24,340 nt of DNA from Bdellovibrionales bacterium (GTDB lineage Bacteria > Bdellovibrionota > UBA1018 > CAIMNF01), in assembly GCA_040380025.1 (NCBI GenBank), contig JBEIJY010000034.1, positions 1 to 24,340 of the forward strand, given 5' to 3'. A program made the position numbers and the translations under genes. The notes below the pieces were generated by a model. It saw only the letters and a list, made by a program, of their open reading frames with translations. It ran no database searches and had not been told where the DNA came from. Within the stretch, counting starts at the first letter, position 1; every line of letters starts with the position of its first letter. Of the stretch, positions 1-24,340 are shown piece by piece.

Positions 1-701
1 CCGCGAAGGGCGATCGCCATGTAAAGCTCGCCCAACAAGCCGGAAACCTCGTTCTCCATGATCTTGGAGAGTTCGAACATCCGCCTGATCCGCTTGTAAT
101 ACGGGATGGATTCGATGTGCGGAGGCGGGTAATGGATGTACTCGTACAACTCATGATCCAGGGTCCTCATCCTGATCGCGAGATTCTCAATCATCGGTCC
201 GGCACTCTCCGCAATGGCCGGTGATTCCCACGAAACCCGATCCAGAAACCGGTAAAGCAGGCTCTCGGTGACCACCATTCTGTTATGAACGTAGGACCCT
301 TGCAGTTCCATCGCGGGATACTCCGAATGCTCCTCCAGATACCTGGTCGAAAAACTGGAGAGGGGACGGTGGATCAAGCGAATGTCCATGAGCAGGAATG
401 CCAGCTCGCTGTCCCTTGCGGCGGGCGAGCCGGACTGAACCCGCATCGGAGGTCTGCGGAAATGCTCGAATTCAGTCTCTTCATAATCATCCATGAAATC
501 CCAGATCAGGGATTCAGGGAGGAATGAGAATCCGGATCTCGGCGTTCTCATTTCGGGGTCACCTTCTTCGAACCGCGTCTCCTCAAACCATTGGAGCAGG
601 TGCCAGTCGTGGTTCTGCGCCCATGCCGAAGGGGAGCTGACACCGATCAAAACCGCCCAAAAGAACGCAAACCTGAATCCGGACTGCAAATACCAAAACA
701 C
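1..701 (-). CDS. Secreted protein, paralog of 773..2017 (putative PD-(D/E)xK nuclease-like family); 3' end runs off the window
   Basis: Not in the ORF track; translated by hand. The frame is open from 713 to the window edge; possible starts are TTG 710 or GTG 701. Signal-peptide-like RFAFFWAVLIGVSSPSAWA|Q. PPMRVQSGSPAARDSELAFLLMDIR matches the neighbouring gene at 20/25 positions; MFELSKIMENEVSGLLGELYM matches MFRISKQLEMSVSGFVGELYM. Confidence 0.9.
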   Translation of the reverse strand, partial: MFWYLQSGFRFAFFWAVLIGVSSPSAWAQNHDWHLLQWFEETRFEEGDPEMRTPRSGFSFLPESLIWDFMDDYEETEFEHFRRPPMRVQSGSPAARDSELAFLLMDIRLIHRPLSSFSTRYLEEHSEYPAMELQGSYVHNRMVVTESLLYRFLDRVSWESPAIAESAGPMIENLAIRMRTLDHELYEYIHYPPPHIESIPYYKRIRRMFELSKIMENEVSGLLGELYMAIALR

Positions 702-710
702 AACTGTCAA

Positions 711-739
711 CTTTTAACACGATGCATTATCTTTAACAA
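711..739 (-). promoter_or_regulatory. Candidate sigma70 promoter for the <1..701 gene
   Basis: Minus strand TTGTTA-17 bp-TAAAAG with a TG extended -10, in an AT-rich intergenic gap. Confidence 0.35.
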
Positions 740-772
740 GCCTCAATCCGTCCATCCCCGGCGGAATGGCGA

Positions 773-2017
773 TCAGCGGGACGAAGGCGGAGGCTTCAAC
801 AAGCTTGAACACGAAGGCCGGATCGGGGAATAAAGGGCCCAGCCCTTTGCTTTCATTCGATTCGCAAACTCCTCGTCCACTCCCCCCGAGGCCATGAGCT
901 CCATCCGGATGTCCAGGCCCAAGGACCGGAGCAATTTCACGATTTCCTCTCTCAGCTGGAGTTGCTCCTCCAGGGTGACGGCCCCTGCCGTTCTTTGCAG
1001 CAAGGCCAGATCGAGAACCTCATAATTCATTTTGGACTCGCCCAAAAAAATGGCCTCCCCTTCCTTCCGAATCACGTCCGGGCGTTCCCACATCATCCGT
1101 TTGTAGACATTACTGATCTGCACGTCGCGCCCGTCGTACTGAAAATGCTCCAAGGCCCGATTGAACAGAATCGGATATTGGGCCTCGAACTTGCGGAACA
1201 ATTCGGAATCCTTTTCGAGCCGCTTTTGCAAAGGAAACCACACCTGGTCGATCAATGCCTTGAGCGGGGGGGTATCGAGAATCCTGAGGCTGATCCCTAC
1301 GGTTTCGGGCAGGGAAACCCCCATGTACAGCTCTCCCACGAAGCCCGAGACACTCATCTCGAGCTGTTTTGAAATCCGGAACATCTTCTGCAAGCGCTCA
1401 TGCGCCACTGCAGGGAAAAGGGTTTGGGACCGGTCATCGGCCTGACTCTTCAGCTCCTCAAACAGGAGCTCCATGTAGTAATTGAAATCATCGATCTCCT
1501 TGATGAGGGGTTTCGCGACCTCAGGACTCTCACGGGCCATCAGGTTGCCGAACTCATCGAGCAGACTCTGCACCGCGCGCATTCGTTGATCCACATATTG
1601 AACCTCCCATTCGATCTTCGGATACCCCCCCTGAGCCTGTCGATAGTTCGCGGTATACTCCGCCAACGGCGCATGAACATACCGGATGTCCATCAACAGG
1701 AACGCCAACTGGCTTTCTTTTGCGGCGAGCGATCCGGGCTGGACCCGCATCGGGGGAAGGGGGCGATGGAAGAAAGGAACGACGTCGAACCGGTTCGCGA
1801 AGAAGGGGACACCGGAGACTCCCCGTCTTGCGAAATCCGATCGGGGCTTGATCATCTCGAGGCTTTTCGGGTCGAACGTGAGCTCCTCGTATTGCCTCAA
1901 TCGCTGGGCGTCCGATAACTGCGCCCGTGCGGAACCGGTCAAAAACATGGTCAGAAGGGCCAAAACGAAAGCCATGAAACTCCTGATTTGAACCATCGTG
2001 AATCCGTTCATTTCCAT
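773..2017 (-). CDS. Secreted protein with putative C-terminal PD-(D/E)xK (restriction-endonuclease-fold) nuclease domain
   Basis: 414 aa. Signal peptide ending ARA|Q (true start may be a later Met). Motifs in order: GFVGE(229), RPD(314)VI, FLGE(327)SK(329), then an EQL helix. C-terminal PSCSSLL. Confidence is higher for the CDS than for the nuclease call. Confidence 0.8.
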   Translation of the reverse strand: MEMNGFTMVQIRSFMAFVLALLTMFLTGSARAQLSDAQRLRQYEELTFDPKSLEMIKPRSDFARRGVSGVPFFANRFDVVPFFHRPLPPMRVQPGSLAAKESQLAFLLMDIRYVHAPLAEYTANYRQAQGGYPKIEWEVQYVDQRMRAVQSLLDEFGNLMARESPEVAKPLIKEIDDFNYYMELLFEELKSQADDRSQTLFPAVAHERLQKMFRISKQLEMSVSGFVGELYMGVSLPETVGISLRILDTPPLKALIDQVWFPLQKRLEKDSELFRKFEAQYPILFNRALEHFQYDGRDVQISNVYKRMMWERPDVIRKEGEAIFLGESKMNYEVLDLALLQRTAGAVTLEEQLQLREEIVKLLRSLGLDIRMELMASGGVDEEFANRMKAKGWALYSPIRPSCSSLLKPPPSSR

Positions 2018-2023
2018 CCCCGA

Positions 2024-3208
2024 TCAGTCCTTCGTGAGAAGCCTGGAACATCCGGGAGCCACCGCGGAATGCACATGAAGCGAGCCCCCTGCGGGAGAGC
2101 CGCGCGAAGGATCAACCAGGCGATCCGTGAGATAATGCAAATCCGCCCGCTTGAAGAGTTGTCCGAACCATGGTTCGGACTTCTTGCCTTTGACCGGGAT
2201 GCTGAAATTCCGGTTGAGAATCCTGATGATCTGCCCGAACGTCTCGATCTCCGCCGCAACGGATTCGGGAGAATTGCCCAGATTCGCCTTCGCGAAAACC
2301 ACCACATTGCAGTGAGGACGGGCGATGACATCGACCTCCTGTTCCAGAACCGCGCGGGAGACCAGACGCATGGCCTCGAGCGGATCTTCCGCATGGCTCG
2401 ACAGGTTGAAAATCGCGGGAAACTCGCCTTGGTACGCGGTCAGAGCGGTTTTGTCCCGCAAGATCGCCCAAAGGGGATCATTGCGGCCCGCCTCGCCGGG
2501 ATTTCTCCAGTTACGCCATCCGCGCTCCACTGCCTTGATCGGCACCGAAACACGATCCACCGCGGGAATCGAAACGACCAGGGTCAAAGTCCCGATCAGC
2601 TTCCGGGTCAGAGCCTCGCTTTCGCCAATGAGTCCGAACAGGGCATCCGACTGCATCGGAGTCAGAAGCGCGATGGCTTCGGGCACGGATGCGCCCGAGA
2701 AAGAATCCCGCAATTTTCGGAGCGATTCACGGAGACCCGAGACACTCCGCTCCAGAAGAAGATCCAGATCCGCTGCAAATCGAGAGGTGGACGGCTTGTA
2801 GAATTGCTCGTACTCGCTGAAAGCGGTGACCTCGAGAGGATTCACCCGGTTGAGAGCCACGTGCTCCGAGACCATTTTTGGATGGACCCGGAGCGACCGG
2901 GTTTTGATTTCATTCAAAATCATCCTGATCGCGGCATTTCTTTGCTCCAGGAATTCGAGCACTCCGGGAACCGTCCCGAGGCGCTCCACTGCCCATGATT
3001 TTTCGAGAGGCGCGTTGATTCCCTGAAGCTCCGAAAGAAGCGCGGTCAACCCGCGATCGATCGTTCCCATCGATCCCGGTTCCGGGGACATCAGCAAGGT
3101 GGGAGAATCAGACACAGGTTGGGCACTGGCAAGTCCGGGCAGAACTCCGGCAATCAAAAAAGAAAGCAGGGCCAAAACCCGATCGAATCCAAAAGAATCT
3201 CTTTGCAT
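2024..3208 (-). CDS. Secreted protein, diverged paralog of 773..2017 with degenerate catalytic motifs
   Basis: 394 aa. Signal peptide ending ASA|Q. Colinear similar blocks: LTALLSELQGINAPL vs LAFLLMDIRYVHAPL; EFLEQRNAAIRMILNEI vs QYVDQRMRAVQSLLDEF; FPAIFN vs YPILFN; EVDVI vs RPDVI; CSRLL vs CSSLL. Confidence 0.8.
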   Translation of the reverse strand: MQRDSFGFDRVLALLSFLIAGVLPGLASAQPVSDSPTLLMSPEPGSMGTIDRGLTALLSELQGINAPLEKSWAVERLGTVPGVLEFLEQRNAAIRMILNEIKTRSLRVHPKMVSEHVALNRVNPLEVTAFSEYEQFYKPSTSRFAADLDLLLERSVSGLRESLRKLRDSFSGASVPEAIALLTPMQSDALFGLIGESEALTRKLIGTLTLVVSIPAVDRVSVPIKAVERGWRNWRNPGEAGRNDPLWAILRDKTALTAYQGEFPAIFNLSSHAEDPLEAMRLVSRAVLEQEVDVIARPHCNVVVFAKANLGNSPESVAAEIETFGQIIRILNRNFSIPVKGKKSEPWFGQLFKRADLHYLTDRLVDPSRGSPAGGSLHVHSAVAPGCSRLLTKD

Positions 3209-3245
3209 GCGCGGCTAGGTAACACGCCGCACCTAAATCAGCAAG

Positions 3246-4040
3246 TCACAACCCGAATCCGCATCGTTTCAGCAAAAACTCGTGAAACTCCTCGTCCGTC
3301 GGAAACAAAAACTCCACATCCGAGCGCTCATCCTGATTGAACAAGAACTTCGAGTCCACAGAGCAGGTCTGATCCCCGCGCGTGATCGTGGCCACAGTTT
3401 TGAGCCCGGGGTCCCCTCCCCGCTTGTTCACGCGGACCACCGTACCGGAGCCTCGATACACGATCTGGGCGAATTTGCGGGCGAATCGATCGGGGTTTCG
3501 ATCCACGGGTGCGATCTCTTCGAGCGCGCCTCCCGTCACGTACTTGGTCTTGGCGTCAAAATCGACGGTTTCTCCGGTGGGCAGGGTCACCAACACCATC
3601 CCCCGATCGGCATCGAACCGGATCGCAGGCAGATTTTTACGAGGGAAAAAATAAATCCGGCTCCCCATGCGCTGAGAGATGCGATCCGTGGGGGAATCCG
3701 TCACCGCCATGTGCATGTTCTGCCTCGCCCGATCCCGGAACACGAATCGGTATTCACGGTAGGGACCGCACCCGATGCACTCAGGCTTCTCGGGAACGAC
3801 GGGGTTCACCCCCTCGTTTTCGAACGAGAACCCGTAAACTTTTCGATCTCCATCATGATACGAGACCGAGTACCCTCCGGCGGGCGCCCTGAAATCGATC
3901 AAATCCCCGGGCCTCGAAGGGCTCACGCGGTCAGTCTCGGGCGGCACCACCCGCGAGAGACCGGGCCTGTCGGCCTGTGCAAGGGCAAGAAGGGGGAAGA
4001 GCGCCGAAACGAGGATCAGGGAAGAACGGGATGAAGCCAT
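3246..4040 (-). CDS. Secreted hypothetical protein (about 264 aa, predicted beta-rich, 4 Cys)
   Basis: ATG at 4040 is preceded by an AAGGAG Shine-Dalgarno, preferred over the track start at 4091. Signal peptide LILVSALFPLLALA|Q. Contains ECIGC. Confidence 0.8.
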   Translation of the reverse strand: MASSRSSLILVSALFPLLALAQADRPGLSRVVPPETDRVSPSRPGDLIDFRAPAGGYSVSYHDGDRKVYGFSFENEGVNPVVPEKPECIGCGPYREYRFVFRDRARQNMHMAVTDSPTDRISQRMGSRIYFFPRKNLPAIRFDADRGMVLVTLPTGETVDFDAKTKYVTGGALEEIAPVDRNPDRFARKFAQIVYRGSGTVVRVNKRGGDPGLKTVATITRGDQTCSVDSKFLFNQDERSDVEFLFPTDEEFHEFLLKRCGFGL

Positions 4041-4177
4041 GGGGGGTCTCCTTCGAAGGGGGAGATTAATGGCAGTCGTCGAATAAATCAATAAATCTAA
4101 TTTAACAAAACCAAACGCACTCCAAGAGCTGGAATTTCCCGTTTATTTTGATCAAGATTCAAGCTAAAGTGCCGGCC

Positions 4178-4639
4178 ATGAATTTTCGGGTTCCTCTTCT
4201 ATTCATCTTGCTCCTTGCTCCGGGCCTTGCGAATTCAGCGGCCCCTTATCATGGCAACTTCATCATCTGCTCGACCGATGATCTTCGAATCAAGATGACC
4301 GCCGACCTCTCGGACGGAAAAGGCGAGAAAGTCGCGACCGCCGTCGAAGAAGGCGAGAAACGGATCTTCCCGGAGGTCAACCGAAAAACCCCGATCCATG
4401 ACTTCAAGTTCTATCCCGAAAAATCCACTCCGCTCGTGGTTTCGAGGCGGGGCGAACGCGTGCCCGAGATTTTGCTCGAGCGGGACCGGAACGACCCCGA
4501 ACCTCCGCAGGTCCTTTTTGACCGCAAGGAACCGCTCGTGTACCGGATGATCAAATTCAAAGCGTTTTTGACCCTCAAATCCCTGAACATCACCGGAGTC
4601 CTGGTGACCTGCACCGAGAGCCAATGGGAAACCGACTGA
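4178..4639 (+). CDS. Secreted hypothetical protein (about 153 aa)
   Basis: Start reassigned to ATG 4178, giving the signal peptide MNFRVPLLFILLLAPGLANSA. One Cys near each end of the mature protein suggests a disulfide. Confidence 0.7.
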   Translation: MNFRVPLLFILLLAPGLANSAAPYHGNFIICSTDDLRIKMTADLSDGKGEKVATAVEEGEKRIFPEVNRKTPIHDFKFYPEKSTPLVVSRRGERVPEILLERDRNDPEPPQVLFDRKEPLVYRMIKFKAFLTLKSLNITGVLVTCTESQWETD

Positions 4640-4689
4640 CCGAAAGGGAGTCCTCCCCGCTTTTTCGAGGTCTCGAACCGCAAAGTTTT

Positions 4690-4698
4690 TGATAGAAT
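4690..4698 (+). promoter_or_regulatory. Candidate extended -10 promoter (TGnTAGAAT), possibly giving a leaderless mRNA for the response regulator
   Basis: TGATAGAAT ends 6 nt before ATG 4705; there is no clear Shine-Dalgarno. Confidence 0.4.
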
Positions 4699-4704
4699 GG
4701 GGCC

Positions 4705-5376
4705 ATGTCGAAAGTTCTGGTGCTCGAAGATGAAGCCGACGTGCGGGAATTGATCATCCTTCATTTGAAGCGGGAAGGATACGAGGTTCACCCGTACGAG
4801 TCCGCCGATGTTGCGCTTGAAGCGATCGGCAAAGAGAGTTTTGATCTGCTCATCATCGACTGGATGCTCCCGAAGATGTCGGGCCTGGATGTGTGCAAGC
4901 GCGTGCGATCCGAGCTCCAATCGAAGGTGCCCGTGATGATTTTGACCGCACGGGCCGACACCATGGACAAAGTGCTGGGACTCGAGATCGGTGCAGATGA
5001 CTATCTGACCAAGCCCTTCGAGGTGCGCGAGTTCGTGGCTCGCGTCAGGGCGCTTCTGCGCCGGGCAAGTCCGGGGAATCTGAGCCTCTTCCGGTGCGGT
5101 CCGTTCGAGCTGAACGAGGCCTCGAAGAAAATCTTTCTCGACAAAAAAGAGATCCAGCTGACTCCGAATGAATTCAAGCTCCTCTCGACCCTGATCAAAA
5201 AACCGGGCACCACCTTCGAGCGGGCCGACCTGATCAAGCTGATCCAAGGTCCCGGGGTTGCCGTGGTCGATCGCACCATCGACACCACCGTGCTCGGACT
5301 TCGGAAGAAACTGGGCGCCGCCGCCGACCGGATCGAGACCGTCCGCGGGTTCGGCTACCGGCTGAAGGAGCTTTGA
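4705..5376 (+). CDS. OmpR/PhoB-family response regulator
   Basis: Receiver motifs VLVLEDE, LLIIDWMLP, ILTAR, GADDYLTKPF; winged-helix C-terminus LTPNEFKLL...IETVRGFGY. Confidence 0.95.
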   Translation: MSKVLVLEDEADVRELIILHLKREGYEVHPYESADVALEAIGKESFDLLIIDWMLPKMSGLDVCKRVRSELQSKVPVMILTARADTMDKVLGLEIGADDYLTKPFEVREFVARVRALLRRASPGNLSLFRCGPFELNEASKKIFLDKKEIQLTPNEFKLLSTLIKKPGTTFERADLIKLIQGPGVAVVDRTIDTTVLGLRKKLGAAADRIETVRGFGYRLKEL

Positions 5377-5378
5377 CC

Positions 5379-6155
5379 GTGGGAGGCCATACCGACAACA
5401 TCGATGTCATCGCGGCGCTCAAAAAAGCCGAGAAAATGCGGATTGATTTCGTGGCCAATGTTTCGCACGAGCTCCGCACCCCGCTGACGAGCATCAAGGG
5501 CTACGCCGAAACGCTTCTTCAGGATCTCGAGCAGGGCCACGCGCCCGATCCGCAATTCCTGAAAATCATCCTGAAGAACTCCGACCGCTTGCTGGCGCTC
5601 ATCAATGATCTGCTCGATCTTTCGGCGATCGAATCCGGCGCCGATGAGCTTCATCCGGCGCACCTCGAAATCAACGAGATCACCTCGCATGCCCTGCACG
5701 TGCTCCAGCTCGGCGCGGACAAGAAAAACACCATTCTGAAAAAAGAAATCCTGACGCCGATCGTGTTTGCGGACCCGAAGCGCGTCGAGCAGGTGATCAC
5801 GAACCTCGTCGACAACGCGATCAAGTACTGTCCGAACGGCTCCACCATCACCGTTCAGTGGTCCGAGGATCACGACCCCGCCCATCCGGCGGTGGTTTTG
5901 AAGGTCATCGACAACGGCCCCGGGATCGCCGAAAAGTACCTCGATCGCCTGTTCGAGCGGTTTTACCGTCTCGACAAAAGCCGCTCGCGCGACAAGGGCG
6001 GAACGGGCCTGGGCCTTTCGATCGTGAAGCATGTCATGCAGAGGCACAACGGCTCGGTCACGGTCGAGAGCACGATCGGAACCGGAACCACGTTTATCTG
6101 CCGGTTTCCTGCGGTAAACCCGGGATCGGCCATTGCCCCGGAGGGCGAACCGTGA
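5379..6155 (+). CDS. PhoR-like histidine kinase, HisKA + HATPase only (no TM or sensor domain)
   Basis: H-box DFVANVSHELRTPLT, N-box NLVDNAIKY, G1 DNGPGI, F-box LFERFYR, G2 GGTGLGLSIV. AAGGAG at 5365-5370 best fits GTG 5379; TTG 5373 is an alternative start. Confidence 0.92.
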   Translation: MGGHTDNIDVIAALKKAEKMRIDFVANVSHELRTPLTSIKGYAETLLQDLEQGHAPDPQFLKIILKNSDRLLALINDLLDLSAIESGADELHPAHLEINEITSHALHVLQLGADKKNTILKKEILTPIVFADPKRVEQVITNLVDNAIKYCPNGSTITVQWSEDHDPAHPAVVLKVIDNGPGIAEKYLDRLFERFYRLDKSRSRDKGGTGLGLSIVKHVMQRHNGSVTVESTIGTGTTFICRFPAVNPGSAIAPEGEP

Positions 6156-6168
6156 CAAGGTACGGGGC

Positions 6169-6849
6169 ATGCTTCTTTCGGTCAAATCCCTCGAAAAAAC
6201 CTATACTCGCGGCGAAGAAACCGTCCGCGCACTGAAGGGCGTGAGCCTCGACATCCGCGACGGTCAGTTCGTTGCCATCATGGGCCCGAGCGGCTCGGGC
6301 AAGAGCACCCTCCTGCACCTGATGGGCGGTCTTGATCGCCCCTCCAAAGGCGAAGTCATCCTGCGGGGCGACTCGATGGCCTCGATGAGCGATTCGGAGC
6401 TCTCGCTGTTTCGTCGCAAAAAGCTCGGCTTCATTTTTCAGTTCTTCAATCTGCTCCCCACCCTCTCGGCGCTCGAGAATGTGTGTCTTCCGCGGCTTCT
6501 TGGCAATGAGAGCATCAAAAAGATCGAGCCTCGCGCAAAAGAGCTTCTGCAAAAAATGGGACTCGAACACCGGATGCACCACAAGCCTGATCAGCTCTCG
6601 GGCGGAGAAATGCAACGGGTGGCGATCGCGCGCGCGCTGATCAGCGATCCTGCCCTGATTCTCGCCGATGAGCCGACCGGAAACCTCGACACGAAAACCG
6701 GCGAATCGATTTTGGGTCTTCTGCGGGAGATGGCGCAAACGACCGGGAAAACCATCGTCATGGTCACGCATGATCCGAAGGCGGCCTCGTACGGCAATCG
6801 CCTGATCCGGATGAAGGACGGGGAGCTGGAGTCGGATGAGCTTCTCTAA
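6169..6849 (+). CDS. ABC transporter ATP-binding protein, LolD/MacB/FtsE family
   Basis: Walker A GPSGSGKST, GFIFQFFNLL, signature LSGGEMQRVAIARAL, Walker B ILADEPTGNLD, VTHD. ATG 6169 preferred as start. Confidence 0.95.
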   Translation: MLLSVKSLEKTYTRGEETVRALKGVSLDIRDGQFVAIMGPSGSGKSTLLHLMGGLDRPSKGEVILRGDSMASMSDSELSLFRRKKLGFIFQFFNLLPTLSALENVCLPRLLGNESIKKIEPRAKELLQKMGLEHRMHHKPDQLSGGEMQRVAIARALISDPALILADEPTGNLDTKTGESILGLLREMAQTTGKTIVMVTHDPKAASYGNRLIRMKDGELESDELL

Positions 6850-9439
6850 CCTGTTCCGGTTCATCGGTCTCCGGCACATCCGGATGCGCCCCGCCCGCAC
6901 GATCCTGACCACCCTCGGGGTGGCCTTCGGCATCTCGCTCTATGTCGCGATTGCGATCATCAACCACTCGACCCGGAACTCGATGAAAGAAAGCATCGAC
7001 GCGGTCGCCGGAAAAGCCAAGATCAGCGTCTCGGCCGGCGTGGCGGGGTTTGAAGAGGCGAAGTTCGAGATCATCCGTGCGATCGAAGGCGTGGAATCGG
7101 CGGTTCCGCTGGTCGAGGCCCGCGCCTTTTTCGAGGGCGCGACCGAATCGACCGACGGACTCCAGATCATGGGGGTCGATCTTTTGCAGGAGGCCTCGGT
7201 GCGCACCTACAAGGCCACCGATCAAAGAATCATCGAGGACCCGCTCAGTTTTTTGAACCAGCCGGACAGCATCATCCTGACCAAGGCCCTCGCCGCAAAA
7301 CGGAATCTCGCGATTGACTCGAAGATCCGCCTCTCGACCGCAGACGGAGTGCGCGAGTTCACGGTCAGGGGGCTCCTTGAGCCCGAGGGAGCCGCCCGCG
7401 CCTACGGCGGGACGCTCGCGATTCTCGACATCGATGCGGCCCGGGTGAATTTCGGCAAAGAGGGAAAGCTCGATCGCGTCGACATCGTGCCCGCACAGGG
7501 GGTGGCGGTCGAGGCGCTCGAGAAGCGCCTGCGCGACACCTTGGGGCCGGGATACGCGGTCGAACGCCCCGAAACTCAGTCGGCGCAGATCGACAAGTTG
7601 CTCGATTCGTACCAGCTGATTCTGACGTTCTTCAGCACCCTTGCCCTGCTTGTCGGGCTCTTTTTGGTCATGAACTCGATCTCGATTGCGGTCGCAGAGC
7701 GAAAGCGCGAGATCGGAACCCTCAGGGCCTTGGGCGCGACCCGGGTCTCGATGGTCGTGCTGTTCGTGACCGAGGTGTTCGTGATCGGATTCTTGGGCTC
7801 GGCACTGGGATGCGTGCTCGGCAAGCTTCTCTCGCACCGTCTGTCGCATCAGGTGGCCACCTCGGTCGCGGCGCAATTCCAGACCCGGGTCGAGATCTCG
7901 CGCCTTGAGTTCACCCCATCCCAAATCGTGTTCACGCTCGTCGCGGGAACACTCGCCGCGGTGCTGGCCGCACTCTTCCCGGCACTCAAGGCCGCCAAGG
8001 TCCATCCGCTCGAGTCGATGAAGCGTCACGCCGAGACCGCGGGAGAAGCCGAAGAGGCCCGCTCGCGCGCCCTCATCGTCCTGGGCTTCGCGCTTTTGGC
8101 CTTCACGACCGTCTCGATGATCCAGCAATGGGGAACGGTCTGGGTCGGTTTTGATTATCTCACGAAGGGCTCATCCGTGCTCGGGGCCGCGCTCTTCGGG
8201 CCCTTCATCGTGTTTTTGCTCCTTCGGGGCTTCGGTGCGCTCACGAAGCCGCTTCCGCTCCCGATCCTCAGGATCTCGCAAGAAAATCTCATGCGCTCGC
8301 GCCGCCGGACGACGGCGAACGTGATGGCCCTCATGGTGGGATTGTATCTCGTCATGCTGATTTCGAGCGTGCGCTCGAGCTTCCATGACACCCTCACCGA
8401 GTGGCTGGACCGAGTGTTTGTGGCCGACATCATGGTGGGATCGAACGGACGGTTCATCAATGCCGATGTGCAACCCGTGCGCGAAGAAATCGTGCAGGAG
8501 CTGTTGCAGATTCCGGGCATCCGTCCGATCGGGGAGGGCCACGGGGCCGCCTCGCGGATCGTGCCGATTCATTTTCAGGGCGTGAAGCTCGCGGTGAAGG
8601 CGATCGACCACTACGCCGAGTTCTACGAGTACCGGAACATCCCGCTCGTGAGCGGCGACCGCGTTGCTGTTTCGAAGGCGTTTTTTGAAAGCAAAGAGCC
8701 CGCGATGCTCGCCACGGGAAGCTTTCTGACCCTCGCCAAAAAGAAGGTCGGCGAAACCGTCGCGCTCGAAACCCCGAAGGGGCTCGTATCGTTCAAAATT
8801 CTAGGAGAAGTCACCGACTACGCCTCTCCGAACGGGGTCATTTACCTGCACCGCCCCGTGTACGCGAACCTCTGGAACGATCATCTGGTCACGGTCTTCG
8901 TCCTGAGTCTGATTCCCGGGCATTCCTTCGATGACGTGAAGGCGGCGATCGACCGTGGCCCCGGAAAAAAATGGAACCTCGTCACCATCTCGAGCCGCGA
9001 GTTCAAAGACCAGATGCAAAGTGCGATTGACCGCTCGTTTGCCTACACCAAGGCCATCGAGTGGATCGCGCTCCTGGTCGGGCTCCTCGGGCTTTTGAAC
9101 ACGCTTTTGATCAGCGTGATGGAGCGCACCCGCGAGATCGGCATGCTCCGCGCGATCGGAAGCACCCGACTGCAGGTCTCGCGCATGATCTTCAACGAGG
9201 CCGTATTGCAGGGATTCTTCGGCTCGATCGTCGCGATCGTTCTCGGGGCCTATGTCGGCAAGCTCTTTGTGGAATACGCGCTGACCAGCTCGCTTGGCTG
9301 GGTGATCGATTATCATTTTCCGAAAGCCGCGATCGCCAGCACCATTCTGACCGGAGTCCTCGTCGCAGGCATCGCAGGATTCTTCCCGGCTCGGAAAGCC
9401 GCACAACTCGAAATCACGGAGGCACTCGATTATGAATAA
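6836..9439 (+). CDS. Type VII ABC permease with two FtsX/MacB-like repeats in one polypeptide
   Basis: 867 aa. Two copies of the coupling motif (ERKREIGTLRALGA and ERTREIGMLRAIGS), two large periplasmic domains, multiple TM segments. Overlaps the ATPase gene. Confidence 0.92.
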   Translation: MSFSNLFRFIGLRHIRMRPARTILTTLGVAFGISLYVAIAIINHSTRNSMKESIDAVAGKAKISVSAGVAGFEEAKFEIIRAIEGVESAVPLVEARAFFEGATESTDGLQIMGVDLLQEASVRTYKATDQRIIEDPLSFLNQPDSIILTKALAAKRNLAIDSKIRLSTADGVREFTVRGLLEPEGAARAYGGTLAILDIDAARVNFGKEGKLDRVDIVPAQGVAVEALEKRLRDTLGPGYAVERPETQSAQIDKLLDSYQLILTFFSTLALLVGLFLVMNSISIAVAERKREIGTLRALGATRVSMVVLFVTEVFVIGFLGSALGCVLGKLLSHRLSHQVATSVAAQFQTRVEISRLEFTPSQIVFTLVAGTLAAVLAALFPALKAAKVHPLESMKRHAETAGEAEEARSRALIVLGFALLAFTTVSMIQQWGTVWVGFDYLTKGSSVLGAALFGPFIVFLLLRGFGALTKPLPLPILRISQENLMRSRRRTTANVMALMVGLYLVMLISSVRSSFHDTLTEWLDRVFVADIMVGSNGRFINADVQPVREEIVQELLQIPGIRPIGEGHGAASRIVPIHFQGVKLAVKAIDHYAEFYEYRNIPLVSGDRVAVSKAFFESKEPAMLATGSFLTLAKKKVGETVALETPKGLVSFKILGEVTDYASPNGVIYLHRPVYANLWNDHLVTVFVLSLIPGHSFDDVKAAIDRGPGKKWNLVTISSREFKDQMQSAIDRSFAYTKAIEWIALLVGLLGLLNTLLISVMERTREIGMLRAIGSTRLQVSRMIFNEAVLQGFFGSIVAIVLGAYVGKLFVEYALTSSLGWVIDYHFPKAAIASTILTGVLVAGIAGFFPARKAAQLEITEALDYE

Positions 9440-10241
9440 AGCTATTGTTCTGGCATTGCAGGTTCTTTTGGCGCTCTCTGCCCGGGCCGGAGGACTCTCG
9501 GGCAAGGAAATCATGACCAAGAACGAAGAGGCCCGCAGGGTCGGCGAATTCGAGTCCCGCTCGAAGCTCACGACCGGAACCGAGGGATCGGATGCGATCC
9601 GCACGAAGGAATTCAGCTTCTGGCGGAAGGTCCGCGCCGACGGCGTTCATAACAACACCTTCACGCGCTTTCACTCGCCGGCAGAGGTCCGGAACGAGGG
9701 GATTCTGATCGTCGAAAACGAGAGCGGCAAGAACGACGTGCTTTTGTACCTGCCTGCGTACAAAAAAGTCCGCCGGGTCGAGAGCCGCCAGCAAAGCGGG
9801 AGCTTCATGGGCTCGGTGTTCAGCTACTCCGACATCGCCACCCCGCATGTCGATGAATACGAATACAAGCTCCGCGGAGAAGCAAAGTGCCCGACCCCCG
9901 AGAGCGCAAGCCTGCGCTGTCACGAGGTCGAAGCGATCCCGGCGAACGAGGGAGTGCGGGATCGCACCGGCTACACCCGCTCGATCGCCTGGGTCCGGCA
10001 GGACAACTTCATGGTCGTGAAGGCCGAGTACTACAACCTCGATGGCGAGCTGTTCAAGCGGCTCGAGGCGAGCCAGATCCGCATGGTCGACGAGAAGAAC
10101 AAAAAATGGCTCGCCCATGAGCTCTTCATCGTGAACCTGAAGACCAAAGAATACACGAAGCTCTCGTTCGGGAACGTGAAGGTGAACGGCGGAATCCCCG
10201 ATTCGATCTTCACCCAGCAGAACCTCCAGAAAGTGAACTGA
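9432..10241 (+). CDS. LolA-like periplasmic protein ('outer membrane lipoprotein-sorting protein' family)
   Basis: Signal peptide ending ARA|G. Family-type motifs FHSPAEVRNEGIL, LYLPAYKKVRRV, SFMGSVFSYSD, EYYNLDGELFK, IPDSIFTQQNL. Confidence 0.88.
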   Translation: MNKAIVLALQVLLALSARAGGLSGKEIMTKNEEARRVGEFESRSKLTTGTEGSDAIRTKEFSFWRKVRADGVHNNTFTRFHSPAEVRNEGILIVENESGKNDVLLYLPAYKKVRRVESRQQSGSFMGSVFSYSDIATPHVDEYEYKLRGEAKCPTPESASLRCHEVEAIPANEGVRDRTGYTRSIAWVRQDNFMVVKAEYYNLDGELFKRLEASQIRMVDEKNKKWLAHELFIVNLKTKEYTKLSFGNVKVNGGIPDSIFTQQNLQKVN

Positions 10242-11593
10242 TGCCGGTTTTGGGTTTCGTTCGAGCATTGGCGCGGTTTCGGGCACAGCTTCCTGTGCTG
10301 ATCGCCCTCGTTCTTTTTGCGCATTCGATTCCTGCACGGGCCGACGACGAGGCAAGCACGACCGTGGGCGGACGCGTGTATACCGACCAGTATGTGTTTA
10401 CCTCCGCGCCGAATTCGGGGAACCTCGAGCAATCGAGTCTTTCGGCATGGCTCGATGTCGACTCGCGATTGGGCCAGGGCTTCGGGGTTCGCGCGATCGC
10501 CCAGGGAGACGCGTTTTACCGGAGCATCGCTGAGCCCTCCCGCCCCTCGGTGCGCGCCACGCTCCGGGAAGGGTATCTTTCGTGGCTCGGGACCGGAATT
10601 GAGCTGAAGCTCGGGCAACAGATTCTTCCTTGGGGCAAATCGGATGGCGTGAACCCGACCGATTATTTTACCGCGAAGAACCTGACGCTCCTGAACCCCG
10701 ACGAAGAAGTGCGCCGTTCGGGCGGATTCGCGCTCAATCTGACCGTGACCCCCGACGAGGGCAACTCGCCGTTTTCGTTTCAGGTGGTGGCGCAAGCTGA
10801 TTCTCCGCGAACGAAGCTCCTGATTCCGGCGCAGTCGATTCCGTCCCAGGTGCAATTCACCCAGTCGATCGACTCCCCCCGTCCCTTTCAGGGCAACTAC
10901 GAGATCGGCGGAAAAATCTCGTACCTGCAGTCCGACTTCGACCTCTCGCTCTCGGCGTTTCGGGGGTATTCGCGGTTTCCGCAATATGTGCTGAATGCCG
11001 CGACCCTGTCGGTGGCGCCGATCTACCCCGCCCAAACCGCCGTGGGCGCGGACGGGTCCTTCACGGCGGGCGATCATATTTTGCGCTTCGAGACGGCGCT
11101 CCTCATGCCCGACAACGGCAAGGATACCGATCCCCTCGCGGGGTTCGTCGAGCCCTGGCACTGGGACTCGGTCGTGGGCGTCGAGCGCCCGATCGGCGAT
11201 GATTTTCGGGCGCAGATCCAACTGCTGTACCGCTGGCATTTGTTTTTTCCGGCCGCGAACGCGGCCACCGGGAACCCGCTCATCGACCAGCTGGCTTCGG
11301 GAATCGCGCGGGCAAATGCCCTCATCCTGAATTACCAGTACCGGGGGAATCCCGGCGCGACCTTCCGGTTCGCTTACTCGAGCGAGCACTCGGATTTTTC
11401 GGGCGATGTGTTTTTGATCGGCTACTTCGCGAACGGGCAGGATTATCTGATTCGCCCGCAGATTGGCTACACGCCGGTCACGAACCTGAAGCTCCTTGCC
11501 GGCGCCGACATTTACGGCGGCAACGAATCACGGCCGCTCGGGGCCTTGCGAGCGCGGAGCCACGTGTTTTTCGAGACGCGATATCTGTTTTGA
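10241..11593 (+). CDS. Predicted outer-membrane beta-barrel protein (DUF1302-like)
   Basis: Signal peptide ending ARA|D. LREGYL...LKLGQQILPWGKSDG.NPTD motif; amphipathic beta strands; C-terminal FFETRYLF resembles a BAM beta-signal. TGATG coupling to the upstream gene. Confidence 0.8.
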   Translation: MPVLGFVRALARFRAQLPVLIALVLFAHSIPARADDEASTTVGGRVYTDQYVFTSAPNSGNLEQSSLSAWLDVDSRLGQGFGVRAIAQGDAFYRSIAEPSRPSVRATLREGYLSWLGTGIELKLGQQILPWGKSDGVNPTDYFTAKNLTLLNPDEEVRRSGGFALNLTVTPDEGNSPFSFQVVAQADSPRTKLLIPAQSIPSQVQFTQSIDSPRPFQGNYEIGGKISYLQSDFDLSLSAFRGYSRFPQYVLNAATLSVAPIYPAQTAVGADGSFTAGDHILRFETALLMPDNGKDTDPLAGFVEPWHWDSVVGVERPIGDDFRAQIQLLYRWHLFFPAANAATGNPLIDQLASGIARANALILNYQYRGNPGATFRFAYSSEHSDFSGDVFLIGYFANGQDYLIRPQIGYTPVTNLKLLAGADIYGGNESRPLGALRARSHVFFETRYLF

Positions 11594-11595
11594 TC

Positions 11596-13356
11596 TCAAG
11601 AATGGAGGCCGGGCTCTTTTGGAATTCGAGCATTCTCGGAGACCGCCTTCGGTCTTGCCCGATCGAGGGTCCGGCGGGTGTAGGCATTCACGAGATCCAC
11701 CCCGCCCGACATCAAATCAAACGCCGATGCGGTTTCTTTCGCCATTTCGGCGATGGTGCGGCCTTCGAGGTTGTGGACCATCTGCCGGTACCACTTCAGC
11801 AGACACCGCACGCCCGGCTCGACCCGGGTGACCCGGGCGATCAGCTCCTCGATCTCGATCAGTTTTCGGCCCGCCTCTTCGATGAAGGCGCGGTCTTCGA
11901 CGCTCATCAAATACCCCGCCTTGGTCTTCGCGGCGGAATCCGCAAGCGAGAGTGCGGTCGCACGCCCTTCGTTCGCGAGCTTTCCGACCACCTCGATCGA
12001 TTCGCCCAAGGTCCGGATGCGTTGAATCAGCCCCGGGGTGAGATTCCACCGCGCGACCTCTTCTTCGACCGGGGGAAGCCAACCACAGAACCACGCCCGC
12101 GCCATCTGCCCGCGCACGCGGTACATCCAGTTCTCGAATTCGGGCACCGGGCCTGCGACGGGTTCATAGCTGACACCGCCGCCCTCTGACGCCGGCCGGA
12201 TCCGCGACTGGAACACGCTCAGCTCACGGATCGCACCCGGGATTCCGAGATTCTCGAAGTGGCCGCTCACCGTGAGCGAGTTCTTGTGGAACCACTCGCT
12301 CTGAAAATACGACCAGGCCGCATAGGCGGCTTCGGGTTGCCATTCTCCCGATGCCGTCGCGACGATGTGGCCGTTTCCGTACGGGCCCGACTCGGTCCAC
12401 TTCAAAAAGCCGCCGTTGGTCGAAGAATCGACGCAGTAAAACACCCGCAAATTCAACAGCGAAGCAAGATCGACAATCGGATGGGCGCCCGAGACGAGCC
12501 AGCCGCATTGGGCTAGCACCGAAATCGTCGCATCGAAGTGCAGATCCGATCCGAGATCGATCACCCGCGGATTCGGCTCGAGTTCCGGCATGTGGTTTTC
12601 GCCCAAAAGGACCACCGCAAAATCAGGGTGCCGGCGCAGAACCATTCCGATCCACTCATTCATTCCCTCGGGAGATGATCCCGAGTGGACTGCGATCCAC
12701 TTGTAGCCCTTCGGACGCTCGGCCCACGCAGGGGGGAGCACTCCTCCGACCGGCTTGAAGAAATACCGCGAGGTCACGGCAGTCGCACCCGCCGCGGGGT
12801 CGGGATCGCCCGCATGAATCTGAAGCGCGGTCAAAAGCTGGGTCGTCACCATGTCGGTCAGGTGGATGTCTTGTTCGACGCCTTCTGCACCGGCCCAGGC
12901 GTTCCGGTACATGCTCCAGGCATCGGCCGACCGGACGATCAGGTCGTCCGAGACATAATCGCCGAGCTTCACAGCAGAGGGAATCAGCGTGCTCGCCAGC
13001 GCCGCCATGCGGGCCCGCTTCGGCGATGCCGTCCAGTTCGCAAGAATGTCGTAGTTCTTCGAGATGATCCGGTCGATCCAAAGAGCGGTTTTCGCGACCG
13101 GGTCTTCTTCTTTGGCGATGGCCGGCGCATCGATCACCGAGTCGATCCATTCGACCCGCTTGAACGGGTCCGAGACTCCGGCCCGCGAGAGCACATGAAT
13201 CGAGCACTGCGGGTACAGGTGCTTCACCGCCTTCATGGCCATGAGGGACCGGAACACCTCTTCGACTTCTCCCATCTGCACGATCAGGATCGAGAGGGCC
13301 TTCCGGCTCGAGCTCATGGTCGATTCTTTCGCCGGAGCGAGTTCGTTGCCGCTCAT
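11596..13356 (-). CDS. Glycosyltransferase family 9 (heptosyltransferase)-like protein with degenerate motifs and a C-terminal helical extension
   Basis: GT9-like N-terminus SILIVQMGEVEEV...AVKHLYPQCSIHVL and second Rossmann-like part WIAVH...VVLLGE...VIDLGS...GPYGNGH. At 586 aa it is much longer than typical WaaC/WaaF enzymes. Confidence 0.7.
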   Translation of the reverse strand: MSGNELAPAKESTMSSSRKALSILIVQMGEVEEVFRSLMAMKAVKHLYPQCSIHVLSRAGVSDPFKRVEWIDSVIDAPAIAKEEDPVAKTALWIDRIISKNYDILANWTASPKRARMAALASTLIPSAVKLGDYVSDDLIVRSADAWSMYRNAWAGAEGVEQDIHLTDMVTTQLLTALQIHAGDPDPAAGATAVTSRYFFKPVGGVLPPAWAERPKGYKWIAVHSGSSPEGMNEWIGMVLRRHPDFAVVLLGENHMPELEPNPRVIDLGSDLHFDATISVLAQCGWLVSGAHPIVDLASLLNLRVFYCVDSSTNGGFLKWTESGPYGNGHIVATASGEWQPEAAYAAWSYFQSEWFHKNSLTVSGHFENLGIPGAIRELSVFQSRIRPASEGGGVSYEPVAGPVPEFENWMYRVRGQMARAWFCGWLPPVEEEVARWNLTPGLIQRIRTLGESIEVVGKLANEGRATALSLADSAAKTKAGYLMSVEDRAFIEEAGRKLIEIEELIARVTRVEPGVRCLLKWYRQMVHNLEGRTIAEMAKETASAFDLMSGGVDLVNAYTRRTLDRARPKAVSENARIPKEPGLHS

Positions 13357-13508
13357 GACTTGCCTTCCGCCTTCTGCGATTCTTCTCCGGCCTCGGCGCC
13401 CGAGAGGATCTCGAGCGCGAGCTCATGAATGAGCCGCGAAACGTTCTTCGGTTTCAGATCGGGATCTTCGACGATTTTTCCCTGCAACAAGCGAATGTCT
13501 GCGACCAT
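13353..13508 (-). CDS. Small hypothetical protein (51 aa) MVADIRLLQGKIVEDPDLKPKNVSRLIHELALEILSGAEAGEESQKAEGKS
   Basis: Hand translation. GGAGG SD 4 nt before the ATG; its TGA overlaps the GT9-like ATG (ATGA); fills the gap between the TPR and GT9-like genes. Confidence 0.75.
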   Translation of the reverse strand: MVADIRLLQGKIVEDPDLKPKNVSRLIHELALEILSGAEAGEESQKAEGKS

Positions 13509-13560
13509 CTGTCCTCCATGACTTCCGACGGTTTTTGAAATTCTTTTTGGATCGGGCGGA

Positions 13561-14679
13561 TTATTCCGCTTCGATCCGGCTCATGAGATCGCGCGCGCCC
13601 TGATGGTCGCCCTTGATCTGGAGAATCCTCCGCGCGGTGATCGAGGCTTCCTTCTTTTTGCCCACATGGAACTGCAGGCCCGCAAGACTGTAAAGAAGAC
13701 TCGGGCTCACGGGAGCGACCTCGACATAATTCGAGAGCATCTTCTCGGCCGTGGAATAGCGCTTGATCTCGTAGGCGCACTTCACGAGGTGGAAGATGGC
13801 GGTGGAATTCCGGAGGTTCCGTTCGAGCGCCCGTGCGAATGCCTCGTGGGCGGCTTCCTTGTCGCCTTCCGAAACAAAGCACAGACCGAGCCCGACCAGG
13901 GCCTTGTCGTTCGCGGGATTCGCCGCGATCGCGTCCTGATAACAGCGCTTGGCCTCGGGAATCTGGCCCTGCTCGAGATGGAGCGAGCCCAGGTTCGAGC
14001 GGACCTCATCGCTTGCCGGGCTCAGTTCGAGCGCTTTTTTATAAGCCCGCTCGGCCTCGGCATTTTGTCCGAGCCGCGACATGCAGTTGCCGATCATCTT
14101 GTGGTACTCGGCCTTTTCTTGGACCGAGAGCTCGAGCGAACGAAGCGCGCGGCCGAGGGCCTGCGCGGCCTCCTGATCGCGCCCCTGTTGCACGAGAAGT
14201 TGGGATAGAATCTGATAGCCTTTTTGATTGGGCGCGAATGCGACCGAATCCCACGCGAATTGGATCGCCTGCTCGACGAGTCCCTGTTTGTCGGCACAGG
14301 CCGCAAGCCCCGCATAGGCAAGATCGTTCGCCTCGCCCGACTTCAGGATCGCGCGATAGACATTGCGCGCGAGCTCGACTTCTCCCGATTGCAAGAGAAG
14401 CTCCGCGTTCCGCGAAAGAAAAGGAATGTCGTCTTTTTCGGCCTTGAATCCGGGCTCCGGCGCGGATTCGGGGTTCGCCGCCACGGGTGCCGGAGGAGAA
14501 GGAGGCGCGACGGACTTTGATTTGGGGTGGCGGATCTGCACGAGGTAATGCTCGTAGCGGTTCTCGTCATCGCTCTCGCGCAGGTTCATCGCGACCTCCT
14601 CGAGGGAGCTCACGGGAATGAACCGGGTGTTTTCCAGGTTGGGAAGATCAGGGATGCGCTCAGGTTGTCCAAACATCAT
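13561..14679 (-). CDS. Tetratricopeptide-repeat protein
   Basis: Repeated TPR-like units (AERAYKKALELSP, AKRCYQDAIAANP, AHEAFARALERN) after a short N-terminal domain and a Pro-rich linker (PPSPPAP). No signal peptide. Confidence 0.9.
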   Translation of the reverse strand: MMFGQPERIPDLPNLENTRFIPVSSLEEVAMNLRESDDENRYEHYLVQIRHPKSKSVAPPSPPAPVAANPESAPEPGFKAEKDDIPFLSRNAELLLQSGEVELARNVYRAILKSGEANDLAYAGLAACADKQGLVEQAIQFAWDSVAFAPNQKGYQILSQLLVQQGRDQEAAQALGRALRSLELSVQEKAEYHKMIGNCMSRLGQNAEAERAYKKALELSPASDEVRSNLGSLHLEQGQIPEAKRCYQDAIAANPANDKALVGLGLCFVSEGDKEAAHEAFARALERNLRNSTAIFHLVKCAYEIKRYSTAEKMLSNYVEVAPVSPSLLYSLAGLQFHVGKKKEASITARRILQIKGDHQGARDLMSRIEAE

Positions 14680-14694
14680 GTTTCTCGTCTCTAT

Positions 14695-15147
14695 TTATAT
14701 TGTTTTATCAACCTCATCTCCTGTCGGGTTCTGAGACTGACTTTTAAACTTCGACACCGCCTCTTTTTCCTTGAGGCTTTTCAGGATCGTTGATCGAATC
14801 TCGGACCCCGTAGTCTGAATGTATAAAAAAAGTGACTGGTCCGTCAATTGAATCTCTTGAATCAGTCTCAAAGTTCTTTCGAGCTGGTCCTTGAACCCCG
14901 GATCCCCCTGCAGTTTCGCGAGCTCCGCCGCCCCGTGGGTGTTCCGTGCGATCTCGATCTGCCGGTCGAGCGCCTGCATGGTCTTCAGGTTCACCTCGCG
15001 GGCATCGCTCATCTCGTCGATCAGATCGACCTTCCGGTCGAGACTGATCCCCTCCTCCTCGAGGGCCTTGCGGTATTCGCGGGTTTTTCCGAGGAATGCC
15101 GAGAGGAGCCGGATTTTTTCTTCGAACAAGGTTTTGAGATCGCTCAT
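14695..15147 (-). CDS. Helical flagellar chaperone-like protein (FliT/FlgN-like, assigned by position)
   Basis: Start reassigned to ATG 15147 (ATGA overlap with the fliS stop). About 150 aa, charged and helical, in the canonical fliT position, ending VDKTI. Confidence 0.6.
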   Translation of the reverse strand: MSDLKTLFEEKIRLLSAFLGKTREYRKALEEEGISLDRKVDLIDEMSDAREVNLKTMQALDRQIEIARNTHGAAELAKLQGDPGFKDQLERTLRLIQEIQLTDQSLFLYIQTTGSEIRSTILKSLKEKEAVSKFKSQSQNPTGDEVDKTI

Positions 15148-15524
15148 GACTTCACCTGCCTCATCTGCTCGATCGCACCCTTCCATCCCTCGAGCAGGTT
15201 CTCGAGGAGCTTCCGGGCGGTATCGAAGCGGGTCGGATCGTTGTTCAGATTCCCCTGCACGATCTGCTCGATCATGAATCCGTAAAGCCGCTCGAGATTT
15301 TTTGCGATTTCGCCGCCCACATTGAAGTCGAGGGTGTTCGAGAGCTCATTGATGATGTCGTGGGCCTTTCCGACGGCAACCCCCTTGCCAGAAAGATCCT
15401 TCGACTGACAGCACTCTGACGCCCGCTTCAGGTGCCGGATGGCCGCCTCATAGAGCATGATCAGCACCTGCTCGCGCGATGCGGTTGTGACTGCGGTCTG
15501 TTTGTATGCGTTCAGTTTGGACAC
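15144..15524 (-). CDS. fliS: Flagellin export chaperone FliS
   Basis: AYKQTAVTTASREQVLIMLYEAAIR...KAHDIINELSNTLDFNVGGEIAKNLERLY...LLEGW. GTG start with GGAGG SD. Confidence 0.96.
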   Translation of the reverse strand: MSKLNAYKQTAVTTASREQVLIMLYEAAIRHLKRASECCQSKDLSGKGVAVGKAHDIINELSNTLDFNVGGEIAKNLERLYGFMIEQIVQGNLNNDPTRFDTARKLLENLLEGWKGAIEQMRQVKS

Positions 15525-15528
15525 GGGA

Positions 15529-16929
15529 TCATCCTCCTAGGAGTTGCGATACAGGGTTTCCGCCCGAACCACCGAGCGTCGATTGCAGATAATTCTGCTG
15601 TCGTTGCATGTCAGAAAGGGAAGCCTGGAGCCGCGAGAACTTCGCCGTCAGGGACTCGGTCTTGCGCTCGATCGCGCGCTCTTTGTTGGCAATCGTTTCA
15701 TCGATCTGGCGGATGCGGGTTTGAATGCCCTTCTCGCGCGCGGCCATGACCCCGCTTCCGGCATCGGCGTACCCGTCCATGACTGTCTTGAGCTGGGAGG
15801 CAAGGCCCTGGTCTCCCGAGATCGACTCGGCGACCCCCTCGAAGTCGGTCTCGAGCATCTTCTGGAGCCGGTCTTCTTTGAGCGTGATCACGCCCTTTTT
15901 GTCGAATTCGATTCCGAGCTCTCCGAGGTGATAAATGACCGGGTCCCCATCCGGGGTCTCGCGCGCAAGGAACCCCTCGTGCATGAGGTTCCGGAGCCGG
16001 AACTCGATGTTCTGCAAGCTCGTGTCGCCGGCGAAGGTCGTGCGGGTGTCGGAGCTTTCGTTCACCTGGTTTTGCTTGTTGATGAACTCGAGCACGCCGT
16101 TCATGCCCTCGACGACGCGTTTGACCTTTTCGACGACCTTCGGATAGTCGGCCTTCACGTTCATGGTGAACTTCTGGCCGGGCTTCGCCTGCCGCAGCTG
16201 AACCCCCACCCCTTGCAGAAAATCGGGATTGTCGTTGCTCGGAAGCTCGACCTCGAATCCGTCGACTTCAAGAAGGGCGTTTTTCGCGCCCTTGTCGCGC
16301 TCGATGAAGATCTCCTCTTCGCCGTCGGTAAAATAAAGCTGCGGGAACTGCACCTCGTTTTCGTTTCCGTCTTTTTTTGCCGAGATCACGAGCCGGTACG
16401 GCCGCTCGGTGTCGGTCACGTCCTTCAGCACGGTGGCCTTCACGGGCCCTTCGGGAATGGCGTTGATCTTCGCCGCGATTCCGTACAAGGAGGAATCGTT
16501 CTCGGTGACATACACCTGCTTGGTCGATCCGTCGGGAAGGTCGAAGTTGATGTAGCCCACCCCGAGAATCTTGCGGTTCGGATCGCTGAATCCGTTCGAG
16601 ATCATCGAGGAGCGCTCCGCGAGCTCCTTCACCTCGACCTCCCAGCTTCCGGCCTGGGCTTTTTCTTTGTCGATGGTGACGCTCATGACGTTCGCGCCGT
16701 CACCGAGCTCGGCCTTGAGTTCCTTGAACTTGTTGAAGCCGATCATCGAGGAGAGCGAGCTTCGAAGGGTGTTGAATTTGGATTTGAAATCGCCGAAGAG
16801 TTTCAGGCGTGAGTTTTCGTTCTCTTTGCGCTTCTCAAGCGCCTTCAGAGGCTGCTTCTCGGCCTCGATGATCGCGCTCAGCGCATTCTTGAATTGACCA
16901 CCACCCATCGGGTCGAAACGTAAACCCAC
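15529..16929 (-). CDS. fliD: Flagellar filament capping protein FliD
   Basis: N-terminal IIEAEKQPL..LE coiled coil, AKNALLEVDG, LGELGIEFDKKG.ITL, C-terminal LTAKFSRLQASLSDMQRQQNYL. Directly upstream of fliS; GGAGG SD. Confidence 0.93.
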   Translation of the reverse strand: MGLRFDPMGGGQFKNALSAIIEAEKQPLKALEKRKENENSRLKLFGDFKSKFNTLRSSLSSMIGFNKFKELKAELGDGANVMSVTIDKEKAQAGSWEVEVKELAERSSMISNGFSDPNRKILGVGYINFDLPDGSTKQVYVTENDSSLYGIAAKINAIPEGPVKATVLKDVTDTERPYRLVISAKKDGNENEVQFPQLYFTDGEEEIFIERDKGAKNALLEVDGFEVELPSNDNPDFLQGVGVQLRQAKPGQKFTMNVKADYPKVVEKVKRVVEGMNGVLEFINKQNQVNESSDTRTTFAGDTSLQNIEFRLRNLMHEGFLARETPDGDPVIYHLGELGIEFDKKGVITLKEDRLQKMLETDFEGVAESISGDQGLASQLKTVMDGYADAGSGVMAAREKGIQTRIRQIDETIANKERAIERKTESLTAKFSRLQASLSDMQRQQNYLQSTLGGSGGNPVSQLLGG

Positions 16930-16976
16930 CGATTGAGATCCTCCCTGACCTCACTTTCATTTTCGCGGGTTCCCGC

Positions 16977-17750
16977 TCAAATTCCAAGAAAATTGCGCCT
17001 TTTGATCGAATCTTTTGATCCGTCGGGCCCCGCCTCGTAGTACAGGAATTGACGGTGGGCCGGGGGATAGCCCATGTTCCAGTAAAAGCCGCCCCATTCG
17101 TCAAGATCGTGACAATGCCCGAGCACCACAAAGTCGGCTCCTTGGTGGTGGAGCGCTTGCGCATGATTGCGGAACTTCGAACGCAGGCGGGAGCGATCGG
17201 CCTCGGGCATGGTTTCGGGCAAATCGGCGTTTTTTTGATCGACGCTTCGGGCGAGAAGCGCGCCGGCGGCTTCGATCGCGCTTCCCGGAAGGGCCGCCAC
17301 CAATTTTTGCGCGAAAGGCGAGCGGAACAATGCTCTCATCTTCAGATACGCCCGATCCTCGCGATCGACGAGGTCGCCGTGTTCGATGCGGATCCGGAGC
17401 GTGGCGCCGCTGGCACCCCTCACATCGAGATCGACCGCATCGCCATGAATCCGGACCGCGTCGGGGAACAGCCCCCGAAGATGGAAGTCATGATTGCCCT
17501 CGATGTAATCGACCCGCACTCCTCGTGCGATCAAAGCCTCGATTTTTTGAAAGAACGGGGCAAAGCGATTTTGAAAGCGGATGGAACTCCCGATCAGGAG
17601 TTCGAAAATATCACCCGCGAGGATCACAGCATCGCCGGATCGGGCCGGTTCGTCCAAAGTCCGAAGAAATGATCTTCCGAAGGGAGAATCAAGGCAGGTC
17701 AGATGGAGATCTGAAAAGATCCATACTCGGCGGAGCCTGGCTGAGGTCAT
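16977..17750 (-). CDS. lpxH: UDP-2,3-diacylglucosamine diphosphatase (LpxH-like calcineurin-type metallophosphoesterase)
   Basis: Motifs SDLH, GDIFE, GNHD, HGD, GHCH and an LpxH-type lid (DRAYLKMRALFRSP). It has GNHD, whereas E. coli LpxH has GNRD. Confidence 0.75.
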   Translation of the reverse strand: MTSARLRRVWIFSDLHLTCLDSPFGRSFLRTLDEPARSGDAVILAGDIFELLIGSSIRFQNRFAPFFQKIEALIARGVRVDYIEGNHDFHLRGLFPDAVRIHGDAVDLDVRGASGATLRIRIEHGDLVDREDRAYLKMRALFRSPFAQKLVAALPGSAIEAAGALLARSVDQKNADLPETMPEADRSRLRSKFRNHAQALHHQGADFVVLGHCHDLDEWGGFYWNMGYPPAHRQFLYYEAGPDGSKDSIKRRNFLGI

Positions 17751-17793
17751 GGTCTTGTGATCATAAACCAGAACGCTAAAAACCCAAACCGCC

Positions 17794-18165
17794 TCATGCC
17801 TTCTGATCGAGGATCCGCCCGGACTTGGCGCCGGATGCGGCCGCCTCGCGAAGCTTCAGGAACTCCTCGCCCGAGACCGATCGAAGCACTCCCCCGCTCG
17901 CGTCTTTCAGCACCACCCGAAGCCCGGGGCCGTTCCCCTCGGTACTGGCGGTGATTCCATGCTCTTGATGGGCGGTGTCTCCGTCAAACCCGACCACTGC
18001 GGCCTCGACATCCTCCGGGCTTGCCTCTTTGTCGGTTTCGGATTGATCCTTCTTTTTTTGCTGGCGCTCGTAGGCATTCGAGCCGGCCCCGCCCTGCTTG
18101 TCTTGATTGGTCTCGGCGATTTTACCGAATAAGGGGTTCACCATGGGGTAAGTGTTGATCTTCAT
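17794..18165 (-). CDS. flaG: FlaG-like flagellar protein
   Basis: ATG 18165 with GGAG SD. C-terminus RVVLKDASGGVLRSVSGEEFLKL...GRILDQKA resembles the FlaG pattern (V.V.D..TGEVIRQIP.EE.L...G...D..A). Lies upstream of fliD behind a sigma28 promoter. Confidence 0.65.
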   Translation of the reverse strand: MKINTYPMVNPLFGKIAETNQDKQGGAGSNAYERQQKKKDQSETDKEASPEDVEAAVVGFDGDTAHQEHGITASTEGNGPGLRVVLKDASGGVLRSVSGEEFLKLREAAASGAKSGRILDQKA

Positions 18166-18181
18166 ACTGTCTCCACCCAAC

Positions 18182-18208
18182 CTATCGGCAGGAGAGCCGA
18201 TCCGGTTA
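18182..18208 (-). promoter_or_regulatory. Sigma28 (FliA) promoter
   Basis: Minus strand TAAC-N15-GCCGATAG versus consensus TAAA-N15-GCCGATAA; 16 nt upstream of the flaG-like ATG. Confidence 0.8.
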
Positions 18209-18306
18209 AGGGGATCGATACAGATCAAGAGCGGTCCCGGACCGGAAGAATTAAACTAAATGATTTCAATTACTTAGATCACGAACTCCAGCATCCTCAA
18301 ATCAAT

Positions 18307-18336
18307 TTGACAAGATGCGCTAATTCTTGATAGTAT
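18307..18336 (+). promoter_or_regulatory. Sigma70 promoter for the GWNN-repeat lipoprotein
   Basis: TTGACA-18 bp-TAGTAT with TG extension, then GGAG SD at 18349-18352 and ATG 18358. Confidence 0.6.
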
Positions 18337-18357
18337 CGCTCCGATTTTGGAGTTTTT

Positions 18358-19551
18358 ATGAAGAGAAAAAATCTTTTGTTCATCGTGCTTGGATTCGTGG
18401 CCGCCATCGCCACCGGTTGTGCGGACAACACCTTCAACCCGAACACACAGCTTCGCCAGGGAGCGTTCAACGGCGTGAACGGCTGGAATAATGGTTGGAA
18501 CAACGGCTGGAACAATAACGGTTGGAATAATGGCTGGAACAACAACGGCTGGAATCAAGCGAACAACCCGAACGCCTATGTGAATCCGTACTTCGCAAAC
18601 TATCCGGCATACTGCCAGGGCAATGCGGGATTCCGGTTTCAGTTTCAGCTTCAGGCGCAGGCGATGTGGAACATGCAGGCCAACTCCTCGCTCTTTTGCA
18701 ATCAAGGCAATTTCGGCTGGATGAATCGGTGCATGCCGGCATTCACCCCCACCCGCTGTGCGTGCTACGTGGCTCCTTGCGATTGTGAACGGGTCGTAAA
18801 AAAATACTCGGAGTACTACTATTACCGCCATTCGAGTGGTGGTGGTGGTGGTGGCCATCAAGATGATGACAACAGCAATGACAATGGCAACCAGAAAAAT
18901 GAATATGAAAACACAAAAAATGGGGGCAACAACAAACCAGCCGATCAAGAGGCAGTGATCGTCCCCGCCGCAACTGTGCTTCAGAATCAAGATGCGAAGG
19001 AACTTTTTCTTCGGCTTGAGGGTCAAGTTCTCAAAGAAGAAATCAAACGCGAAAATGACCATTACTTGATCTACGGCAAGCACTATTACTGTTACGCGGC
19101 GATGAAAAGCGAGAATCCGAGTGAAAAGAATTTCAAAGACCGTGACCAGAAGCACTTTCGTTGTGAGTTCAATCTGGATCTCGACGAAGGGGTGGTTCTT
19201 GAGCAGACGATTTCAACGGACGACCCCGCTCAGCCCATGAAGAGCAATCTCTCGGGACCCATGATGACCACAACAGACATCAATCAGCGGCAGTACTCTT
19301 CGGGCACATCGGTTTTGAAGATTGAGGGCGCTGTGGCGATCGTGACTCTTAAGGATTACGATCAGGAAAAGGCAAAGAAAGCGTTTGATAAGCTTTGTAA
19401 TGAAGCTAATGCCACTGAAGCCAACGGAGAAACCCTGCGAATCAAGAAAATCACGGTTGCTGGGAAGGACTCCTACGAAATCGAGATGCGCTTCAAGGTC
19501 ATCAACGGCGAGGCGATTCCTGTTTCGGATTGGGGCGAATCAGAGAGCTGA
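18358..19551 (+). CDS. Putative lipoprotein with GWNN repeats, Cys-rich segment, Gly/Asn/Asp linker and an unknown C-terminal domain
   Basis: MKRK + hydrophobic stretch + lipobox-like ATG|C. GWNN(N) repeats, CACYVAPCDC, SSGGGGGG. Good promoter and SD. Confidence 0.85.
   Translation: MKRKNLLFIVLGFVAAIATGCADNTFNPNTQLRQGAFNGVNGWNNGWNNGWNNNGWNNGWNNNGWNQANNPNAYVNPYFANYPAYCQGNAGFRFQFQLQAQAMWNMQANSSLFCNQGNFGWMNRCMPAFTPTRCACYVAPCDCERVVKKYSEYYYYRHSSGGGGGGHQDDDNSNDNGNQKNEYENTKNGGNNKPADQEAVIVPAATVLQNQDAKELFLRLEGQVLKEEIKRENDHYLIYGKHYYCYAAMKSENPSEKNFKDRDQKHFRCEFNLDLDEGVVLEQTISTDDPAQPMKSNLSGPMMTTTDINQRQYSSGTSVLKIEGAVAIVTLKDYDQEKAKKAFDKLCNEANATEANGETLRIKKITVAGKDSYEIEMRFKVINGEAIPVSDWGESES
18481..18558 (+). 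repeat. Six imperfect in-frame tandem repeats encoding GWN(N)(N)
   Basis: ggY tgg aaY aaY (aac) units with synonymous variation between copies; the last unit reads GWNQ. Confidence 0.95.
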
Positions 19552-20475
19552 TCCGCCCTGATTCCGAGATTTCCATCTTCGATGGCTCCACAGCCAGTCC
19601 TGTGGGGCCATTTTGATTTGTGCCTCCAACCGCTCCGAATACCGCTGAATCAGGGCAAGCGCGCGACCGGCTTGATCCGCAGAAATGCGATGCACCCTCG
19701 CGATCCGCTCGATTTGCTCGCGGTCTGATTCCGAGAATCCACCCTCCGGAGGCTCTGTCGAGAGCACCTCGGCCCCCCACTCGAACTGCGAGCGACCGAT
19801 CCGCCTCATCCATCCCCAAATCGGCGTTAGCCCGAGCTGGACGGTAAGAATCCCGGGCCCGGGCACGACAAAAGTCTTTTGACCCAAAAACACGACCTCG
19901 AAGGCCTTTTCGTAATCATGCGGGGCCTGATCCGACAAAAGACCGAGCAGATAGGGCCGTCCCTGATGCTCCTTCAGCGCCCGTCGAACCCGCATCATGG
20001 GCACAAGCTTCATTCCAAAGCGCTCGCGCGAAGTCACGATCGCCTCGTTCATGCGCTTTGAGCTCAGGGGCTTGTACACGCCGTAACACAGATGCTCGAA
20101 GTCGAGCGCAAGCGACTGGGCCAAAAACTCCCAGTTCGCGAGGTGGCTCGAGATGCCGGCGATATTCACCTGCTTTTGCCAAAGATCACGCGCAAGATCT
20201 CCGCTCACAAAGCGGATTCTCGAACGAAGCTCCTCCTCGCTCATGGTGAAGGCCTTCAAGGTCTCGATCAGGGTGTCGGCAAAGTTCCGGTAAAAGAGCC
20301 GCTCGATCCGGGCGCGCTCGATTTCGGATTTTTCAGGAAAGGCCAAGGCCAGATTCTCGCGGACGACCTTCCGGCGGTAGCGAAGTCCGGAATACAAAAC
20401 CAAGAAGATTCCGTCCGAGACCCGGTGCAAAACCGAAAACGGAAGCCTGGAAAAAAGATTCAGCAGCGCGATCAT
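19540..20475 (-). CDS. Lipid A late acyltransferase family (LpxL/HtrB/MsbB-like lysophospholipid acyltransferase)
   Basis: YRRKVVRENLALAFPEKS, catalytic H-x4-E (HLANWE), VYKPL, LLSDQ, FLGQ, C-terminal PQDWLWSHRRWK. Start reassigned to ATG 20475. Confidence 0.9.
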   Translation of the reverse strand: MIALLNLFSRLPFSVLHRVSDGIFLVLYSGLRYRRKVVRENLALAFPEKSEIERARIERLFYRNFADTLIETLKAFTMSEEELRSRIRFVSGDLARDLWQKQVNIAGISSHLANWEFLAQSLALDFEHLCYGVYKPLSSKRMNEAIVTSRERFGMKLVPMMRVRRALKEHQGRPYLLGLLSDQAPHDYEKAFEVVFLGQKTFVVPGPGILTVQLGLTPIWGWMRRIGRSQFEWGAEVLSTEPPEGGFSESDREQIERIARVHRISADQAGRALALIQRYSERLEAQIKMAPQDWLWSHRRWKSRNQGGSAL

Positions 20476-20480
20476 GGCTT

Positions 20481-20855
20481 TTATTTTCCCGCCGGACAAA
20501 ACCCGGGTCTCGGGCCGATTTTGGGGAAAGTGCGGCATACCTCGGGGCGGTTCTCGTACACCGTGCACCGACGGGTTTTTTCGTCCAGAAAGTAGCAATC
20601 GCGGCCCCGCTTCTGCTCGACGATAAAAACCCCCGTTTTCGAGAAGAAATCGCGAATGACGCCTTCTTTTTGAAGCCGCTTGGCGGCCTTTTTCAGCGAG
20701 GTCGCCGCCTCGTCCTCGGTCAGTACCCCGAGCCGGATCAAATCATAGGCGCTCACCTCGAGCGGAAGCGTACAACACCCCGCAAAACAGCCCTCGCAAA
20801 GGCCTTTGCGGAAGGGCTTCCAGGTGCTCGGTATTTGGGGGTCCGGTCGCTTCAT
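20481..20855 (-). CDS. YkgJ-family cysteine-cluster (CxxCxx(x)CC) metal-binding protein
   Basis: CEGCFAGCC...CYFLD...CTVYENRPEVCRTFP. Confidence 0.9.
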   Translation of the reverse strand: MKRPDPQIPSTWKPFRKGLCEGCFAGCCTLPLEVSAYDLIRLGVLTEDEAATSLKKAAKRLQKEGVIRDFFSKTGVFIVEQKRGRDCYFLDEKTRRCTVYENRPEVCRTFPKIGPRPGFCPAGK

Positions 20856-20935
20856 ATGCCTTCTACCCTACCATCAATCCGGCCCTGAAAACACTTGCCG
20901 ATCGGGGGCGGTTCATGACGTAATGGGGAGCGATC

Positions 20936-21487
20936 ATGAGGGCATGCTGGGTTTTCATTTTAGGCGCGATTCTGGGCTCCCTTGCTACTTCTTTCGCCCA
21001 TGCCCAGTGCGCCGATCCGTTACCCCCATCGCGCCCGGGAGAACTTCGAAAGCCCGTCCTCTCACCCATTCTGGGATGCGAACGTCCCTTTGTGTACCGC
21101 GGAGAAACTTATTCCGTCGACTCACCCCAATCCCAAGACGCCTCGGTTCTTCGTTCGTTCGTGCGCGAGGTGCCCGAGGCCGAAGCCCACCTGAAGCGCT
21201 ATCAGGAACGACGTGAGCTGAGTCGAGTCAGCGCCTACACCGGCACGGTCGGAATTGCCATGATCCTGATCGCGAACACCTTCATGAGCCATCTGGATTC
21301 ATCGAGATACCCCATCAAGACCGTACTCCAGCTCGGAGGCCTGGGCCTGACCGCAGGGGGGTTTTTGTACAGTTTTTCGCTTCTTCGCGCGAACGAAGCG
21401 CTGATTCCCAAAGCCGTCGACTCGTGGAACGCGGCCCGGCCCGCCGATCCGATCGAGCTGAAGTTTCAAGCCGGATGGAGCTTTTGA
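20936..21487 (+). CDS. Secreted or membrane hypothetical protein
   Basis: Signal peptide ending AHA|Q, two Gly-rich hydrophobic helices, C-terminal KFQAGWSF. GGAG SD upstream. Confidence 0.8.
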   Translation: MRACWVFILGAILGSLATSFAHAQCADPLPPSRPGELRKPVLSPILGCERPFVYRGETYSVDSPQSQDASVLRSFVREVPEAEAHLKRYQERRELSRVSAYTGTVGIAMILIANTFMSHLDSSRYPIKTVLQLGGLGLTAGGFLYSFSLLRANEALIPKAVDSWNAARPADPIELKFQAGWSF

Positions 21488-21490
21488 CCC

Positions 21491-24340
21491 ATGCCGAGAC
21501 GCCCGGACCTGAAAAAAATCCTCCTGATCGGAAGCGGTCCGATTCAAATCGGACAAGCCTGTGAGTTCGACTACTCCGGCACCCAGGCCATCAAGGCACT
21601 GAAAGAAGAAGGCTACACGGTCGTGCTCGTGAACTCGAACCCCGCGACGATCATGACCGATCCGGGCCTTGCCGACCGGGTGTATATCGAGCCGCTCACC
21701 GTGCCGACTCTCGAAGAAATCATCCGCAAAGAAAAGCCCGATGCGATTCTGCCGACCATGGGAGGCCAGACCGCCCTGAATCTCGCCTTGGGGCTTCACA
21801 AAAGCGGCGTGCTCGAACGGTATCAGGTCGAGATTCTGGGAGCCTCGCCCGAGGTCATCCATCGCGCCGAGGACCGGGAGACGTTCAAAAAAACGATGGA
21901 CTCGATCGGAGTCGAGAGCGCGCGCTCTGCGACCGCATGCTCCCTCGAGGACGGAAAGCGAATTCTCCGCGAGCTCGGACTGCCGCTGATTCTCAGGCCT
22001 TCGTTCACCCTGGGCGGCGAGGGCGGCGGATTGATCGCAAGCGAAGAGGAGTTTCATGAAAAGCTCCAGCGCGCGCTGTTTCTGTCTCCCACCTCGTCCT
22101 GCCTGATCGAAGAGAGTCTTCTGGGCTGGAAGGAGTTCGAGCTCGAGGTCGTGCGCGACCGGAACGACAATGTGGTGATCGTCTGCTCGATCGAGAACCT
22201 CGACCCAATGGGCGTGCACACGGGCGACTCGATCACGATCGCTCCGGCCCAGACCCTGACCGACAAGGAGTTCCAGAATCTCCGGAACCAGGCAATCCGG
22301 ATCATCCGCGCCATCGGCGTCGAAACCGGCGGGAGCAACATTCAATTTGCGATCCACCCCGAAACGGGTCGCGTGATCGTGATCGAGATGAACCCGAGGG
22401 TCTCGCGCTCTTCGGCGCTCGCATCGAAAGCGACGGGGTTTCCGATCGCACGGGTCGCGGCGAAGCTCGCCGTGGGCTACACGCTCGATGAGCTCAAAAA
22501 CGACATCACCGGTACGACTCCCGCCTCGTTCGAGCCCAGCATCGATTATGTCGTGACCAAGATCCCCCGCTTTGATTTCGAAAAATTCAAACAGGCCGAC
22601 CCCGAACTCGGCACCCAGATGAAATCCGTGGGCGAGGTCATGGCGCTCGGACGCGACTTCGAGGAATCGTTTTTGAAAGCCCTTGCGAGTACCGAGCGGG
22701 CGCAAAGCTGGCTTGCGCCGCTGCCCGATGGGCGGATTCATTGGGAGCGGATCGAGCGCGCGCATCCCGACCGGATTTTTGCCATTGCCGATGCCATCGC
22801 AAAAGGCGCCTCGCTTGCCGAAATTCACGAGCGATCGAGAATCGATCCGTGGTTTTTGGACCGGATCGAAGGAATCATCCGGATTCAGAGCGAGATCGAA
22901 CGGGCGAGCTTTCCGTTCGATGCCGGTTTTTTTTCGCAGATCAAACGCACGGGCTTCAGCGATCTTTCGATCGCCGCCCTGAAACAAATTCCCGAGCACG
23001 AGGTGCGTGCCGCCCGCGAACAACTCGGACTCTTCCCCACTTACCACCCTGTCGACACCTGCGCGGGCGAGTTCGCGGCAAAAACTCCGTTTTGGTACTC
23101 GAGCTACCAGGGGACCCTGAATGAATCCGAGCCCTCATCCAACCCCCGCAAGGTGATGATTCTGGGCTCCGGCCCGAACCGGATCGGCCAGGGAATCGAG
23201 TTTGATTACTCCTGTGTTCATGCCGCGATGGCCCTCCGCGAGATGGGGTACGAGACCATCATGGTGAACTGCAACCCCGAAACGGTCAGCACCGACTTTG
23301 ACATCTCGGACCGGCTGTATTTTGAACCCCTGACCGCTGAATCGGTGCTGAACATCGCGCGTATTGAAAAACCTCAGGGTGTGATCGTGCAGCTCGGAGG
23401 CCAGACGCCGCTGAAGCTCGCACGCGCTCTCGAAGAGGGCGGACTTCCGATTCTGGGCACCACGACCGCGAGCATCGATCTTGCCGAGGATCGCAAGCAG
23501 TTTGACGAGCTCGTGCGCGATATTCTTCCGTACCGCCTGAGGCAACCCGAGTCCGCGATCGTGAAAACCCGCGAGGAAGCGATCCGAAAGGGGCTTCAGC
23601 TCGGGTTTCCTCTTTTGCTTCGCCCCTCGTTCGTGCTGGGCGGAAGAGGCATGAAGATCATCCGTTCCGAAGCGGCACTTCGCGAGTTTGTCGACGAGGC
23701 GATTCACGCTTCCGGAAGCCATCCGGTGCTGATGGATCGGTTTTTGGATCGCGCGATCGAGGTCGACGTCGATGCTCTTTCGGACGGCGAGACCACCCTG
23801 ATTGCCGGAATTCTCGAGCACATCGAAGAGGCGGGAATCCACTCGGGCGACAGCGCCTCATGCCTTCCTCCGCAGTCGCTTCCGAGGAACATCATCGACC
23901 GGATTCGCACCTACACGCGCATTCTCGGGCGAAAGCTCAAGGTGAAGGGTCTCATGAACGCGCAATTCGCCGTCTCGGGCGATGAGATTTATCTGCTCGA
24001 GGTGAACCCCCGGGCCTCACGCACGGCACCGTTTGTGAGCAAGGCGGTTGGCACTCCGGTGATCAAGATCGCGGTCGGGGTCATGCTCGGCAAGACCCTG
24101 CCGGAACTCGGATTCACGCGCGATTTTGATCGCACGCTTGAAGTATATCACGTGAAGGCACCGGTGTTTCCGTTTCATAAATTCCCGAATGTCGACCCGG
24201 TCCTCGGCCCCGAGATGAAGTCCACGGGCGAGGTGATGGGGCGGGCGAAGACCTTTCCGGTGGCGTATCAAAAGGCGCTCGAAGGGGCGGGCATTCGTCT
24301 TCCCCACAAGGGCAAGGTGTTCATCTCGGTCCGGAACGAA
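21491..24340 (+). CDS. carB: Carbamoyl-phosphate synthase large subunit (3' truncated by the window)
   Basis: Not in the ORF track because it runs off the end. Hand translation [33 protein letters not shown]; second half [27 protein letters not shown]. The last codons ([13 protein letters not shown]) are in frame with ATG 21491. Confidence 0.98.

What the first reader, a model, noticed from the sequence alone, without database searches (positions are those of the whole stretch)
1..3208. Tandem array of at least three paralogous secreted proteins with a PD-(D/E)xK nuclease-like signature
Seen: three consecutive minus-strand genes, each with a Sec-type signal peptide, share colinear blocks. The leftmost gene is absent from the ORF track and shares 20/25 residues with gene 2 in one block. 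Gene 2 has G-x-x-G-E229, R-P-D314 and E327-S-K329 followed by a QL helix. Known: E...PD...(D/E)xK in this order is the restriction-endonuclease-fold active site, normally found in cytoplasmic enzymes or toxin tips. Inference: this is an expanded family of exported nucleases with a long helical N-terminal domain. There is no adjacent methylase or small immunity-like ORF. If the host is a predator, they could be prey-DNA-degrading or host-directed effectors. The array may continue to the left of the window.
Basis: partly seen in the sequence, partly recalled or inferred. Interest (0 to 1): 0.8.

Follow-up and report, generated by a model that had tools for sequence, protein, structure and literature searches.

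The report
Exported restriction-fold nuclease array in predator
Three genes here, likely part of a seven-gene row, in an uncultured Bdellovibrio-like bacterium encode related proteins with export-type leaders and a predicted restriction-enzyme fold, and they likely belong to an undescribed family of secreted nucleases that would digest the DNA or RNA of prey bacteria.

Summary
The three genes are real paralogs. Four more end contig C29; contig lengths and congener synteny indicate one seven-gene row inserted behind tRNA-Thr (inferred; no contig bridges the gap). The host looks like a Bdellovibrionota predator. Gene 2's C-terminal domain models confidently (pLDDT 92.5) as a PD-(D/E)xK fold; nearly all 50 top structural matches share it (best Z 9.8). 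E229/D314/E327/K329 occur together in 47 of 48 family rows, under purifying selection; profiles hit 35-42 of 401 phylum genomes, and members exist in cultured Halobacteriovorax and Bacteriovorax. Corrections: 'PD' is gene-2-specific (family motif E-h-D); gene 3 and one C29 copy have lost catalytic residues. No Pfam/NCBIfam family, conserved immunity gene or methylase was found. Best reading: exported nucleases aimed at prey nucleic acid (0.55). Activity, export and target are untested.

The parts
3..710 (-). g1: paralog cut by the contig start (signal-like leader, N-terminal helical domain, G-x-x-G-E helix); the true start may be GTG at 701
   Evidence: a contig of a run that may be this DNA's source continues 408 nt further left
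773..2017 (-). g2: 414-aa exported PD-(D/E)xK-fold protein with an intact catalytic set
1922..2017 (-). g2 predicted Sec signal peptide (residues 1-32, A-R-A|Q)
   Evidence: sequence; (heuristic, not SignalP)
1385..1921 (-). g2 N-terminal arm plus four-helix bundle (residues 33-211), function unknown
   Evidence: generic helical-bundle matches only
824..1384 (-). g2 PD-(D/E)xK domain (residues 212-398) with a helical insert of about 70 residues between strands 1 and 2
1331..1333 (-). E229 codon (motif I, on helix 1)
   Evidence: 47 of 48 rows
1076..1078 (-). D314 codon (motif II)
   Evidence: 47 of 48 rows
1031..1039 (-). E327-S-K329 (motif III)
   Evidence: E in 47 of 48, K in 48 of 48 rows
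962..964 (-). Q352 codon (motif IV helix)
   Evidence: 45 of 48 rows
797..811 (-). g2 C-terminal lone-cysteine tag (C403-x-x-L-L), in a tail predicted to be disordered; the only Cys of g2
2024..3208 (-). g3: divergent paralog that has lost E229, E327 and Q352 but keeps D314; likely catalytically dead or repurposed
2036..2050 (-). g3 C-terminal cysteine tag (C387-x-x-L-L)
3246..4040 (-). g4: unrelated exported protein inside the same inserted block; unlinked to the family in congeners, so not an immunity or partner gene
4148..4639 (+). Flank marker: its orthologue follows tRNA-Thr(CGT)/rpsL directly in 4 of 5 congeners, which places C29 to the left of this window and marks the edge of the insertion

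Best explanation
These genes encode related proteins with export-type leaders, a helical N-terminal domain and a predicted PD-(D/E)xK domain, which likely act as metal-dependent nucleases that the predator would send out of its own cytoplasm to cut prey DNA or RNA. Shown: paralogy, conservation of E-D-E-K-Q, purifying selection, patchy presence across the phylum, no conserved neighbour, and the lone-Cys tag at one free end. Predicted: the fold and the signal peptides. Inferred: (1) Sec export in the unfolded state keeps the enzyme away from the host chromosome, which explains the lack of an immunity gene or methylase; (2) the protein then leaves the periplasm by a secretin-based route (type II secretion or pilus), with the CxxLL tag as a likely handle; (3) it cleaves prey nucleic acid for nucleotides or to disable the prey; (4) tandem duplication behind tRNA-Thr gave seven diverged copies, at least two of which lost catalytic residues and may have become binders or be decaying.
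For: Domain model pLDDT 92.5, topology alpha-beta-(insert)-beta-beta-alpha-beta-alpha-beta. VIA-align over 48,161 chains: AF1548 Z 9.8 (rmsd 2.5, 103 aligned), P. abyssi repair endonuclease 2vld Z 8.4, Card1 7.7, BstEII 7.5, Cdn1 7.2, FokI 6.8; nearly all 50 rows are of this fold by title or my recall. K329 in 48 of 48, E327/D314/E229 in 47 of 48 and Q352 in 45 of 48 rows, at 15-40% overall identity. dN/dS 0.04-0.13 in four orthologue pairs, with dS high (0.5-3.2) and a fifth pair saturated. 43 of 49 rows have a hydrophobic leader; the six without are cut or probably mis-started. Members occur in Halobacteriovorax marinus (P0015, 'hypothetical exported protein') and Bacteriovorax (P0024). A window marker gene's relatives are titled Bdellovibrionales, Oligoflexia or Bacteriovoracaceae in 9 of 12 loci. 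The genome has secretin matches at 5 loci and 8 PilB/GspE-type ATPases over cut-off, and no T6SS VipA or VirB4 match (98% complete). Other tagged exported proteins include three AAA+ ATPases (one with an M41 protease domain), a PIN-PhoH protein and a 2H phosphoesterase (5 of 23), enzyme types that usually work in a cytoplasm. B. bacteriovorus secretes nucleases into the bdelloplast (PMC7925074, passages).
Against: There are no activity, expression or localisation data. No Foldseek match reached E 0.001, and no PDB sequence match was significant. The fold also serves RNA cleavage and non-catalytic roles. The family is patchy: 7 of 16 congeners and 35-42 of 401 genomes, so it is not core predation machinery. 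g2 itself has R at the family's E312. The Walker-A test for tag enrichment was not significant (3 of 17, p 0.11). Tagged proteins also include PhoD and a TolC (probably chance), and 14 of 23 had no Pfam hit. Predation by this uncultured host is inferred from taxonomy and gene content.
Confidence: 0.55

Rival explanations
1. They are exported nucleases that act on free extracellular DNA or in the predator's own periplasm or surface (nutrient scavenging, biofilm matrix, or a guard against incoming phage or prey DNA), not inside prey.
For: Sec export alone reaches only the periplasm. 4 of 14 Bacteriovoracaceae-type rows (L084-L097) match a strict lipobox pattern and several more have a Cys at the same place, which suggests membrane anchoring. 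Deleting the B. bacteriovorus nuclease Bd1244 affected biofilm formation (PMC3593177, passages).
Against: Lipobox-type members also carry an R-x-[PIVL]-A-[SRN] motif and a second Cys tag downstream, which could mark a release step. Seven diverged copies with catalytic turnover fit conflict better than scavenging. There is no defence-library hit of note and no conserved defence neighbour.
Confidence: 0.22
2. The fold is used on a special substrate rather than bulk DNA: prey tRNA, rRNA or mRNA, cyclic oligonucleotide signals, or branched or mismatched DNA. The helical domains would choose the substrate, and paralogs would differ in specificity.
For: Top structural neighbours include Card1, Cdn1, Can2, cap-snatching RNA endonucleases and structure-specific enzymes. 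The 70-residue insert and the N-terminal bundle have no counterpart in these. Paralogs are only 28-41% identical.
Against: Z differences among these neighbours are small and give no specificity. The GxxxE/D/ExK/Q pattern matches REase toxins, which are thought to attack DNA (PMC3482391, section 22).
Confidence: 0.13
3. They are polymorphic-type toxins used against rival predators or kin, with the degenerate copies (g3, C29-A) serving as decoys or immunity.
For: The motif resembles Tox-REase-1/-6/-7 (PMC3482391 table), and ESM Atlas leads point to Tox-REase-7 at scores of 0.82-0.83. The tandem array contains inactive members.
Against: Genomes with a single copy carry an intact enzyme, and no degenerate partner or conserved neighbour was found. 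There are no RHS or FilH carriers and no C-terminal tip exchange. The degenerate copies also have export leaders, so they could not guard the cytoplasm. No PF15649 hit.
Confidence: 0.07

Closest known systems
Tox-REase-1/-6/-7 polymorphic toxin domains (Zhang et al. 2012, PMC3482391; Pfam PF15649 for REase-7)
   Same: Restriction-endonuclease fold with E, D, ExK, Q (GxxxE helix as in REase-7); some are secreted through T2SS; REase-8 and REase-9 effectors can lack immunity genes.
   Different: No HMM match. Motif II is E-h-D, not IxD. There is a helical insert and a fixed N-terminal bundle instead of RHS/FilH carriers, no immunity gene, and a lone-Cys terminal tag. So far found only in Bdellovibrionota genomes among the named records seen.
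AF1548 (PDB 1Y88), P. abyssi repair endonuclease (2VLD; NucS by recall), Card1/Cdn1/Can2 nuclease domains, YraN/UPF0102 and NERD
   Same: Best structural matches (Z 7-9.8); weak sub-threshold HMM hits to NERD, UPF0102, DUF4143 and YraN in single members.
   Different: By recall these are cytoplasmic, with other accessory domains (CARF, repair domains). None has a signal peptide, this helical N-terminal domain or the Cys tag.
Secreted nucleases of Bdellovibrio bacteriovorus (Bd0934, Bd1244, Bd3507 of the Endonuclease_1 family; Bd1431, Bd1934 of the SNase family; PMC3593177 Table 1, PMC7925074)
   Same: Sec signal peptides; proposed or shown release into the bdelloplast; redundancy; no immunity needed.
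   Different: Unrelated folds. The family here would add a third catalytic fold, and it had gone unannotated ('hypothetical exported protein').
Type II restriction endonucleases
   Same: Catalytic core (BstEII, FokI, NgoMIV, SgrAI among the matches).
   Different: Exported, and no cognate methyltransferase next to any of 35 loci.

Membership tests
PD-(D/E)xK nuclease superfamily | alpha-beta-beta-beta-alpha-beta core | tested here: met
   AlphaFold2 models, pLDDT 86 and 92.5; VIA Z 9.8 to AF1548 with nearly all 50 rows of this fold; Foldseek not significant
PD-(D/E)xK nuclease superfamily | Conserved E...D...(D/E)xK on helix 1, strand 2 and strand 3 | tested here: met
   47 of 48 rows have all four, g3 left out; not met for g3 and C29-A individually
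PD-(D/E)xK nuclease superfamily | Catalytic side chains cluster in space | tested here: inconclusive
PD-(D/E)xK nuclease superfamily | Metal-dependent cleavage of nucleic acid | not testable with these tools
   Needs an in vitro assay
Tox-REase-7 (PF15649) | Match to the family HMM | tested here: not met
   No PF15649 hit up to E 1 for 21 full-length and 22 domain sequences; Atlas scores 0.82-0.83 are leads only
Tox-REase-7 (PF15649) | Signature GxxxE, IxD, ExK, Q (PMC3482391 table) | tested here: not met
   GxxxE, ExK and Q are met; position -2 of D is E in 45 of 49 rows, not I
Polymorphic toxin system | Adjacent cognate immunity gene | tested here: not met
   Gaps between array genes are under 100 nt; no neighbour shared by more than 4 of 35 loci with about 1.5 kb flanks
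Polymorphic toxin system | Interchangeable toxin tip on an RHS/FilH/WXG carrier | tested here: not met
   Paralogs align end to end with one domain plan; the search among longer proteins returned only g2 and is weak evidence
Type II restriction-modification system | Linked DNA methyltransferase and cytoplasmic enzyme | tested here: not met
   No methylase motif among neighbours of 35 loci; export-type leaders; one PADLOC MTase_III hit at E 6e-4 over 63 aa inside a nuclease paralog is taken as chance
Sec-exported protein | Cleavable signal peptide (n, h, A-x-A regions) | tested here: inconclusive
   All 7 array members have a hydrophobic leader ending A-Q and a public homolog is annotated as exported, but SignalP was unavailable and the heuristic has a high background
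Endonuclease_1 / SNase secreted nucleases of Bdellovibrio | Pfam Endonuclease_1 or SNase domain | tested here: not met
   No such hit

The most novel reading that the evidence does not exclude
Bdellovibrionota use the lone-cysteine CxxLL tag, which works at either free end of a protein, as an address label for an undescribed second export step that carries Sec-exported, cytoplasm-acting enzymes (this nuclease family, AAA+ ATPases/proteases, a PIN-PhoH RNase) into the prey cell. This family shows the tag moving once from the N- to the C-terminus on unchanged cargo, and it gives a simple readout (prey DNA damage) for finding that pathway in a culturable predator.
Probability: 0.22. Interest if true: 0.85.

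Novelty: new variant of a known kind. Interest (0 to 1): 0.6.

Why it matters
[quoted passage not shown] An unannotated family of exported restriction-fold nucleases, found across the phylum and present in culturable Halobacteriovorax and Bacteriovorax, adds candidates for prey-genome destruction. Its movable cysteine tag offers a direct test of how predators address cargo to prey. If the proteins only scavenge extracellular DNA, the result is a modest new nuclease family.

Tried and rejected
Library scans gave no family assignment: Pfam, NCBIfam, PADLOC (94), PDB sequences. Foldseek gave nothing at E<=0.001 in pdb (47, 67) or viral. The full-length VIA search was filled by generic helical bundles, so the N-terminal domain has no assigned function. 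Word-index homolog searches found only 2, 3 and 1 proteins. Pattern scans found no relatives in genome contigs (27) or metagenome contigs. P0015 had no tblastn match in 50,697 phage or 72,556 plasmid records. The C29 end and C34 start do not overlap, and no laid contig bridges them. No RNA holder was listed. No duplicated tRNA-Thr 3' end (att site) was found on C34, and no integrase was seen among the block's ORFs, so an intact integrative island is not supported. g4 was rejected as an immunity or partner gene: its homologs in 9 of 16 congeners lie elsewhere. The promoter/terminator scan matched shuffles: 1 vs 1.3 and 7 vs 6.3. Walker-A enrichment among tagged proteins was not significant. In one search MAFFT shifted g3 to fake E and Q matches, so g3 was dropped from the count. 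Whether B. bacteriovorus HD100 has a member was not determined, because the family labels are unnamed (several families had 0 hits, e.g. 0 of 53). Literature searches found no description of this family, the CxxLL tag or the R-x-P-A-S motif. The library lacks most subscription journals and no supplementary files were read, so a supplement (for example of PMC3482391 or PMC12419801) could list the family.
Full report
Observation. The window is the start of contig C34 of G000. Three minus-strand ORFs lie at 3..710 (g1, open at the contig end), 773..2017 (g2) and 2024..3208 (g3). g1 and g2 share 37% identity over 221 aa and 20 of 25 residues in the cited block. g3 is only 21-27% identical to the others but scores E 4.8e-8 against a profile built without it, the next gene scoring 0.012. 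All have a hydrophobic leader ending A-Q (heuristic only). Their GC3 lies within the genome's range, at percentiles 6-45.

The array is larger. tblastn found four full paralogs (A-D) at the right end of contig C29, upstream of rpsL. Two lines of evidence place C29 directly left of C34. First, in a run that may be this DNA's source, one contig extends 408 nt left of window position 1 (my reading of its strand), and another of equal depth maps to the C29 paralogs and extends 199 nt past C29's end. The sum is 607 nt, or 577 with a 30-nt overlap, close to the 541-577 nt expected for the rest of g1 plus spacer (from paralog lengths). Second, in 4 of 5 congeners the orthologue of window gene 4148..4639 follows tRNA-Thr(CGT) and rpsL within tens of bases, whereas in G000 the tRNA is on C29 and that gene is on C34. 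A block of about 9 kb (seven family genes plus g4) thus sits behind the tRNA's 3' end. No contig bridges the gap, so seven is inferred. No att duplication was found.

Host. A marker gene of the window has relatives titled Bdellovibrionales, Oligoflexia or Bacteriovoracaceae (one Bdellovibrio sp.) in 9 of 12 loci. The genome has secretin matches at five loci and eight PilB/GspE-type ATPases over cut-off, with no T6SS VipA or VirB4 match. Predation is inferred.

Fold. The full-length model (pLDDT 86) shows an N-terminal arm and four-helix bundle, a C-terminal alpha/beta domain and a disordered tail. The domain alone (residues 212-398, pLDDT 92.5) has the order helix(E229), strand, helical insert, strand(D314), strand(E327-x-K329), helix(Q352), strand, helix, strand. 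VIA-align ranks AF1548 (Z 9.8, rmsd 2.5, 103 aligned), the P. abyssi repair endonuclease (8.4), Card1 (7.7), VC1899 and BstEII (7.5) and Cdn1 (7.2) first, and nearly all 50 rows are PD-(D/E)xK folds by title or my recall. Foldseek gave the same neighbours, but none at E<=0.001.

Family. phmmer over 1.84 billion representatives gave 13 hits. Genome searches gave 8 of 61 relatives, 13 of 127 in the class, and 35 then 42 of 401 in the phylum (counts include G000, and the weakest hits near E 1e-3 to 1e-6 were not inspected). Named members include Halobacteriovorax marinus P0015 ('hypothetical exported protein') and Bacteriovorax P0024. Of 49 assembled rows, g3 was left out as mis-aligned; among the other 48, K329 occurs in 48, E327/D314/E229 in 47, G225 in 46, Q352 and G392 in 45 and E312 in 44. 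Some rows are close kin, so they are not independent. The exception is C29-A (D, N, V, K); g3 has T, D and no E or Q. P313 is unique to g2. Orthologue pairs give dN/dS 0.04-0.13 (four pairs; a fifth saturated) and paralog pairs 0.21-0.34 near saturation. Most genomes have one copy; G009 has three and G018 five. No neighbour is shared by more than 4 of 35 loci and no methylase motif was found, and g4 is unlinked in congeners.

The cysteine tag. All six full-length array members end in C-x-x-L-L. Among 42 rows with complete N-termini, 31 have a Cys shortly after the leader only, 9 at the C-terminus only, none at both and 2 at neither, against 18 of 333 interior windows (the N-terminal count is loose and may include lipobox cysteines). 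The C-terminal-tag rows form one branch (support 99), also with the ends trimmed and g3 included (quick and FastTree methods, midpoint root, 4-5 rows left out). This fits one N-to-C move followed by expansion. In G000, strict CxxL[LF] occurs in the last 25 aa of 11 of 383 secreted-like proteins (six are array members; interior controls 1, 0, 0; 18 of 1425 other genes) and in the first 20 mature residues of 13 of 383 (controls 0, 0, 0). A second heuristic gave 29 of 407, with none at both ends. Of 23 other tagged proteins, Pfam names three AAA+ ATPases, PIN-PhoH, a 2H phosphoesterase, two FGE-sulfatase domains, PhoD and a TolC; 14 have no hit. A Walker-A enrichment test was not significant. Earlier scan notes describe the same kind of tag in other Bdellovibrionota, one proposing disulfide coupling instead. 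I had seen the motif before these look-ups and tested its enrichment here; its function is unknown.

Mechanism. Most likely (0.55) the proteins are exported unfolded, which protects the host without immunity, and reach prey nucleic acid through a secretin-based route, possibly addressed by the tag. Rivals are extracellular or periplasmic DNase (0.22), a special substrate such as RNA or signalling nucleotides (0.13), and a kin or rival toxin with decoys (0.07). I put the chance that intact members are nucleases of some kind at about 0.85.

Comparison. The family works like Tox-REase toxins (signatures from the table and section 22 of PMC3482391, read as passages and one section) but fails membership on HMM, the IxD motif, immunity and carrier. 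The secreted nucleases described for B. bacteriovorus are Endonuclease_1 and SNase proteins (PMC3593177, passages with Table 1; PMC7925074, passages). PMC12419801, PMC12428579, PMC13689555, PMC3526173 and PMC3239186 were read as keyword passages and showed no mention of this family. Nine searches found neither the family nor the tag; supplements were not read. No earlier scan note on this family was returned.

Verdict. This is a real, unannotated family of exported restriction-fold proteins of Bdellovibrionota, expanded here into a probable seven-gene row with two degenerate copies. It is a new variant of a known kind; interest 0.6, higher if the tag proves to be a prey-delivery signal.

Noticed in passing
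G000 genome-wide (e.g. L054, L057, L062, L065, L070, L071): About two dozen other exported-type proteins carry the CxxLL tag at one free end, among them AAA+ ATPases (one 1468-aa protein with an M41 protease domain), a PIN-PhoH protein, a 2H phosphoesterase and FGE-sulfatase-domain proteins; several sit in adjacent pairs or triplets.
   Followed up: partly
L084-L091, L094, L095 (N-termini): Bacteriovoracaceae-type members have an R-x-[PIVL]-A-[SRN] motif between the leader (often lipobox-like) and the Cys tag, a possible processing site (10 of 14 rows L084-L097); one literature search found nothing.
   Followed up: partly
L001:10505-10580 (C29:24504-24579): tRNA-Thr(CGT) upstream of rpsL acts as an insertion site: four congeners have the empty site, G002 has other DNA, and G000 has the eight-gene block without an integrase or att repeat.
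   Followed up: yes
window 3246..4040: Exported 264-aa protein of no known family, 43-54% identical in 9 of 16 congeners and usually beside a different conserved gene; relocated here.
   Followed up: partly
window 18358..19551: Lipoprotein-like ORF with tandem (G/N)WNN repeats, a Gln/Asn-rich stretch and a Cys cluster; no Pfam hit.
   Followed up: no
window 11596..16929: Flagellar cluster (fliD, fliS and a FliT-like gene, named from my recall of the sequences), a TPR protein, and a 586-aa protein with a glycosyltransferase-like start and no Pfam hit.
   Followed up: no
L036 / L034 (G018:C31) and L038: An independent expansion in another genus: five copies, including a tandem pair and an 832-aa form with a long coiled N-terminus.
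   Followed up: no
window 261-262: Two adjacent bases in g1 differ between the window and the near-identical contig of run X1.
   Followed up: no
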